Origin: Ruminococcus sp. CAG:563
GTDB taxonomy: Bacteria > Bacillota > Clostridia > Oscillospirales > Acutalibacteraceae
Direction of reading: 5' to 3'
DNA length: 64,000 nucleotides
NCBI GenBank assembly: GCA_000434915.1
Contig: FR882080.1
Location: 26,377-90,376 of the forward strand
Shown: positions 1 through 64,000 of the stretch, one piece after another
How positions within the stretch are numbered: the first letter of the stretch is position 1
Layout of the letters: every line of letters begins with the position of its first letter
Translations under genes and position numbers: made by a program
Notes under the pieces: generated by a model
The model's database searches: none
The model's input: the letters and a program-made list of their open reading frames with translations, nothing else
Told to the model about the DNA's origin: nothing

Positions 1-96
1 AGAAAATATGTCACTATCGACAAACGAATTGCAAAATACGCTCCGGACCAGGGATATGTACCTTATGAAGAAAGAATTATTCAGGGGGAATAAAAA

Positions 97-978
97 ATGA
101 AAAACAAAAGTGATTTGATCTACAAGTTTCCGCTTCTGATTTCTCTTTGTGCATTGCTTGTCGCCGTGCCGCTGAGAGTTTATCAGTATTTCAAAGTTCT
201 TGAACCCGATACCGGATTCTATTCAAAGACGGATTTCTCGGTCTATATAATCTATGCGGTGCTCGGCATTGCAACGGTTTCTTCGATTGTAATCCCGCTC
301 ATCAACAAAAAGCGAATAATTACCGTTACCTCGGTAAAAAAATCACCCGTTTTTCTCGTTCTCTCGCTGATTCTCGCCGTTACAATAATCATTGACTCGG
401 CCGGTCAGCTCATGAGCTATTTCGACCTCTACGATGCGGCAAACGCTTCGGGCACGATCGTCACGGAATATGTCAAGAAGCAGGGAGGAACGCTTCTGCT
501 GCTTCAGGCCGTTTCCGGTGCTGTTGCCGCAGTTTACTTCTTCGTTTCCGGTCTTTCTGTCAGTCTCGGCAACTCCGACGGCTCAAAGCTCAAGGTTCTC
601 GCTCTTACTCCTGTTTTGTGGTGCATTTTCAAGCTCCTTTACAGATTCAAGAGAACAATCAGCTTTGTCAACGTCTCCGACCTCATGCTTGAGCTTTTTG
701 AAATAGTATTTCTTATGCTTTTCTTCCTCGCTTTGGCTCAGACGGTCGCAAAGATCGACGCTCAGACCGTATTTTGGAAAATCTACGGCTACGGCATTCC
801 GGCTGCAGTGTTCGCTTTGATCTGCTTCCTGCCGAGATTTATAGTTATGATTACGGGAAATTCCGAGCTTCTTAACGAACACTACGGCATTTCCTACAGC
901 GACCTCGGTGCAGCAGCTTATATAATCTACAATCTTCTTTCGAGAGCCAAGGCTCAAACGAACGAATCGGAGGATTGA
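97..978 (+). CDS. Polytopic membrane protein, function unknown
   Basis: 293-aa ORF with several hydrophobic segments and no recognisable catalytic motif; the RBS-like GGGGGAA precedes the ATG. Confidence 0.45.
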   Translation: MKNKSDLIYKFPLLISLCALLVAVPLRVYQYFKVLEPDTGFYSKTDFSVYIIYAVLGIATVSSIVIPLINKKRIITVTSVKKSPVFLVLSLILAVTIIIDSAGQLMSYFDLYDAANASGTIVTEYVKKQGGTLLLLQAVSGAVAAVYFFVSGLSVSLGNSDGSKLKVLALTPVLWCIFKLLYRFKRTISFVNVSDLMLELFEIVFLMLFFLALAQTVAKIDAQTVFWKIYGYGIPAAVFALICFLPRFIVMITGNSELLNEHYGISYSDLGAAAYIIYNLLSRAKAQTNESED

Positions 979-990
979 TCGGGGTAGTTT

Positions 991-1920
991 ATGTTTCTTG
1001 ACAATTTTCTCATTGCGGCACGTCAGGTCGGCATACTCTACGTCATGGTGCTTGTCGGAGTTATCTGCGACAGAATAGGCTGGTTCACCGAGAAAACGGG
1101 CAAGGCCTGCACCGACCTGCTTTTCTATATAATAACGCCGAGCGTTATTATCAACTCGTTCTTCACACGTGAGTTTACAAAAGACAGCGGAATAAAGCTG
1201 CTGATTGCTGTCGGCTGCGGATTTCTTCTGCATTTTATAGCGATTGCAATTAATACTCCCCTGTTTTCAAAGGGCGACCGTGACAAAAACTGCGTTTATA
1301 AATACGGCGCAATTTACGGCAACGTGGGCTATATGACCCTGCCGCTGACCGAAGCTCTGCTCGGCAGTGAGGGTGTGTTCTATTGCTCCGCCGTCGTTAT
1401 GGCGTTCAATGTCGTTTCATTTACCCACGGCGTTTTCATGATGGACAAAGGCAAGGGCTTCGACGCAAAGAAACTCATTCTCAACCCGGGCGTTATCGCA
1501 ATGCTCATAGGTCTGCCGTTCTTCCTTTTCAAGGTTCCGCTTCCGGAGCTTGTGACAAAGCCGGTTGACTTTATTGCTAACACGCAGACCCCCGTTGCGA
1601 TGATTGTTTTCGGTACATTTCTTTCACACACTAAGCTCAGAAGTCTTTTTAAGCATAAGAAAATATTTCTTGTTGCATTATCAAAGCTGATTGTTTTGCC
1701 GGCCGTCATGATAGCGATATACAAACTTATCGGCCTGAGCGGAACGCTCCTGACTGCGCTTGCGATATCCTCATGCGCTCCGTCGGCTAACAACACCGTC
1801 CTGTTCTCCGCCAAATACGGAAAGGACACGGGGCTTGCTTCACAGCTTGTTGCAACGGTCAGCTTCATGTCGATAATAACAATGCCTTTAATAATTGCGG
1901 CAGTGGAAACTGTCGCATAG
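991..1920 (+). CDS. AEC family transporter (auxin-efflux-carrier/malate-permease-like)
   Basis: 309 aa, about 10 TM segments; the N-terminus 'FLIAARQVGILYVMVLVGV' and overall architecture are typical of the AEC family. Confidence 0.7.
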   Translation: MFLDNFLIAARQVGILYVMVLVGVICDRIGWFTEKTGKACTDLLFYIITPSVIINSFFTREFTKDSGIKLLIAVGCGFLLHFIAIAINTPLFSKGDRDKNCVYKYGAIYGNVGYMTLPLTEALLGSEGVFYCSAVVMAFNVVSFTHGVFMMDKGKGFDAKKLILNPGVIAMLIGLPFFLFKVPLPELVTKPVDFIANTQTPVAMIVFGTFLSHTKLRSLFKHKKIFLVALSKLIVLPAVMIAIYKLIGLSGTLLTALAISSCAPSANNTVLFSAKYGKDTGLASQLVATVSFMSIITMPLIIAAVETVA

Positions 1921-1931
1921 GATTTGATAAT

Positions 1932-2720
1932 ATGATAAAGGATATCATTTCTGAAATCTCCCCGGTTTACGGCTTCTGCGATTTTGAACCGTTTCGGGAT
2001 AAGCTTATAAACTGCCGTGCAAAGTGCAGACTTCCCGAGAATGCCAAGAGCATTATAGTTATGCTTTTCCCCTACTATCTCGGTGAGGACGAATATAAGG
2101 ATATCAACATCTCACGCTATGCCGTTGTCAAGGACTATCACCTTGCAATCAATTCGGCGGTCGAGGGAGGACTTCAAAAGCTTCGTAAGGCTTTTCCGGA
2201 TGAGCAGTTCGTATTTTTTACGGACAATTCGCCGATTCCCGAGGTTCAGGCGGCTATGGACGCCGGCCTGGGCGTTAAGGGAAAGAACAGGCTTCTCATC
2301 AACAAAGAGTACGGCTCGTGGTTCTTCATTTCGGAAATAGTCACAACAATGCGGCTGCCTGCGGCAGAGATAAAAGAAACAGCATGTTTAAACTGCGGCA
2401 AATGTATCGCCGCATGTCCGACGCATGCACTGACGGAAAACGGCTTTGATAAAAATCTTTGCCTTTCGGACATAACTCAGCGCAAGGGCGAGCTGACGCC
2501 CGAGCAGGAGGAACTTATTAAAAAAACCGGCTGTGCATGGGGCTGTGATATCTGCCAGACGGTGTGCCCGATGAACAAAAAAGTGAAAATAAATCCTGCC
2601 GAAGTTTTCCTTGACGGAATAGAAACGACGGCAAGAACAGATAATATTTCCGACAGAGCCTACGCATGGCGTGGCGAAAAGGTCATAAAAAGGAATCTTG
2701 ATATAATCAGCGGGCAGTAA
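1932..2720 (+). CDS. QueG-like Fe-S protein with two 4Fe-4S ferredoxin motifs (epoxyqueuosine-reductase family, short form)
   Basis: Two CxxCxxCxxxCP motifs (CLNCGKCIAACP; CAWGCDICQTVCP) in a 262-aa protein. Confidence 0.45.
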   Translation: MIKDIISEISPVYGFCDFEPFRDKLINCRAKCRLPENAKSIIVMLFPYYLGEDEYKDINISRYAVVKDYHLAINSAVEGGLQKLRKAFPDEQFVFFTDNSPIPEVQAAMDAGLGVKGKNRLLINKEYGSWFFISEIVTTMRLPAAEIKETACLNCGKCIAACPTHALTENGFDKNLCLSDITQRKGELTPEQEELIKKTGCAWGCDICQTVCPMNKKVKINPAEVFLDGIETTARTDNISDRAYAWRGEKVIKRNLDIISGQ

Positions 2721-2947
2721 TTAGTGGTTAGTGAGCAGTGAAAGTCCGAAAAAAATCTTTCGTACAGGAACTTCATAGTCTCCCCTCGAAGCAAGGCAGC
2801 AAAACGGCACGACGGTAGTAAATGAACGCCCGATGAACGTTCAGAGCCGGGCTGTCAATTCGCTGTTGCACCTACACTTCGCTGCCATACAAAGAAACCT
2901 ATATAATTTTAGATGATAAATACCAAATACACAACAGGAGGTAAATC

Positions 2948-3271
2948 ATGAAACTTTTAATTGCAGTCATCAACAGTGACGATTCGCATGTCGTTCTCGA
3001 TGAGATAACTAAAGCAGGCTTCTACGCAACGAAGCTTTCCACAACGGGCGGCTTCCTGCGTGCCGGCAACCTCACGCTTCTTATGGGTGTTGAGGATGAC
3101 AAGGTAGATGAGTTGCTTGAAATTCTCAGAGCCAACTGCCGCAAGCGTGAGGAGCTTACCCCGGTAGTTCCGACCTACTCCTCGGGTCTTGTTAACGCCA
3201 TTCCGGTCAAAATCACCGTCGGCGGAGCAACCGTTTTTGTCCTCGATGTTGATCAGTTCTATAAAATGTGA
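2948..3271 (+). CDS. darA: PII-like c-di-AMP receptor DarA/YaaQ homologue
   Basis: 107 aa with TTGGFL and GGATVFVL motifs; it sits directly upstream of holB, as in the B. subtilis yaaQ-yaaR-holB-yaaT arrangement. Confidence 0.7.
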   Translation: MKLLIAVINSDDSHVVLDEITKAGFYATKLSTTGGFLRAGNLTLLMGVEDDKVDELLEILRANCRKREELTPVVPTYSSGLVNAIPVKITVGGATVFVLDVDQFYKM

Positions 3272-4161
3272 TGAACGGCATTCACGATATCGGAATTCAA
3301 AACAGCCTTGCCGAAAATCTTGACGGGCTTATAAAGAACGGACGTTTGCCTCATGCAATAATGCTCAGAGGCGGCAGTGAGGCTTTGCGTCAAAGGCTTT
3401 CGCTCTTTCTTGCCGAGGCCTTTGTGTGCGAGGGTGACAGCAAGCCGTGCGGAAAATGCTCCCACTGCCTTAAAGCGCAGAGCGGCAATCACCCCGACAT
3501 TATAACCGCCGACCCCTCGGTGCAGGGCGAAAAAACATTCAAAATTGCCCTTGTCCGTGAAATCAAGGACGATGCTTATATTATCCCGAATGAAGCAAGG
3601 AGCAAGGTATATATCCTTCGTTCGGCGGATAAAATGAACATACAGGCACAAAATGCACTTTTGAAGCTCATTGAAGAACCGCCGACATATGCGAGATTCA
3701 TTCTTGAATGTGATTCTTCGGCAGCAATGCTTGAAACGATTATGTCAAGAGTAACGCTGTTCGACCTTGGAGCGGACAAGGATGAAATCTCCGATGAATT
3801 GAGAAAAAAGGCGGACGAGACCGCCGCACGGTTAGCCGCCGCTATTTTACAGCCGACAGAATATGAATTCATGAAAATCACGGCAGAGTTTGAAAAAGAC
3901 AAAAATCTTTTTGAGCCTACCCTGCCCGCCTTACAGCTCATCTTTCGTGACGCCGTCATCATAAAGGCAGTCAGCGATATCACGCTTTCCGGCCATGCGG
4001 ATATCAGCCGACAGGCAGCTTCAAAGCTGACGATGAATGCACTGATGAAAATGACCCGTGAAATTGATAATTTCAGAGAAAGCATAAACAGAAACGCTAA
4101 TAAAAATTTACTGATCACCCGCTTCTGCGCCGTTATGCGCAGTTCAGCATATGAAAGATAA
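3268..4161 (+). CDS. holB: DNA polymerase III delta' subunit
   Basis: 'GRLPHAIMLRGGSE' P-loop-like region and a CxxC zinc module (CGKCSHC); 4-nt overlap with darA. Confidence 0.8.
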   Translation: MMNGIHDIGIQNSLAENLDGLIKNGRLPHAIMLRGGSEALRQRLSLFLAEAFVCEGDSKPCGKCSHCLKAQSGNHPDIITADPSVQGEKTFKIALVREIKDDAYIIPNEARSKVYILRSADKMNIQAQNALLKLIEEPPTYARFILECDSSAAMLETIMSRVTLFDLGADKDEISDELRKKADETAARLAAAILQPTEYEFMKITAEFEKDKNLFEPTLPALQLIFRDAVIIKAVSDITLSGHADISRQAASKLTMNALMKMTREIDNFRESINRNANKNLLITRFCAVMRSSAYER

Positions 4162-4234
4162 TTTAAAACAAGGCATGTGCTGCAAATTATGTGCCATTGT
4201 CTTAACATAAATACTCTACATAAGGAGGTTTAAT

Positions 4235-5101
4235 ATGTCAGAGGTTGTAGGAATCCGATTCAAGGAAGTCGGAAAAATATATTATTTCGACCCTATCGGA
4301 TTTAATCTAAATAAAGGCGACCGAGTTATCGTCGAAACCGTAAGAGGTCTTGAATGCGGCGAAGTTGCACAGGCAAACAAGGACGTAAATGACGACGAGA
4401 TTATTAAGCCGCTCAAACCCATTGTTCGTGTGGCAACAGCGGAGGATCTCAAGGTCGTTGAAAGAAACAAGAAAAAAGAGAAAGAAGCTTTTGACATCTG
4501 TCTTAAAAAGATTGCCGCACACGGACTTGATATGAAGATTATCGACGTCGAATATACATTTGATTCCAGTAAGGTGATTTTCTACTTCACCTCGGACGGA
4601 CGTGTTGACTTCCGTGAGCTTGTCAAGGATCTTGCAAGTGTGTTCAGAATCAGAATCGAGCTTCGCCAGATAGGTGTCAGGGACGAATCGAAGATGAAAG
4701 GCGGTCTCGGAATGTGCGGCAGACCTTTCTGCTGCAACAGCTTCCTCGGCGACTTCCAGCCCGTTTCGATAAAAATGGCAAAGGAGCAGGGTCTCTCCCT
4801 CAATCCAACCAAAATAAGCGGTACCTGCGGCAGACTCATGTGCTGTCTCAAATACGAGCAGGAATCGTACGAGCATTTGCTCAGGGTCACTCCGAAGGTC
4901 GGTGCAATCGTTGACACAAGCTCGGGCAGAGGTACTGTCGTTGAATCAGACCTGCTCAAAGGAATGCTCAAGGTTCGCCTTGACCGTAGTCCCGAAGCCG
5001 CACCGGCTGTTTTCAGCCGACGTGACGTCAAACTCATAAAGGACAAAAAAATTACCGTCAATAAATCCGAATTAGCTGCCCTAAAAGAGATCGAAGGTTA
5101 A
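4235..5101 (+). CDS. ricT: PSP1-domain protein RicT/YaaT (regulator of RNase Y/sporulation initiation complex)
   Basis: Cys-rich PSP1 core 'MCGRPFCCNSFL...GTCGRLMCCLKYE'; conserved position after holB. Confidence 0.8.
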   Translation: MSEVVGIRFKEVGKIYYFDPIGFNLNKGDRVIVETVRGLECGEVAQANKDVNDDEIIKPLKPIVRVATAEDLKVVERNKKKEKEAFDICLKKIAAHGLDMKIIDVEYTFDSSKVIFYFTSDGRVDFRELVKDLASVFRIRIELRQIGVRDESKMKGGLGMCGRPFCCNSFLGDFQPVSIKMAKEQGLSLNPTKISGTCGRLMCCLKYEQESYEHLLRVTPKVGAIVDTSSGRGTVVESDLLKGMLKVRLDRSPEAAPAVFSRRDVKLIKDKKITVNKSELAALKEIEG

Positions 5102-5105
5102 GGTC

Positions 5106-7313
5106 ATGAAGAAGATCAATTTGAAAATCGGCGGAATGAGCTGCAGCGCATGCTCAAACGGACTTGAAAAATATCTAAACAAACAAACCGGGGTTATTTC
5201 TGCAAGCGTTAACCTCGTTATGGCTAACGCTCTCATCGAATATGATGAGAGCGTTCTCAATAGGAAAAAACTTGAAAAATTTGTAAAAGAAGCCGGATTT
5301 GAAAGTCTCGGTCTTTATGACGAATTTGAGAAAAACAGCTCGTCCAAAATGTCAAAATTATGGTTTGTCATAATGACGGCTCTGGCGGTTATACTTATGT
5401 ATATCTCAATGGGCTCAATGATAGGCCTGCCGGAAATTCCGTTTCTTGCAATGCACACCCATGACAAGGCTTTTGCTTCGTCGCTGCTTGTTTTGACGAT
5501 ACCGTTCCTCGTTTACGGTTTTGACATCATCAAGAGCGGATTTAAGAATTTGTTCCATCGCACACCGAACATGGACACGCTTGTCACTCTCGGCGTTCTG
5601 ACGAGCCTTATTTACAGCATTTTCTCCGTTGTGATGATATTCACCGGACACCACCATTATATTCACAAACTCTATTTTGAGTCGGCGGCAATCGTTATCT
5701 ACTTCATAAAGCTCGGCCGATATATTGATTCGGTCAGCAAGGACAAGACAAAGGAAGCAATTCAGAGCCTTGTTCAGATCACGCCCAAAGACGCAGTTAT
5801 CAAGACCGCCGAGGGTGAAAAGAAAGTTACGATTGACGAAATTCAAAAAGGAGACACGGTCATCTGCAAGCCCGGAGAAAGGATCGCCGTTGACGGCACG
5901 ATAACCTTTGGCAAAACTCATCTTGACGAATCATTCATCACGGGCGAAAGCAAGCCGGCTGCAAAAGAAATCGGTGCAAGAGTTATCGCAGGCAGCATCA
6001 ACTATGACGGATACATTGAATACTCCGCCGAGCGAATCGGCAAGGAATCGACAATTTCCGAGATTGTTCACATCGTTACCGAGGCTTCGTCGGCAAAAAT
6101 CCCGCTTGCAAAAATTGCCGACAGGATAAGCTCCTACTTTGTTCCGACGATTATCGGAATCGCAATTCTCAGCTTCGTCGGCTATCTCGTCGCAGGTCAA
6201 GGCTTTAACGCCGCACTGAACACGTTCGTAACGGTTCTCGTTGTCGCATGCCCGTGCAGTCTGGGGCTCGCAACTCCGCTTGCAATCGTCGTTTCCGAGG
6301 GTCGCTGTGCCAAGAACGGCATACTCATCAAGAAGGGCGACGTGCTCGAAACAGCTTCGAAAATCAACAAGGTTGTGTTCGATAAAACAGGTACCCTCAC
6401 CTACGGCAATCTCAAAATTTCACGAATAGTCGACTGCGGTAAAATGCCGGAAAAGGACATGATGAGCCTTGTCTGCTCGGCCGAAGCGAAATCGAGCCAT
6501 CCGATATCAAAGGCATTCGCCGAGTATGCAAAGGATAACGCTCTCACACTCAGCGAGCCCGAACAGTTTGAAAACATCGACGGCATGGGAATCCGTGCCT
6601 TTATCGGCGGCAAGCCGTACTATTTTGGCAATGCAAAGCTGCTCGCAAAATACGGCATTGAGAATGACCGTCTTGATGATGCAAATGCTCTCGCCGACGA
6701 GGGCAACACCCTTGTTTATGTTGCCGGCGAAAAGCAGATACTTTCAATCATCGGCATCAACGATGTTATCAGGGATAACGTTGACAGACTTATCAGAATG
6801 CTTCATAACTTCAATATCGAGCCGATAATGCTCACGGGCGATAATGAGCAGACAGCGAAGAAAATCGCTGCTCAGGCAGGCATAAAGCATGTTATTTCGG
6901 GCGTTCTGCCTGCCGAAAAGGGCAACGTAATCAAGGAGCTTAAGGCCGAAGGCGACAGGGTCATGATGATCGGCGACGGCATCAACGACTCCCCCGCTCT
7001 TGCACTGAGTGATATCGGCGTCAGCGTCAACAGCGGCTCCGACATTGCAATGAACTCCGCCGACGTAATACTGATGAACGACGACCTGATGAAAATTCCC
7101 GAGCTTATAAGAACAAGCAGGGCAACTGTCAAAAATATCAAACAAAACCTTTTCTGGGCCTTCTTCTACAACTGCCTGATGATTCCGATTGCGATCGGTG
7201 CGCTCAAGCATTTCAATATAACGATCAATCCGATGATAGCAAGCCTTGCTATGACGCTTTCGAGCTTCACGGTAATAATCAACGCCCTCCGTCTGAGAGG
7301 GTCGAAAAAATAA
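5106..7313 (+). CDS. copA: Cu(I)-translocating P1B-type ATPase
   Basis: N-terminal HMA 'GMSCSACS', CPC transport motif 'VACPCSLGLATP', DKTGT phosphorylation site, GDGINDSPAL hinge. Confidence 0.85.
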   Translation: MKKINLKIGGMSCSACSNGLEKYLNKQTGVISASVNLVMANALIEYDESVLNRKKLEKFVKEAGFESLGLYDEFEKNSSSKMSKLWFVIMTALAVILMYISMGSMIGLPEIPFLAMHTHDKAFASSLLVLTIPFLVYGFDIIKSGFKNLFHRTPNMDTLVTLGVLTSLIYSIFSVVMIFTGHHHYIHKLYFESAAIVIYFIKLGRYIDSVSKDKTKEAIQSLVQITPKDAVIKTAEGEKKVTIDEIQKGDTVICKPGERIAVDGTITFGKTHLDESFITGESKPAAKEIGARVIAGSINYDGYIEYSAERIGKESTISEIVHIVTEASSAKIPLAKIADRISSYFVPTIIGIAILSFVGYLVAGQGFNAALNTFVTVLVVACPCSLGLATPLAIVVSEGRCAKNGILIKKGDVLETASKINKVVFDKTGTLTYGNLKISRIVDCGKMPEKDMMSLVCSAEAKSSHPISKAFAEYAKDNALTLSEPEQFENIDGMGIRAFIGGKPYYFGNAKLLAKYGIENDRLDDANALADEGNTLVYVAGEKQILSIIGINDVIRDNVDRLIRMLHNFNIEPIMLTGDNEQTAKKIAAQAGIKHVISGVLPAEKGNVIKELKAEGDRVMMIGDGINDSPALALSDIGVSVNSGSDIAMNSADVILMNDDLMKIPELIRTSRATVKNIKQNLFWAFFYNCLMIPIAIGALKHFNITINPMIASLAMTLSSFTVIINALRLRGSKK

Positions 7314-7351
7314 GAAGCAATTTTAAATATTCAAATTCAGGAGGATGCAAT

Positions 7352-7582
7352 ATGTTATTCGGCAAAGAAAAAATCACAAAGGAAGTTTATATCGACGGCA
7401 TGAGCTGTATGCACTGCGCAGCCAAGGTTGAAAAGGCACTCGCTTCCGTCTCGGGAGTTGCTGATGCCAAGGTTGATCTTGTGAACAAAAAGGCTGTTGT
7501 AAAGCTCAAAAAGGACATTGACAATGCAACGCTCAAGGCTACGGTCGAGGACCTCGGCTACAATGTAACAGACATTAAATAA
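7352..7582 (+). CDS. copZ: Copper chaperone, HMA domain
   Basis: 76 aa with the 'GMSCMHCAAKV' metal-binding motif directly after copA. Confidence 0.8.
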   Translation: MLFGKEKITKEVYIDGMSCMHCAAKVEKALASVSGVADAKVDLVNKKAVVKLKKDIDNATLKATVEDLGYNVTDIK

Positions 7583-7589
7583 ACGTATT

Positions 7590-7635
7590 AAAGCTCCACG
7601 TCATGCATGATACATTTCGTGGAGCTTTAATTTTG
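7590..7635 (+). terminator. Rho-independent terminator after copZ
   Basis: aaagctccacg...cgtggagcttt 11-bp inverted repeat followed by aattttg. Confidence 0.7.
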
Positions 7636-7691
7636 TGCTGCATTTGAAAAATATTATACATTATCGCAATATAAATGGGCATTTCGCAGAC

Positions 7692-7720
7692 TTGACAATA
7701 ATATATCAAAGCGTTATAAT
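7692..7720 (+). promoter_or_regulatory. Consensus sigmaA promoter (TTGACA-17-TATAAT)
   Basis: TTGACA at 7692-7697, a 17-nt spacer, TATAAT at 7715-7720, about 100 nt upstream of the 7825 ATG. Confidence 0.65.
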
Positions 7721-7760
7721 AGATTGCAATAAGATTGATACGGGAGTGAAAAACCCGTCC

Positions 7761-7808
7761 GTCGGACATCGATCGCATTGCGATAAATGTTCGGCTTTTT
7801 ATTTTTTT
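7761..7808 (+). terminator. Leader hairpin plus U-tract (candidate attenuator) immediately 5' of the FAD-protein RBS
   Basis: gtcggacat/atgttcggc 9-bp stem (2 G.U) with an inner atcgc...gcgat hairpin, then tttttattttttt, ending about 15 nt before the ATG. Confidence 0.45.
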
Positions 7809-7824
7809 CGGAGGTATCAGCATT

Positions 7825-9216
7825 ATGAAAACAGACGTTGTAATCGTCGGAGCAGGCCCTGCCGGTATATTCACAGCTATCGAAATGCTTCGCAAGGGCA
7901 CTAAGAAGAAGATCGTCATTGTCGAAAAAGGTCAGTCAGTCGAAAACAGACACTGCCCCAAGGCAAAGACTAAGAAATGTATGAATTGCAAGCCGTATTG
8001 CCACATTACAACCGGTTTCTCCGGTGCAGGCGCATTCTCGGACGGCAAGCTGTCGCTGAGCTATGAGGTCGGCGGTGACCTTCCGACTCTCGTCGGTGAA
8101 AATCTGGTTCAGGAAACTATCAACTATACCGACGGTATATATCTTGAATTCGGCGCAGATACTAAGGTTGAGGGTGTCGGAAATACAGAGGAAGTCAGAA
8201 AGATTCGTACCCGTGCAATTCAGGCCGGTCTTAAGCTTGTTGACTGCCCGATTCGTCATATGGGAACGGAAAAGGCACAGGACATCTACCTTGCAATCGA
8301 AAAATATCTCATTGCAAACGGCGTTGAGATCTTCTTCGGCTATGAGTGCTCTAACATCATCCTCAACGGTAAAAAATGCGAGGGAATCTATGTCTCCAAC
8401 AACAACGGCGTTGAAATGGAGATCAGAGCCGACAATACGATCATTGCAACGGGACGCAGAGGTGCAGAGTGGCTTGAAAAGATCTGCGGCGAGCATGATA
8501 TCGCTCATCTGCCCGGAACAGTTGACATCGGCGTAAGAGTCGAGGTCAGAAACGAGGTCATTGAAAAGGTCAATGACGTTCTCTACGAGTCAAAGCTCAT
8601 CGGCTATCCCCGTCCGTTCAAGAACAAGGTCAGAACCTTCTGTCAGAATCCCGGCGGCTTCGTAAGCCAGGAGAATTACGACAACAATCTTGCCGTTGTT
8701 AACGGCCATTCATATAAGGAGCTTAAGAGTGACAATACAAACCTTGCCATTCTCTGCTCCCACAATTTCTCTTATCCGTTCAACCAGCCTATCGCCTACG
8801 CTCAGAAGGTCGGCGAGCTGACAAACATGCTCGGTACCGGTCACATTCTCGTTCAGCGTTTCGGCGATATCCTTGACGGAAAGCGCACATGGGAAAAGGA
8901 GCTTTCGCAGTCCAACCTCAAGCCCACGCTTCCCGACGCCGTTGCAGGCGATATCACGGCCGCAATGCCCTACAGAGCCATGACAAATATCATCAACTTC
9001 ATTCAGGCAGTTGACCATGTTGCTCCCGGCTTTGCCTCCTATGAAACGCTTCTCTACTCCCCTGAGCTTAAGTTCTACAGCAACAGGGTCAAGATGGATG
9101 AGCATTTCAACACAAACGTTGAGGGTCTCCACTGTCTCGGCGACTCGAGCGGCTGGACAAGAGGCCTCATGATGGCTTCCGTCATGGGCGTTCTGATGGG
9201 CAGAGAGATCTATTAA
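7825..9216 (+). CDS. FAD-dependent dehydrogenase (COG2509-like) with an N-terminal Cys cluster
   Basis: 'VVIVGAGPAGIFTA' dinucleotide-binding motif and a CPKAKTKKCMNCKPYC cluster. Confidence 0.65.
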   Translation: MKTDVVIVGAGPAGIFTAIEMLRKGTKKKIVIVEKGQSVENRHCPKAKTKKCMNCKPYCHITTGFSGAGAFSDGKLSLSYEVGGDLPTLVGENLVQETINYTDGIYLEFGADTKVEGVGNTEEVRKIRTRAIQAGLKLVDCPIRHMGTEKAQDIYLAIEKYLIANGVEIFFGYECSNIILNGKKCEGIYVSNNNGVEMEIRADNTIIATGRRGAEWLEKICGEHDIAHLPGTVDIGVRVEVRNEVIEKVNDVLYESKLIGYPRPFKNKVRTFCQNPGGFVSQENYDNNLAVVNGHSYKELKSDNTNLAILCSHNFSYPFNQPIAYAQKVGELTNMLGTGHILVQRFGDILDGKRTWEKELSQSNLKPTLPDAVAGDITAAMPYRAMTNIINFIQAVDHVAPGFASYETLLYSPELKFYSNRVKMDEHFNTNVEGLHCLGDSSGWTRGLMMASVMGVLMGREIY

Positions 9217-9260
9217 TCATTGCAAAAATCGTTATAATACCGTAAAACGGAGGTTCTGCT

Positions 9261-9461
9261 ATGAAGGTCACACTCAATCCCGACGAAGAAATCGTCAAGG
9301 TAGTCAAAGAGGGTCTCAAACGCACCGGCGGCTATTGCCCCTGCCGCAGAGAACATACACCGGAAAACAAGTGTATGTGTGAAGAATTCAAAAAGCAGAT
9401 AGAAGACCCTAATTTTGAAGGCTTTTGCCATTGTATGCTTTATTATAAGTCAAAGGACTAA
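9261..9461 (+). CDS. Ferredoxin-thioredoxin-reductase catalytic-subunit-like protein
   Basis: 66 aa carrying the FTR catalytic signature CPC...CMC...CHC (CPCRREH...KCMCEEF...FCHCMLY). Confidence 0.5.
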   Translation: MKVTLNPDEEIVKVVKEGLKRTGGYCPCRREHTPENKCMCEEFKKQIEDPNFEGFCHCMLYYKSKD

Positions 9462-9474
9462 GGAGGTTTTTATC

Positions 9475-9789
9475 ATGGCTGAAGTTAAAATCACAAAGGA
9501 TAATTTTACAACCGAGGTGCTCAAATGTGATATCCCCGTTCTGCTCGATTTCTGGGCCGAATGGTGCGGTCCGTGCCGTATGCTCGCCCCGATCATTGAG
9601 GAAATAGCGGACGAGTACGACGACGTTGTTAAGGTCGGTAAGGTCAATGTTGACGAAGAACCCGAGCTTTCCTCGATTTTCAACGTTTCAAGCATTCCGA
9701 CATTGGTCGTTATAGACCACGGAAAGGCGAATAAATCCGCCGTCGGCTATATGTCAAAAGAAAAGGTTCTCGAGCTTCTCGGATTGTAA
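9475..9789 (+). CDS. trxA: Thioredoxin
   Basis: WCGPC active site; the ATG at 9475 is preceded by a GGAGG RBS (the track's ORF extends upstream to 9415). Confidence 0.85.
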   Translation: MAEVKITKDNFTTEVLKCDIPVLLDFWAEWCGPCRMLAPIIEEIADEYDDVVKVGKVNVDEEPELSSIFNVSSIPTLVVIDHGKANKSAVGYMSKEKVLELLGL

Positions 9790-9805
9790 AACTAAATAAA
9801 AAATC

Positions 9806-9840
9806 GGCAGACTGCATGAATTTGCAGACTGCCTTTTTTA
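9806..9840 (+). terminator. Rho-independent terminator after trxA
   Basis: ggcag...ctgcc stem followed by tttttt. Confidence 0.6.
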
Positions 9841-9950
9841 TTCTATTAAAGAGTTTTTATCGTAGCTTTTCGTAAAAAATAAGTCCCCGAAAAACAATGA
9901 CGCTTAGCAATGCATTACAGAGTAATAACGGAGACTAATTATAAACAATT

Positions 9951-10592
9951 TTACAGCATCGAGCAGCCGAAGCTGTTGATAAGTGCATCAATACGCTCGC
10001 CCTTCTTGCAAAGCGGGCAGTCCATTGCGGAATGGCTCTCATACTCGGGCAAATCATGCGGATCGAAAACCGATACAACCGAAAAACCTTCGCACTCCTT
10101 CATCGTTGCAAAAATCGAAGCGATTCCCACAGGTGTACCCGAATAATAACGGATAGCTTCAAATGCGTTCTGAGCCGTGCTGCCGGTAACGACCGAAGCG
10201 GCCAAAATAAGAACCTGCTTGCCCTGAATCATCTGAACAATGTTGTCACGGAACATGAGCTGGTTGCTTGCCGTGTACTCGGGAGCGAGAATATTGATTG
10301 CTCTGTTTGCGTTGATGCTTGCAAGGTCATTCTTCGTCAGCTCGCTTGCAAGACATGTACCGATAACCTCTGTGCCGTCAAGGCAAAGAATTGTGTCGAT
10401 CTCCGTATGGAGCTTGTAGTTCGGTGCAACAGCTTTTGCAACTGCCTTAGCTTCGGAAAGACATGATTTCTGTGAGGTAATGTCTATATAATAATTCAAG
10501 TGGCTTCTTCCTGCCACAAAATGACCCTTATAGCCGCTGAGATAGAGGTTCGGGGTCTTTGTCTCAATTCTAAACTTTTCACTTAATGCCAT
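9951..10592 (-). CDS. Type I phosphoribosyltransferase-fold protein with an atypical PRPP loop
   Basis: 'VLILAASVVTGST' occupies the PRPP-binding loop position, but the usual acidic pair is replaced by Ala-Ser; C-terminal CPLC. Confidence 0.5.
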   Translation of the reverse strand: MALSEKFRIETKTPNLYLSGYKGHFVAGRSHLNYYIDITSQKSCLSEAKAVAKAVAPNYKLHTEIDTILCLDGTEVIGTCLASELTKNDLASINANRAINILAPEYTASNQLMFRDNIVQMIQGKQVLILAASVVTGSTAQNAFEAIRYYSGTPVGIASIFATMKECEGFSVVSVFDPHDLPEYESHSAMDCPLCKKGERIDALINSFGCSML

Positions 10593-10706
10593 AATGCTTC
10601 TCCTCTCTCTTGCAGCCGACTTTCCGGCTACTCATATGGTAATATCTATTTTATCATGCCGCAGAAATAAATGCAATAGCTTTTACGGCAGACAAATATA
10701 AAAATT

Positions 10707-11921
10707 TTATTTAATGCGCAATGTTGCGAGTCCGCCCTCGGCCGTTTCTCTGTATCGACCGGGGATATCCTTACCTGTCATTCTCATGACCTCGATAACC
10801 TCGTCAACCGAAATCTTCCTCGTGTCGCTCAAAAAGCTTGCAAGGCTGACGGCGTTTATAGCTCTCATAGCCGCAACGGCGTTACGCTCAATGCACGGGA
10901 TCTGAACAAGACCGCATATCGGGTCGCAGGTCAATCCGAGATGGTGCTCGATTGCAATTTCGGCAGCATACTCGATTTTATCAGTTTCAAGTCCAAACAG
11001 CTCGCCGAGTGCGGCCGAAGCCATTGCACACGCTGTTCCTATCTCCGCCTGACAGCCGCATTCGCTGCCCGAAATCGAAGCATTTGTCTTAATCAGATTG
11101 CCTATTATTCCGCCCGTTTCAAGAGCACGAATTATTTCAAGGTCTGTATATCCCCTTTTCATCTGCTGATAATAAAGCACCGACGGCATCACTCCGGCCG
11201 AGCCGCAGGTCGGGGCGGTTACGATGATCTCACCGTCCGCATTCTGCTCGCTGACCGCAAATGCATAAGCAGAAACAACACGGTTTTCCTTGGTCTGTGC
11301 GCTTTCGTCAATATGCTGGTGAGAGTAGAGCTTTTTCGCCTTTCTTTTAACGTTCAATCCGCCCGGAAGAACGCCTTCCGTTTCAAGGCCGATGTGAATA
11401 CTCAGCTTCATCTGATTCCAGATTTTCAGGAGGTAATCCCGTATCTCGATTCCCTCAACCTCTTCAACGTACTGCCAAAGCCTCATATGATTCTTTTTAC
11501 AATGCTCTGCAATCTCCGAAAAAGTGGACAAATCATAAATTTTCGGCGGATCAACGTTCTTATAGCCGACTATCTCGACCTTACCGCCTCCAACGCTGAG
11601 CACACGGATTCTTTTGATTTCAATGCCGTCCTTATATGCAATTAAATCCATCGTATTGGGGTGCGGAAGCTCAATTTCGTCATTGTTAAAAATAACATCG
11701 CACGGCGTCGGTTCAAAGGTGACCTTAATAACCTTGTCCGTACCGTGACCTACGCCTGTTTTAGAAAGCGAGCCGTAAAGAATCGCTTCAAATCTGTCGG
11801 CCTCGGGGTTGTGCTTTTGAAAAATTTTACAAGCCTTTTCCGGTCCCATAGTATGTGAACTCGACGGGCCTCTGCCGATTTTATAAAGTTCTTTGAGCGA
11901 TTCCATTTTTTTAACTTCCAT
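10707..11921 (-). CDS. sdaA: L-serine ammonia-lyase (Fe-S dependent), single chain
   Basis: 'GRGPSSSHTMGP' N-terminal signature of L-serine dehydratases; GGAGGGG RBS. Confidence 0.75.
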   Translation of the reverse strand: MEVKKMESLKELYKIGRGPSSSHTMGPEKACKIFQKHNPEADRFEAILYGSLSKTGVGHGTDKVIKVTFEPTPCDVIFNNDEIELPHPNTMDLIAYKDGIEIKRIRVLSVGGGKVEIVGYKNVDPPKIYDLSTFSEIAEHCKKNHMRLWQYVEEVEGIEIRDYLLKIWNQMKLSIHIGLETEGVLPGGLNVKRKAKKLYSHQHIDESAQTKENRVVSAYAFAVSEQNADGEIIVTAPTCGSAGVMPSVLYYQQMKRGYTDLEIIRALETGGIIGNLIKTNASISGSECGCQAEIGTACAMASAALGELFGLETDKIEYAAEIAIEHHLGLTCDPICGLVQIPCIERNAVAAMRAINAVSLASFLSDTRKISVDEVIEVMRMTGKDIPGRYRETAEGGLATLRIK

Positions 11922-12133
11922 AAAAGTACCCCTCCGTTTAATACTATACTATCATTTTGTCCAATTTTTTTCAATAGAAATACAGAGAAAAATAAAAATT
12001 TTCTAACGAATCGGCCAATATCGGTGCATGGCACGGATTTCTGTAATTTTGTAAAAATTATATATATATTACTTGTATAATCTATTTTAATATGGTATGA
12101 TAAACTGAATTTAATTATGGAGGAATATATCAT

Positions 12134-16920
<4,787 letters not shown>

Positions 16921-16927
16921 AAATCAT

Positions 16928-16970
16928 CACCCTTCGCAGTTCAATTTGCGGAGGGTGAATTCTTTTGTTA
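16928..16970. terminator. Bidirectional terminator between lacZ and the convergent membrane-protein gene
   Basis: cacccttcgca/tgcggagggtg 11-bp stem with a T-tract downstream. Confidence 0.6.
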
Positions 16971-16995
16971 TATTTTGTTTTACACAGACTTTCCG

Positions 16996-18195
16996 TCAAT
17001 CAAATGTGTTTTTATCAAACTGCTTTTTGAAATATTCATCAACAAGCTTTGAGATACTCTCAGCGTTTTCAGGAACATTCTCCGTGCTCCTCGAGCGATG
17101 ATATCTCCTGCCGTCGGTCCTCGGACGGTGCTCGGATTTTGTCTTGCTTTCCGAGTAATCCTTCAAAACTCCCTTTGAAAAATCCTTAGGCTCTCTGTCA
17201 AAGTCAAGAATCTCATTTTCTTTGATTCCGCCGAATTTTTTTGCCTGCTCAGTCTCATTCATCATCAAAAGGTAATTGTTTGAAGCCTTCTTTTCGTCAA
17301 GATTTGGCTCGGACTCGTTCATTGCCGAGAGAACATCATGGCGTGTTTTCATTTCCGTTTCATATTCGGCATTGATTCTGTCACGCCGATAATAGAACGG
17401 CACAAAAATCACACAGGTAATGAGCTGAATTACCAAGGATTTCACAAGCAGCCACTTATCCGGCAAGCGGTCGGGTGAGAGAAAGATGCATGTCATTATA
17501 AGCGTATTGACAAAATGGTCGGCAAGTGCCATCCAGACCGAGCCGTTGACCTTGTAATAATAGCCCCAGCGCATCGAGCTAACGAACACAGCCGCCGCAG
17601 AAGCCAAAACAGTTATAACGACATCGGAAATCGGCATGTTATCAAATCCGCCCTCGGCGAAAGCACCCAGCGCCGCCAAAAATGACAGCAGAGTAAAAAC
17701 AACCGCCTGAATATAATTCGATTTACGCTCACCGAATTTTTTACAAAGTTCACTGAGCATGAAGCCTCTGTAAAGCTCCTTGAAAAGCACATTGATAATC
17801 AATGCAAACTCATAAATCGCAAGCGACACAAGTGCTCCCCGCTCCGCCAGGTTCGGCGGAAGAACAGATATGCTTATATCGTTATAAAAGCCCTTTATCT
17901 TGAAATAAATCAGCTCGGCAGCATAGATGAGCACGATCGGTGCAAGCGAAAATCCGACGCCGTAGATCAGCTCAAAGTACCAGCCGAAGCGACCCAGGCA
18001 TCGTCTGCCTATGTGAAAATCCAACACCTTTGAAGCCGCAAGAACCATGATCAGGCTCAAGACTCTTGCAATAATCGTGTCGCCGAAAATCGTGTTGTCG
18101 CTTTTTATAAAGAAAACGTCAACGACCTGAACTGTAAAAATTACCGCCGTCAGCAAAAAAACAATCGGAATTTTTTTGTCTTTCAAATTTTTCAT
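16996..18195 (-). CDS. CPBP-like (CAAX protease family) polytopic membrane protein with a long basic C-terminal tail
   Basis: 'FKELYRGF' resembles CPBP motif 1 (EExxxR), with a later 'HFVN'. The last roughly 120 aa are charged and non-membrane. Confidence 0.35.
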   Translation of the reverse strand: MKNLKDKKIPIVFLLTAVIFTVQVVDVFFIKSDNTIFGDTIIARVLSLIMVLAASKVLDFHIGRRCLGRFGWYFELIYGVGFSLAPIVLIYAAELIYFKIKGFYNDISISVLPPNLAERGALVSLAIYEFALIINVLFKELYRGFMLSELCKKFGERKSNYIQAVVFTLLSFLAALGAFAEGGFDNMPISDVVITVLASAAAVFVSSMRWGYYYKVNGSVWMALADHFVNTLIMTCIFLSPDRLPDKWLLVKSLVIQLITCVIFVPFYYRRDRINAEYETEMKTRHDVLSAMNESEPNLDEKKASNNYLLMMNETEQAKKFGGIKENEILDFDREPKDFSKGVLKDYSESKTKSEHRPRTDGRRYHRSRSTENVPENAESISKLVDEYFKKQFDKNTFD

Positions 18196-18216
18196 AATCT
18201 TTTCCCGTTCCGTTTT

Positions 18217-20154
18217 TTATTTTATCTTGTCAATTTCCCTGAGCCAAATTGCATATGAAGCGTCACTCGGCATTCTCCAATCTCCTCTCGGCGAAAGGCA
18301 AACACTGCCTATCTTAACTCCGTCGGGCAGACAGCTTCTCTTAAACTGCTGAGTGAAAAATCTCTTGTAGAACACCTTGAGCCATTTGAGTACAGTTTCC
18401 CTGTCGAAATCCTCTTTAAACGCTTTCTCGGCGAGGAAGAAAATCTTCGACGGTGAAAAGCCGAATCGCAGAAGATGATAAAGGAAAAAATCATGCAGCG
18501 CATAAGGTCCGATTATCTCCTCTGTCTCCTGCCGAATGTTGCCGTCCTCATCGGGAGGAAGAAGCTCGGGGCTTATCGGCGTATCGATTATATCCTCAAG
18601 CACATGGGTGCTGTCGGGAAAAATATTATAGTCAATCAGTGCCGCTATCATCCAGCGCACAAGAGTTTTCGGCACGCCGCAGTTAACGCCGTACATGCTC
18701 ATATGGTCGGCATTGTATGTGCACCAGCCGAGTGCAAGCTCGCTGAGGTCGCCCGTTCCGACGACGAAGCCGCCGACCTTGCATGCGTAATCCATAAGAA
18801 CCTGAGTTCTCTCACGAGCCTGAATATTCTCATAGGTTACGTCGAATTGATCCGTCGGGTGGCCGATATCCCGGCAGTGAAGCGTGCAGGCCTCTTTGAT
18901 GTCGATCTCCATTGCGTGAACACCGAGAGTCTCCATAAGCTCCCATGCGTTTGAATGGGTGCGCTTCGTCGTGCCGAAGCAGGGAAGCGTTATCGCAATA
19001 ACGTCCGAGGGGTCACGTCCGAGCTGACGTGCGGTTTCGGCACATACGAGAAGTGCAAGCGTGGAATCCAGTCCTCCGGAAACGCCGAGAATCATTTTTC
19101 CGCCGACCTTCGCCGCTCTCTTTTTAAGTCCTGCAACCTGCATACGGAATATGTCCATGCAGCGCTCGATCCTGTCCTTCTTATCCGAGGGAACGAACGG
19201 AAGCTTTTTTACCTCATAGATTTCGCCGTTGCTTTCAAGCTGCGTTTCGACCTTGACATTAACATAATCCCTGCCCTCAAGATAAAGCGAGGCCGAATCG
19301 GCAAAGGTCTTGTTCTCTGCTCTGTCGGCTCTTATCTTGCCGAGGTCAACGTCATGCTTTATCGAATAGCCGCCGTCAATAAGGCTGTCATTTTGGGAAA
19401 GAACCGCTCCGTTTTCGCAGATAATCGAATGGCCGGAAAAGATGAGATCGGTCGTCGATTCGCTCATGCCCGCACTCGCATATGCATAGGCGCAAAGACT
19501 CCTTGCCGACTGCTGAGAAATAAGCTCGGTTCTGTATTTTCTTTTCATTATCGTTTCGTTGGAAGCTGAAAGATTGAGAATAATCTCCGCACCCGCAAGC
19601 GTCAGAAGCGTTGAGGGCGGAAGCGGCGCCCACAGATCCTCACAAATCTCAACACCGAGCTTCACACCGGAGCAATCAAAAACAAGGTTGTTGCCGACGG
19701 GAATTTCATAATCGCCGTCAAGCATAAGCTCGTCCGAACCGATAGAAGTGCACTTCAAATCAGCCGCCGAGGAAAACCAACGCTTTTCATAGTATTCATT
19801 ATATGTCGGAATAAAGGTCTTTACGGCAATGCCGTTCACTCTTCCGTGAGACATCACAACGGCGCAGTTATAAAGCTGACCGCCGATAATAACGGGGGCA
19901 CCGACTGCGACAACGGAATTGCTGTCCTTCGTCGTCCTGACTATCTCGGCAATGCCCCTCTTTGTGCCGTCGATCAGAGTTCTCTGAAAGAAAAGGTCGG
20001 CGCAGGTGTAGCCCGTAACGCAAAGCTCGGGGAACACGATAACATCGGCGTCCTTGTTGATGTCGATATATTTAATTATTTCCTGTGTGTTAAATTCCGT
20101 GTTGCCGACCTCAACCTCGGGAACGGCACACGCCAATCTGATAAAATCAAACAT
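18217..20154 (-). CDS. nadE: Glutamine-dependent NAD+ synthetase (nitrilase + NAD synthetase domains)
   Basis: N-terminal CN-hydrolase 'IRLACAVPEVEVGN' and the PP-loop 'GVSGGLDST'. The start is likely the internal M at 20154 (the track's ORF runs to 20217). Confidence 0.85.
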   Translation of the reverse strand: MFDFIRLACAVPEVEVGNTEFNTQEIIKYIDINKDADVIVFPELCVTGYTCADLFFQRTLIDGTKRGIAEIVRTTKDSNSVVAVGAPVIIGGQLYNCAVVMSHGRVNGIAVKTFIPTYNEYYEKRWFSSAADLKCTSIGSDELMLDGDYEIPVGNNLVFDCSGVKLGVEICEDLWAPLPPSTLLTLAGAEIILNLSASNETIMKRKYRTELISQQSARSLCAYAYASAGMSESTTDLIFSGHSIICENGAVLSQNDSLIDGGYSIKHDVDLGKIRADRAENKTFADSASLYLEGRDYVNVKVETQLESNGEIYEVKKLPFVPSDKKDRIERCMDIFRMQVAGLKKRAAKVGGKMILGVSGGLDSTLALLVCAETARQLGRDPSDVIAITLPCFGTTKRTHSNAWELMETLGVHAMEIDIKEACTLHCRDIGHPTDQFDVTYENIQARERTQVLMDYACKVGGFVVGTGDLSELALGWCTYNADHMSMYGVNCGVPKTLVRWMIAALIDYNIFPDSTHVLEDIIDTPISPELLPPDEDGNIRQETEEIIGPYALHDFFLYHLLRFGFSPSKIFFLAEKAFKEDFDRETVLKWLKVFYKRFFTQQFKRSCLPDGVKIGSVCLSPRGDWRMPSDASYAIWLREIDKIK

Positions 20155-20326
20155 GTTTATCACCTTACCGTATTTATACATTATTATTATAACATAAAAT
20201 TGCAAAGTGTCAAACATCTTGTTGCAAATGTTGCAACGCTTTTATTTTGACGATTTTTATTGAAATTTTTGTTTATATGTGGTAAATTATATGTAAAATT
20301 TACAATAAGCGGAGAGGATACAGAAA

Positions 20327-21814
20327 ATGCAAAAATATTTAAAAACAAAAGAGCTTCATTTCGGCTCAAAGACGCTCAAGCTGCCCTTAGAGGCTCTCTC
20401 TTACGGAATAGGCCTTTTCGGTATTGCCCTGCTCTCGGGCTGGGTTCCCGAATATGCAAAAACCTACTTTGCCGATTTTGCGTTCAAGAATCAGAATTTC
20501 AGCTCCGATGCTCTTGCAACGCTCATCTCGACCGTATTCCTCGTTGCCGGCTTTGTCGGAGCGGCGGCGGAAATAATAATCGGCTTTCTCGTTGACAAGA
20601 CTAAATCGAAAAGAGGCAAGATTCACCCGTGGCTTCTCTACGGCTGTGTTCCGCTCGGTATAATCTCAATGCTCGTTTTCGTTGCACCGAAAACGTCGAA
20701 TTTCGCCGTCGCAACAATATGGATGTTCGCAATTTACTGTGCATATGTAATGCTGCTCGTCTGCGTCGAAAGCCCCGGTAACTGCTTCGGAGCGGTCTGT
20801 ACGCCGAACCCCGATGAGAGAAGCGACGCAATTTCAATCGCCGGAATCATGCGCTCAATCGGCCAATCGGGCGGAATGGTCGTTCTCATCGTTGTCGGCC
20901 TTGTAATGAAGGCTATCATGGGCAAGGAGGGCTTCCAAGCCGCCGAAGGCAGAGGTCTCGACCTGCAGATTTCAACGGCCGTCTGCGTAATCGGCTTCAT
21001 CCTTTTCCTCGCAATTATGCTCAAGAACACAAGAGAGCGTGTCCCCTATACAACGGAAAAGGTCAACCTCGGTCAGAGCCTTAAATTTGTTTTCACCAAT
21101 AAAAATTTACTCATGGTATCGCTCGCCAAGCTCGCAGGCTTCGGTCGCGGAGTTTACGGTGCGGCAAGTCTTTATATTGCTATATATCTTCTCGGCGATA
21201 AAGGCCTCAAGCTTGCGCTTCTGCTCCCGATGGGAATCGGCACGGCGGTCAGCATGCTTGTTGTCAAGAAGCTCATCAAAACCATCGGCACGAAAAATAC
21301 TTTTATTGCCTGCAGTGCCTACGGTGCAGTATCATTCCTCCTGCTTTTCGGCGTTTCAATGATAATCGGCTTCAGAAAAGAACTTATTATCCCGTTCCTC
21401 ATCATCAATTTCCTTGTCGGACTTCAGAACGGAAACACCAACCTCACGCCGAACGTCATGATTGCCGACTGTGTTGATGAAATTGAATTGAAAACCGGCA
21501 AGCGTCAGGAAGGTCTCTGCTATGCCGGCTACGGTCTTTTCTCTAAGATTGCTTCGGCGTTCACAACCTCACTCGGTACATATCTCGTTTTCAAATGGTC
21601 GGGCTATCTCCCCTCAACAGACCCGTCGGTTGCCTATGCGGCTCAGAGCGACGGCACACTGACGAGATTCCTTATAATTTACACAATAATCCCGGCTTGC
21701 TTCGTTATTCTCCAGATCATCCCGATGCTTTTCTATGACCTCAACGCCAAGAAGAAGGAGCAAATTTCACTTGAACTTATCAAGCGCAGAGGAGTTGTTG
21801 AAATTGATGAATGA
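20327..21814 (+). CDS. MFS transporter, glycoside-pentoside-hexuronide (GPH) cation symporter family
   Basis: 12-TM profile with a MelB/GPH-like N-terminus. Confidence 0.7.
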   Translation: MQKYLKTKELHFGSKTLKLPLEALSYGIGLFGIALLSGWVPEYAKTYFADFAFKNQNFSSDALATLISTVFLVAGFVGAAAEIIIGFLVDKTKSKRGKIHPWLLYGCVPLGIISMLVFVAPKTSNFAVATIWMFAIYCAYVMLLVCVESPGNCFGAVCTPNPDERSDAISIAGIMRSIGQSGGMVVLIVVGLVMKAIMGKEGFQAAEGRGLDLQISTAVCVIGFILFLAIMLKNTRERVPYTTEKVNLGQSLKFVFTNKNLLMVSLAKLAGFGRGVYGAASLYIAIYLLGDKGLKLALLLPMGIGTAVSMLVVKKLIKTIGTKNTFIACSAYGAVSFLLLFGVSMIIGFRKELIIPFLIINFLVGLQNGNTNLTPNVMIADCVDEIELKTGKRQEGLCYAGYGLFSKIASAFTTSLGTYLVFKWSGYLPSTDPSVAYAAQSDGTLTRFLIIYTIIPACFVILQIIPMLFYDLNAKKKEQISLELIKRRGVVEIDE

Positions 21815-23390
21815 TACGGTCTTTGATTATCCGCTTGAATTAATTGTAATGACGGACGCTCACTACTATTCGCCGAAGCTCGGCATCGACACTCCGTCAT
21901 ACAGGAAATATGATTCGACCAACCAAAAGGCGGTAAAGGAAAGCCCTGTGATAATTTCCGCCGCATTCGCTCAAATAGCCAAAAGCGACTGTGAAAATGT
22001 CATTTTCTGCGGCGATGCGACCTGCGACGGCGACTACGACAGCCATGTTGAGTTTATCGAGCTGCTATATGCCTTGAAGAAGTGCGGCAAGCGTGTTTTT
22101 GCGATAACCTCAACGCATGACTATCAGGACGACGGAATGACAAACAGCTACACAGGCGACGTAAAAACAAAAATTCCGTCCGCCAAGCGTGATGAGCTTC
22201 TGAAAATGTACCACAGCTTCGGCCCAGACGAGGCGTTCTCGCAGTTCGAGATGTCCTACGCCGCCGAGCTTGACGAAAACTACATTCTTCTTGCCCTCAA
22301 TTCCGACAAAAACGGCAAGGGCAGAAGCGGCTATTCCGCAGAGCACAAGGCATGGATAGCCAAAATCGCAAATGCGGCCGGGCAATGCGGCAAGCGTGTG
22401 CTTGCATTTACTCACCACCCGATTCTTTCCCCCTCGCCCGCTTATTCGCTGATAGGCAAGAACGACATGATGGGTGAGCATGAAGAGATCAAAGACTTCC
22501 TCGCCGACCTCGGCATAGGTCTTGTTTTCACGGGTCATTCTCATGTGCATGATATTTCATTCGATTTTTCACCGAGCGGAAATATTTTCTATGACGTTTC
22601 GACCTCCGCCCTTGCCGGCTACCCCGGTCTTTACCGCACGGTACGAATCTGCGGCAGCAATGTTCACATCGAAAGCGTTGCGACGACAGAGAAGGTCAGC
22701 GGAATAGAAAATCTGCCCGATTATTTTGAGAATAAATTCATCGGCATGATTGACCGAACGCTCGATGCGGCGGCCTCGGACATTGACACCTTTGCCGCCT
22801 GCGTGGATACGATGAGCATTCATCCGAATGTTTCCTATCGAATCGGCTGGCTCGTCAAGCCCTTTGCACGGCTTATAAAAAAACTTAAACTGGGTGTTTT
22901 CGCAAAATGGGTAAAGAGTGAAACGCACGGTGCCGACCTTTCCTCGGCCGAGAATGAGAGTGTGTTCGGTTTAATTCGTCAGCTTGTTTTGCATCTGTAT
23001 TCGGGAAACGCACCCTACACGCCCGACACGGCAGAATACAAAATCGTGATAGGCTTTATCAATATTATCGACAGTGTGCTGAAGCTTCTTCATATTAAAA
23101 TCAAACTCGCCGACCTTGTGCGTCCCCTGCTTTACAACAGCGGAATCGACGACATCTCCGCCGACCTGCCCCTGAATGCCGACAAAAAGGCCGTCAATGC
23201 GATCTGCAACAACAAATATGAAGAAACGGTCTTTGAGAGTAAAAAAGGTCCTGCCGTGCTCACAATTCTAATTCTTGCAATCATTATTCTCCTGCCGCTT
23301 ATTCCGGTAATAGCCGTTGTGCTTTTGCTCGGCGCAGGAATCAATGAAATTATATTCCGCAAACAGATACGAGGTAAAAAATATGAGTAA
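21807..23390 (+). CDS. Calcineurin-like metallophosphoesterase with a C-terminal TM anchor
   Basis: 'LIVMTDAHY', 'GDATCDGD' and 'GHSHVHD' metallophosphatase motifs; 8-nt overlap with the transporter stop; hydrophobic tail 'VLTILILAIIILLPLIPVIAVVLLLGAGI'. Confidence 0.65.
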   Translation: MNDTVFDYPLELIVMTDAHYYSPKLGIDTPSYRKYDSTNQKAVKESPVIISAAFAQIAKSDCENVIFCGDATCDGDYDSHVEFIELLYALKKCGKRVFAITSTHDYQDDGMTNSYTGDVKTKIPSAKRDELLKMYHSFGPDEAFSQFEMSYAAELDENYILLALNSDKNGKGRSGYSAEHKAWIAKIANAAGQCGKRVLAFTHHPILSPSPAYSLIGKNDMMGEHEEIKDFLADLGIGLVFTGHSHVHDISFDFSPSGNIFYDVSTSALAGYPGLYRTVRICGSNVHIESVATTEKVSGIENLPDYFENKFIGMIDRTLDAAASDIDTFAACVDTMSIHPNVSYRIGWLVKPFARLIKKLKLGVFAKWVKSETHGADLSSAENESVFGLIRQLVLHLYSGNAPYTPDTAEYKIVIGFINIIDSVLKLLHIKIKLADLVRPLLYNSGIDDISADLPLNADKKAVNAICNNKYEETVFESKKGPAVLTILILAIIILLPLIPVIAVVLLLGAGINEIIFRKQIRGKKYE

Positions 23391-24660
23391 CCCTTTAAAA
23401 ACCGTCATAGTCGGCGGCGGCCATCGCTCGATGATATACGCTGAGCTGGCAAAAACAAATCCCGAAATGCTTGAAATAGTCGGTGTTGCCGATCCGAATG
23501 AATTCCGCAGGAATCAAATCGGCGAATATTTCAATATTCCGAACGAGCACCGCTTTAAGGACGTCAACGACCTTGTTGCGATACCGAAATTCGCCGACGC
23601 AGCCATAAACGGAACTATGGATCACATTCACGTTGCAACATCTATCCCTCTGCTCAAAGCAGGCTACGACATTCTGCTTGAAAAACCGTTTGCTGTCAAT
23701 GAAGAGGAAATGCGTGAGCTGATAAGCTGTGCCGAGGAAAACGGACGCAAAATAATGATCTGCTTCGTTCTCAGATACGCTCCGTTTTACCGTCAAATCA
23801 AGGAGACGCTCCTCAGCGGCGAGATTGGAGAAACAGTCAATATTCAAACTGTCGAGCACGTCAGCTATCATCACATGTCCACAAGCCATATAAGAGGTAA
23901 ATGGCGCAACGAGGAGCAATGCCACGCAACGATGCTTCTTGCAAAGTGCTGTCACGATATCGATATCATGATGTGGCTCATGGGCGACGACGCACCTGCC
24001 CGGGTTTCAAGCTTCGGCTCGCTGATGCAGTTCAGACCCGAAAACGCTCCGGAAGGGAGCGGTACACGCTGTCTTGTTGACTGTCCGCTCGTTGACACCT
24101 GTCTTTATTCGGCAAAGCGGCTTTATATCGACCACCCCGACCGCTGGTCGTTCTACGTTTGGGACAAGCTTGAAGATAAGGAAAATGCAACGATTGAGGA
24201 CAAAATCGAGCTTCTCAAAACAAGCCCCTACGGCGTCTGTGCATACAAGAGCGACAACAACGTTGTTGACCACCAGAGCCTTGTTATCCGCTTCAAGAGC
24301 GGTGCAACCGGCACACACAATATGATAGGCGGAGCGGCGATTCCTCAGCGAAAGATTCACATTATCGGCACAAAGGGCGAGATTTTCGGTACGCTTGAAA
24401 GTGGAAAATTCACCGTGTCGCTCATTGATCCGAGACCCGGCTGCGAGCACCTCGACCGTGTTGTTGACGTCAACGTAACCGACGATTCCCACGGCGGCGG
24501 CGATATGGAGCTTGTCAGGGATTTTGTACGCTATGTTCGTGACGGTGTAATGTCTGTTTCATGCACCTCGATTGAGGACTCGATGAAGGGTCACCTGACC
24601 GTTTTCCGTGCCGATAAGAGCATGAAAAACGACGGCGAGGTCGAAAATGTAATTGAATAG
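23383..24660 (+). CDS. Gfo/Idh/MocA family NAD(P)-dependent oxidoreductase
   Basis: 'TVIVGGGHRS' Rossmann N-terminus and an 'EKP' motif; overlaps the upstream gene by 8 nt. Confidence 0.7.
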   Translation: MSNPLKTVIVGGGHRSMIYAELAKTNPEMLEIVGVADPNEFRRNQIGEYFNIPNEHRFKDVNDLVAIPKFADAAINGTMDHIHVATSIPLLKAGYDILLEKPFAVNEEEMRELISCAEENGRKIMICFVLRYAPFYRQIKETLLSGEIGETVNIQTVEHVSYHHMSTSHIRGKWRNEEQCHATMLLAKCCHDIDIMMWLMGDDAPARVSSFGSLMQFRPENAPEGSGTRCLVDCPLVDTCLYSAKRLYIDHPDRWSFYVWDKLEDKENATIEDKIELLKTSPYGVCAYKSDNNVVDHQSLVIRFKSGATGTHNMIGGAAIPQRKIHIIGTKGEIFGTLESGKFTVSLIDPRPGCEHLDRVVDVNVTDDSHGGGDMELVRDFVRYVRDGVMSVSCTSIEDSMKGHLTVFRADKSMKNDGEVENVIE

Positions 24661-24761
24661 CGAATAAAGGTCATGCCTTTTCGTATATAATATAAGTGTA
24701 ATGCGAAAAAATTCTTCAACGGAATTTTCTGCTGATATTCGGCAACACTTATACGAAAGGC

Positions 24762-25250
24762 GTGATTTTTTTGACCGTCAAGACAAATATCAATTTTAAG
24801 CACCTGATAATCGCAGTTTTTATTCCCCTTGCCGTCGGCGGAATATCATCACTCATAGTCGGCAGCGGCTTCGATGTTTATTCCGAAGCGGTCACAAAGC
24901 CGCCCATGTCCCCTCCCGATTGGCTTTTTCCCGTGATGTGGACGATACTTTATATTCTCATGGGAATCTCCTCCTATCTCGTTTACGAAAAGGACACAAC
25001 CGAGGCTAAGCAGCCGCTTGCGGTCTACGCCATTCAACTTGCAATGAACTTCATGTGGCCGATTCTCTTCTTTTCGCTTATCGCCTATCTCTTTTCGTTT
25101 ATATGGCTAATCATTCTTTGGTCACTTGCGATTACTATGACCGTCATGTTTTACCGAGTTTCAAAGCTTGCGGGAATGCTCCAAATCCCATATATTCTAT
25201 GGCTCACATTTGCGGCTTATCTCAACCTCTCGGTGTTCCTGTTCAATTAA
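24762..25250 (+). CDS. tspO: TspO/MBR tryptophan-rich sensory protein
   Basis: 5-TM, Trp-rich; 'PPDWLFPVMWTILYILMG' is characteristic. Confidence 0.75.
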   Translation: MIFLTVKTNINFKHLIIAVFIPLAVGGISSLIVGSGFDVYSEAVTKPPMSPPDWLFPVMWTILYILMGISSYLVYEKDTTEAKQPLAVYAIQLAMNFMWPILFFSLIAYLFSFIWLIILWSLAITMTVMFYRVSKLAGMLQIPYILWLTFAAYLNLSVFLFN

Positions 25251-25283
25251 AATATTAACAAATTATTAAATTTTAAAAAAAAT

Positions 25284-25343
25284 ATTGACTATCGGTCATT
25301 TTTGCGTATAATGTTAAGCGGAAACAAAAGTGACTGATAGTCA
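25284..25343 (+). promoter_or_regulatory. Promoter (TTGACT-16-TATAAT) with a paired 13-bp inverted operator half-site pair
   Basis: tgactatcggtca (25285-25297) and tgactgatagtca (25331-25343) are near-perfect reverse complements flanking the -10. Confidence 0.5.
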
Positions 25344-25365
25344 TTTTATTACGGAGATATGCAAA

Positions 25366-25989
25366 ATGAGTAAGATATCTGAAAAACAACAGAATAAAAG
25401 GACGAGTATTCTTGATGCTGCCTATGAGCTTTTTATTGAAAAAAGCTTCAAAAACACCTCGATTGACGATGTTGTCAAGAGTGCAGGAATAGCCAAGGGC
25501 ACATTTTACCTGTATTTTAAGGATAAGCATGACCTCATGGAGCGTATAATCGTCCGAAAGTGTGCTTTAATTCTAAGCTATGTGCTTGAGGAATTGATGA
25601 AGAAGAAAGAGACCTGCCGGATGTCTTTTCCCGAGCAGATGCTTTTTATAACAGAAAAAATCATCAATTATCTCGAAGAGCATAAAGAAATCATTACCCT
25701 CATAGGAAAGAATTTTTCCTCATGCCTGAGCTATTTCAGCACGATTGAGGATGACCGGCTTAAATCAATGCTCAGCGAACTGGTTCACGAAAATCTCGAA
25801 AACGGTTTTTCCGAACATGAAACACTCAAAAGAATTTATCTTATAGTAACACTTGTCGGCTCGGTTTGCTATGACTCGTTTGTTTTTGAATCGCCTTTCA
25901 AGATTTCGGAAATCAAGCCGTTGCTTTTAAGAAGCGTTGAAAACATAATTTCCGAACCTCCGACAGTCGAAAAAAATAAATCAGCTTAA
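25366..25989 (+). CDS. TetR/AcrR family transcriptional regulator
   Basis: N-terminal HTH 'SIDDVVKSAGIAKGTFYLYFKDKHDL'. Confidence 0.8.
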   Translation: MSKISEKQQNKRTSILDAAYELFIEKSFKNTSIDDVVKSAGIAKGTFYLYFKDKHDLMERIIVRKCALILSYVLEELMKKKETCRMSFPEQMLFITEKIINYLEEHKEIITLIGKNFSSCLSYFSTIEDDRLKSMLSELVHENLENGFSEHETLKRIYLIVTLVGSVCYDSFVFESPFKISEIKPLLLRSVENIISEPPTVEKNKSA

Positions 25990-26058
25990 AACCATTTCAA
26001 TCTTTACATATTACTTGTAAAGTGCCATATAAAAATCAAAAAAGGAGATCGGTTATAG

Positions 26059-28182
26059 ATGAAAAGAATCGCAAAATTTATTGCCTACCACCCGAAGACG
26101 ATAACGATTATTGCCGTCTTGCTTCTCATTCCCGCTGCAATCGGCTACATCAACACCTTCGTTAACTACGATATTCTTTCGTATCTTCCGGGTGACCTCG
26201 ATTCGGTCAAGGGCGAAAATGAGCTGGATGAAACCTTCAACAGTGCCTCAATGTCATTCTTAGTTATTGAGGATATGCCGTCAAAGGACGTCGCAGCCTT
26301 GAAAGAAAAAATCGCAAAGGTTGATAATGTCAGCAGCGTTATCTGGGTTAACGATATCGCAGACATAAGCATTCCGCAGGAAATAATTCCGCAGGCCGTC
26401 AAGGACATATTCTACAGCAAAGACGGCAAATGTACAATGATGCTTATACAGTATAAATACAAGGCCGTCACCGACGAGACCATGCAGGCCATTGAGGACG
26501 TCAGAGGCTTGCTCAACAATCAGTGCTTCCTCAGCGGCATGGGCGTCATCATGAAGGATACGAGAGACCTCGCAGATTCGCAGGCTCCGGTATTCATTGC
26601 AATCGCTATTGCAATCGCCCTTGTTGTCATGACCTTCTGCATGGAGTCATGGGTTGAGCCTTGGGTTCTTCTTGCGGCACTGTGCATGGCGGTTGTTTAC
26701 AACATGGGCACAAACCTCATATTCGGTCAGATATCGTACATTACTCAATGTATCGCCGCAATTCTACAGCTTGGCGTTACGATGGACTATTCGGTATTTC
26801 TCATTGACAGATTTGAAGAGGAAAAGCCGAAATATGCAGACAAGAGAGACGCTATGGCAAGTGCAATCCAGGGCGCATTTCTTTCTCTCTCCGGCAGCTC
26901 GCTGACAACAATATTCGGTTTCCTTGCGCTCTGCTTCATGGATCTTTCACTCGGCAAGGATATAGGTCTTGTTATGGCAAAGGGCGTTGTATTCGGTGTT
27001 CTTACCGTTACAATCGTTCTCCCCGCTCTTGTTCTTCAGTGCGATAAGGTTATTCACAAGTATCGCCACAGAAGCTTCATTCCAAAGTTTGACAAGCTCA
27101 ACAACTTTGTTGTCAACCACAAGAAGGTTTGGGTTGCAATTTTCGTTGTTCTCTTCATTCCGTCATACATCATGCAGTCCAATGTCAATGTTTACTACTC
27201 AATGGACAGAATGTTACCCGATGACATCGGCTGTATCGCCGCACTCAACAAGATGAAAGATGAGTTCAACATGGCAACCTCGCACTTCATCATTGTTGAT
27301 GACAGCCTTGACGCTTCCGACCTCGTTAAGATGGAGAATGAGATCAAGGATACCGCAGGCGTTACAAACATGGTCGCATACAACAACTTCGTAGGTTCGG
27401 GTATTCCCGATTCAATGATTCCCGATGAGCTGAAGAGCATAGCAAAATCCGGCGGCAGACAGATGATTCTCGTCAACACATCATATGTTGCAGCAACGGA
27501 CGAATGTAACGAACAGCTAACCAAGATAAATAATATCGTTAAAAAATACGATAAGAACGGCTACGTCACCGGTGAGGGTGCAATGTACAAGGATTTGATT
27601 GACATCACCGATCACGACTTCAAGCTGACAAGCGTACTTTCAATTCTTTCGATATTCATTCTTATCGCAATCATCTTCAAATCAATTTCGATTCCGACGA
27701 TACTTGTTATGTCGATTGAGCTTGCGATATTCGTCAATAAGGCGATATCGTTCGCAACGGGCACGACGCTGTCGTTCATAGCCCCGACAATTATCGGCTG
27801 TGTTCAGCTCGGTGCAACGGTTGACTACGCAATTCTTCTTACAACACGTTTCCGTGAGGAGATGAGAAACGGCCACAACAAGCTCGACGCAATCAAGATT
27901 GCCGCCAATGCTTCCGACCGTTCGATATTCCAGAGTGCGCTCGTATTCTTCGGTGCAACCTTCGGCGTATTCCTCACCTGCGATATCAAGATAGTTAAAG
28001 AAGTTTGTCTCCTGCTCGCAAGAGGTTCGCTTATCAGCGCAGGCGTCATAGTATTCATGCTTACGCCGCTGCTTCTTGTACTTGAGGGAGTAATCGAAAA
28101 GACGACTTACGACTTCCTCGGCAAAAAGTTCAAGCTTAAAATGAAGAAAAAAGAAAACAAAACGGCAGATAACAATGCCTGA
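26059..28182 (+). CDS. MMPL/RND-superfamily membrane transporter
   Basis: 707 aa, two 6-TM bundles each preceded by a large loop; MMPL-type N-terminus. Confidence 0.75.
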   Translation: MKRIAKFIAYHPKTITIIAVLLLIPAAIGYINTFVNYDILSYLPGDLDSVKGENELDETFNSASMSFLVIEDMPSKDVAALKEKIAKVDNVSSVIWVNDIADISIPQEIIPQAVKDIFYSKDGKCTMMLIQYKYKAVTDETMQAIEDVRGLLNNQCFLSGMGVIMKDTRDLADSQAPVFIAIAIAIALVVMTFCMESWVEPWVLLAALCMAVVYNMGTNLIFGQISYITQCIAAILQLGVTMDYSVFLIDRFEEEKPKYADKRDAMASAIQGAFLSLSGSSLTTIFGFLALCFMDLSLGKDIGLVMAKGVVFGVLTVTIVLPALVLQCDKVIHKYRHRSFIPKFDKLNNFVVNHKKVWVAIFVVLFIPSYIMQSNVNVYYSMDRMLPDDIGCIAALNKMKDEFNMATSHFIIVDDSLDASDLVKMENEIKDTAGVTNMVAYNNFVGSGIPDSMIPDELKSIAKSGGRQMILVNTSYVAATDECNEQLTKINNIVKKYDKNGYVTGEGAMYKDLIDITDHDFKLTSVLSILSIFILIAIIFKSISIPTILVMSIELAIFVNKAISFATGTTLSFIAPTIIGCVQLGATVDYAILLTTRFREEMRNGHNKLDAIKIAANASDRSIFQSALVFFGATFGVFLTCDIKIVKEVCLLLARGSLISAGVIVFMLTPLLLVLEGVIEKTTYDFLGKKFKLKMKKKENKTADNNA

Positions 28183-28201
28183 ACAATACGGAGGTAATAA
28201 T

Positions 28202-29875
28202 ATGAAAAACAATCTGAAAAAAATCATGTGCGTTCTTCTCTGCGCTTCTATGCTTGCATCTTTCTCTGCCTGTTCAAAGAAGAATGACGGCAGCACAGAC
28301 GAACCGACCACAACTCCGAGTCAGTCCGACACAGCAAAGGTAAGCTATAACACAGCCGCAACCTCATACAAGAAGAATGAAACGGTTTATGTCAACATGG
28401 CTTCCGACGGCGAGGTTTCAAGCAAGGTCGTAACAGACTGGCTTCATACGGATAAGGCTCAGACCTATATCGACGACAAGACGGACCTTTCCGATATCAA
28501 GAACGTTAAGTCCAACATTAAGCCTGTCAAAAACAAGGACGGCTCATATCGCTGGAACATGGAATCAACCGACCTCTATTACAGAGGCACAACGGACAAG
28601 GAGCTTCCCGTTAACTTCAAGATAACCTACTACCTTGACGGCAAGGAGACCGAAGCCAAGGATATCGCAGGCAAAAAGGGTCAGGTCAAGATGGTTGTTA
28701 CCGTCAACAACGAGTCCAAAAAGACCGTTAAGGTCAGCGGCAAGGACACAACGATCTACACGCCGTTCATCGTTGCCGGCGGCATGATTCTTCCGGAGGA
28801 TAGTTTCTCAAACGTTACCGTTGAAAACGGCAAGACCATCGGCGACGGTACAAAGGAAATTGCACTCATGGTCGGTGCACCCGGACTCAAGGAGAGCCTC
28901 AACCTCAGCGATGAGATGCTCAAGCAGCTCGGCGATTTCAACTTCTCCAACACCTACACAATTACGGCAGACACGGATAAGTTTGAACTTTCAAACATGA
29001 TTTTCGCCGTTCTTCCCCTCTCGGCTATCGAGAACAGCGTTGAGAACAACCTCCCGAACACCGTTGCAGACGTCAAGAACACCCTCAATGAGGTTCAGGC
29101 AGTTATCGACAAGTTCAACAGCATGAACGCAACCGAGCTTATCAACAAGCTCTTCTCCAACACGGATAACCTTACGGAGCTTGCCTCCTCGGTTTCCGAT
29201 GTTACAAAGCTTTATAACGACAACAAGGCTCTCCTCGATGTACTCGAGAAGTACATGACTAAGGAAAATATTGCAGCAATCGAAAAACTCATCGCCGACA
29301 CCGACGACACAGACCTTGAACAGGTTGCAAAGCTTCTCAACAACCCGATTCTTCAGAAGTTCTTCAAGCAGCTTCCGACCCTTTCAAAGGATATGGAAAA
29401 CGTAATGCCTATCATCACGGGACTTTCAAACGATATGCAGAAGCCTGAGGTTCAGAAAGCTCTCAAGAATCTTCCGCAGACCATTGAAACACTCAAGAAG
29501 CTCAAGACAACGATTGACAAGAATCAGGATTTGTTCGACACACTCGGCAACACTCTTGATGACGACACTATCGCTTCTCTCAAGGGCATCATGAGCTCAC
29601 TTGACAAGATTATTTCCGAGAACGACCTTGAGGCTTATGCAAAACTTGCAGACAACGCCGACGATCTTATAGCCCGTGCAAAGGCTTGGATCGAAGCAGG
29701 TCAGAATTATGACATCTTCACAACAAAGGGTGCAGCTTCAAGCACATCGGTAATGTTCGTTTACGAGACAGCCGCTATTTCAGCTCCGTCCGTGGAGACC
29801 AAGGAAGAGGCCGAGACCGTTGAAGAGAATGCAATTCTCAAATGGTTCAAGAACCTTTTCAAGAAGGATAAATAA
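28202..29875 (+). CDS. Secreted lipoprotein (coiled-coil rich), partner of the MMPL transporter
   Basis: Signal peptide with lipobox 'LASFSAC'; the ATG at 28202 has a GGAGG RBS; C-terminal 'ILKWFKNLFKKDK' tail. Confidence 0.6.
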   Translation: MKNNLKKIMCVLLCASMLASFSACSKKNDGSTDEPTTTPSQSDTAKVSYNTAATSYKKNETVYVNMASDGEVSSKVVTDWLHTDKAQTYIDDKTDLSDIKNVKSNIKPVKNKDGSYRWNMESTDLYYRGTTDKELPVNFKITYYLDGKETEAKDIAGKKGQVKMVVTVNNESKKTVKVSGKDTTIYTPFIVAGGMILPEDSFSNVTVENGKTIGDGTKEIALMVGAPGLKESLNLSDEMLKQLGDFNFSNTYTITADTDKFELSNMIFAVLPLSAIENSVENNLPNTVADVKNTLNEVQAVIDKFNSMNATELINKLFSNTDNLTELASSVSDVTKLYNDNKALLDVLEKYMTKENIAAIEKLIADTDDTDLEQVAKLLNNPILQKFFKQLPTLSKDMENVMPIITGLSNDMQKPEVQKALKNLPQTIETLKKLKTTIDKNQDLFDTLGNTLDDDTIASLKGIMSSLDKIISENDLEAYAKLADNADDLIARAKAWIEAGQNYDIFTTKGAASSTSVMFVYETAAISAPSVETKEEAETVEENAILKWFKNLFKKDK

Positions 29876-29907
29876 GCACATACTGCCGTAATAAAAGCCT
29901 CACGAAT

Positions 29908-30594
29908 TCACTCCGTGGGGCTTTTGTTTTGAATATATTTAAAGATAATTTCCGCTATGGCCTCGGCGTAATCGTCGAGGTTTTTGTCAAAGCATTTGTT
30001 GTCCTCGTCGTTCGTCACAAAACCGACCTCAAGAAGAATCGACGGCATATTCGTGTTGGAATTGACATAGTAATTATTTCCGCTTGAGTTGCGATATCCT
30101 CTTTTAACTCCTCTGTTCGGCAGTCCGGAAATATCGCTGAGTGCATCGACGAGCTTTTGAGCTGTCGCCTCCTCGCCGTCCTTCGGCTCTTTGGCTATCC
30201 ACGCTTCAAAGCCCGAGCCGGAAGCTGAGCTGTTTCTATGTAGCGAAAGAAAAAAATCGCACCTCTTTTTGTTGGCAAGCCTGCAGCGCTCCTTGAGCGT
30301 GATGTCGGAATCGTCGTCACGGGTCAGAACGACCCTTACGCCCCTTTCCTCCAGCCTGTCTCTGACCTTGAGCGTCAGGCGAAGATTGTCGTCCTTCTCA
30401 AGCCTTGCTCCGCCCGTTGAGGTTGCGCCGACATCGTCCGCACCGTGACCTGCATCAAGGCAGACGGTTTTTACGCTTTCATAATGCTCCTCAACCACAC
30501 CCGAGAGGAACTTGACCGCCACGAGAAAGCTTGTCAGCACAAGAATCACGGCAAACACAGCCGTCATTCCGCTTTTTTTCTTCAAAAAAACCAT
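29908..30594 (-). CDS. cwlD: N-acetylmuramoyl-L-alanine amidase (Amidase_3), CwlD-like
   Basis: N-terminal TM followed by the 'CLDAGHGADDVGA' zinc-amidase motif. Confidence 0.65.
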   Translation of the reverse strand: MVFLKKKSGMTAVFAVILVLTSFLVAVKFLSGVVEEHYESVKTVCLDAGHGADDVGATSTGGARLEKDDNLRLTLKVRDRLEERGVRVVLTRDDDSDITLKERCRLANKKRCDFFLSLHRNSSASGSGFEAWIAKEPKDGEEATAQKLVDALSDISGLPNRGVKRGYRNSSGNNYYVNSNTNMPSILLEVGFVTNDEDNKCFDKNLDDYAEAIAEIIFKYIQNKSPTE

Positions 30595-30671
30595 TTTTCT
30601 CCCTCTTTTTTATTTCTTTTTTTTAAAACAGTTGACTTTTGTTTTATTTAGTAGTATATTGGAATAAGTAT

Positions 30672-31910
30672 ATGTCTACGGAGGCTGAAACGATGCTTGA
30701 TAAAGATTTCAACCCGTCTCTGCGATTTCTGGTCGTCAGCGACATTCACATTAAGGACGAAAAATGCATTGAGGAGCAGCGATTTGCTTCTGCTTTGAAA
30801 TATGCTTATTCTATCGCCCGAAGCTCCGAGAGCTATAAAAAGCTTGACGCAATCGTCATAGTCGGCGACTTTGCGAACTCGGGAACGGAAATTCAGATGC
30901 AAAAGGTCAAGAACATTCTTGATGCAGGCGTTGATTATGACGAAACGCAGGTCATATCCTCATTTGCGAGCCACGAAACAAACGGCGAAGGCACCGAGGT
31001 AGCTGCCGAAAGGATGAAGCGTATTCTCGGTCAAGATTCCGATCAGCATAAAATCATCAACGGCTTCCATTTTATCTCGATTTCACCGTCACACGGCTGT
31101 AACTACAATGATGACAAAAAGGCTTGGATGGCCCGGGAGCTTGCTTCCGCCGCAGAGGGCAACAGAGCTAAACCGATTTTCGTTTTTCAGCACCCTCACA
31201 ACACCAACACGGTCTACGGAAGTATCCTTTGGGGTGAGGACGAGCTGATAACGACCTATATGAATTATCCGCAAATAATTCATTTCTCCGGACACTCGCA
31301 CGCTCCGATAAACGACCCGAGGTCGATTCATCAGCAGCATTTCACCTCGCTCGGAACGGGCACTCTCAGCTATTTTGAGATGGACGAGTTCGACAAGATT
31401 ACGGGTTCGATTCCCGATAACAAGGAAAATGCCGCTCAAATGCTCATCGTTGAAGCCGATAAGGACAACCGAGTTAGGGTCTATCCATTCGACGTGCTGA
31501 CAGGTCATTTCTTCCCACAGGTACACAGAATCGACACCCCGAGCGACATCGGCTCATTTACATACACCGCCGACAGATACAAAACAAAGGTTGTCCCCTA
31601 TTTTGCCGACGATGCAAAGCTGACAATTTCGGACGTAACGGACACATCGTTTAAGCTCGAATTTGACCAGGCAAGGATTGACGAGGATTATGTCAACTGC
31701 TACGATATAGTGCTCAAAAACGCCGACGGATTTGTCATCAGACATTTAAGTATATGGTCGGAGTATTATTTTTATGATATGCCGAAAACAAGATCGTATA
31801 TATTTCAAGATCTTGAGCCGAACACAAATTACACGGTAACAATCAAGGCTTGCGGCTTTTGGAACAACATTTCCGAAAACAGCCTTGAAGAGGATATAAA
31901 AACCTTATAA
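30672..31910 (+). CDS. Metallophosphoesterase with a C-terminal beta-rich (FN3-like) domain
   Basis: 'LRFLVVSDIHI', 'VIVGDFANSG' and 'GHSHAP' motifs. Confidence 0.6.
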   Translation: MSTEAETMLDKDFNPSLRFLVVSDIHIKDEKCIEEQRFASALKYAYSIARSSESYKKLDAIVIVGDFANSGTEIQMQKVKNILDAGVDYDETQVISSFASHETNGEGTEVAAERMKRILGQDSDQHKIINGFHFISISPSHGCNYNDDKKAWMARELASAAEGNRAKPIFVFQHPHNTNTVYGSILWGEDELITTYMNYPQIIHFSGHSHAPINDPRSIHQQHFTSLGTGTLSYFEMDEFDKITGSIPDNKENAAQMLIVEADKDNRVRVYPFDVLTGHFFPQVHRIDTPSDIGSFTYTADRYKTKVVPYFADDAKLTISDVTDTSFKLEFDQARIDEDYVNCYDIVLKNADGFVIRHLSIWSEYYFYDMPKTRSYIFQDLEPNTNYTVTIKACGFWNNISENSLEEDIKTL

Positions 31911-31930
31911 AAACACAGGAGGGGTCTCCA

Positions 31931-32992
31931 ATGTCAAAATTCAAAGCATTTCTCAAGCGCAAGGACATCGAATTTTCCGCAAAACGATACGGAATTGATG
32001 CTCTCGGCGCAATGGCACAGGGTCTTTTCGCTTCCCTGCTTGTCGGCACGATTCTTTCAACGATAGGAACCCAGTTTTCAATCGAAGCTCTTGTAACGAT
32101 CGGCGATTTCGCATCGGCGGTCAAGGGCTGTGCAATGGCAATAGCAATCGGCTTTGCTCTCAAAGCTCCGCCGCTTGTGCTTTTCTCACTTGCAACCGTG
32201 GGCTATGCCGCAGATAAGCTCGGCGGTGCGGGCGGTCCGCTCGCAGTTTTGCTCATCACGATAGTTGCCACCGAATTCGGTAAGGCTGTCAGCAAGGAAA
32301 CAAAGCTTGACATTCTTGTAACTCCCGTTGTCACGATCGGTCTCGGCTGTGTTCTTTCAATGCTCTGTGCACCGTATATCGGCAAGGCGGCAAGCGCAGT
32401 CGGACATGCTATAATGTGGGCAACCGAGCTTCGACCGTTCCTGATGGGCATTATAATCTCGGCTATAGTCGGTATCGCTCTCACCCTCCCGATAAGCAGT
32501 GCGGCAATTTGTGCGGCTCTCGGACTTACGGGTCTCGCAGGCGGTGCGGCTCTCGCAGGCTGCTGTGCTCAGATGATAGGCTTCGCCGTCATGAGCTTCC
32601 GTGAGAACAAATGGGGCGGCCTTGTTTCGCAGGGTCTCGGCACAAGCATGCTTCAGATGGGCAACATCGTCAAGAATCCCCGAATTTGGATTCCGCCGAC
32701 ACTTGCTTCCATGATAACCGGACCGATAGCAACCTGCATTTTCAAGCTTGAAATGAACGGTGCGGCAGTCTCCTCCGGCATGGGCACATGCGGTCTCGTC
32801 GGCCAGATAGGCGTTTACACAGGCTGGGTCAATGACGTTGCCGCCGGCACAAAGGCAGGCATCACCGCATTTGACTGGATAGGACTTATCCTCATCAGCT
32901 TCGTTCTCCCTGCTATCCTCTCATGGGCCTTCTGCCTCATTCTCCGAAAGATTGGCTGGATCAAGGAAAATGACCTCAAGCTTGACCTTTAA
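31931..32992 (+). CDS. PTS EIIC-like polytopic membrane protein (uncharacterised family)
   Basis: 353 aa, glycine-rich TM helices; the N-terminus 'FKAFLKRKDIEFSAKRYGIDALGAMAQGLFASLL' is recalled as annotated PTS IIC-like; no EIIA/EIIB nearby. Confidence 0.4.
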   Translation: MSKFKAFLKRKDIEFSAKRYGIDALGAMAQGLFASLLVGTILSTIGTQFSIEALVTIGDFASAVKGCAMAIAIGFALKAPPLVLFSLATVGYAADKLGGAGGPLAVLLITIVATEFGKAVSKETKLDILVTPVVTIGLGCVLSMLCAPYIGKAASAVGHAIMWATELRPFLMGIIISAIVGIALTLPISSAAICAALGLTGLAGGAALAGCCAQMIGFAVMSFRENKWGGLVSQGLGTSMLQMGNIVKNPRIWIPPTLASMITGPIATCIFKLEMNGAAVSSGMGTCGLVGQIGVYTGWVNDVAAGTKAGITAFDWIGLILISFVLPAILSWAFCLILRKIGWIKENDLKLDL

Positions 32993-33122
32993 TAAAACAA
33001 AATTTAAGGCGGTCACAAATCGTGGCCGCCGTTTTTTCTGCCGATTTTAAAAATAACGTCTCCCCTTGAAGCAATCAGGAGGAGACGCTATTTGTTTATT
33101 CAGCTGTAGTTTTTGTTGCTGT

Positions 33123-36100
33123 TCAGCAAACATCTTTAATGAGGTCGATAAACCACTTGATTATCTTCACAAGAATCGAGATAAGCCAATCACGGATTTT
33201 TTCCCATTTTGTCTTGAGCTTCTGAACCTCGGTATTCTCGTTGCGCTTTGCGTGGCAGACCGTACATTCCTCATGTGCGATACCTTTTTCCGTCTCGGTC
33301 GCTTCCTTATCCGTCACCCATTCAAAGGTATGCTCACCCTTTTCGATTACGGAATCGCCGTACTTGCACTCTTTCCAGTGCTCGTTCTCGTCGAACTTCC
33401 AATCGCTGTAATCGTGAGCGGCATTTACGGTAATTTTGACCATTGCCATGTTAGCAAAAGAATCAACAGCAATAATCTTGAACTCACCGTTTGCGGGTTC
33501 AGCCGTATAATATCCGTCTGCGTCCGGCTCAACATTTTTGCCGTTTATTATTACGATTGCCGTACTCGATGTGTCATTGTCGGTTACCTTAAACTTCTGA
33601 GGTCCGCAATAAATCTTGCCGTTTTCAAGACCGATTATTACCGGCTTTTCGGTATCTCTCCAAACCGCACCGAGCGTAACCGTGTCAATGCTGTCGTCCT
33701 GAACAAGCTCGCCGTATGTGCAATTCAAAGTTGTTACGCTCAATTTCGGAGAAGCAATGTTCCAGCCGATGAATTCAAATCCTCCCTCTTTTGTCGGAGG
33801 AACAACACCGTCGAGAACCTTATCGTCCCAGTGGAGCGTCTTGTCGGCAACGGGAGTGCCGCCTCTTGTATCAAACTTAATCGTATAGGTTTTTGCCATC
33901 CACTCTGCCACCAGGGTAATTCCGCTTACCTTATCATCTGCAGCGAGGTCGGAAAACTTTGTATCTGACGAAACTGCCGAATCAGCGTACCTCCAGCCTG
34001 CGAATGTGTAGCCTGCCTTTGTCGGAGCCGAAACGCCGTCGAGCACCTTGTCGCTCCATGCGAGAAACTTATCCGCAACTGCCGTTCCGCCGTTTGAGTC
34101 AAAGCTTACGATATAACCGTTGGCTATCCACTTTGCCGTATAGGTAACAGTCTTGTTTATGAGGCTCGTCTGCTCCCAGCCTGAGAAGGTATAACCTGCT
34201 CGCACAACGTTTTCCGCCGTCGGGAGTGCAAGCGTTTCATTTGCTTTATAGCTTGTCGGTGCAGTGTAGCCCTCTGCCCATGCACCGCCGTCAAGGTCGT
34301 AAACAACGCTGACATCAACAGCCTTCGGGTTTAATTTGAGTGCAGGAACGACGCCCACGCCTGTGCCGTAAACTCCCTGACCGAGAGCCGCCCAGCCGTA
34401 GCTGCTGACGAGGTAAACCGTTTCGGCATCGCCCGGGGTACGAAGCCACCAATGCGGATAACCCTGGCTGATATATACGCCCTGACATTTTGAATAATCC
34501 GTACCTTTGAGCTTTCTTGCTTCGTCAAATTCCGAATTTGATGAGTTGAAGCCGTATGCGCTGTTAATTACATCGTCAAACGAGAGAATAAATATTTTAT
34601 CGCCCGTATCGGTGCCGAACCAAGTGCCGTCCGGGCTGTTATTCTCAAGGAACGTTGTGCCTATCAGCATCTTCTCCTCACGGGAGAATGCCGTGTTATA
34701 AAATGTCTTGTTGAGCCACCGTCTCAGTGAGCAGGTTTCCCAATCGGAGACATAATTTGTGAAGTCCTTGCTGTTATAAAGCTTATCGTCTTTTCTTATA
34801 ACGAAATTCTGATAAGACTGCGAGTCAATTACGTTATCGCACATAATATACCCCTCGTCGGGGTCAAGCACACGCCATGTCAGCGGTTCGTATTTAAAAT
34901 AATATACATTGTTCGGGTGATAGTCGTTGTCTTTCTGGTTAGAAAAAACATCTCCTTTTAATCCGCCGCCGGTGCCCGGTCTGTACTCCGAAAAAGTAAC
35001 CGCGCGGAACATTTCGCCGCCGCTGTAGAAATCCTTATACAGCATGAAATCGCCCGGCTCCATTTTGCCGTCAGTGCTATTGCCTGTTCCGCTGTAATAT
35101 TTATAGGAAACCCAAAGATAATTCTCCGAGTCCGCTTCAAGCTTTGCGACCTCATCGGCGTCCGTGACCTCGGACTGAGGATATGAGCCGAACTCGATTT
35201 TGCTGCCCTTAGCGAGCGTCGGCGTCTTCGGATTGAACTTGAACGCAGGAACAACGGCGTTATCGGTTCTGTTGACGTTGTAATAACCGCTGCCGCTGGA
35301 AACGATCCAACCGCCCGGAGCTACGCCAAAAGCGAATGCGCCGTAGAAACCCGTTGTACGCAGCCACCAATACGGAATGTTGCCGCCTGTATACGAAACA
35401 ACATCTGCACCTTGGCACATTGCATAATCCGTAGCCGGTCTTACTCTTGCAAGATCGCTGCGTGATCCGTCCTCATCAAAACCGTAATCGCTGTTCATTG
35501 CGTCAAAAACACTAATTGTAAAAATCTTATCAAAAGTGCCTGCACAGTCATATTTCGAACTAAACGGATTGTTGTTGTCAAGATAGGTTTTACCTATCTG
35601 AGCCTTTTCCTCCGCCGTGAAAGCGGTGTTGTAGAAATCCTTATTCAGCCACTCTCTCAGAGAGCTTTTTGACCAATCGTTAGCCAAATACTTGCAGTCC
35701 TTGCTATTATAAACCCTTTGTCCCAATGCGGAATCATAAGAGTCGGGATCATAATAGGAAAAGTTCTCAAAAGCCTGAGCGTCAATGGCAATATTGGACA
35801 TAACAAAGCCCTCTTCGGGGTCAAGAACCGTCCATGTCAGCGGCTCATACTTAAAGAAGTAAGTCGTGTTCAGCTCGTAGCCGTTATTGTCTTGAGCCGA
35901 AGTAGCCTCGGATGAAACATCGCTCGTTACCTTAGGACGGTACTGCGAGAATCTGACCGCACGGTATTTTTCGCCGTTCAGCTTAAGATCGGCATACTTC
36001 ATGTAGTCCGACGCTGTCATTTTGCCGTCATACTCCGTTCCCGTGCCGATGTAGTAGTCATATGACACCCACACGTCGTCGGTCAGGAAGCCGTCAAGTA

Positions 36101-36278
36101 CCGAAATGATCCTTGGATTGGTCACCTTTGACTGAGGATATGAACCGAATTCGATTATATCCCCTTTCTGATAACCGCCGTCCGCCGTGTCGGCAGCCAT
36201 CGTGACAGGTGCAATGCTCAGGAGCATGCACACCGCCAAAATGACGGTAAAAATCCGTTTCATTGTTTGTTTTTTCAT
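33123..36278 (-). CDS. Large secreted multi-domain protein: tandem roughly 320-aa 'EFGSYPQS...WWLRT' modules plus Listeria-Bacteroides-type repeats, an Ig-like region and a Cys/His-rich C-terminal segment
   Basis: Signal peptide 'MKKQTMKRIFTVILAVCMLLSIAPVTMA'; two homologous modules; three 'GYTF(S/A)GW' repeats; C-terminal 'HEECTVCH' and a 'KWFIDLIK' tail. Confidence 0.6.
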   Translation of the reverse strand: MKKQTMKRIFTVILAVCMLLSIAPVTMAADTADGGYQKGDIIEFGSYPQSKVTNPRIISVLDGFLTDDVWVSYDYYIGTGTEYDGKMTASDYMKYADLKLNGEKYRAVRFSQYRPKVTSDVSSEATSAQDNNGYELNTTYFFKYEPLTWTVLDPEEGFVMSNIAIDAQAFENFSYYDPDSYDSALGQRVYNSKDCKYLANDWSKSSLREWLNKDFYNTAFTAEEKAQIGKTYLDNNNPFSSKYDCAGTFDKIFTISVFDAMNSDYGFDEDGSRSDLARVRPATDYAMCQGADVVSYTGGNIPYWWLRTTGFYGAFAFGVAPGGWIVSSGSGYYNVNRTDNAVVPAFKFNPKTPTLAKGSKIEFGSYPQSEVTDADEVAKLEADSENYLWVSYKYYSGTGNSTDGKMEPGDFMLYKDFYSGGEMFRAVTFSEYRPGTGGGLKGDVFSNQKDNDYHPNNVYYFKYEPLTWRVLDPDEGYIMCDNVIDSQSYQNFVIRKDDKLYNSKDFTNYVSDWETCSLRRWLNKTFYNTAFSREEKMLIGTTFLENNSPDGTWFGTDTGDKIFILSFDDVINSAYGFNSSNSEFDEARKLKGTDYSKCQGVYISQGYPHWWLRTPGDAETVYLVSSYGWAALGQGVYGTGVGVVPALKLNPKAVDVSVVYDLDGGAWAEGYTAPTSYKANETLALPTAENVVRAGYTFSGWEQTSLINKTVTYTAKWIANGYIVSFDSNGGTAVADKFLAWSDKVLDGVSAPTKAGYTFAGWRYADSAVSSDTKFSDLAADDKVSGITLVAEWMAKTYTIKFDTRGGTPVADKTLHWDDKVLDGVVPPTKEGGFEFIGWNIASPKLSVTTLNCTYGELVQDDSIDTVTLGAVWRDTEKPVIIGLENGKIYCGPQKFKVTDNDTSSTAIVIINGKNVEPDADGYYTAEPANGEFKIIAVDSFANMAMVKITVNAAHDYSDWKFDENEHWKECKYGDSVIEKGEHTFEWVTDKEATETEKGIAHEECTVCHAKRNENTEVQKLKTKWEKIRDWLISILVKIIKWFIDLIKDVC

Positions 36279-36469
36279 TTATTTGCCTCCCTTGTATAGG
36301 ATTGTAATCCAATTATAATACATTCATCTGCGTTTGTAAATAAGTTTAGCACAATTTTTGTTTTTTTATTAAATAAATTTTCTTTTTGAGGGTAATACTG
36401 GCTATGGCAGTAATCCGAACGGCAGATATAATTTGTTCTATACCTGCCGTCCTACGCAATATTTTCGAT

Positions 36470-36667
36470 TTACTTAATTCTTTTTGTTTTCGGGTTCTTT
36501 TTCACTGAATCCGGAATATCGTCATGAAGTATATAATCTTCATTCGGGTCATGCACAAGGTCTAAATCCAAGTTTAGAAGTTCATTATCCGTTTCGCACC
36601 GTTTACAGAGGTGTTCGCCCTCCTGAACAGGCAGCCCGCACCGTTTACAAAGGTCGTATTTTCTCAT
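36470..36667 (-). CDS. Small zinc-ribbon protein
   Basis: 65 aa, CKRC...CKRC pair; lies directly downstream of cdr on the same strand. Confidence 0.4.
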   Translation of the reverse strand: MRKYDLCKRCGLPVQEGEHLCKRCETDNELLNLDLDLVHDPNEDYILHDDIPDSVKKNPKTKRIK

Positions 36668-36713
36668 ACTCTATTCCTCCTTTTAAGCAATGCCGCATAA
36701 ATCTGTATACGTT

Positions 36714-38408
36714 TTAAATATATACTCCGCAGTCAAGCTGACCCTCCTTGTCAAATCTATCCTTTCTGAAGCATTCGTAGAACCTGTATCCGCCGGCAAA
36801 GCTGTAGCAGTCAAATCCCTCCTGAGCCAGTATTCGGGAAGCTATATAGCTGCGAAGTCCGGACTGACAGACAATATATACCGGCTTTTCTTTATCAAGC
36901 TCGTTTATTCTGTCTCTGAGCTCGTCTATCGGAATCAGCCTGTCAAAGCCGTCAATCTTTCCTGATGAATGTTCCTCCTCGGTCCTGACATCTATCCTCT
37001 GGATATCTTCTCTGTCCTTAAGCTTTGCAATGTCCTCACAGTAAAACAGCTTAACCTTTCCCGTCAAAACGTTTTCGGAAATATATCCGACCATGTTTAT
37101 CGGGTCCTTCGCCGAAGAAAACGGCGGCGCATATGCAAGATCGATATCCTTGAGAGTAACGATGTCACCGCCGGACTGCATAACAGCCGCAAGAACATCT
37201 ATTCGCTTATCAACCCCGTCATATCCGATGACCTGTGCCCCGATTATCTTCCATGTGTTTATGTTAAACAGCACTTTCATAGTCATAAGATGTGCTCCGG
37301 GATAATATGCCGCATGGGACGGAGGCGAAAGAATTACCTTTTCATAAGGAATATCAAGATCTTTTGCCCATTTTTCATTCAATCCCGTAGACGCCGCGGT
37401 CAGGTCGTATATTTTGATTATTGATGTTCCCGATGCGCCTTTGTACCTGCTGTCATATCCTGCAATGTTATCCGCCGCTATACGTCCCTGCTTGTTCGCC
37501 GGACCCGCAAGAGGAACAGAGGTTCTTTTTCCCGTGACAAAGCTTTTTATTTCAACAGCGTCTCCGACTGCGTATATATCCGGATCCGAGGTCTGCATAT
37601 GTCTGTTGACCTTAATCGCTCCCCTGCCGCCAAGCTCAAGACCGGCAGCCTTTGCAAGTCCGCTTTCGGGAGTTATTCCTATCGCCATCAATACCATATC
37701 CGTTTCAATAACGTCACCGTTATCAAGATTGACAATGATGCCTTCCTCAACACTTTCAAAACCGGAAACCGTTCTGTTCAGGCGAAGATCAAAGCCGTTC
37801 TCCTTTAAATGAGAATGAACAAAGCCCGCCATGTCACGGTCAAACTGCGGCAACACCTGATCCGCAGCGTCAACAAGCGTTATATGAATGCCGAGGCTCC
37901 AAAGATTCTCCGCTGCTTCAAGTCCGATAAAGCCTCCGCCGATCACCACCGCCGACATGATATCGTTATAGTCCACCCCGTTTTTTATATGGAGCGCGTC
38001 CTCTATGGTTCTCAAGGTGTATATTCTCGAATCGTTTATTCCGGGGATATCCGGAATTATCGGGACGGCTCCCGGAGCCAGTATCAGCTTATCATAGCTC
38101 TCCCGGTACTCCTCGTCCGTCTCAAGCTTTTTTATTGCAACTTCTTTTTGCTCTCTGTCTATCGAAACGGCTTCATGCAGAGTACGCACTTCTATTCTGT
38201 AGCGTGACCATAATGTTTCGGGGGTCTGCAAGGTCAGCTCGTGCTCGTCCTTTATCAATCCTCCTATATAGTACGGAAGTCCGCAATTCGCATACGAGAC
38301 AAAGCCGGATCTTTCCAGAATGATAATCTCCGCTTTCTCGTCAAGCCTTCTGATTCTTGCCGCCGCAGTTGCTCCGCCGGCTACTCCTCCGATAATTACT
38401 ACTTTCAT
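36714..38408 (-). CDS. cdr: CoA-disulfide reductase / NADH oxidase family with a C-terminal rhodanese domain
   Basis: 'VVIIGGVAGGATAA' FAD motif, redox Cys in 'SYANCGLPY', C-terminal rhodanese 'YIVCQSGLRS'. I place the start at 38408 (the track's ORF runs to 38459). Confidence 0.8.
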   Translation of the reverse strand: MKVVIIGGVAGGATAAARIRRLDEKAEIIILERSGFVSYANCGLPYYIGGLIKDEHELTLQTPETLWSRYRIEVRTLHEAVSIDREQKEVAIKKLETDEEYRESYDKLILAPGAVPIIPDIPGINDSRIYTLRTIEDALHIKNGVDYNDIMSAVVIGGGFIGLEAAENLWSLGIHITLVDAADQVLPQFDRDMAGFVHSHLKENGFDLRLNRTVSGFESVEEGIIVNLDNGDVIETDMVLMAIGITPESGLAKAAGLELGGRGAIKVNRHMQTSDPDIYAVGDAVEIKSFVTGKRTSVPLAGPANKQGRIAADNIAGYDSRYKGASGTSIIKIYDLTAASTGLNEKWAKDLDIPYEKVILSPPSHAAYYPGAHLMTMKVLFNINTWKIIGAQVIGYDGVDKRIDVLAAVMQSGGDIVTLKDIDLAYAPPFSSAKDPINMVGYISENVLTGKVKLFYCEDIAKLKDREDIQRIDVRTEEEHSSGKIDGFDRLIPIDELRDRINELDKEKPVYIVCQSGLRSYIASRILAQEGFDCYSFAGGYRFYECFRKDRFDKEGQLDCGVYI

Positions 38409-38748
38409 ATGTGTGTCCTCCTTTACGCTTTCGGTAAAAAATATTAAGCAAAAACGCACAAGTCAATCCCGAAAGGACTTAACTTGTGCGTTATTTTGGC
38501 AGAAAGCCGCATGACCAATGATGCCCGATCCCGCTTCGGTATCGGCAGCTCTTTGAAAACATTCGATTTATGCGTTGTTTTAACATAATTCCACCTCTGC
38601 TGAAATAATTACATATATTGTAGATTTAATATACCATTTTTATTATCATAATGTCAATACTTTTGGAAAAAATGTTGATTTAATTCAATAAAAAAACGAT
38701 CTGCATATAAAAATGCAGACCGTTAATTATTCATATGCCGGAAAAGCG

Positions 38749-39171
38749 TCAGATCTTCTTACAGAAAGTGAAAATCTCCTCGGGAAGCTCTGCCTCGTCG
38801 GCAGAGATTGTGAATATGAAGCTCTTCTCCTCTACGTGGTTCTTACTGAGCTCATCAACCTTCTTAAGGAACTCGCAAAGCTCGCCGTAGTCACGGGTAC
38901 CGATTCTAAGCGTTGCATCAACAAGAACGTCCGTGATGTCATGGTCACCTGCGCAAATGCCGCAAAGGAAGCCGAAGAATGCGTCATAGCCGCTTACTTT
39001 GTAGTGGTCGGTATCAATAAGACGTGCACGATAATTTACATCATATGTGAGCTTGGGCTGCTTCTCAACGCAAACAACGTTGCCGTTTGAATTCTCAATA
39101 GCCTCGTTGACCTTCTCGATCAAAAGCTTTGTTTTTCCTGAACCTTTTTTACCTAAAATAAGAGATACCAT
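38749..39171 (-). CDS. Mini P-loop NTPase, function unknown
   Basis: 140 aa with Walker A 'GKKGSGKT' and a Walker-B-like 'DVLVDAT'. Confidence 0.4.
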   Translation of the reverse strand: MVSLILGKKGSGKTKLLIEKVNEAIENSNGNVVCVEKQPKLTYDVNYRARLIDTDHYKVSGYDAFFGFLCGICAGDHDITDVLVDATLRIGTRDYGELCEFLKKVDELSKNHVEEKSFIFTISADEAELPEEIFTFCKKI

Positions 39172-39248
39172 AATAATATCCTCCCTGTTTTTTTATTCTA
39201 ACATTCGTGTCACGCACGAAAATTATACGAAATTTGTGTGGCATTGCC

Positions 39249-40586
39249 TTAGCCTAATCTTGCCTCAAGCTCGGCCTTGCGATCCTCATATCCCGGCTTG
39301 CCGAGAAGAGCAAACATATTCTTCTTGTAGCTCTCAACGCCCGGCTGGTCAAACGGATTGATTCCGAGAATATAGCCGCTGACAGCGCATGCTTTCTCAA
39401 GGAAATAGATGAGATAGCCGAGATTGAATTCGTCCATCGCTTCAACCTCAAGCACGATGTTCGGAACGTCGCCGTCCGTGTGAGCGAGCAATGTGCCCTC
39501 AAAGGCCTTCTGATTAACAAACGAGACAGTCTTTCCTGCGAGGAAATTAAGTCCGTCGGCACTGCCCTCTTCGTTCTTTATTTCAACCTCCGACTTTGAC
39601 TTTGCAAAGTGGACAACGGTTTCAAAAAGATGTCTTTCACCCTCCTGGATATACTGACCCATTGAATGAAGGTCGGTCGAGAAAATCGCCGAAGCCGGGA
39701 ACAGACCCTTGTTCTCCTTGCCCTCGCTCTCGCCGTAAAGCTGCTTGAACCATTCATTCATCATCGTGTATGCCGGCTCATAGCTGACCATCATTTCAAT
39801 CTTTTTGCCGCTTCTGTAAAGGAGATTTCTCGTTGCTGCGTACTTGTAGCAGTCATTCTTTTCAATATCCTTGTCGCAAAGCTCATTCATTGCAGCGGCA
39901 GCGCCCTGCATGATAGCGTCAATGTCGATTCCCGCAACGGCAATCGGAAGAAGTCCGACAGCAGTAAGAACCGAGTAACGTCCGCCGACATCATCGGGAA
40001 CAACGAAGGTCTCATAGCCCTCTGCATCCGCAAGAGCCTTGAGCGTTCCTCTCGCCTTGTCCGTAGTAGCATAGATACGCTTTGCCGCTTCATCTGCACC
40101 GTACTTGCTCTCGAGCATCTCTCTGAAAATTCTGAAAGCGACCGCCGGCTCGGTGGTTGTGCCCGACTTTGAAATAACGTTGACAGAAAAGTCTCTGTCG
40201 CCGATTATCTCAACAAGCTCGTTAATCGAAGCCGAACTGATCGTATTACCTGCGAAATAGATTTCCGGTGCACCGTGTCTAAGCAGATTATAGTTCTGCG
40301 ACTTGATGAATTCAATCGCCGCTCTCGCTCCGAGGTACGAACCGCCTATTCCGATTACTACAAGAACCTCAGAATCCTTTCTGATTTTTTCAGCCGATGC
40401 TTTGATTCTTGCAAATTCTTCCTTATCATAGTTTTCCGGAAGGCTGAGCCATCCGAGGAAGTCATTTCCTTTGCCCGTTCCGTTGTGAAGCTCGTCGTGT
40501 GCGGCTTCAACCTCCGACCTGATGTCGGCATATGCGTTTTCCTTGAGGAACGGAGTTACATATTTTGTGTTTAACTTTACAGACAT
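39249..40586 (-). CDS. pgi: Glucose-6-phosphate isomerase
   Basis: 445 aa, Firmicute-type PGI ('[13 protein letters not shown]', '[11 protein letters not shown]'). Confidence 0.9.
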
Positions 40587-40702
40587 TATCTGTATGCCTC
40601 CGATTTTGTTTTCTTATTAGTTGGTTATATTTTACCCTATTTAACTTGTTTTTTCAAGTGGTATTTAGCATTTTTTACGCAGTTTGCATAAAAAATACAC
40701 AC

Positions 40703-41881
40703 TCAGTTCACACTAATGGGCTGCTGCGGCTTGCAAATCGAGCATATCATGCGGATAAACACCGTCTTAAAGCTGAGCTTTTCGACGTAATGCGGCGCAG
40801 TCAGCTTATATTCGCCGAGCCTTTTGCCGTCCAGCTTGACCGTCACGGTGCCCAAGGTTTGATTTGATTCAACAGGTGCTTCAACCGCGGCGGCAAGGTC
40901 AATTTCCTGAGTAATATTTTTCTGCTTACCCTTAGGAATAAGGAACTGCGAACCGCCCGAGATTTGCGGCGTGAGTGTTTTCTCCTCTCCCTTGATGATA
41001 TTCACGTTTGTAATCAGCGATTTGTCGATCTCCGGCGTTACGGTTTCATAGTTTGCAAAACCCCAGTTTAGCATTGCCTTTGCACCCTCGAAGCGGTCCT
41101 TGCTGTTGTCCGCACCCATCACGACGGCTATGAGGCTTGTTCCGTTTCTCGTTGCCGTTGCAGAAATACAGCAGCCGGCCTTTGATGTCGTACCTGTTTT
41201 CAGACCCGTTGCACCCTCATAAAATCGAATCAGCTTGTTTGTGTTGACAAGCTCGGTTTTGCCGTCACGAAGCGAATCCATCCATATTTTTGTGTACTGC
41301 TGAATAAACCGGTGCTTCATCAGCTCCCTTGACATCAGTGCGATATCATACGCCGTTGTCAAATGCGTGGTTGACGTGTCGTCAAGCCCCGTGCAGTTGT
41401 CAAAATGAGTGTCTTTCATGCCCAGCTCATGTGCACGGTCATTCATCATCGTAACAAACGCTTCGTCACTGCCTGCTATATATTCGCCGAGAGCGGTACA
41501 TGCGTCGTTTGCGCTGTAAACGGCAGTTGCCTTGAGAAGCTCATCAACGGTCATTGTTTCGCCCTCTTTAAGCCAAATCTGCGAGCCACCCTTTTTTGAC
41601 GCATTGGTGCTCGCCGTCACCTCGTCAGTCAGCCTTATCGTGTTGGAATCTATCGCTTCGGCCACCAACAGCATAGACATGATTTTCGTCACCGACGCAG
41701 GATAGAGCTTTTCGTTTTCGTTCATTCGCATGAGTACCGTTCCGGTTGTTTGATCCATCAGAACAGCCGATTTCGCCTTGATATCAACCGGCATCATTGA
41801 ATCATTCTCCGCCGAAGCGAAAACGCCGAACAATCCGAACGTCATAATAACGCTTAATAAAATTACAGTTGCTTTTTTCAT
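40703..41881 (-). CDS. dacB: D-alanyl-D-alanine carboxypeptidase, peptidase S11 (DacB/DacF-like)
   Basis: Signal peptide plus the SVTK, SANDA and KTGTT active-site triad motifs. Confidence 0.8.
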   Translation of the reverse strand: MKKATVILLSVIMTFGLFGVFASAENDSMMPVDIKAKSAVLMDQTTGTVLMRMNENEKLYPASVTKIMSMLLVAEAIDSNTIRLTDEVTASTNASKKGGSQIWLKEGETMTVDELLKATAVYSANDACTALGEYIAGSDEAFVTMMNDRAHELGMKDTHFDNCTGLDDTSTTHLTTAYDIALMSRELMKHRFIQQYTKIWMDSLRDGKTELVNTNKLIRFYEGATGLKTGTTSKAGCCISATATRNGTSLIAVVMGADNSKDRFEGAKAMLNWGFANYETVTPEIDKSLITNVNIIKGEEKTLTPQISGGSQFLIPKGKQKNITQEIDLAAAVEAPVESNQTLGTVTVKLDGKRLGEYKLTAPHYVEKLSFKTVFIRMICSICKPQQPISVN

Positions 41882-42004
41882 AATAAGCCTCCCTTTCACT
41901 GTCGCACACAATAAATATATGCCCCGTTAACGGCAAATAAAACTTGCACTATATGCTGTTTTGCTTTATAATAATCTTTTAGATTACCAAACGGAGCTGA
42001 TAAT

Positions 42005-43285
42005 ATGAAAATTGCATTCTACACACTGGGCTGTAAGGTCAACCAATATGAATCCCAGGCAATGTCCGAAAAAGCGGCAGCAAACGGCTTTGAAATAGTC
42101 ACGACCGACGAAGAAGCGGACATTTATGTTGTCAACTCCTGCACCGTTACCGCCGAGAGCGACCGTAAAACACGTCAGGCTGTCAGGAAGTTTAAGCGTA
42201 ATCACCCCGAAAGCATAGTCGTGCTCACGGGCTGTATGCCGCAGGCATTTCCGCAGGATGCCGAACGCCTTGAACAGGCGGATATCGTGCTCGGCAACAA
42301 GAATAATTCAAGACTTTTCGATTTGATTCACAGCTATTTCAGCTGCGGCCAACGCATAATCGACATCGAGGAACACAAGACCGGCGACAAATTCTCGGGC
42401 GGCGATATTTCCGGATTTGACCGCAGGACAAGAGCCGTTGTAAAAATTGAAGACGGCTGTAACCGTTTCTGCTCCTATTGTATTATTCCCTATTCGAGAG
42501 GCCGTGTGCGTTCCAAACCGATCGACGAGCTTAAATGCGAGCTTCAAAGACTCAGCGATGCCGGCTTTGCCGAGGTTGTTCTGGTCGGAATTAACCTCTC
42601 GGCCTACGGCACGGATATAGGACTGAGCATCTGTGATGCCGTTGAGCTTGCCGACAGGCTGAATTTCAGCCGTGTACGTCTCGGCTCGCTTGAACCCGAC
42701 CACATCACCGATGAAGTGATTGAAAGACTCGCAAAGCTTCCGAGCTTCTGTCCTCAGTTTCATATCTCGCTTCAAAGCGGCTGCGACAACACACTCAAAG
42801 CGATGAACCGTCACTACAGTGCGGAGGATTATTTTAAGCTTTGCAAAAAACTGCGAGCAAGCTTCCCCGATGCGACGATTACGACCGATATAATGGTCGG
42901 TTTCCCGACAGAGAGTGAGGAGGATTTTGCCGAAAATGTCCGCTTCGCACAGAAGGTCGGATTTGAAAAGGTTCATGTGTTCCCCTACTCTCCCCGTGAG
43001 GGTACAAAAGCTGCCAAAATGCCGCAGATTGAAAAGGCGATTAAAGAAAAGCGCAGTCATATCATGATAGAAAAGACCGAGGAAATAAGACAGGAATTTC
43101 TCAAATCACAGATAGGCAAAACCGTTGAGGTTCTCTTTGAAACGAGACATTCCGACGGATATATCGAGGGCTATACAAAGAATTACACTCCGGTCAAGGT
43201 CAAAGGCGATCTGCCCTGCAGCGAGATATCAAAAATAAAAATAACCGCCGTTGACGGCGATTTCTGTGTAGGACAAAAGATATGA
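42005..43285 (+). CDS. mtaB: tRNA t6A37 methylthiotransferase (radical SAM, MtaB-like)
   Basis: 'KIAFYTLGCKVNQYESQ' MTTase N-domain and the radical-SAM 'CNRFCSYC' motif. Confidence 0.75.
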   Translation: MKIAFYTLGCKVNQYESQAMSEKAAANGFEIVTTDEEADIYVVNSCTVTAESDRKTRQAVRKFKRNHPESIVVLTGCMPQAFPQDAERLEQADIVLGNKNNSRLFDLIHSYFSCGQRIIDIEEHKTGDKFSGGDISGFDRRTRAVVKIEDGCNRFCSYCIIPYSRGRVRSKPIDELKCELQRLSDAGFAEVVLVGINLSAYGTDIGLSICDAVELADRLNFSRVRLGSLEPDHITDEVIERLAKLPSFCPQFHISLQSGCDNTLKAMNRHYSAEDYFKLCKKLRASFPDATITTDIMVGFPTESEEDFAENVRFAQKVGFEKVHVFPYSPREGTKAAKMPQIEKAIKEKRSHIMIEKTEEIRQEFLKSQIGKTVEVLFETRHSDGYIEGYTKNYTPVKVKGDLPCSEISKIKITAVDGDFCVGQKI

Positions 43286-44046
43286 ACGAGCATAAATTTG
43301 ATAAAAAAGGTGAAATTTATTCCAAGGCACGTCCGAGCTATCCCGATAAACTCTTTATATATCTTAAAGACCAAAATTTGATTTCGGATAGCACCGTGGC
43401 CGCCGATATAGGCTCCGGCACGGGAATATTTACCGAAAAGCTTTGCCCATATGTAAGCAGAGTTTTTGCGGTTGAGCCGAATGACGGTATGCGTTCGGTC
43501 GCCGAGGATAAATATACCGCATATGAGAACATTATCTCTGTAAACGGAAGTGCCGAGGATACAAAGCTGAGTGATAAAAGCGTTGATTTCATCACCGTTG
43601 CGCAGGCCTTCCACTGGTTTGACAGACAATCGTTTAAAACCGAGTGCCGCCGAATTTTAAGGGATGACGGGAACATTCTGCTTGTGTGGAACGACCGTGA
43701 CACCGAAAGTGAGCTTATCAGGGAAAATTACGATATTAACCGCCGCTTTTGCCCGAACTTCAAAGGCTCATCAAACGGATTTGATTTCAGCAGAGATACA
43801 TTCATAGACTTCTTTGATGACGATTTTGACACGGTTCAATTCAGAAATGACCTGATATATGATGAAAATACCTTTGTTTTAAGATGTCTTTCCTCGTCCT
43901 ATGCTCCGAAACAGGGCGAAGAAAATTATGACGAATATGTCGCCGAACTGCAGGAGCTTTTCAAAAAGCACAGCCTAAACGGCACAGTCTCCTACCCATA
44001 TATTACACGATGCTATATCGGAAGATTAAGCAAACGCTCCGTTTGA
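43282..44046 (+). CDS. Class I SAM-dependent methyltransferase
   Basis: 'DIGSGTGIFT' motif I; 4-nt overlap with mtaB. Confidence 0.65.
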   Translation: MNEHKFDKKGEIYSKARPSYPDKLFIYLKDQNLISDSTVAADIGSGTGIFTEKLCPYVSRVFAVEPNDGMRSVAEDKYTAYENIISVNGSAEDTKLSDKSVDFITVAQAFHWFDRQSFKTECRRILRDDGNILLVWNDRDTESELIRENYDINRRFCPNFKGSSNGFDFSRDTFIDFFDDDFDTVQFRNDLIYDENTFVLRCLSSSYAPKQGEENYDEYVAELQELFKKHSLNGTVSYPYITRCYIGRLSKRSV

Positions 44047-44079
44047 ACTTCAAGCGGAGCGTTTTTCTGCATTCGGTAA

Positions 44080-44475
44080 TTAAAGCAAGCTTTCAAGCGT
44101 GACCGAATCAAAATATTCATTTGTCATGTCGTTAAATTTCTCCCAAAGAGGCAGGGTCTTGCAGTCCTTTTTCCTCGGGCATTCCTCGGCATTGCACGAA
44201 AGACACGCAACGGGGGCAAGGTCACCCTCGGCTGCACGGAGTATCTCCCCTGCTGTGTATTCGCTCGGTGATCCGGTCAGCTTATATCCGCCGCCCTTGC
44301 CGTGAACGCCTTCAACAAAGCCGTTCTTAACGAGCGAAGGCATGATCTGCTCCATATATTTTTTTGAGATACCCTGCCTTGCAACAACGTCCTTCATCGG
44401 GATATATCCCTCGTCCTTGTGCTCTGCAAGGTCAATCATAACCCTAAGTGCATATCTTCCTCTTGTTGAAATCAT
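44080..44475 (-). CDS. Rrf2 family transcriptional regulator (CymR/IscR-like)
   Basis: 'MISTRGRYALRVMIDLA' Rrf2 HTH; downstream of cysK. Confidence 0.8.
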   Translation of the reverse strand: MISTRGRYALRVMIDLAEHKDEGYIPMKDVVARQGISKKYMEQIMPSLVKNGFVEGVHGKGGGYKLTGSPSEYTAGEILRAAEGDLAPVACLSCNAEECPRKKDCKTLPLWEKFNDMTNEYFDSVTLESLL

Positions 44476-44493
44476 TTTAACAACCTCGTAATA

Positions 44494-45420
44494 TTATTCA
44501 AAAAGTGCAGTTGAGAGATATCTGTCGCCTGTGTCCGGAAGCAGTGCAACGATGGTCTTGCCCTCGTTCTCCTCACGCTTTGCAAGCTCGATTGCCGCAT
44601 ATACGGCTGCACCTGCCGAGATGCCTACAAGCACACCTTCGCTGCCGATAAGCTTGCCTGTTGCGAATGCATCCTCATTTGATACAGGGATAATCTCATC
44701 ATAAATTTTTGTGTCAAGAACATCGGGAACAAAGCCTGCGCCGATACCCTGAATCTTATGTGAGCCTGAAACGCCCTGCGAAAGAACCGGTGATGAAAGC
44801 GGCTCAACGGCAACAACCTTGACCTCGGGTTTCTTCTCCTTGAGATATGTGCCTACGCCTGTAACAGTTCCGCCTGTGCCTACGCCTGCAACAAAGATAT
44901 CAACCTCTCCGTCGGTGTCCTCATAGATTTCCGGGCCTGTGGTCTCGTAGTGAGCCTTCGGGTTTGACGGATTGACGAACTGACCGGGAATGAAGCTGTT
45001 CGGATATTCCTTTGCAAGCTCGTCAGCCTTGGCGATTGCGCCCTTCATGCCCTTTGCACCCTCTGTTAAAACAAGTTCGGCGCCGTATGCCTTGATAAGT
45101 CTGCGGCGTTCTTCTGACATAGTTTCCGGCATTACAATGATGATTTTATATCCTCTTGCCGCCGCAACAGCTGCCAGGCCGATACCTGTGTTGCCGCTGG
45201 TCGGCTCAATGATTACCGAGCCTTCTTTGAGCTTGCCCGCTGCTTCTGCGTCGTCAATCATCTTCTTTGCAATTCTGTCCTTAACCGATCCTGCCGGGTT
45301 GAAATATTCAAGCTTTGCAAGAATCTTTGCCTTGAGTCCGTATTTCTTTTCAATATGTGTGAGTTCGAGAAGTGGTGTTTTTCCGATAAGCTGATCTGCT
45401 GATGTATAAATCTTTGACAT
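44494..45420 (-). CDS. cysK: Cysteine synthase A (O-acetylserine sulfhydrylase)
   Basis: PLP-lysine motif '[11 protein letters not shown]', about 308 aa. Confidence 0.9.
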
Positions 45421-45569
45421 AATAATTATCTCCTTAAAATTAAATTAAATATAGTGAATTTGTTTTTTAAATTGTTTTTGAAGAATAGGAATGTCAGCTC
45501 ATACATCGTCCGAATCTGAAGTTACTTCTTAGCATTTTGCCGTAAATAAATCTCACAATATCACTTCCT

Positions 45570-45604
45570 AAAAAAATAACCGAAAAGCTCAGGTGCCTTT
45601 CGGT
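45570..45604 (-). terminator. Intrinsic terminator inside the cysK 5' leader
   Basis: On the minus strand ACCGAAAGG-loop-CTTTTCGGT (9-bp stem, 1 G.U) followed by TATTTTTTT; about 150 nt upstream of the cysK ATG. Confidence 0.6.
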
Positions 45605-45626
45605 GTTTCGACTGAATAAAGTTTAA

Positions 45627-45710
45627 TCAAAACTTAACCGATGGCATGGCAACAAGAGCGCACATACAGCACTCGGTACACATTGAGCAAGCGTTAAATG
45701 ACTTTCTCAT
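45627..45710 (-). CDS. Cys-codon-rich leader peptide (27 aa, MRKSFNACSMCTECCMCALVAMPSVKF)
   Basis: GGAGG RBS 8 nt upstream of the ATG; 5 Cys codons within 10 codons; lies between the promoter and the leader terminator; below the ORF-track cutoff. Confidence 0.4.
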   Translation of the reverse strand: MRKSFNACSMCTECCMCALVAMPSVKF

Positions 45711-45755
45711 TGCCAAATCCTCCGTTTCTTACGTCGTTTTCTTTATGTTGGTGAT

Positions 45756-45784
45756 ATAATAACACCATTTACCTACTTTGTCAA
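45756..45784 (-). promoter_or_regulatory. Consensus sigmaA promoter for the cysK leader (TTGACA-17-TATTAT)
   Basis: Minus strand TTGACA (45784-45779), 17-nt spacer, TATTAT (45761-45756). Confidence 0.55.
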
Positions 45785-45822
45785 TAGGTTAATAGAAAAA
45801 TCTTAAATTATTTTCAAAAAAA

Positions 45823-46464
45823 TTATTGATTATCGTTTTCGAGAAATTCCGCCTTGTTTGCACGGATATAATCCGCCGCAGACTTGTAAATTTCATCCTT
45901 CTTTTCATTCATAAGACTTTCAAACTCTGCGTCATACTTTGCCAAAAGCTCATTATCAACCGACGTAGTCTCGTCGTTGTCGTCGAGCATGATAAACTCC
46001 TTATTGAATATCTCTGCAAATTCGCCGCCGATTGTCTCATTGACCGCCGCCTTTGATGCGGAAAGAAGCGGTTCGCCATTCGAGCGAAAAAACTGGGAAA
46101 GCTTATTCTTGCTGTCCTCAAAGACATAGCCGAGGCAGTAAACATTCTTCTTAACGTCGGATAGCTCCGCAAAAGCATCGTTCATGTTTGTTGCCTTTTC
46201 AAGCTTCATCTGAATATTGGCACACATGCCGACGATCAGCCTGTAATCGTCCTTTTCAGGAAGAAATGTTGTTTCGTCGGGATTTCTGAATTCATTTCTT
46301 AATGCTTTTTCCTTTTCGAGATCGGCGATAATACGCTCCCTTTCTTCATTTCTCCTTTTGCCGGACACAATAGCCTTATACCACACAAAAATCGTCAGGG
46401 CAATTAAAAGCACAAGCACAACCCCTATCCACGGGTGCTGTGCGATATATTGCAACATACTCAT
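45823..46464 (-). CDS. Membrane-anchored protein, function unknown
   Basis: N-terminal TM 'WIGVVLVLLIALTIFVW' then a charged coiled-coil region. Confidence 0.45.
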   Translation of the reverse strand: MSMLQYIAQHPWIGVVLVLLIALTIFVWYKAIVSGKRRNEERERIIADLEKEKALRNEFRNPDETTFLPEKDDYRLIVGMCANIQMKLEKATNMNDAFAELSDVKKNVYCLGYVFEDSKNKLSQFFRSNGEPLLSASKAAVNETIGGEFAEIFNKEFIMLDDNDETTSVDNELLAKYDAEFESLMNEKKDEIYKSAADYIRANKAEFLENDNQ

Positions 46465-46657
46465 TTTTAAAATCCTTTCTTTACTTAGAGTTTTACTTAA
46501 ACAGTATTTTACAAGCTTTACTTTGCGAACATTTTCGGCTTTGAAATATTTTATACAGTCAAAACACTTTGAAGCTGCATTATAGCGAAACCTGTTTTTA
46601 GATTGAATTAAAATTGTTCACAGTGCATTTTGCAGCTTGGGTGCTGTACAATCCTAC

Positions 46658-46880
46658 TTAGCGAGAGATTTTTTCGTTAGACAGTTCAACGTTCTCGCAG
46701 GATTTTTTTGTTAGACAGTTCAAAGTTCTCAAAGGCTATATTCTTATATGTCAAGAGGGCTTTGGGCTATACTACAAAAAAAGAGGCAAACCATTTAGCG
46801 AGAGATTTTTTCGTTAGACAGTTCAAAGTTCTCGAAGGCTATATTCTTATATGCCAAGAGGGCTTTGGGCTGTATAACGG
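46658..46880. repeat. Tandemly duplicated roughly 85-bp intergenic element (two copies about 136 bp apart, plus an internal 34-bp sub-duplication)
   Basis: 'ttagcgagagattttttcgttagacagttcaa[c/a]gttctcg[c/a]agg' plus 'ctatattcttatatg[t/c]caagagggctttgggct' appear twice; 'gttagacagttcaaagttctcaaagg' forms a third partial copy. Confidence 0.8.
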
Positions 46881-46891
46881 AAAAAGATCCG

Positions 46892-47713
46892 CTAAATCAG
46901 TGCTTTGTAGATGTCGCCTTTTTTATACCCCGACAGCTTCGCCGCCTGTTTTGCCGCTTCGCTGACGCTCATGCCGCTTTCAACGCTGTGTCGGGCGCAC
47001 TCTATCGCTTGCTCAAGAGTCATTTTATCTTCTGTCTTTTCGGGCTCTGCACCCTTGATAACAAGAACTATTTCGCCCTTAACACTGCCGTCGGCATACT
47101 TTTCAACAGCTTCATCAAGCGTAGTGCGGATAACCTCCTCGTGAATCTTCGTAATCTCACGGACTATTGCGATTTCACGGTTGCCGAACACCTTGTTCAT
47201 GTCTCGGAGCGTTGCGCCCAGCTTGTGCGGAGCTTCATAGAAAAGCATAGTTCTTGTCTCTTTTTCAAGCGAGATAAGATGCTCACGGCGGCTCGGCTTG
47301 TTCACGCTGAGGAAGCCCTCAAATGTGAAGCGTCCCGACGGAAAGCCGGAAAGTGCAAGCGCAGTTGAAAAAGCGCAAGGGCCGGGAACGGATTCAACCT
47401 CCACTCCCCTGTCGTGACAAAGACGTACAAGATCCTCACCCGGATCGGAGATGGCAGGCATGCCTGCGTCGGTCACGATTGCACCGTTCTCCCCGGCAAG
47501 AATCCTTTGAACTATGGCTTCGCCATGCTCCTTTTTGTTATATTCAAAATAGCTCATCATGCTCTTTTTTATACCGAAATGATTGAGCAGTTTGAGGGTT
47601 ACTCGTGTATCCTCGGCAGCAATGAAATCGACGCTTTTCAGCGTCTCAATCGCACGGGGCGAAAAATCCCCGAGGTTGCCTATCGGAGTTCCGACAACAT
47701 AAAGCTTACTCAT
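46892..47713 (-). CDS. rsmI: 16S rRNA (cytidine1402-2'-O)-methyltransferase
   Basis: 'LYVVGTPIGNLGD' tetrapyrrole-methylase-type N-terminus. Confidence 0.85.
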   Translation of the reverse strand: MSKLYVVGTPIGNLGDFSPRAIETLKSVDFIAAEDTRVTLKLLNHFGIKKSMMSYFEYNKKEHGEAIVQRILAGENGAIVTDAGMPAISDPGEDLVRLCHDRGVEVESVPGPCAFSTALALSGFPSGRFTFEGFLSVNKPSRREHLISLEKETRTMLFYEAPHKLGATLRDMNKVFGNREIAIVREITKIHEEVIRTTLDEAVEKYADGSVKGEIVLVIKGAEPEKTEDKMTLEQAIECARHSVESGMSVSEAAKQAAKLSGYKKGDIYKALI

Positions 47714-48444
47714 TTAACGTTCTCCTTATACTCACCGTATATATCGGTTACTTCCTTTGAAAGCTCGCCGTCCTCGCCGTACATTATCAGAAGCGGATCA
47801 ACATTCATGAACGGTTTGCCGCCCTTTCTGCCCTCTATGAGAAAAAGCCACGGACGTGTATACGGCGTTTTTGCAACCAAGCGAAGCCGCTTCGGCTCAA
47901 TGCCGTTGTTCTTCATGGAAACGATAGTATCGCTGAGCCTTTCGGGACGGTTGCACATGCATAGTCTGCCGCCGAAATTCAGCAAAAACGCCGCCGCAGA
48001 ACAGATATCGTCAAGATTGCATTCAACTTCATGCCTTGCGATAAGCTCGGCGGGTGTTATGCTTTTTATGCCGCTGTCCGCCGCCTTATACGGAGGGTTC
48101 ATTGTAACGACATCCATCGAAGCGTGAGAAAGAACTGATTTTATATCCTTGAGGTCGTGGTTTATCGGCTTAACCTTTTCTCCGACCGAGCTTTTGCGAA
48201 CGGATTCACAGGTTTGCATATAGCCTTTCTCCTGCAATTCGACGGCGGTTATCTCTTTGGCACAGTTATTCCTGCACCAAAGCATCGGAATTATTCCGCA
48301 GCCCGTGCCGAGGTCACACGCTCTTTCATTGCGTTTCGGCGATGCAAAATCGGCAAGCAGGACAGCGTCCGTACCGAATGTATGCTCCTTTGAAACGGCA
48401 ACATATATGCCCGAGCCGAGAAATTCATATTTAAAATCGGACAT
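47710..48444 (-). CDS. N6-adenine-type SAM methyltransferase, YabB/TrmN6-like
   Basis: 'DLGTGCGIIP' motif I and 'NPPY'; the conserved yabB-rsmI neighbourhood. Confidence 0.7.
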   Translation of the reverse strand: MSDFKYEFLGSGIYVAVSKEHTFGTDAVLLADFASPKRNERACDLGTGCGIIPMLWCRNNCAKEITAVELQEKGYMQTCESVRKSSVGEKVKPINHDLKDIKSVLSHASMDVVTMNPPYKAADSGIKSITPAELIARHEVECNLDDICSAAAFLLNFGGRLCMCNRPERLSDTIVSMKNNGIEPKRLRLVAKTPYTRPWLFLIEGRKGGKPFMNVDPLLIMYGEDGELSKEVTDIYGEYKENVK

Positions 48445-48527
48445 AGCATTGCCTCCGTTTCAGTAATCATAATTTATATTATACATCGTAAACAGCGCCG
48501 TGTCAAAGGGAACGACGCTGTTATTAG

Positions 48528-49298
48528 TTATTTTATTCTGTTGACGATAATTATTGCCGCCCCGAGCACAACAAGAACCACGCCTGTTGCACGATTCAGC
48601 GTTTTCGCCGAGACCTTATTGGCAATCAATGCCGCAATGAGCGCAAAAACAAGCGTGCTGATTATACAAGTGACAAGAGCAACCGGATCGGGTGCACCGC
48701 CTATCGCAAAGTGGCTGACAGAGCCGGTCAGTGCCGTTGCCGCCATGATGAATACGCTTGTGCCGACCGCCGTTTTAAGCTCATATCCGAGCACTGTTGT
48801 GAGGACAAGAAGCATCATCATTCCACCGCCTGCGCCGATAAATCCGCAGACAAATCCGACCATTGAGCCGCAAATCACCGAGCGAATTGCCTTTTGCTTC
48901 GCCGTGGCATTTTGCAGCCTCGCTTTCGGCGCAACAACAGGCTTGACAATGAACTTTATACCGAGGAGGAAGGTCATAAACACGGAAAAATTACCCATAG
49001 TCGTTTTGGGCACGGTACTTGCAACGTAGCTGCCGACAAGTGTAAAACAGAGCACCGAAACCATCATGATAAGTCCGTTACGGATATCAAGATTCTTATT
49101 TTTACCGTAAGTGTAAGCCGAAATCGCACTCGCAAGCACGTCACTCGCCAAGGCAATTCCGACAGCGAGGTAAGAATCCATGTCAAGGAATGTGATAAGC
49201 ATGGGGCTGATTACGGCAGCGGCACTCATTCCGGCAAAGCCTGTGCCGAGGCCAGCACCGATACCGGCAATGATACAAATTATAATTTTAAAAGGCAT
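48528..49298 (-). CDS. TauE/SafE family sulfite/anion exporter
   Basis: 256 aa, 8 TM, Gly-rich duplicated 4-TM halves. Confidence 0.75.
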   Translation of the reverse strand: MPFKIIICIIAGIGAGLGTGFAGMSAAAVISPMLITFLDMDSYLAVGIALASDVLASAISAYTYGKNKNLDIRNGLIMMVSVLCFTLVGSYVASTVPKTTMGNFSVFMTFLLGIKFIVKPVVAPKARLQNATAKQKAIRSVICGSMVGFVCGFIGAGGGMMMLLVLTTVLGYELKTAVGTSVFIMAATALTGSVSHFAIGGAPDPVALVTCIISTLVFALIAALIANKVSAKTLNRATGVVLVVLGAAIIIVNRIK

Positions 49299-49738
49299 TA
49301 AGCTTCCTCCCGACCGAATAATTTGACATTCTCAAGTATTTTTTCATTCACTCTTTCAAAGATTTCCTCTTCCTCGGGGGAAATTCCTCTTTTCAGTGCG
49401 GAAATAAATTTTCCCTGCATTTCTCTGCCGTCCGAGATTATATTCTGTGCCGATTCGGTCGGCACAAGACGGTGAATTCGCCTGTCGGAGGGATCGTCCG
49501 TGCGGACTAAATAGCCCTTTTGAATAAGCGTTTCAACGGCAACGGAAGCAATCCCGCTCTTGATTCCCCTGACGGAGCAAATGTCCCTCGCAGTGTTGTT
49601 CTCGGGATTGTTTGCACAGAACATAAGAACATCAAAACAGGACTGATTTATCCCGTATTTTTTGCACAACGGCTGAGAAAGTCCGCTGTAGATATTTGCC
49701 AGCTTCTTTCCAACCGCTATCATCTTTATCGCAGTCAT
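49298..49738 (-). CDS. MarR family transcriptional regulator
   Basis: Winged-helix 'TARDICSVRGIKSGIASVAVETLIQKGYLVRTDDPSDRR'; overlaps the TauE start. Confidence 0.75.
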   Translation of the reverse strand: MTAIKMIAVGKKLANIYSGLSQPLCKKYGINQSCFDVLMFCANNPENNTARDICSVRGIKSGIASVAVETLIQKGYLVRTDDPSDRRIHRLVPTESAQNIISDGREMQGKFISALKRGISPEEEEIFERVNEKILENVKLFGREEA

Positions 49739-49949
49739 AGCGTCCTCCAAATTGTCTAATATTAGAATTTCTATTATTATATCATTATGATTCACTATTG
49801 TCAAGTAAAAAGTTCCCGCGTAACTCACGGTTTACAAATTTTACCGTCGGTTGCTGTTTATACCAAAACAAAAAATATATAATAATGCTACATTCGCGAA
49901 AATTACAAGTCCTCTTTTGAGTGATTCAAAACACAAAGGAGGACATTTT

Positions 49950-50282
49950 ATGAATTTTAAAAGACAAAGCTTTTGGAAAGGTAAAAAAATGGTTGTAACG
50001 GATATTGGAAAACGAATTCGGCTTGCCCGTGAGATTGCAGGATTCACTCAGGAAAATCTCGCGGAGGCGGTCGATGTTTCAAGAACTGCCGTTGCACGGT
50101 GGGAAAGCGGAGATATTGTTCCGAATCTACAACACATAGTTGACATAGCCATGCTGCTTAATGTCAGCACGGATTATCTGCTCGGCGTCAAGGGTTCCGA
50201 CGAGAACAAACTGCCCGAGCTATCCGAAAAAGCTGTATTTGCCCTCACCAAATTTATAAAGGAGGTAAAAGAAGTGCCATAA
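49950..50282 (+). CDS. XRE-family HTH transcriptional regulator
   Basis: 'IRLAREIAGFTQENLAEAVDVSRTAVARWESG'; the ATG at 49950 is preceded by AAGGAGG. Confidence 0.75.
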   Translation: MNFKRQSFWKGKKMVVTDIGKRIRLAREIAGFTQENLAEAVDVSRTAVARWESGDIVPNLQHIVDIAMLLNVSTDYLLGVKGSDENKLPELSEKAVFALTKFIKEVKEVP

Positions 50283-50334
50283 AGGTTAAAGCGACAGAAT
50301 TAATTCGTTTATTAATTAAAAAGGAGACATTAAA

Positions 50335-51504
50335 ATGATTTGTTCAAGATGCGGAAAAGAGTTTAACGGTAAATTTTGCGAGCACTGCGGAGCGCCTGCT
50401 CCGAGCAGTGCGGCACCGACCGCCGGCACATACTCTGCCGAGCCTATACCGACCAAGAAAAAGAAAAAGCCGATTTATAAAAGATGGTGGTTTTATGTGA
50501 TAGTTGTCATCGCCGCAATCGCAGTTATCAGCTCAATTTCAGGCAATAAATCGGGAAAAATCAACTGGAGCGACATAATTTTAAGCGCACAATTACCTGA
50601 GCCGCCTAAAAACAAGGGGGAAATTCACGAAAACACTGCCGAAGGACTTTGGGTTGACATCAATAAAATTTCCGACAAGCAGTATAACGATTATATTGAA
50701 GCCTGCAAAGCAAAAGGGTTCACAGTTGATTCGAAATCTGATTCCATGTCATACGGTGCATACAATGCCGAGGGATACAAATTGAGCCTGAGTCATTACG
50801 GCAGTGAAGCCGATATGAAGATTGAGTTAGAGAAACCTCTGGAGTTGTCCTCGATCACATGGCCCACAAGCAAAGCAGGCAAGCAGCTGCCCGTCCCAAA
50901 ATCCACAAGCGGTAAGTTTACCCATGAAAACGATGATAGTTTCTTCGTTTACATAGGAAACACGAGCAAAGATGATTACAACAACTATGTAAAGGCTTGC
51001 TCCGATAAGGGGTTTACGGTTAATTATAACAAGGGGGACAGTTTTTATAACGCCGATAACAGTGCCGGCTGGCACGTTTCGATCAAATATGAAGGCAACA
51101 ATATCATGAGCATTGATATTGACGCTGCGAGCGAAAACAGCACCGCTCCGTCAGCTTCTGAAGACACAACAAAGCCTGCCGAATCAAAACCAGCTCAATC
51201 AAAACCTGCCAAGACAGCCAATAACGACTCAGACATGGTTGACGGAATGCACCGTGATTTCAAGGAAGCAATGGACAGCTATGAGGAATTCTTTGACGAG
51301 TATGTTGCATTTATGAAAAAATATGAAAATTCTGATAACCCGATGTCCATGTTTTCCGATTACACAAAGTTTATGTCACAATACTCTGAAACAATGCAGA
51401 AGCTTGACGAATGGAAAAGCAAAGATCTTAACACAAAGGAAGCGGCTTATCTTCTCGACGTAACCAACAGAATAAACAAGAAGCTTCTTGAAGTTGCCGA
51501 ATAA
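50335..51504 (+). CDS. Zinc-ribbon/TM-anchored protein with a duplicated extracytoplasmic domain
   Basis: N-terminal 'CSRCGKEFNGKFCEHCGAP', one TM, then two homologous roughly 110-aa domains ('YNDYIEACKAKGFTVD' / 'YNNYVKACSDKGFTVN'). Confidence 0.5.
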   Translation: MICSRCGKEFNGKFCEHCGAPAPSSAAPTAGTYSAEPIPTKKKKKPIYKRWWFYVIVVIAAIAVISSISGNKSGKINWSDIILSAQLPEPPKNKGEIHENTAEGLWVDINKISDKQYNDYIEACKAKGFTVDSKSDSMSYGAYNAEGYKLSLSHYGSEADMKIELEKPLELSSITWPTSKAGKQLPVPKSTSGKFTHENDDSFFVYIGNTSKDDYNNYVKACSDKGFTVNYNKGDSFYNADNSAGWHVSIKYEGNNIMSIDIDAASENSTAPSASEDTTKPAESKPAQSKPAKTANNDSDMVDGMHRDFKEAMDSYEEFFDEYVAFMKKYENSDNPMSMFSDYTKFMSQYSETMQKLDEWKSKDLNTKEAAYLLDVTNRINKKLLEVAE

Positions 51505-51518
51505 AAACTTATATCAGA

Positions 51519-51553
51519 GCAGTTGCACTTAATTGTGTAACTGCTTTTATTTT
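51519..51553 (+). terminator. Rho-independent terminator
   Basis: gcagttgcac/gtgtaactgc stem followed by ttttatttt. Confidence 0.6.
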
Positions 51554-51682
51554 CAACAAACAAAAATCGCTGTGCATACCTTTCGATACGCACAGCGTCT
51601 TTGATCTTTTATTATGTTTTGGAAGCGAGTATCACATTGTGGAATGATTTCAATCGCCTCGTTAAACATCACAAAGCTTTAA

Positions 51683-51955
<273 letters not shown>

Positions 51956-52915
51956 TTACTCGATTTTTATGCCGGTGTAGTAATGCTTCAATATCTCCTG
52001 CCAATCAGAGCCTTGACGGGCCATATAATCGGCACCGTATTGACTCATGCCGACCATATGTCCGTTGCCGATGATTTTGATTGTAAATTTTTCGTCCTTA
52101 CAACTTATTGTAAAATTTCTGCTCGGCAGGCCGAGAGCTTTTTTTATGTCGTTACCGTCAATCTTTGTTCCGCCTACTTCAACAGAACGCACAAAGCCGG
52201 TGTCTGTTTTATCGGTTTTGCCGACCCAATTTTCGCTTTTCCCCGGCAGCTCGATTCCGTCAATTATCTGAATTGCCGAGCGAAACTTTTCTTTGTCAAG
52301 TCCGATTACAGTTTCATAATTCGGAGCAAGCCTGTCGCCGTCACTCGTGACGGATTGAAGGTAAGCGATGTCCTCTCCCCAAACTGTTTTTGCACTCTCT
52401 GTTTTTCCGCTGCAAATATCATGATAGGCCGCCAAAATCGGATCGCCGTTATAGGTCATTCTTTTCCCGAGCACCTCGCCGACAAGCTCTTCCGCCTTTT
52501 CCTCATAATCGGCATACTTGTCGCCCCACTTTTTCTTCCTTGCATCCTTATTGAGATATCCCTGATGAGTTTTGGAATCATCCGAGATATCCGCTCCGTT
52601 AAGATCGTCTTTATTTCCTTTCCCCTTGCAATAAAGAGCATAGGTGTAGCATGCAACAGCCTGCGCCTTGAGAGCTTCATCGTGACATTCCATGCTCATT
52701 TCCGCCGCCAATGCGCCAACGGTATATTCCTTTATATCGGTTTTTTCGACCTTTCCGCTTTCGCTTTTCATAACGCTTATTGCTCCGCTTTCCGTATTTA
52801 CGGACGGCTTTTCATCAACAACCGCCGTTTTGTGCGGCTTTTCCATGGTTGTCAGCGGCAGAATTATCATCGCCGCCATCAGAACCGAGCAAAGCACCAG
52901 GTATTTCCTCATCAT
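51956..52915 (-). CDS. spoIID: SpoIID/LytB-domain protein (lytic transglycosylase / amidase enhancer)
   Basis: Signal/TM N-terminus and the 'HMVGMSQYGADYMARQG' SpoIID signature. Confidence 0.75.
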   Translation of the reverse strand: MMRKYLVLCSVLMAAMIILPLTTMEKPHKTAVVDEKPSVNTESGAISVMKSESGKVEKTDIKEYTVGALAAEMSMECHDEALKAQAVACYTYALYCKGKGNKDDLNGADISDDSKTHQGYLNKDARKKKWGDKYADYEEKAEELVGEVLGKRMTYNGDPILAAYHDICSGKTESAKTVWGEDIAYLQSVTSDGDRLAPNYETVIGLDKEKFRSAIQIIDGIELPGKSENWVGKTDKTDTGFVRSVEVGGTKIDGNDIKKALGLPSRNFTISCKDEKFTIKIIGNGHMVGMSQYGADYMARQGSDWQEILKHYYTGIKIE

Positions 52916-52979
52916 TCATTCCTCCCGAAGAAATACTATGCGGACAAGTCGATACATATGAAAAGAAGCACCGAAAAAA

Positions 52980-53516
52980 TCAGTGCTTCTTAAATAACTT
53001 TCTGAATTGCTTCTGCCATTTTCTGTAGTATGCCATTTCGAGCTTTTCAATCGCAATATCATACATAATGAATGCGGCTAATCCAAGCACAACAAGCAGC
53101 GGAATCATGAACCCCTGCGTATCCTCCAAAAGCTCGGTCGAAATGCCGAAAACGTGCATTATTATATAATAAGTCGCAACGATTACCCCGACAAAGAACA
53201 CCGCCTTGACGATGTAGCCGAGAAACTTCGGCAGCTTGTCAAAGAGGAGCTTAACAAGCGGATAGTAGCCTATCAGAGCTATGTAAATCGCCACAGCCTC
53301 TTTCTCGGGAACAACAAGCGCACTAATCACCGAGGTTCCCACATAAACTCCGAGTGCCCATTTCCAGTCGCACTCAATACGCATAAACATAACGAGGATC
53401 GCCGCAAGTGCCGGAATCGCATAGGTCAGGAACGGAATAACAGAGGCCAGCATCATCAACGCCGCCGAAAGTCCCATACACATTCCGCCCAAAGCCGTTT
53501 TTACCGTATTCTTCAT
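52980..53516 (-). CDS. Small polytopic membrane protein, function unknown
   Basis: 178 aa, 4-5 TM. Confidence 0.4.
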   Translation of the reverse strand: MKNTVKTALGGMCMGLSAALMMLASVIPFLTYAIPALAAILVMFMRIECDWKWALGVYVGTSVISALVVPEKEAVAIYIALIGYYPLVKLLFDKLPKFLGYIVKAVFFVGVIVATYYIIMHVFGISTELLEDTQGFMIPLLVVLGLAAFIMYDIAIEKLEMAYYRKWQKQFRKLFKKH

Positions 53517-53526
53517 ATCATCACCG

Positions 53527-54129
53527 TCAACAGCATCTTATAAGGTCGCCGCCCATACATTCGCAGCAACAATCCGCACACATAAGCGACGAACAGATAT
53601 TGCAAGGACTGCAGCAGCCGTCGTTATCGTCATTCTGTTTGTTTTTTCTGAAATTGCCCTTTGACTCACGCTCAAGCTGATTGAATGCAGCTTCATATTC
53701 CGAATTGCCCGGCTCCATCTCCTTGGCTTTTCTGAAGCTTTCGAGTGCGCTCTCAAGCCAGCCTCTTCTGTGCTGGATTGTGCCCTTGAGATAATACCAC
53801 TCGGCATTTCTGCGTTGGTAAGGAATACCGTCAAGCAGTGTTTCGGCGTCGTCAATTCTGCCGCCGTTGAGCTTTGCCCTTATATCGCCGAATTCGGAGG
53901 TCTGACCGCCTGCCGCATTTGCGCCGAAGCCGGTATCGGCATAGGAGTTGTCCGTTCTGCTGCCGCTTAAATTATTGATTATAAAATCGTAAGCATCGTT
54001 CAGCTCATTCATTTTCGCCTGATCTTCGCTGTATCGACGAGCCTTGTCACGATATGCTCTTTTGATTTCATCCATGCTTGCCGACGACGTTACGCCGAGC
54101 ACTTCATACGGATTTTTCACAACGTTCAA
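53527..54129 (-). CDS. J-domain protein with a TPR-like segment and a poly-Cys C-terminus
   Basis: 'NPYEVLGVTSSASMDEIKRAYR' J domain; C-terminal 'CCSPCNICSSLMCADCCCECMGGDLIRCC'. Confidence 0.6.
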   Translation of the reverse strand: MNVVKNPYEVLGVTSSASMDEIKRAYRDKARRYSEDQAKMNELNDAYDFIINNLSGSRTDNSYADTGFGANAAGGQTSEFGDIRAKLNGGRIDDAETLLDGIPYQRRNAEWYYLKGTIQHRRGWLESALESFRKAKEMEPGNSEYEAAFNQLERESKGNFRKNKQNDDNDGCCSPCNICSSLMCADCCCECMGGDLIRCC

Positions 54130-54961
54130 CCTCCTTACAGATTACTTTTTTTGCGGAACATTCCGTTCCGTATACAAGCACGTTATCTATTATATCATAA
54201 AATCTGTAAATTTCCAACTTATTTAAGTTATTTATTGCCTCTCCGACGGTAAGCGACAGCATTCTCTCGCAATATATCTTAAAATCCGGCAAACTATATC
54301 GCTTTTTCAGCGGATTGAAACTGCCTGTTTTGATATCGTCCTCGCAGTCGTCAACCGCATCAATAAGATAAACCCAGCGGCCTAAGAAATAGCCGAGCCT
54401 GTTCAATGCCGTGTTGTCCGACGCTTCGATATCCGTCGAAACCATTTCGGCAAGCATTTTTGCACTTGCGTCCGCCGCTTCGTCAACACCTACGTCTCTC
54501 TTCTCCGCCTCGGCCTGCTCCTCCATGAGCTTTCCAAGCTTTTCGGCAATCACGGGATTGTTTTTCTTCGCCTTTTTAAATATATGATTTGCATAAGGCA
54601 TCAAAATTTTGCAAAGCAATTTTTTGAAAAATTTGCTGTCTGCGATATTATCCTTTATCTTATAATAAAATGTGAGCATTGACACATCGGCAGTATATGC
54701 TATATCAACGCTGCTGCCCGAGCAGTCGTAGCATTTTTTTATCGGATTAAATGAACAGTGCGATTTTTTCATGCACACCTTGTTTTTTCTGACCGCCATT
54801 CGCAGAATTGCAAGAAACGTAAAATCATACGAAAGCGTAAGCCTTGCGAGCAAGCCGTAACGCTTGCCTATTGACTTGCAAAGCGAGCAGTAAACGCCCT
54901 TGTACATATCATAATCCTTGAATTTCATTTCGGGCCTGTACGCCCTGACATACCCCAGCAA
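54104..54961 (-). CDS. Cys-containing hypothetical protein (uncharacterised family) translationally coupled to the J-domain gene
   Basis: 285 aa; 'CSLCK' and 'CYDCSG' motifs; 26-nt overlap with the downstream gene. Confidence 0.45.
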   Translation of the reverse strand: MLGYVRAYRPEMKFKDYDMYKGVYCSLCKSIGKRYGLLARLTLSYDFTFLAILRMAVRKNKVCMKKSHCSFNPIKKCYDCSGSSVDIAYTADVSMLTFYYKIKDNIADSKFFKKLLCKILMPYANHIFKKAKKNNPVIAEKLGKLMEEQAEAEKRDVGVDEAADASAKMLAEMVSTDIEASDNTALNRLGYFLGRWVYLIDAVDDCEDDIKTGSFNPLKKRYSLPDFKIYCERMLSLTVGEAINNLNKLEIYRFYDIIDNVLVYGTECSAKKVICKEVERCEKSV

Positions 54962-54973
54962 ATGTCCACTTCC

Positions 54974-55423
54974 TCAGAACAAAATATGAATAGTGAATTT
55001 ATTTCCGCAAATCGGACAGGTTATATTCCTCTTGCCCCGCTTTTTTGAAAGACGCAAATTTTCTCCGCAATTCGGGCAAACCCTGAACCTGTGAGTTTTG
55101 AAATACTTGAATCTCAAGCCCTGCCTTTTGAACCAACGCTTCATCTTTCTGAAATGCTCGGTATAATTGGTTCTGACGAGCAGATTATCAAACCATTCGC
55201 CCTCACGTCGGCGTTTTTCGATATTCTTCGACAGCACACGGAATACGGCGAATCCGAAAACAGCGAGAGCCAAAACATAGAAAATATAGTAAGCTATGCG
55301 ATTGCGCATAAACGAGCCGATTCCGTTGAGCAGAAGATTTAACAGAATCAAAAATCCCGTCAGCTTATCAAGGCCGTATCTGCCATACATAAAGTTATAT
55401 AATTTTTGCATAAAATTGTTCAT
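54974..55423 (-). CDS. Membrane protein with a C-terminal zinc ribbon
   Basis: Two TM segments then 'CPNCGENL...CPICGNKF'. Confidence 0.4.
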   Translation of the reverse strand: MNNFMQKLYNFMYGRYGLDKLTGFLILLNLLLNGIGSFMRNRIAYYIFYVLALAVFGFAVFRVLSKNIEKRRREGEWFDNLLVRTNYTEHFRKMKRWFKRQGLRFKYFKTHRFRVCPNCGENLRLSKKRGKRNITCPICGNKFTIHILF

Positions 55424-55587
55424 TTTGAATTAACCCGCTTTCAGGTCGTTTTCTTTCAAGTAACCGTCGATTACTTATCTTTATATATTATACTTGACAA
55501 ACAAACTCAAGGTGTTACAATTTTATTAACAAATTTAAAAAGAACGTCGGTTTTTTCGCCGACGTTGTGAGAACGGAAGATTAAAAC

Positions 55588-56565
55588 ATGGAAATTGTTA
55601 AGCCGAAATATTTTAACTCGTTTAAATGCATCGCCGGCCGCTGCCCGGACACATGCTGCGCAGGCTGGGACGTTGAGATTGATGACGCTTCGGCGGAAAA
55701 ATATAAAAGCGAAACAGGCTGCTTGAAGCAATATTTTGACAAGCACCTGACAACAGACGAGGACGGATATATTTTTTCGCTTGTCGACGGCCGCTGCCCT
55801 ATGCTTGATGAAAATAATCTTTGCCGAATTCAGCTTGAACACGGCGAAACGGCACTTTGTGACACCTGCCGGCTTTTTCCGAGATACTTCGACGATTACG
55901 GCGAAATCCGTGAAACAGGTCTCGGTCTCGGCTGTCCCGAGGCGGCAAGAATTTTGCTCTCCCCCGAAACAGACGTGGAGCTCGACAGGACGGTTAAAAG
56001 CCCCGACAGAATATATAATCTGCTGACGGAAAAGCGTGAAGAATTCTTTACGATTCTCGACAATAAAAATTTTGACCTCAAAATGAAGCTTTCCGCCGTG
56101 CTTTTCTCCGCCGCCGAATTTCAAAGCGATATTGACAAGGTTGACATGCTCGGCGGCGACAGCAGCGTTGAATTTTCCGAGTGCATCAATGTCCTTAAAA
56201 AGATGGAATACATCAGTGATAAACGCAAAGAAAGGCTCGTTTTCCTCTCGGAAGAAAAAGCGATTTATCACAACAGCGAAAAATTTGCCGGAGATATCGT
56301 TCGGCTTTTCAAATACTATCTCATGCGATACATGATGACGGCTTGCTTCGACCTCGACCTGCTGACAAAGGTTAAATACGGCATCTTTGCGTGCATAATT
56401 ACGGAAAGGCTCTATGACAGCGTTCCCGAATTGAGCTTTGACGAGCGTGTGCGAATCCTTTACGGCTACTCAAAAGAGGTTGAATACTCGCAGATAAACC
56501 TCGATATTCTTGACGACGCAATGTATAACGATTTCACTGTGGCCGAGCTGGTGAACCTTCTTTAA
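55588..56565 (+). CDS. YkgJ/FliB-like cysteine-cluster protein (CxxCxxCC zinc/iron-chelating domain)
   Basis: 'FKCIAGRCPDTCCAGWDVEIDD' N-terminal cluster. Confidence 0.45.
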   Translation: MEIVKPKYFNSFKCIAGRCPDTCCAGWDVEIDDASAEKYKSETGCLKQYFDKHLTTDEDGYIFSLVDGRCPMLDENNLCRIQLEHGETALCDTCRLFPRYFDDYGEIRETGLGLGCPEAARILLSPETDVELDRTVKSPDRIYNLLTEKREEFFTILDNKNFDLKMKLSAVLFSAAEFQSDIDKVDMLGGDSSVEFSECINVLKKMEYISDKRKERLVFLSEEKAIYHNSEKFAGDIVRLFKYYLMRYMMTACFDLDLLTKVKYGIFACIITERLYDSVPELSFDERVRILYGYSKEVEYSQINLDILDDAMYNDFTVAELVNLL

Positions 56566-56582
56566 TAAAATAGCTGTATTAA

Positions 56583-56614
56583 TGGGCTGTGACGAAAAAT
56601 TATTCGTCACAGCC
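56583..56614. terminator. Bidirectional terminator between convergent genes
   Basis: gggctgtgacg-aaaaattatt-cgtcacagccc perfect 11-bp stem flanked by A/T runs. Confidence 0.7.
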
Positions 56615-56635
56615 CATGATTTTTTAATCTGTCGC

Positions 56636-59464
56636 TTACTTAAAGAGCTTCAAAAACCAGTTGATCGCCTTAACAAATACCGCTTTAACGGCATTGAATG
56701 CTACCTGAAGCTTATCCTTGAAGCTTTGTTTATCCTCAATATTGAAGTCAACGCTTGCCGTTCCTTTGAAATTGCCTATGCCCTTTATTATGGCGGTTGC
56801 CGTGCCGGCCGATTTGTTGTTCTTATAGGACACGGTGTAATCCTCACCCTCCCTGAGCGTTTTGCCGTTGAACTTAATCTTGAGCTTTGGCTCGCAAGGA
56901 GTCTGTCCGTTAACAGTCTGCGTCGGGATCGAAGCAATTTCAGCCTTGTCGATTGAAACGGCGATAATTGCAAAATCAACCTTAGTAATGAGCATTGAGA
57001 AATCCCCAAGACCTGTCACGATAACGTTCGCCGTGCCGACATTCAGGTTATTAATATATTCCGTTGAATAGTCCTTGTTGTCCGTAAGCTTTCTGTCGGA
57101 AAATCTGACGGAAACCTGCGGCTCAATCTTCTTGCCCGTGTAGCTCTGATTTGCGATAGGAGCCACGATGAGTGTTGTTACTCTTATTCTGTTTGCCTTT
57201 GCATAGCTCTCGGCGTATGAATTCTCGTTGCAATAAATTGTGAGCTTTTCGCAGCCCTCAAACGCATCATCGGCAATTTTTTCAACAGAATCGGCAATGA
57301 CTGCCGTTTCAAGGTTTTCGCACGATGCGAATGCAAGCGTACGAATCTCCTTAACATTTCCGCCGACCTCAAGGATTTTGAGCTGCGAGAAATACTGGAA
57401 ACTGCTCTCGCCAACCGTCTGTGCATCCAGATTTGAAAGTGTCAGCTTAACATCGGTGATTCCTGTTTCGTCAAATGCGCCCTCATCAATGCAGGTTATA
57501 TCCTCAAATGTGAAGTCCTTCAATGATGTACAATATCGGAAAGCCTCATACAAAATTTCCTTGTTTCCGATCCTGTTCCATGTGACCTTATATAATTTCT
57601 CACAATCTGCAAATGCCCACTCTCTGATATATTCCGTATTCTTTGGGATAACTACAGTTTCAAGCTCCTTACAGAACTCAAATGTACTGCCTCCGAAATC
57701 AACGATCGAATCAGGCATGACAACATTCTTCACAGCCGTATTTTCAAAAGCACCCGGGCCTATCGTAATAACGCCGTCCTCAAAGCTTATCTCGCTGAGA
57801 TTCTTACAATCGGTAAATAAATATCCGGGAATAATTTTCTGATTTTTGGTAAAGGCAAATGAAGTTACCATGGTCTTGCGAAAAGCACCGTTTCCCAGTT
57901 CCGCTCTTTGCGCAAAGTCAGCGTTTGTGATCTTTGTGTAAGCGAAGGCACGATTACCTACAAATTCAATATTGCTGTTCTCACTGACAATAACTTCCTT
58001 CAATTCAAGGCAATCATTAAACGCCTCGCGTTCGATTCTCTTTATACTGTCGGGCAAAGTGATGCTTTCCAAAGATTTACAGTTATCAAATGCCTGCGCC
58101 GCAATCGATGTCCAGCCGTCCTCAAATTCAACATTTTTGAGCGTTCGGCAGTATGCCATTGCACCGTCCCATGATTTGAGAGTTTTCGGGATTTTTATCG
58201 ACTCGATCGAATTATACGCAAATGCCTTCACTCCGATAAACTTCAGCGATTTCGGAAATTCAACCGAGCTGATTCTTCCCATTTCGTCGGAAATAGAGTT
58301 GCTGTTGGCTCTTGCAAATGCCTCCGTACCTATGTATTCGATTCCGTTCGGGAGTTTCAGCTCGCCATCGAACGGGCAGAATGCGAATGCCTGACCGCAA
58401 AGCGTTTTCAGCGACGCCGGAAGAACCGGATTTGCAAGTGAGGTACAAAGTGCAAATGCACCGTAACCAATGTACTCAACCGAATCGGGAATGCTGACGG
58501 ATTCAAGCGAGGTACAGCCTGTGAATGCTAAGTCCCCTATTCTTTTCAGCGTTGACGGAAATTTGACTGCAAGAAAACTATATTTTGAAGTGTATTTCCC
58601 GATATCGTCCTTTGATACCGACTTATACCTGCTTTCCACTTTGCTTTCAAATGCCTTTGCTCCGATACTTACAACCTTATGCGAGTCAAGCTCGGCGGGT
58701 ATATCCAGAAGAGAAGCATCCGCAGCTCCCGTATAGCCTGTTATTTCGGCATTATTATCCTCATCAAGCGTATAGGTGAAATAGCCCGACGAATACTCTT
58801 TCTTCGCTTCCTTGCTCTTGAAAATATAGTATTCGTTCTCTTTTCCGCTGTAAAAGTAACCACCATTTGCAAGATAACAATAAATATCAATACTTGGCCA
58901 TTCCTTGAGCATAAATACAGTTTTATCGCTCATAGAAAATTTTGAAAACGATGCTTTTGAGGACGGCGACAAAGATTTTTCTATAATAAACTTCTCAATA
59001 CCGTCACATTTATGGAAAGAATCATTGGTAAATTTATAACAGCTTTTCGGCAGATGAACCGTCTTTATCGACGGACAATTACTGAATGATTTCCTTGTCA
59101 TTGATTCAAAACCGTCATTAAAAACTACCTCTTCAAGATTCGGACAGTCAACAAAAGTTTCCCTGTTCATTTCACGCACATTTTCCGAAAAAATCACCTT
59201 GCGTGCTTTTTTATTAATAAATGCACCCTTTTCGATTTTAGAAACGGGAATACCGTCAATCTCATTCGGAATCGTTACAATTTCCTCATCCTTCAAATAT
59301 TCAAGAATTCTAAGCTTTCCGTCATAACTGTAATTATAACGATAATCCTCTGTCATTTGGTCGCTGAAATCGTATGCCTTCGCCGGCCTGGCAACGGATA
59401 CCATGGTTATAACCGATATAACGGCAAGCATTACGGATAAAATCTTAGAAAGTGTTTTCTTCAT
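56636..59464 (-). CDS. BspA-type leucine-rich-repeat cell-surface protein
   Basis: Signal peptide 'MKKTLSKILSVMLAVISVITMVSVARPAKA'; more than 15 'xxAFxxCxxLxxIxIPxSVxxIgxxAF' LRR_5 repeats; C-terminal Ig-like region; 'INWFLKLFK' tail. Confidence 0.7.
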   Translation of the reverse strand: MKKTLSKILSVMLAVISVITMVSVARPAKAYDFSDQMTEDYRYNYSYDGKLRILEYLKDEEIVTIPNEIDGIPVSKIEKGAFINKKARKVIFSENVREMNRETFVDCPNLEEVVFNDGFESMTRKSFSNCPSIKTVHLPKSCYKFTNDSFHKCDGIEKFIIEKSLSPSSKASFSKFSMSDKTVFMLKEWPSIDIYCYLANGGYFYSGKENEYYIFKSKEAKKEYSSGYFTYTLDEDNNAEITGYTGAADASLLDIPAELDSHKVVSIGAKAFESKVESRYKSVSKDDIGKYTSKYSFLAVKFPSTLKRIGDLAFTGCTSLESVSIPDSVEYIGYGAFALCTSLANPVLPASLKTLCGQAFAFCPFDGELKLPNGIEYIGTEAFARANSNSISDEMGRISSVEFPKSLKFIGVKAFAYNSIESIKIPKTLKSWDGAMAYCRTLKNVEFEDGWTSIAAQAFDNCKSLESITLPDSIKRIEREAFNDCLELKEVIVSENSNIEFVGNRAFAYTKITNADFAQRAELGNGAFRKTMVTSFAFTKNQKIIPGYLFTDCKNLSEISFEDGVITIGPGAFENTAVKNVVMPDSIVDFGGSTFEFCKELETVVIPKNTEYIREWAFADCEKLYKVTWNRIGNKEILYEAFRYCTSLKDFTFEDITCIDEGAFDETGITDVKLTLSNLDAQTVGESSFQYFSQLKILEVGGNVKEIRTLAFASCENLETAVIADSVEKIADDAFEGCEKLTIYCNENSYAESYAKANRIRVTTLIVAPIANQSYTGKKIEPQVSVRFSDRKLTDNKDYSTEYINNLNVGTANVIVTGLGDFSMLITKVDFAIIAVSIDKAEIASIPTQTVNGQTPCEPKLKIKFNGKTLREGEDYTVSYKNNKSAGTATAIIKGIGNFKGTASVDFNIEDKQSFKDKLQVAFNAVKAVFVKAINWFLKLFK

Positions 59465-60393
59465 TTTGTCTCCTCCTTAATTCCGAAGGTCGTATAAACT
59501 CCCTCGTATGTGATTGTTATAAAAGCAGTCCCATTAGGAAGCTTCTCTGTTTTAATTGTGTATTCTCCTCTGTTAAGCTTCTTCTCTCTCCTGTCGCTGT
59601 AAACCGCATAGACCTCCATGCCGCCCAGATCGATGTTATCTATGTCCTCCGTCGTGAAGTCAAATCCTTCCGGGAAAGATGCATAAACGGAATTGAGCAC
59701 CTTGGTGTCCTCCTTGCGAAGCACCCTTACCCTGAACGTTTCCGAAGCATTGCCGAAGCTTATCTTTACCGTTTCGTAACGCTCCCTTATGCCGAAGCCG
59801 TCATCCGCAGTAACCTTACAGTCGGCAAGCGGAACAATTTTTTCAGTTCCGTCGGAGTAGCTGACAACAGCCGTTATGCCGGATGTATCAAGCTTTTCGC
59901 CGATGTAGTATTCATCCTTGAAGCTGTCACCGAATCTGAGCCTTATTCCCGTCGGAATTGCCGCCTGCGTTGTCGGCTTTGTCGTGGTCGTTACGGCTTC
60001 GGTCGTCATTGTCCTTTCGGCGGTTGCACTCTCGGTCACAGCCTGAGTTACAGTGGTTGTTTTAGCTTCTCGTTTTTGCTCTATCGTATGGCTGACTGCC
60101 ACAGCACCGAAGCTTATCGCCGCCAATATCGCACATGCCGCCGCAACCGATACAAACTTCTGTCTAAAGGTTTTACCTGCGTGCTTCTTTACAAACGGAA
60201 TGACCTTTGCAAAGTTTTCGCTCTCAAGCTCCTCAAGCGTGTTTATACATTCATCAATAAAATCACAATTCGGCTCATCCTTTGAAAGCTCCTCGTCGAT
60301 AAGCGAATTAATAAGCTCTGCGACCTCTGCCTTAAAGCTTGTATCATCATATATGCTGTTGAGTATCTCTTTTGTTAACTTAAGATCATTCAC
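59461..60393 (-). CDS. Anti-sigma factor (single TM, extracytoplasmic domain)
   Basis: Immediately downstream of the sigma factor; cytoplasmic N-domain, TM 'FVSVAAACAILAAISFGAVAV'; 4-nt overlap with the LRR gene start. Confidence 0.5.
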   Translation of the reverse strand: MNDLKLTKEILNSIYDDTSFKAEVAELINSLIDEELSKDEPNCDFIDECINTLEELESENFAKVIPFVKKHAGKTFRQKFVSVAAACAILAAISFGAVAVSHTIEQKREAKTTTVTQAVTESATAERTMTTEAVTTTTKPTTQAAIPTGIRLRFGDSFKDEYYIGEKLDTSGITAVVSYSDGTEKIVPLADCKVTADDGFGIRERYETVKISFGNASETFRVRVLRKEDTKVLNSVYASFPEGFDFTTEDIDNIDLGGMEVYAVYSDRREKKLNRGEYTIKTEKLPNGTAFITITYEGVYTTFGIKEETK

Positions 60394-60409
60394 GGTTTCT
60401 CACCTCATC

Positions 60410-60940
60410 TCATGTTATACAGTAGGTTTTTACCAAATCTTTTATCCGACTGCGTAATCGTGAAACACGCTTTGCCGTTGCAGTCGGCGTGATGTTCAGA
60501 ATTTCGGAAATTTCCTTTAGTGATTTTCGCTTTATGAACTTCAATTCATAAAGAGCTCTTTCTTCAACCGTCAGCATCTCGATTAAGAGCCGTGCACATT
60601 CATCATAATCGAAATCATCGGGCAAGCTATCGGGCGGTGCGGCAATTTTTTCAGCCGCTTCGTCGATATCGACTGTTCGGCTCTGCCGCTTTCGGCAGCT
60701 TTCAATCGTCCTCTTAACGAAGTTATCCGCCGTCCTATACAGAAACGCTCTCGGCTGTTCGACCGTTTCTCCGTCCGTCAGCTTATTATGAAGAACTAAG
60801 AAGGCGTCCTGCACACAGTCCTCGGCATGCTGCGAAAATTCACCGAGCCGCACACGGCAGTATTTATAGATGCTCTGATAGTATTTTTCATAGTAATCGC
60901 CGACGGTGTTGTCCGTCAGCAAACGTTCGTCAACGTCCAT
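60410..60940 (-). CDS. RNA polymerase sigma-70 family factor, ECF-type
   Basis: Region-2-like 'YYEKYYQSIYKYCRVRL...DAFLVLHNKL' and region 4 'SLKEISEILNITPTATAKRVSRLR'. I place the start at ATG 60940 with an AGGAGGG RBS (the track's codon at 60946 is TTG). Confidence 0.7.
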   Translation of the reverse strand: MDVDERLLTDNTVGDYYEKYYQSIYKYCRVRLGEFSQHAEDCVQDAFLVLHNKLTDGETVEQPRAFLYRTADNFVKRTIESCRKRQSRTVDIDEAAEKIAAPPDSLPDDFDYDECARLLIEMLTVEERALYELKFIKRKSLKEISEILNITPTATAKRVSRLRSRIKDLVKTYCIT

Positions 60941-61138
60941 GTGCAACCCTCCTTTATTTTGTCCTTCATTTAGTAGTCAGCCCAAACCGGGTTTGTGACA
61001 TTAATTTTTCAAAAATTTTTTAATAAAAGAAAACAGCCGCCGCATTAAAGGGATTTCGCCTTAATGCGACAGCCATCGCAACCGTTAATATTATACAATA
61101 CAATCCGTACCGTTGCAATGAAAATGTTATCAAAATTA

Positions 61139-61172
61139 AACGGCACAGGAAACCTGTGCCGCCGAAGTTATT
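61139..61172. repeat. 34-bp direct repeat copy 1, containing a hairpin terminator
   Basis: aacggcacaggaaacctgtgccgccgaagttatt; the ggcacagg-aaa-cctgtgcc hairpin sits at the 3' end of the HTH gene. Confidence 0.8.
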
Positions 61173-61413
61173 ATTTTATTTCCTGCTCAAGATTATCAAA
61201 AAGTTCACTGTCAAAAAACTGCCGCAAGCTTATTTCCAACCCGTCACAAAGCTTCTGCAAAGAAACAACACCGGGATTTTGACTTTTTTCGTTGAGCATA
61301 CTGTAAACCGTCGATGGAGACACGCCGGAAATATTTGCCAACGCATTGACGGCAATATTTCTTTCGTCGCAAAGCTGTAATATTCTCTTTGCAACAGCCT
61401 CTTTTGCGGTCAT
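61171..61413 (-). CDS. XRE-family HTH transcriptional regulator (80 aa)
   Basis: 'NALANISGVSPSTVYSMLNEK' HTH. Confidence 0.7.
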   Translation of the reverse strand: MTAKEAVAKRILQLCDERNIAVNALANISGVSPSTVYSMLNEKSQNPGVVSLQKLCDGLEISLRQFFDSELFDNLEQEIK

Positions 61414-61450
61414 AAATATATCCTCCTAATGTTTATCATTTAAAATTTTA

Positions 61451-61525
61451 CATAATTATGCGATAAATCGTGTGGGATATATCGCATAATTATTATTTAT
61501 GTGCTATAATTACGATATATCCCAC
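61451..61525. promoter_or_regulatory. Divergent promoter region with two nested inverted repeats (candidate operators)
   Basis: cataattatgcgata / tatcgcataattatt and gtgggatatatcg / cgatatatcccac; a TATAAT at 61505-61510. Confidence 0.55.
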
Positions 61526-61539
61526 AAGGAGTGATATTT

Positions 61540-61950
61540 ATGATATGTACTTTTTTTGGACACAGAGACTGCCCGTCACAAATAGAATTATCTTTAAAGC
61601 AACAAATTGTCAATTTAATAGAAAATTATTCGGTTGACACATTCTATGTCGGAAATAATGGTAACTTTGATAAAATTGTTTATAAAACCCTATCATCATT
61701 AAAATGTACTTATGAAATAAAAATATATGTTATACTTGCGTATCTTCCTAACAACGACGCCTTTAGCTCTGACTCGATATATCCGGAGGGAATAGAAAAG
61801 GTTCCTCCAAAATTTGCTATTCCTTGGCGTAACAAATGGATGGTCAATAATTCCGATTACGTAATTGCCTTCTTGCGACACGATTTTGGCGGAGCGGCAA
61901 AATCAGTAGAATATGCCGAAAAGAAATGTATAAAAGTTATTAGAATATGA
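61540..61950 (+). CDS. SLOG/LOG-like Rossmann-fold protein (DUF1273/YpsA-like), AT-rich
   Basis: 'FFGHRD', 'YVGNNGNFD' and 'DFGGAAKSVEYAEKK' resemble the LOG-type G-rich loops; AAGGAG RBS (the track's ORF begins at a GTG at 61531). Confidence 0.35.
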   Translation: MICTFFGHRDCPSQIELSLKQQIVNLIENYSVDTFYVGNNGNFDKIVYKTLSSLKCTYEIKIYVILAYLPNNDAFSSDSIYPEGIEKVPPKFAIPWRNKWMVNNSDYVIAFLRHDFGGAAKSVEYAEKKCIKVIRI

Positions 61951-61951
61951 A

Positions 61952-61985
61952 AACGGCACAGGAAACCTGTGCCGCCGAAGTTATT
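61952..61985. repeat. 34-bp direct repeat copy 2, hairpin terminator shared with iolG
   Basis: Identical to 61139-61172. Confidence 0.8.
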
Positions 61986-61998
61986 GTTTTTTAGGATA

Positions 61999-63024
61999 TT
62001 AAAGACCATATTCTGCTGCAACATCAGCAATCTTAACCGGCATACCTGTCTCAAGAGACTTCTTTGCGGCAATGCCGATAAGTACGGGCTGGAGACCGCA
62101 CTCAAGTCCGACTGTGATCGGCTTGTCGTTAACAACACAGTCAACGAACTCGGAAACCTCCTCAACATATGCTCCCATGTATCTCTCAAGGAAGAAGTTG
62201 AGCGGAACCTCACCGTGAACGCCGTTAGCGTCGGAAACAACTGCCGTTGACTCGGAGTCATTGGAAATAGCGACCTGACCGAGTGAGCCGAAAGCTTCAA
62301 CTCTCTGGTCGTAGCCGTAGCTTGCACGGCGGCAGTTATCAATAACTGCGATTGCGCCGTTAGCGAGCTTCATGGAGATAACAGCTGTGTCGATGTCGCC
62401 TGCCTCACCGATTGCCGGGTCAACAAGAACTGCGCCGTATGCAAAAACTTCCTCAACCTCAGAGCCTGACATGAAGCGAACCATATCGAAATCATGAATC
62501 GTCATGTCAAGGAAGATACCGCCCGAAACCTTGATGTAGCTTACCGGCGGTGCACCCGGGTCACGGGAGCAAACCTTAAGGATATTGAGATCGCCTATCT
62601 GACCGCCCTCAACTGCCTTTCTTGCAGCCTTGAAGTTATGGTCAAAACGGCGGTTGAAGCCTACCTGATACTTAACGTTGCTGTTTTCAAGAGCCTTTTT
62701 AACCTCAAGAATCTTGTTTACGTCATGGTCGATCGGCTTCTCGCAGAAGATGTGCTTGCCGGCGGCAATAGCTTCGAGAGAAATCGTTGAATGTGTATCC
62801 GTTGATGAGCAAATGAGAACAGCCTGAATGTCCTTGTCCTCAAGAATCTTGTGATAATCGGTGTAGAACTCGTTTACGCCGAGACCCTTTGCCCACTCTT
62901 TTGTCTCGTCATTGAGGAACGGATCGGCAATAGCCTTAACCGTAGCTGACTTAACATATCTCATGATTGACTCGCAGTGTACCTTACCGATACGGCCTGC
63001 GCCGATAATACCAACATTAATCAT
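61999..63024 (-). CDS. iolG: Inositol 2-dehydrogenase-like Gfo/Idh/MocA oxidoreductase
   Basis: 'MINVGIIGAGRIGKVH' and 'EKP' motifs; adjacent to an iolA-type ALDH. Confidence 0.75.
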   Translation of the reverse strand: MINVGIIGAGRIGKVHCESIMRYVKSATVKAIADPFLNDETKEWAKGLGVNEFYTDYHKILEDKDIQAVLICSSTDTHSTISLEAIAAGKHIFCEKPIDHDVNKILEVKKALENSNVKYQVGFNRRFDHNFKAARKAVEGGQIGDLNILKVCSRDPGAPPVSYIKVSGGIFLDMTIHDFDMVRFMSGSEVEEVFAYGAVLVDPAIGEAGDIDTAVISMKLANGAIAVIDNCRRASYGYDQRVEAFGSLGQVAISNDSESTAVVSDANGVHGEVPLNFFLERYMGAYVEEVSEFVDCVVNDKPITVGLECGLQPVLIGIAAKKSLETGMPVKIADVAAEYGL

Positions 63025-63042
63025 AATTAAAAATCCTCCTGA

Positions 63043-64000
63043 TTATATTGTGCCGTCCCATGTGGAAACTTCTGTTTTCTTCATTTCTTCCTCGTCGAAC
63101 CAACGTGTTGTTACGCACTTGCTCTCTGTGAAGAAGCGATATGCGTCCTTGCCGAGGCAGTGGAGATCGCCGAAGAACGAATCCTTATGACCTGCGAACG
63201 GGAAGAATCCGATCGGAACAGGAATACCAACGTTTACGCCGACCATGCCGCCGTCGGTGTGACGAACAAACTCACGTGCATAGTAGCCGTTCTGAGTGAA
63301 GATAACCGAGCCGTTAGCATACGGGTTAGCGTTCATGACTGCAAGACCCTCTTCAAAGTTCTTAACTCTCTTGATGCAAAGAACAGGTCCGAATACCTCG
63401 TCACGGCCGATTGTCATGTCCTCTGTAACGTGGTCAAAAATTGTCGGACCGACGAAGAAGCCGTTTTCATAGCCCTCAACAACACAGTTTCTGCCGTCAA
63501 GTACAAGCTCTGCTCCCTCTGCAACGCCCTTGTCGATGTCTGCAAGAACTTCCTTATAGTGCTTTTCATAGGTAATTGGGCCAAGCTTTGATGTCTTGTC
63601 ATATGCAGGTCCGAGCTTAAGTCCCTTAGCCTGCTTAACAAGCTCTGCAACAAACTTATCGGCAATGCTCTCCTCAACAACGCAGCAGCTCAGAGCCATA
63701 CATCTCTGGCCCGCACAGCCGAATGCTGAGTTCATAACGCCTGCCGCCGTTCTCTCGATCGGAGTGTCTGCAAGAACAAGAGCGTGGTTCTTAGCCTGGC
63801 AAAGGCACTGAACTCTCTTTCCTGCGCTTGCAGCCTTTTCATATATAAGCTTGCCGACGGGAGTTGAACCGACAAAGGTGATGCCTCTTACGTCGGGACT
63901 TTCGAGAATCGTGTTGATCTCGTTTCTTGAGCAGGTTACAACATTGATAACGCCGTCGGGAACGCCTGCTTCCTTATAAAGCTCGGCAATTCTGAGAGCT
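63043..64000 (-). CDS. iolA: Aldehyde dehydrogenase (methylmalonate-semialdehyde dehydrogenase IolA/MmsA-like), 5'-truncated by the window edge
   Basis: Catalytic 'GQRCMA' Cys motif; the reading frame stays open to the end of the window. Confidence 0.7.
   Translation of the reverse strand, partial: ALRIAELYKEAGVPDGVINVVTCSRNEINTILESPDVRGITFVGSTPVGKLIYEKAASAGKRVQCLCQAKNHALVLADTPIERTAAGVMNSAFGCAGQRCMALSCCVVEESIADKFVAELVKQAKGLKLGPAYDKTSKLGPITYEKHYKEVLADIDKGVAEGAELVLDGRNCVVEGYENGFFVGPTIFDHVTEDMTIGRDEVFGPVLCIKRVKNFEEGLAVMNANPYANGSVIFTQNGYYAREFVRHTDGGMVGVNVGIPVPIGFFPFAGHKDSFFGDLHCLGKDAYRFFTESKCVTTRWFDEEEMKKTEVSTWDGTI

Follow-up and report, generated by a model that had tools for sequence, protein, structure and literature searches.

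Introduction

Leader-peptide attenuation is a textbook mode of control for tryptophan, histidine, leucine, threonine and phenylalanine genes in Proteobacteria, where trpL, hisL, leuL and thrL are the classical transcription attenuators. In Firmicutes the strategy is rare, and T-boxes and repressors dominate. Amino-acid genes in the lineage of Clostridia considered here are usually under T-box or protein control, and the cysteine genes of Bacillus subtilis and Staphylococcus aureus are subject to CymR-CysK repression.

Described leader-peptide attenuators include the His leader of the Bacillus hisS/hisZ paralogues (PMC2965389) and the Leu-rich attenuator peptide of the S. aureus ilv-leu operon (PMC5794164). 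For cysteine, the sole experimentally supported case in the literature that we found is mycobacterial and translational, with polycysteine leaderless short ORFs on which a stalled ribosome opens a duplex hiding the downstream Shine-Dalgarno (SD) sequence (Canestrari et al., bioRxiv 10.1101/834739). Cys leader peptides without terminators are reported from Actinobacteria (Seliverstov et al. 2005, PMC1262725), and a predicted uORF before cysS in Rhodobacterales, uORFC-8-2, has two tandem Cys codons at about codons 14-15 and a terminator stem with a U-run (Brewer et al. 2021, PMC8632094). In Clostridium perfringens, a Cys-specific T-box lies upstream of cysK-cysE (André et al. 2010, PMC2940859). 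Here we describe the leader of a cysK-rrf2 operon in a 64-kb stretch of DNA from a member of the Clostridia (hereafter the window, meaning the whole stretch analyzed), which is most likely the classical leader-peptide device, employed for cysteine in a group with no earlier description of it.

Results

The cysK leader contains a unique Cys-rich small ORF

An earlier note, based on the letters of this DNA, had placed a promoter, a GGAGG ribosome-binding site, a 27-codon ORF with clustered Cys codons and an intrinsic terminator ahead of cysK on the minus strand. All of these elements were borne out at their positions (Table 1). The layout thus stands, but the leader has more parts than had been noted: a palindrome covering the -35 box, which is a candidate operator, and a conserved second small ORF behind the terminator.

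Table 1. Features of the cysK-rrf2 leader and operon, in window coordinates
Feature	Position	Strand	Details
SigA/sigma-70-type promoter	45756..45784	minus	TTGACA-17-(TG)TATTAT, consensus match; -35 TTGACA 45784-45779, -10 TATTAT 45761-45756, 17-nt spacer, TG extension
Palindrome across the -35 box	45771..45789	minus	ACCTATTGACAAAGTAGGT (ACCTA-N9-TAGGT); candidate Rrf2 operator
Region 1	45707..45726	minus	SD through first ORF1 codons; RNAalifold helix with region 2
ORF1 Shine-Dalgarno	45719..45723	minus	GGAGG, 8 nt 5' of ATG
ORF1 leader peptide	45627..45710	minus	MRKSFNACSMCTECCMCALVAMPSVKF; 27 codons
ORF1 Cys codons 8, 11, 14, 15, 17	45689-45687, 45680-45678, 45671-45669, 45668-45666, 45662-45660	minus	
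Region 2	45636..45655	minus	ORF1 codons 19-25; includes antiterminator 5' arm UGCCAUCGGU at 45646-45637
Stop-codon hairpin	45605..45633	minus	GUUUUGAUU / AGUCGAAAC, encloses ORF1 stop codon; inside antiterminator
Intrinsic terminator	45570..45604	minus	5' arm ACCGAAAGGC, loop, 3' arm GCUUUUCGGU, U7; stem 45604-45595 (region 3) / 45588-45579 (region 4); T7 45576-45570
ORF2	45494..45569	minus	MRFIYGKMLRSNFRFGRCMS; 20 codons; SD AGGAAG 45569-45564, GTG at 45556; CGA-UGU codon pair 45508-45503
cysK (O-acetylserine sulfhydrylase), regulated gene	44494..45420	minus	NCBIfam TIGR01139
Rrf2-family regulator	44080..44475	minus	TIGR00738; four-Cys C-terminal motif; co-directional with cysK

The promoter upstream of ORF1 agrees with the consensus at 11 of 12 positions, and no other site between 44000 and 47000 is as promoter-like. 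With the -10 box ending at 45756 and the ATG at 45710, ORF1 is preceded by a 5' UTR of about 40 nt carrying the GGAGG, so that it is a short ORF near its promoter with both a ribosome-binding site and a start codon, and its start is not leaderless. Cys accounts for 1.9% of codons in the genes of the window. Among all 1,486 small ORFs of the window (8-80 codons, any start codon, both strands), ORF1 alone reaches at least 5 Cys per 12 residues, and that density is attained in only 2 of 80 cysK upstream regions from species representatives, both of them homologous or analogous leaders. The terminator lies between this ORF and the structural gene, beginning 22 nt past the ORF1 stop and ending 150 nt before the cysK ATG at 45420; its stem has 10 pairs (-14.4 kcal/mol). 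The cysK product scored 452 bits against the TIGR01139 model of NCBIfam (cut-off 351).

Related leaders keep the Cys cluster while the peptide changes

We gathered a diverse set of leaders from CysK homologues and their contigs. Scanning metagenomes for a degenerate DNA pattern of ORF1 added just five near-identical loci, useful for micro-variation and not for covariation. Clustered-Cys ORFs, homologous or analogous to ORF1, precede cysK in L001, L030, L081-L102, L104 and L105. They were divided into clade A (the window, L081-85, L099, L086-88, L001, L089 and L095-98) and clade B (L090-94, L104 and L100-102), with L030 and L105 standing apart. Overall, at least five different leader ORFs with unlike peptides occur at related cysK loci of Acutalibacteraceae type, and each variant keeps an SD with ATG, 3-8 clustered Cys codons and a terminator made of a hairpin and a T-run. 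Within clade A the cluster is kept and the rest of the peptide varies, so that the cognate codons outlast the sequence around them; in clade B, L030 and L105 the leader peptides are unrelated (MKKTAMNRMNRWNCACCQCVCF..., MKKLGVMCKNECMCGCCQRAC..., MKKLCNRIMTRMCMPECICRCC... and MRCCMMTSF...). What clades A, B, L030 and L105 share is the ORF, the Cys codons and the terminator logic, and no other sequence or structure is conserved among them. The conservation of a clustered-Cys small ORF before cysK, which the earlier note had put forward for comparison, therefore holds, although the peptide outside the cluster diverges or is replaced.

The leader loci occupy differing genomic contexts, and the upstream gene is divergent in L090-92, which indicates that the cassette moves together with cysK rather than belonging to an upstream gene as its terminator. 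For the same reason, we rejected the terminator as the 3' end of the upstream 213-aa gene, as clade B keeps it behind a divergent gene. The spacer between terminator and cysK is not conserved. One close relative, L103 (95% DNA identity downstream), has the promoter and operator only and lacks the whole leader, so the device is dispensable.

Leader RNA can form mutually exclusive structures

Formal pair counts were confined to helix 1:2 and the terminator, since MAFFT places the antiterminator arms of the subclades in different columns; for the antiterminator, each lineage was compared separately with shuffled controls. Across 13 sequences the terminator pairing is present in 100% of cells, and a terminator was found in every leader variant. 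Helix 1:2, which would act as an anti-antiterminator when ORF1 is not translated, has 17 pairs of which six are compensatory with both sides changed, and 90.5% of its cells are paired compared with 38-49% in slid controls, the structure being derived from the same alignment that was counted. No shuffle attained the share of paired cells or the covariation score of helix 1:2.

The mutually exclusive antiterminator anticipated by the earlier note is present. In the minimum-energy fold of the nascent RNA with the ribosome on the last Cys codon, 45646-45637 at the end of ORF1 pairs with the terminator 5' arm, and the stop-codon hairpin stacks within this structure; a small stop-spanning hairpin is also found in L001, L095 and clade B. 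The gain in the window is -10.6 kcal/mol, compared with -3.2 +/- 2.0 in shuffles, and was equaled by 1 of 200 shuffles. When the ribosome was placed on the last Cys codon of the cluster, distal ORF1 codons paired with the terminator 5' arm in the nascent folds of every lineage. Per 200 shuffles, the antiterminator was equaled by 1 in L086, 0 in L001, 5 in L099, 9 in L089, 7 in L090, 11 in L092, 11 in L100, 22 in L104, 1 in L030 and 16 in L105, with a Fisher combined P of 4.4e-4 over five independent lineages. In the L095-98 subclade it is present but no better than shuffled controls (76-94/200). Position 5 of the terminator 5' arm and the base opposite it in the antiterminator covary, giving A:U in the window and L086, G:C in L001, L089 and L095, and G:U in L081 and L099; within the terminator itself this position stays paired to an invariant U throughout.

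An antiterminator sharing the terminator 5' arm and dependent on a stalled ribosome was thus recovered in nascent folds with a masked footprint, and it is weaker than the terminator in the full-length RNA. The antiterminator fold of the nascent RNA has -17.3 kcal/mol, whereas the complete RNA with the terminator reaches -20.8 to -21.1 kcal/mol, and in full-length folds with the stalled ribosome masked the window terminator stays in the minimum-energy structure. As only the nascent fold shows the antiterminator, antitermination would have to be kinetic. Two further features speak against such a switch. In clade B about 17 nt separate the end of the antiterminator 5' arm from the stop codon, so that a ribosome at termination would cover just part of the arm, and helix 1:2 buries the SD and AUG of ORF1 itself, which could limit ORF1 translation.

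A candidate palindromic operator and a second small ORF accompany the probable attenuator

The ACCTA-N9-TAGGT palindrome across the -35 box occurs once in the window (0.08 expected by chance) and is invariant among the 13 clade-A leaders. Of 80 representative loci, 18 have its core, CCTA-N9-TAGG, upstream of cysK, as does every leader-bearing locus, and the palindrome is the most widely conserved element. In 43 of the 80 representative loci, an Rrf2 homologue is encoded no more than 3 kb from cysK. The palindrome is probably the operator for the Rrf2 protein encoded 3' of cysK. The note had called that downstream gene CymR-like. Its membership in the Rrf2 family holds, and a CymR identity could not be demonstrated: among NCBIfam models the protein passes only that of the superfamily (TIGR00738), scoring 94.7 bits against the CymR equivalog NF047409 (cut-off 195) and 107 against the IscR model (cut-off 207). 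The closest solved relatives are 4CIC, CymR (2Y75) and IscR.

ORF2 lies 3' of the terminator and is translatable from read-through transcripts only. It contains an invariant rare CGA-UGU codon pair, and its window and L086 copies differ by 8 synonymous and 1 non-synonymous changes; judged from these sequences, the ORF2 peptide is under purifying selection. In 11 of 80 representative genomes, a uORF with the same '[F/L]-R-C' core stands before cysK as the lone leader element. Pairing between ORF2 and the cysK initiation region was significant in 6 of 12 related loci (the 11 with ORF2 alone plus L105, which have a different ORF1 leader or none) and no better than shuffled controls in the window. 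An anti-SD role at the window locus was consequently rejected, the duplex of CGAUGU with the cysK initiation region being at shuffled-control level in clade A. Similarly, an out-of-frame ORF running from CGAUGU to the cysK SD (45506-45426) was discarded as a coupling device, as it is not conserved in L086 or L095.

Alternative explanations for the Cys-rich leader

Cys-rich RiPP precursors are common in Clostridia, and ORF1 could be a gene in its own right that encodes a metal- or redox-binding peptide or a SCIFF-kind precursor, with cysK expressed independently. ORF1 does own a strong SD, a promoter and a terminator, and a radical-SAM gene lies 2 kb away. That gene, however, encodes a MiaB-type methylthiotransferase (UPF0004/Radical_SAM/TRAM) rather than a maturase and is absent from the other contexts; no maturase is conserved beside the leader across contexts, and four ORF1 variants gave no Pfam or NCBIfam match, SCIFF included, which led us to reject a SCIFF or Cys-rich RiPP precursor. 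A peptide with a function of its own is also at odds with the lack of conservation outside the Cys cluster and with its replacement by unrelated Cys-rich peptides in clade B, L030 and L105, always directly before cysK. Moreover, a scan of the interval from terminator to cysK for promoter-like sites found none, and the 3' codons of ORF1 covary with the terminator as RNA. Taken together, we consider a stand-alone peptide gene very improbable.

The wide conservation of the operator and its persistence with the promoter alone in L103 would also suit control by an Rrf2 repressor at the promoter only. The hairpin and U7 would then terminate constitutively and in part, or act as an insulator, and the Cys codons would be a by-product of the GAGUGCUGUAUGUGCGCUC hairpin. 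Indeed, the Cys cluster falls partly within this conserved apical hairpin (helix 3). Yet Cys clusters recur in unrelated contexts that lack the apical hairpin (clade B, L030 and L105), an SD and ATG precede them in frame in every case, and the antiterminator is re-created in each lineage, so that repression at the promoter alone is a very unlikely account of the locus. The same terminator might instead be governed by an unrecognized riboswitch or T-box-like element binding a ligand, tRNA or protein, with the ORF incidental. In favor of such a switch, cysK is under T-box control in C. perfringens (PMC2940859) and the leader RNA has a more stable fold than shuffled controls (z = -2.4). An Rfam search of 45350-45900 nevertheless returned nothing but noise at E <= 10, and no match at gathering score was found in the window or in 20 related cysK loci; no specifier loop or T-box motif (RF00230) was detected at the locus. 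The covariance-model search for a T-box or Cys leader family that the note had suggested accordingly yielded no T-box in the window or the 20 related loci, and the 'T-box-like' string it had described as degenerate is not a T-box. Since the leaders of clades A, B, L030 and L105 have only the ORF, the Cys codons and the terminator logic in common, we regard a direct RNA sensor as extremely unlikely.

Discussion

The leader comparison, the antiterminator pairings, the 1:2 helix and the lack of a T-box support the earlier reading of the cysK-rrf2 leader as an attenuator. We consider it highly probable that this leader is a ribosome-mediated transcription attenuator reading the supply of charged tRNA-Cys, its response to cysteine being deduced from its sequence elements, their conservation, the alternative pairings and the covariation that we observed. 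As to its operation, we infer ribosome stalling, kinetic competition between structures and a cysteine response as follows. Transcription would start about 40 nt upstream of ORF1. If ORF1 were untranslated, region 1 would pair with region 2, leaving regions 3 and 4 to form the terminator, and the transcript would end at U7. With cysteine plentiful, the ribosome would pass the five Cys codons to the stop and cover region 2 and the stop-codon hairpin, again allowing the terminator to form. When Cys-tRNA is scarce, the ribosome would stall within codons 8-17 and separate region 1 from region 2; 45646-45637 would then be free to pair with the emerging terminator 5' arm, the terminator would be blocked, and RNA polymerase would read on into ORF2 and cysK. 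Two layers are likely to act besides attenuation: promoter repression by the operon's own Rrf2 protein via the palindrome, and translation of the second small ORF after the terminator.

Like the classical attenuators, the locus combines a promoter, an SD-led short ORF rich in cognate codons, 1:2, 2:3 and 3:4 helices and a terminator before a biosynthetic gene. Unlike them, it would sense cysteine, belongs to a Clostridia host of Acutalibacteraceae type and has no sequence homology to known leaders. Its antiterminator 5' arm lies inside ORF1 just before the stop, whereas that of trpL is past the stop, and its region 1 takes in the SD and AUG of ORF1 itself. With the mycobacterial and actinobacterial Cys leaders it shares an upstream short ORF, clustered Cys codons, a link to cysteine-metabolism genes and ribosome pausing as the proposed sensor. 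The mycobacterial ORFs are leaderless and have no intrinsic terminator, while ORF1 is SD-led and coupled to a strong terminator and antiterminator; neither a leaderless start nor an sORF duplex with the downstream SD was found here, ORF1 being followed by the terminator instead. As in uORFC-8-2, tandem Cys codons occupy positions 14-15 and a terminator stem with a U-run is present, but that uORF is a prediction with only two Cys codons, precedes cysS rather than cysK and comes from another phylum with another sequence. The C. perfringens T-box serves the same gene, with uncharged versus charged tRNA-Cys as the signal and premature termination as the output. It binds tRNA directly through a specifier codon and T-box sequence, motifs that are absent here, where the ribosome would replace the RNA sensor. 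Finally, as in CymR-CysK control, an Rrf2-family regulator is linked to cysK and the promoter bears a palindromic site. The regulator here falls below the CymR equivalog cut-off and has the four-Cys motif of Fe-S-binding Rrf2 proteins, and, to our knowledge, ACCTA-N9-TAGGT differs from the published CymR box.

More tentatively, and as a possibility that we rate below even, the leader could be a two-stage ribosomal sensor of cysteine in which the poly-Cys attenuator is followed by ORF2, a representative of an undescribed, widespread class of cysK leader peptides in Oscillospirales. Such peptides would have 12-26 residues with the '[F/L]-R-C' core and a single Cys codon hypersensitive to the Cys-tRNA level. 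Hypersensitivity might arise both from CGA (inosine wobble) occupying the P site while UGU (G:U wobble) is in the A site and, in clade A, from the conserved nascent peptide itself. A ribosome stalled on ORF2 would switch cysK on; at the 11 loci with ORF2 only it could uncover the cysK ribosome-binding site, and in the window it could block access of Rho or of a 5'-to-3' RNase. If this holds, the CGA-UGU uORF would make amino-acid sensing assisted by a codon pair and the nascent chain directly testable in bacteria.

The cysK locus would provide gut Clostridia with a Cys attenuator that is complete and terminator-based. Because sister lineages have re-invented the attenuator around other peptides, a leader peptide can functionally replace a T-box at the same gene, and the leader would constitute a compact, portable cysteine-responsive part. 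The Rrf2 operator, the poly-Cys attenuator and the conserved second uORF would place three sensors of the same pathway at one gene, offering a natural system for asking why, for which the leader-less relative L103 is a ready natural comparison.

Organization of the cysK leader

Upstream of cysK we recovered all of the elements described in the earlier note, namely a promoter, a GGAGG, a 27-codon Cys-rich ORF (ORF1) and a terminator about 150 nt before the gene. The promoter is the top consensus match within 3 kb, no promoter-like sites were found between the terminator and cysK, and the gap between ORF1 and the terminator hairpin is 22 nt. Among the 1,486 small ORFs of the window, ORF1 alone packs five or more Cys into 12 residues; Cys codons make up 1.9% of codons in window genes. 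The degenerate T-box-like string noted within ORF1 did not hold up as a T-box: Rfam searches returned neither a T-box nor any other family in the leader region at E <= 10, and no match at gathering score in the whole window.

Features of the cysK leader and neighboring sequence in the window
Feature	Position	Strand	Description
Palindrome	45789-45771	minus	ACCTATTGACAAAGTAGGT; overlaps -35 box
Promoter	TTGACA 45784-45779; TG-TATTAT 45761-45756	minus	17-nt spacer; begins within palindrome
GGAGG	45723-45719	minus	
ORF1	45710-45627	minus	27 codons, ATG start; MRKSFNACSMCTECCMCALVAMPSVKF
Long (1:2) helix	45726-45707 / 45655-45636		SD/AUG segment with ORF1 codons 19-25
Antiterminator	45646-45637 / 45604-45594		UGCC-A-UCGGU : ACCGA-AA-GGCA
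Terminator	45604-45595 / 45588-45579; U7 45576-45570	minus	10-bp hairpin, -14.4 kcal/mol
ORF2	45556-45494 (with SD AGGAAG, 45494-45569)	minus	20 codons, GTG start; MRFIYGKMLRSNFRFGRCMS; directly after U-tract
Out-of-frame ORF	45426-45506	minus	26 codons
cysK ATG	45420		150 nt beyond terminator
Direct repeat	46658-46887	plus	two 84-nt copies, 90% identical, 103 nt apart, plus third partial copy

Recurrence of the leader in related loci

We surveyed one CysK-bearing genome per species, yielding 80 cysK loci (compared loci carry L-numbers). At most of them, cysK directly follows a sulfhydrylase gene or has a simple promoter. Cys-rich ORFs were present in L001 (homologous) and in L030 (analogous). 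None of 20 survey loci searched contained an Rfam family. Further leader versions came from contigs encoding CysK variants 89-94% identical to that of the window, labeled as gut MAGs (human, pig and other) of the Acutalibacteraceae, Oscillospiraceae or Clostridiaceae. The window CysK itself is 99% identical to an NCBI protein labeled 'Ruminococcus sp. CAG:488'.

Leader peptides and antiterminator arms at other cysK loci
Locus	Leader peptide	Antiterminator arms
L099	MRKSFNACSMCNECCMCALVVMPSVKF	
L086	MKKVLNSCTMCAECCMCAIVVIPSFSVSK	perfect UUUCGGUUUC / GAAACCGAAA
L001	MKSKLNSVCCECCMCACVAVPAIPETI	GCC-A-UUCCGG / CCGGAAGGC
L089	MKKMFNSVCCERCMCACVAVPAVPETT	
L095-98	MKKSFNMCS[I/G]CNERCCCAFVAVSSFRAVPESV	
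L090-94, L104	MKKTAMNRMNRWNCACCQCVCFAMSFSDMSSERGSLK and relatives	
L100-102	MKKLGVMCKNECMCGCCQRACFAMSFSDMFSERGS	
Clade B (two preceding rows)		CCGAU..GUCCUCCG / CGGGGAC..AUCG
L030	MKKLCNRIMTRMCMPECICRCCTVYKCKLSSDASCGSYLAYFF	GCAAGCUCUCG / CGGGAGCUUGU
L105	MRCCMMTSFDLPFVCPRA	CUGCCC...CGCGCG / GCGCGGGCAG

All versions lie directly 5' of cysK and combine an SD and ATG, a Cys-codon cluster and a downstream hairpin with a T-run terminator, amid varying neighbors (NUDIX, CorA, glycosyltransferase, GtrA or mnmA; in L090-92 the gene upstream of the leader is divergent). An ORF with clustered Cys codons is thus conserved before cysK in relatives, a point the earlier note had asked to check, with its regulatory codons and architecture kept and its peptide drifting or replaced. 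This drift and replacement disfavor a functional small protein, as does the lack of any family match for the leader peptides in Pfam and NCBIfam; a pattern of this kind is the hallmark of leader peptides. The device was independently re-invented in sister lineages.

The order rsmI-like gene, 209-213-aa protein, leader, cysK, rrf2 is common to L001, L086, L089 and L095-99. The direct repeat of the window is intergenic, between the rsmI-like and 213-aa genes, and contains an internal imperfect inverted repeat. In the sister lineages (L090-L094, L100-L102, L104, L105) the operon behind the Cys-leader is longer, with cysK followed by mnmA, with rrf2 after mnmA except in L105; in L030 mnmA is instead upstream of the leader. 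MnmA, a tRNA 2-thiouridylase, consumes sulfur that derives from cysteine.

One close relative, L103, is 95% identical at the DNA level to window 45321-42993, from cysK codon ~33 to a MiaB-like gene, and its Rrf2 protein is 100% identical. Its cysK 5' end and entire upstream region are replaced, which suggests recombination with a breakpoint within cysK. Upstream of cysK, ORF1, the terminator and ORF2 are all missing, leaving just a promoter and a CCTA-N9-TAGG site. L103 is thus a natural leader-less variant, and the leader is dispensable in nature.

Alternative RNA structures

The ribosome-free leader folds into three elements: the long 1:2 helix, which hides ORF1's own SD, a stop-codon hairpin and the terminator. 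Across 13 aligned sequences from clade A (a group comprising the window, L081-89, L095-99 and L001), the long helix comprises 17 pairs, 6 of them changed on both sides, with 90.5% of cells paired, compared with 100% for the terminator. Shifting the partners by 1-3 columns lowered pairing to 38-49%.

We then removed the footprint of a ribosome at the last cluster Cys and folded the nascent RNA only up to the 3' arm of the terminator. The minimum-energy fold of the window pairs the end of ORF1 with the terminator 5' arm (-17.3 kcal/mol, stacked on the stop-codon hairpin), providing the antiterminator that the earlier note had called for. Comparable pairing occurs in every lineage, with arms that differ in sequence at non-homologous positions. 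In most lineages, stabilization on engaging the terminator arm exceeded that of dinucleotide shuffles of the upstream segment. Of 200 shuffles, those that matched the real value numbered 0-9 for clade A proper and 7-22 for clade B, with 1 for L030 and 16 for L105; L095/97 were no better than shuffles (76-94/200). Fisher combination over five independent lineages gave P = 4.4e-4. At position 5 of the terminator 5' arm, A in the window and L086 faces an antiterminator U, and G in L001, L089 and L095 faces C; L081 and L099 form G:U. The terminator partner is U in all, and the change is therefore compensatory specifically for the antiterminator.

In the full-length thermodynamic fold of the window with a stalled ribosome, the terminator was retained, and complete RNA with the terminator lies 3.5-3.8 kcal/mol below the shorter nascent RNA in its antiterminator fold. 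Like other attenuators, this one must therefore switch kinetically. In clade A, 4-8 nt separate the end of the antiterminator 5' arm from the stop codon, so that a ribosome at the stop covers the arm, in keeping with classical attenuation logic; in clade B the distance is ~17 nt.

A second conserved ORF

ORF2 starts with GTG, or ATG in L095-98, and alignment conservation is high over it and falls abruptly right after its stop codon. Window and L086 differ by 8 synonymous and 1 non-synonymous changes (pS 0.76, pN 0.02), which places the peptide under strong purifying selection. Leu9 uses four different codons, while Arg17-Cys18 is CGA-UGU in all sequences, a rare codon pair (CGA, 7.9% of Arg codons; UGU, 32.5% of Cys codons in window genes). 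Together these patterns argue that ORF2 is translated and constrained.

A short uORF, distinct from ORF1 but sharing this CGATGT, read [F/L]-R-C, is the sole leader element at 11/80 survey loci (L007, L011, L012, L016, L018, L019, L022, L027, L036, L043, L052), and L001 has one after its ORF1 terminator. The family spans 12-26 codons with invariant CGATGT. Such ORFs 40-130 nt upstream of cysK number 12 versus 2.6 expected (Poisson P = 1.6e-5), all 12 occurrences being in frame behind a start codon. A further [F/L]-R-C uORF lies at L105:1398-1436. No Rfam family or description in the literature searched was found for these uORFs. CGAUGU pairs with the cysK SD/start above shuffled controls in 6/11 loci (L007, L012, L016, L036, L043, L052), which suggests a translational attenuator of mycobacterial type there; relative to shuffles, such pairing is lacking throughout clade A, the window included. 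Candidate actions of ORF2, by analogy, are Rho shielding (tna), mRNA stabilization by a stalled ribosome (ermC) and a nascent-peptide-assisted 'hungry codon'.

The out-of-frame ORF, with its AUG inside CGAUGU and its UAA inside the cysK Shine-Dalgarno region, is unconserved in L086 and L095 and probably fortuitous. A similar one in L001 ends at the SD.

Palindrome and Rrf2

Clade A leaders all retain the ACCTA-N9-TAGGT palindrome at the -35 box unchanged, and CCTA-N9-TAGG lies upstream of cysK in 18/80 loci from several phyla by record labels. A second site is often found just past the -10 box. An Rrf2 homologue is encoded within 3 kb of cysK in 43/80 loci. The window protein, previously called CymR-like, belongs to the Rrf2 family and has a CxxC...C...C motif; it passes the superfamily model only, falling below the CymR cut-off. 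Most simply, it would be an auto-regulated repressor of the cysK promoter, with the palindrome its likely operator.

Attenuation model

Terminator-less Cys leader peptides have been reported as candidates in Mycobacterium, Propionibacterium and Bifidobacterium (PMC1262725). In M. smegmatis, polycysteine leaderless ORFs have been shown to exert their effect on translation (bioRxiv 10.1101/834739), and a uORFC-8-2 motif was predicted before cysS in Rhodobacterales (PMC8632094). In C. perfringens, cysK is T-box controlled, other clostridia being noted without known mechanism (PMC2940859). Firmicutes have few leader peptides, among them those for His in Bacillus (PMC2965389) and for Leu in S. aureus (PMC5794164); full-text searches of an incompletely covered literature turned up no account of a Cys leader peptide ahead of cysK in this phylum.

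All structural defining features of a leader-peptide attenuator are present at the window locus. Transcription would terminate when ORF1 is untranslated or fully translated, and a ribosome stalled at the Cys codons would allow read-through. Supported by recurring leader versions and alternative pairings, the cysteine-sensing attenuator proposed earlier is very probably correct: by layout and predicted function it is a classical leader-peptide transcription attenuator, expected to respond to cysteine. The leader design is three-layered, and we tentatively propose that the poly-Cys attenuator and ORF2, perhaps a member of a widespread CGA-UGU uORF class, may form a two-stage ribosomal cysteine sensor.

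Follow-up and report, generated by a model that had tools for sequence, protein, structure and literature searches.

The window considered here, a stretch of 64,000 nucleotides from Ruminococcus sp. CAG:563, carries three long genes whose products begin with a signal peptide and end in the same short peptide. The first, P1 (56636..59464, minus strand), is an ORF of 942 aa encoding an LRR_5 (BspA-type) protein (Pfam LRR_5, E=1e-102) that also has two Ig-like domains and, at its C-terminus, a helix. By inspection, its signal peptide ends in ...ARPAKA before YDF, and the protein ends in ...VKAINWFLKLFK, the stop codon and last 12 codons occupying 56636-56674. These codons close a C-terminal amphipathic helix of about 29 aa (…FKDKLQVAFNAVKAVFVKAINWFLKLFK; 56639..56728, minus strand), delineated with AF2 and µH (µH 0.52-0.59, charge +3/+4, D 1.55-1.81). 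In the AF2 prediction (last 203 aa, single sequence), the last 29 residues form a single helix with a pLDDT of 62-78, the best part of a poor model; overall pLDDT was 41-43 for this model and that of P3, the latter built on a shallow alignment, and the secondary structure of the tails alone was used. On the same strand, Pfam identifies an upstream segment (59461..60946) with an ECF-type sigma factor (60410-60946) and a Big_3 protein (59461-60393), overlapping the start of P1. The same sigma/Big_3 cassette at another locus, L368, closes with an LRR protein whose C-terminus forms a hydrophobic helix. As a single query against viral contigs, P1 gave no match.

The second carrier, P2 (33123..36278, minus strand), is an ORF of 1051 aa in which Pfam recognises two DUF6273 domains and Flg_new repeats, and which also contains a Cys-rich module and ends in a helix. 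Its signal peptide, again by inspection, ends in ...PVTMA before ADT, and its C-terminus reads ...VKIIKWFIDLIKDVC. The helix (KTKWEKIRDWLISILVKIIKWFIDLIKDVC; 33126..33215, minus strand) has a Cys at its end and a µH of 0.67-0.68, its 11- and 18-residue windows giving the highest µH of the whole protein, with D values of 0.96-1.30. An ortholog variant of 742 aa is devoid of the Flg_new repeats and keeps an identical tail. The homologous modules at loci L366 and L367 retain the helix and the terminal Cys and lack the WF pair. We also observed that the P2-type module, Cys-rich segment plus helix, has been shuffled in L366.

The third carrier, P3 (28175..29875, plus strand), is a probable lipoprotein of 566 aa, or 557 aa from the probable start at 28202, with an acidic linker, a short cationic tail and no Pfam match. 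Its ORF overlaps by 8 bases the stop of an upstream gene for an MMPL-family transporter (26059..28182, plus strand; Pfam MMPL E=6e-67). By inspection, the signal peptide is lipobox-like (...ASFSA before C), and the protein ends in ...AILKWFKNLFKKDK. The tail itself (NAILKWFKNLFKKDK; 29828..29872, plus strand) has 12-15 residues, gives the top µH windows within P3 (µH 0.76, charge +4, D 2.04) and is modelled by AF2, at low confidence, as a helix (residues 544-552) preceded by coil. A search for full-length homologs returned 120 orthologs, all with 87-97% identity, in which the polar-face residues of the tail alone vary (K/T/A, N/K, D/E) and the hydrophobic positions remain hydrophobic (I/V, L, W, F/I, L, F).

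The initial annotation had described three unrelated secreted proteins sharing one C-terminal tail, and this description is borne out: the ORFs and their ends were confirmed, Pfam finds no domain in common, and an all-against-all BLASTP of P1, P2 and P3 found no significant similarity beyond the signal peptides and the tails. The position of the tail is equally firm. A six-frame translation of the whole window contains exactly three copies of the strict motif [ILVM][KN]WFxx[LI][FI]K, each 0-3 residues from the stop of one of these long signal-peptide ORFs. In a relaxed form, the motif stands at most 6 residues from the stop in 3 of the 55 window ORFs, against none in a background of 2,240 ORFs (639,000 residues) from unrelated fetched loci, once the ORFs that had seeded the fetch are set aside (Fisher p = 1.3e-5; Poisson p = 2.6e-6).

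A fourth case lies outside the window. Some 10 kb upstream, another signal-peptide protein of the same species, P4 (300 aa, Cys-rich and unrelated to the other three; locus L370, 2101-3003), ends in ...KLTFWQKIVKFFAKISLWFKNLFK, its last residues being …LWFKNLFK. Between strains P4 is 68% identical overall, with a centre that has visibly diverged much more, yet 22 of the final 24 positions are unchanged. By inspection all four proteins would be exported, having a K/R-rich n-region, a hydrophobic core of 12-16 residues and an AxA-type site or a Cys. Their tails share the consensus K-x3-W-F-x2-L-[FI]-K, and the nine-residue motif is, in P1, P2 and P4, the mere end of a C-terminal helix of 24-30 residues.

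The shared tail is therefore real and far beyond chance. A compositional coincidence devoid of function could appeal to the shortness of the motif, to the frequency of basic amphipathic stretches and to the internal copies found in long phage tape-measure-like proteins, among the viral-contig matches listed. We regard it as very improbable, given position statistics for the window with p between about 1e-5 and 1e-6, the out-of-sample P4, the constancy of the P4 tail beside a diverging body and the confinement of P3 substitutions to the polar face. Two further causes were rejected, namely conservation of the gene ends as DNA or RNA and a single tail cassette recently duplicated or shuffled in this genome: synonymous codons differ between the tails, which places the conservation at the peptide level.

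In agreement with the initial annotation, the carriers are free of LPXTG, SLH, choline-binding and other known anchoring domains, as judged by regular expression, Pfam and NCBIfam scans. In P1-P3, the regular expression found no C-terminal LPXTG-like match, no Gram_pos_anchor domain was found with Pfam or NCBIfam, and neither an NCBIfam model (E<=1) nor a TM segment followed by a basic cluster indicated exosortase, archaeosortase or rhombosortase signals such as those of the PEP-CTERM, GlyGly-CTERM or PGF-CTERM type. The tails resemble LPXTG signals in lying at the C-terminus and in the surface-protein families on which they occur. In other Oscillospiraceae, namely Vescimonas fastidiosa and R. 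albus, homologous proteins of the carrier families terminate in xPxTG(D), a TM segment and KKK, in the very slot taken here by the helix. An adhesin of L366 is 39% identical to a Vescimonas adhesin (E = 7e-56), with a helix in place of the sortase signal. The tails differ from LPXTG signals by the absence of an LPXTG-like motif, of a uniformly hydrophobic TM segment and of a terminal basic cluster, and attachment through them would be non-covalent.

The peptide was also sought more widely. A profile of the three tails run against 1.84 billion representative proteins recovered only P2 orthologs at E<=1e-3, a search too insensitive for a motif of 12-30 aa, and a locus search with the tail alignment gave 600 pattern matches, none of them confirmed by tblastn. 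Degenerate DNA scans for KWFxxLFKK in genomes and for I[KN]WFxxLFK in viral contigs returned, among the matches listed, mostly chance occurrences in AT-rich non-coding frames, together with loci L035 and L064 and the background set. In metagenomes, a tight 16-base pattern for the exact peptide WFK[KN]LFKK was more informative. Among the 43 long ORFs counted, the peptide was C-terminal in 14, N-terminal in 20 and internal in 9; the C-terminal cases exceed the 1.6 expected (p = 2e-10, or p = 1e-6 with the P3 orthologs collapsed). The C-terminal carriers include a class-A PBP, a Cys-rich protein with a signal peptide, an FtsB-like bitopic protein and proteins in which the peptide forms a post-TM tail. 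Many phyla are represented, and cytoplasmic proteins are among the carriers: a peptide-deformylase-like protein ends in the peptide, while a GTPase and a tRNA-binding protein carry it N-terminally. Such a distribution points to a generic membrane-targeting helix and away from a dedicated sorting tag. An equal occurrence in cytoplasmic proteins had been named at the outset as grounds for abandoning the idea of a surface signal; given the 20 N-terminal ORFs and the cytoplasmic carriers, that objection applies in part.

These results bear on the possibility that the tail is a specific recognition signal by which a dedicated partner of the lineage, such as a membrane receptor, a processing enzyme or part of the surface layer, sorts, processes or docks the carriers. 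The six consensus positions common to four unrelated proteins of one genome speak in its favour, as do the conservation of the peptide despite unlike codons and its location where homologs have sortase signals. These positions are closer among the four proteins than among orthologous tails across genomes, where at larger evolutionary distance the helix is kept and WF is lost. This closeness within one genome hints at a specific partner over generic amphipathicity. Against a dedicated partner stand the presence of the same peptide at both termini of unrelated proteins in many phyla, the absence of the tripartite signature of known sorting signals (motif, TM segment, basic cluster) and the absence of a sorting-domain match in Pfam or NCBIfam (NCBIfam scan of P1-P3 at E<=1). 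The tail is absent from the Monoglobus and R. albus samples, so that a conserved machinery cannot be inferred. A co-occurring sorting or processing gene, which the initial annotation had proposed to look for, was not found: no neighbouring gene is common to the four carriers. We consequently hold a dedicated partner to be quite improbable. In a related form, K-x3-W-F-x2-L-[FI]-K would be a lineage-specific surface-retention signal that replaced the sortase signals on adhesin-like families and is read by a common partner such as a membrane receptor, a specific lipid or lipoteichoic acid. Such a signal would explain the convergence of four proteins while orthologous tails elsewhere keep the helix only; we consider it unlikely.

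The physical properties of the tails suggest a role at the membrane. Their amphipathic character, noted initially, holds throughout, with µH values of 0.59-0.76 and charges of +2 to +4. Heliquest-type D values of known membrane-binding sequences provide a scale: 1.57 for the targeting sequence of E. coli FtsA, 1.71 for MinD and 0.85 for the PBP5 anchor. With these features, a non-random position, conservation and an exchange with sortase signals in homologs, the tail is probably a C-terminal cationic amphipathic membrane anchor, in-plane or oblique, that retains exported proteins. From the sequence we infer that the carriers are exported, that the tail becomes helical on lipid and that it binds the membrane and retains the protein there. 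The carriers would be exported by Sec and their signal peptide cleaved, P3 being lipid-modified instead. The free C-terminal helix would then lie in, or insert obliquely into, the outer leaflet of the cytoplasmic membrane, with Trp and Phe at the interface, the I/L/F face buried and Lys paired with anionic lipid head groups. Large surface proteins, namely the adhesin-like LRR protein P1, the DUF6273/Flg_new protein P2 and the Cys-rich P4, would in this manner be kept cell-associated without sortase. P3, as a lipoprotein, would already have its C-terminus near the same membrane, and the tail might offer it a second attachment point beside its MMPL partner. The envelope retention and membrane-binding helix first suggested for these tails fit the slot of the sortase signals in homologs; a dedicated signal recognised by an enzyme is not supported. 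One point weighs against anchoring at the level of the membrane, for an adhesin-like protein of 942 aa would then have to reach through the Gram-positive wall.

Anchors of this kind are familiar in low-molecular-weight PBPs, including PBP3 of S. pneumoniae and DacA of B. subtilis. In E. coli, PBP5 is tethered to the outer face of the inner membrane by a C-terminal amphipathic helix, and its tail-deleted variant, PBP5 deltaC18, was fractionated to test membrane release (PMC2909392). The window holds its own example as its fourth signal-peptide protein, a PBP5-type DD-carboxypeptidase (40703..41911, minus strand; Pfam Peptidase_S11 E=1.5e-71) in which PBP5_C covers residues 288-378 of 402 and is followed by a tail of 24 aa (…EKLSFKTVFIRMICSICKPQQPISVN), a built-in reference for anchors of the classical C-terminal amphipathic type. 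The carriers resemble PBP5 and PBP6 in predicted Sec export, a cleaved signal peptide and a C-terminal amphipathic helix (roughly 18 aa in PBP5) of comparable µH. They differ in being LRR, DUF6273 and Cys-rich proteins and a lipoprotein rather than PBPs, in the charge of their tails (+2 to +4 vs +1), in the WFxxL[FI]K consensus, absent from the PBP5 tail, and, for P1, P2 and P4, in a longer helix (24-30 aa). The kind of anchor is known, and its proposed carriers are new.

The retained end could instead span the membrane. Proteins with a signal peptide, a C-terminal TM helix and a positively charged tail in the absence of LPXTG form the C-anchored class of LocateP (PMC2375117); the last 20 residues or so would then stay in the bilayer as a stop-transfer after export. 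Like members of this class, the carriers combine a signal peptide with a hydrophobic or helical C-terminal element and are devoid of LPXTG. At 24-30 residues the helices of P1, P2 and P4 are long enough to cross a bilayer, and some homologous tails are TM-grade: the L368 ortholog (…FVFEIITAILKVIAFVWNLVFSL) has a KD19 of 2.29 and P0123 one of 1.83. With these and the borderline 1.54 of P2, tails of the P1 and P2 type may either lie in the membrane or span it. P1 and P3, by contrast, fall below the TM criterion. The P1 helix has a KD19 of 1.14, with four Lys and two Asn dispersed along its length, and the 12-15 residues of P3, at a KD19 of -0.35, are unable to span a bilayer. Lys are interspersed in the tails and no basic cytoplasmic cluster follows the hydrophobic stretch, the ends being …LFK, …KDVC in P2 and …VFSL in L368. 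Moreover, the motif common to the four carriers is amphipathic, not uniformly hydrophobic. A true TM tail anchor seems improbable, and an amphipathic anchor remains the preferred one.

A cationic helix might also act away from the bilayer, by binding anionic wall polymers (lipoteichoic and wall teichoic acids, acidic polysaccharide) or by driving the self-association of its carriers. The net charge of +2 to +4, the grouping of Lys on one face and the wall-exposed, adhesin-like nature of the carriers are compatible with such contacts. Electrostatics, however, would make superfluous the conserved wide face of W, F, L and F/I, which is typical of lipid-binding helices; P2-type tails have a low net charge, +1 to +2; and copies of the peptide at cytoplasmic and N-terminal sites cannot contact wall polymers. 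We give this proposal little credence and retain the membrane as the likely target of the tail.

Close parallels to the proposed anchor exist on the other face of the membrane. Direct membrane binding is established for the short, terminal, cationic amphipathic helices of MinD, FtsA and MreB. The tail of FtsA (GSWIKRLNSWLRKEF) is patterned like …KWFKNLFKK and has a similar D, the tails are comparable in both D and µH to the FtsA and MinD reference peptides, and the metagenomic peptide favours either terminus, as do these targeting sequences. Those helices belong to cytoplasmic proteins and act on the cytoplasmic face, whereas P1-P4 carry signal peptides, so that their helix would act on the outer leaflet. 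Linear, cationic and amphipathic antimicrobial peptides of the cecropin type (KWKLFKK…) are comparable in composition, in predicted in-plane binding to anionic bilayers and in the Trp at the interface. Here, by contrast, the helix ends a large protein to which it is covalently joined, with no sign of release or of antimicrobial action. On the peptide strings and on Clostridial C-terminal amphipathic anchors, the literature searched held nothing specific.

In the uncultured Clostridia that abound in the gut, no anchor is recognised in most surface proteins, which localisation predictors for this reason label 'secreted'. If the tail is a non-covalent stand-in for LPXTG, many of the LRR/BspA-type and Flg_new/DUF6273 proteins of such bacteria would be cell-bound. 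These proteins would become candidate adhesins or host-interaction factors that a simple sequence rule could flag, and the tail a compact, sortase-independent display tag. The mechanism being already established for PBP5-type anchors, the gain would be one of annotation and scope, not of principle.

A tail of similar composition occurs elsewhere in the window in another setting. A multi-pass membrane protein (52980..53516, minus strand, ORF) ends in …YYRKWQKQFRKLFKKH, a basic amphipathic tail located after the TM segments, and the metagenome loci L256, L279, L282 and L298 have the same type of post-TM tail.

Three proteins encoded in the window end in a cationic amphipathic helix of the WFxxL[FI]K type: P1, an LRR/BspA-type protein (56636-59464, minus strand; 942 aa, ending …VKAINWFLKLFK), P2, a DUF6273/Flg_new protein (33123-36278, minus strand; 1051 aa, ending …VKIIKWFIDLIKDVC), and P3, a probable lipoprotein (28175-29875, plus strand; ending …AILKWFKNLFKKDK) which overlaps by 8 bases the stop of an MMPL transporter gene (26059-28182, plus strand). 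ORF translation confirmed these ends as the initial annotation had described them, and typical N-terminal signal peptides are predicted on all three as claimed, that of P3 being lipobox-like (…ASFSA followed by C). Their proposed lack of relationship also held, BLASTP similarity being confined to signal peptides and tails. No LPXTG was found in P1-P3, again as described, and no C-terminal sorting-domain model of NCBIfam matched them at E<=1. Pfam recognized LRR_5 in P1 and two DUF6273 plus Flg_new in P2, with no match in P3 or in P4, a fourth carrier from the same species, encoded within 10 kb upstream of the window (L370). P4 is a Cys-rich protein of 300 aa with a signal peptide, ending …NPYQKLTFWQKIVKFFAKISLWFKNLFK. 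P1 forms a cassette with genes for an ECF-type sigma factor and a Big_3 membrane protein, probably the anti-sigma (59461-60946, minus strand), the P1 start overlapping the Big_3 stop. In P0121, a natural variant of P2 (742 aa), a Flg_new repeat block of about 300 aa is missing, and the signal peptide, both DUF6273, the Cys-rich module and an identical tail are retained.

Translated in all six frames, the 64-kb window contains exactly three copies of the pattern [ILVM][KNRQ]WFxx[LIVMF][FILVM]K, all of them 0-3 residues from a stop. As a background we used 2,240 ORFs (639,000 residues) drawn from loci that had been retrieved for unrelated purposes, in which a relaxed motif is internal about 40 times and, fetch-seeding ORFs aside, never lies within six residues of the stop (0/2,240, versus 3 of 55 window ORFs; Fisher p = 1.3e-5; Poisson expectation 0.025, p = 2.6e-6). 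Ten of 2,179 background ORFs scored positive on a broader measure of cationic-amphipathic C-termini; within the signal-peptide class, the count was 1 of 280 background ORFs versus 2 of 10 in the window. The tail of P4, an unplanned out-of-sample case, is in our opinion the best test of a non-chance position, and a coincidental resemblance is hardly credible. Among the codons for WFKNLFK, three of the six that could be synonymous differ between P3 and P4; because the tails use different codons, neither a DNA element nor recent copying can account for them.

Conservation acts at the peptide level. Across 120 P3 orthologs (87-97% identity), the tail varies at polar-face positions only (K/T/A, N/K, D/E) and its hydrophobic positions remain hydrophobic. 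The P4 counterpart in a diverged strain has an overall identity of 68% and a centre visibly far more diverged, yet retains 22 of the 24 C-terminal residues.

The nine-residue motif is the terminal part of a helix of 24-30 residues in P1, P2 and P4, which share K(-4), W0, F+1, L+4, [FI]+5 and K+6 when aligned on the Trp; in P3, an acidic linker leads into a tail limited to the final 12-15 residues. Hydrophobic moments (µH, Fauchère-Pliska) reach 0.52-0.59 for P1, 0.67-0.68 for P2 and 0.76 for P3, at charges of +3/+4, +1/+2 and +4, and the tails are the top µH windows of P2 and P3. The corresponding Heliquest-type discrimination values (D) are 1.55-1.81, 0.96-1.30 and 2.04; the same measure gives, as references, 1.57 for the targeting sequence of FtsA, 1.71 for that of MinD and 0.85 for the tail of PBP5. 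AF2 without an alignment gave a poor model of the last 203 aa of P1 (pLDDT 41), in which the last 29 residues form one helix, the most confident part of that low-confidence model; with a shallow alignment, P3 was modelled (pLDDT 42) as coil at 503-543 followed by a helix at 544-552.

Mean Kyte-Doolittle hydropathy over 19 residues (KD19) is 1.14, 1.54 and -0.35 for P1, P2 and P3, and by this measure the P1 and P3 tails are predicted not to be transmembrane (TM) segments, P2 being borderline. A true TM tail anchor is unlikely: plausible for the more hydrophobic P1- and P2-type relatives, whose tails range from interfacial to TM grade, it is impossible for P3, and the basic stop-transfer tail demanded by the LocateP class (PMC2375117) is absent from all. 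The best-supported mechanism, which we consider probable, is a cationic amphipathic C-terminal helix on the outer leaflet of the cytoplasmic membrane. The carriers would be exported by Sec, and the helix, in-plane or oblique, would bind the outer leaflet and retain them non-covalently; for the lipoprotein P3, it could serve as a second tether alongside the MMPL partner. That the helix binds anionic wall polymers instead, or lets the carriers self-associate, seems improbable.

Amphipathic C-terminal anchors of exported proteins are already known from PBP5/6, as are the terminal membrane-targeting helices of MinD, FtsA and MreB. The window holds an internal reference in a PBP5-type DD-carboxypeptidase (40703-41911, minus strand; Peptidase_S11 and PBP5_C), its sole other signal-peptide protein without further TM segments. 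PBP5_C ends at residue 378 of 402, and the 24-aa tail …EKLSFKTVFIRMICSICKPQQPISVN that follows sits where the classical amphipathic anchor does. What is new are the carriers (LRR/BspA-like, DUF6273/Flg_new, Cys-rich and MMPL-linked lipoprotein), the recurring consensus in a single gut species that is prevalent and uncultured (GCA_902472385.1; one of the window's proteins was found in 956 blocks of the sequence collection) and the replacement of sortase signals in homologs. None of the Pfam and NCBIfam models and none of the papers that we found describes the tail.

Homologous fragments retrieved with the C-terminal 132 aa of P2 carry its Cys-rich module (EHTFEW…C..CH) and then a C-terminal helix, two of them ending …RIYNWILKMIIKLIKLIIDFIYSIC and …KAWVVDIYKKIIKWLTNIINAIC. 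This module is also found on a DUF6273/Flg_new protein and an adjoining 965-aa Pectate_lyase_5/Flg_new protein with a signal peptide (both at L366), and on an InlB-B-repeat-like protein (L367). Cys is the final residue of four of five P2-type tails (KDVC, YSIC, NAIC; exception YSIR), taken from the window (33126-33140, minus strand), P0123, P0124, P0125 and L366 (13437), and may be modified or form a disulfide. A relative of 42% GC (L368, 492-2928) also has the P1 cassette of ECF sigma factor, Big_3 membrane protein and signal-peptide LRR protein; its LRR gene is much shorter, with an in-frame stop, and encodes a Pro/Glu linker before the C-terminus …ESVFDKVIDFVFEIITAILKVIAFVWNLVFSL (KD19 2.29). 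From these comparisons, the helix is kept over distance while the 'WF' and the charge pattern are lost.

Six annotated proteins that neighbour one another in Vescimonas fastidiosa, a member of the Oscillospiraceae, have xPxTGD + TM + KKK-type ends; among them are a pectate-lyase-like adhesin, a cadherin-like protein and one that carries the P2-type Cys-rich module. The helix-ended adhesin of L366 and the Vescimonas sortase-signal adhesin are 39% identical (E = 7e-56), with near-identical signal peptides. Ruminococcus albus 7 has a pectate-lyase-like adhesin with an NPATG + TM + KKKDE end and LRR proteins without the tail, and no such tail occurs in a 50-kb Monoglobus sample rich in signal-peptide surface proteins. 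These comparisons indicate a helix that is limited to certain lineages and can be exchanged, in architectural terms, for a known anchoring signal; that it constitutes a specific, lineage-level retention system is rather doubtful. The six Vescimonas ends, a TGD-type sortase signal, fall within a 40-kb stretch of pMM35_01 (L373, 789316-829516); their carriers comprise, among others, surface proteins encoded by a collinear run of genes and a 218-aa protein with prenyltransferase repeats. This 861-kb 'plasmid' looks like an adhesin-rich secondary chromosome.

Metagenomes were sampled with a low-noise scan that looked for the exact peptide WFK[KN][LF]FKK at any position, and the matches listed include 43 copies in ORFs of at least 100 aa. 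Fourteen lie within six residues of the stop (1.6 expected, p = 2e-10; p = 1e-6 with five P3 orthologs collapsed), 20 immediately follow the start codon and nine are internal. Besides P3, the C-terminal carriers listed are a proteobacterial class-A PBP, a signal-peptide Cys-rich protein, four proteins with the tail directly behind a TM segment, a peptide-deformylase-like cytoplasmic protein and two doubtful cases; genome matches listed add a Lachnospiraceae signal-peptide acidic-repeat protein (…GWQKVVKWFKNLFKK) and a Saccharibacteria FtsB-like protein. N-terminal carriers listed include an amidase, a GTPase, a DUF502 membrane protein and a tRNA-binding protein, and the MxWFKNLFKK… N-terminus of many unrelated proteins (12 loci) suggests that membrane-targeting helices of this sequence type are widespread at N-termini. 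In viral contigs, the related pattern is mostly internal to long tape-measure-like proteins among the matches listed. The initial annotation had named equal occurrence in cytoplasmic proteins as grounds for refutation, and this applies in part, cytoplasmic and N-terminal carriers being present among the listed matches.

This distribution points to a generic terminal membrane-binding element used on both membrane faces, and the peptide does not appear to behave as a tag for a secretion-specific machine. The dedicated sorting signal first proposed retains in its favour the convergence on six positions within one genome; with so generic a distribution, no tripartite signature and no neighbour gene common to the carriers, we regard such a recognition signal as improbable.

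Other ends deserve mention. A Metallophos protein adjoining P4 (L370, 3274-4419), with no obvious signal peptide, has the TM segment and KAKKKK end of a classical tail anchor. A multi-pass membrane protein without a Pfam match (52980-53516, minus strand; ending …YYRKWQKQFRKLFKKH) has a motif-like basic amphipathic tail after its TM segments, an arrangement also seen at four metagenome loci (L256, L279, L282, L298). A DnaJ-domain protein (53527-54129, minus strand) has an extremely Cys-rich end (…CCSPCNICSSLMCADCCCECMGGDLIRCC) and is followed by a gene for a DUF5685 protein. Lastly, Halonatronum saccharophilum and a related genome (L039, 2539-2565; L100) contain ORFs of 43-44 aa, MKAVGGGFKLPAP[FI]KWFKSLFKK, that are hardly more than the tail and could be small membrane-active peptides or chance ORFs.
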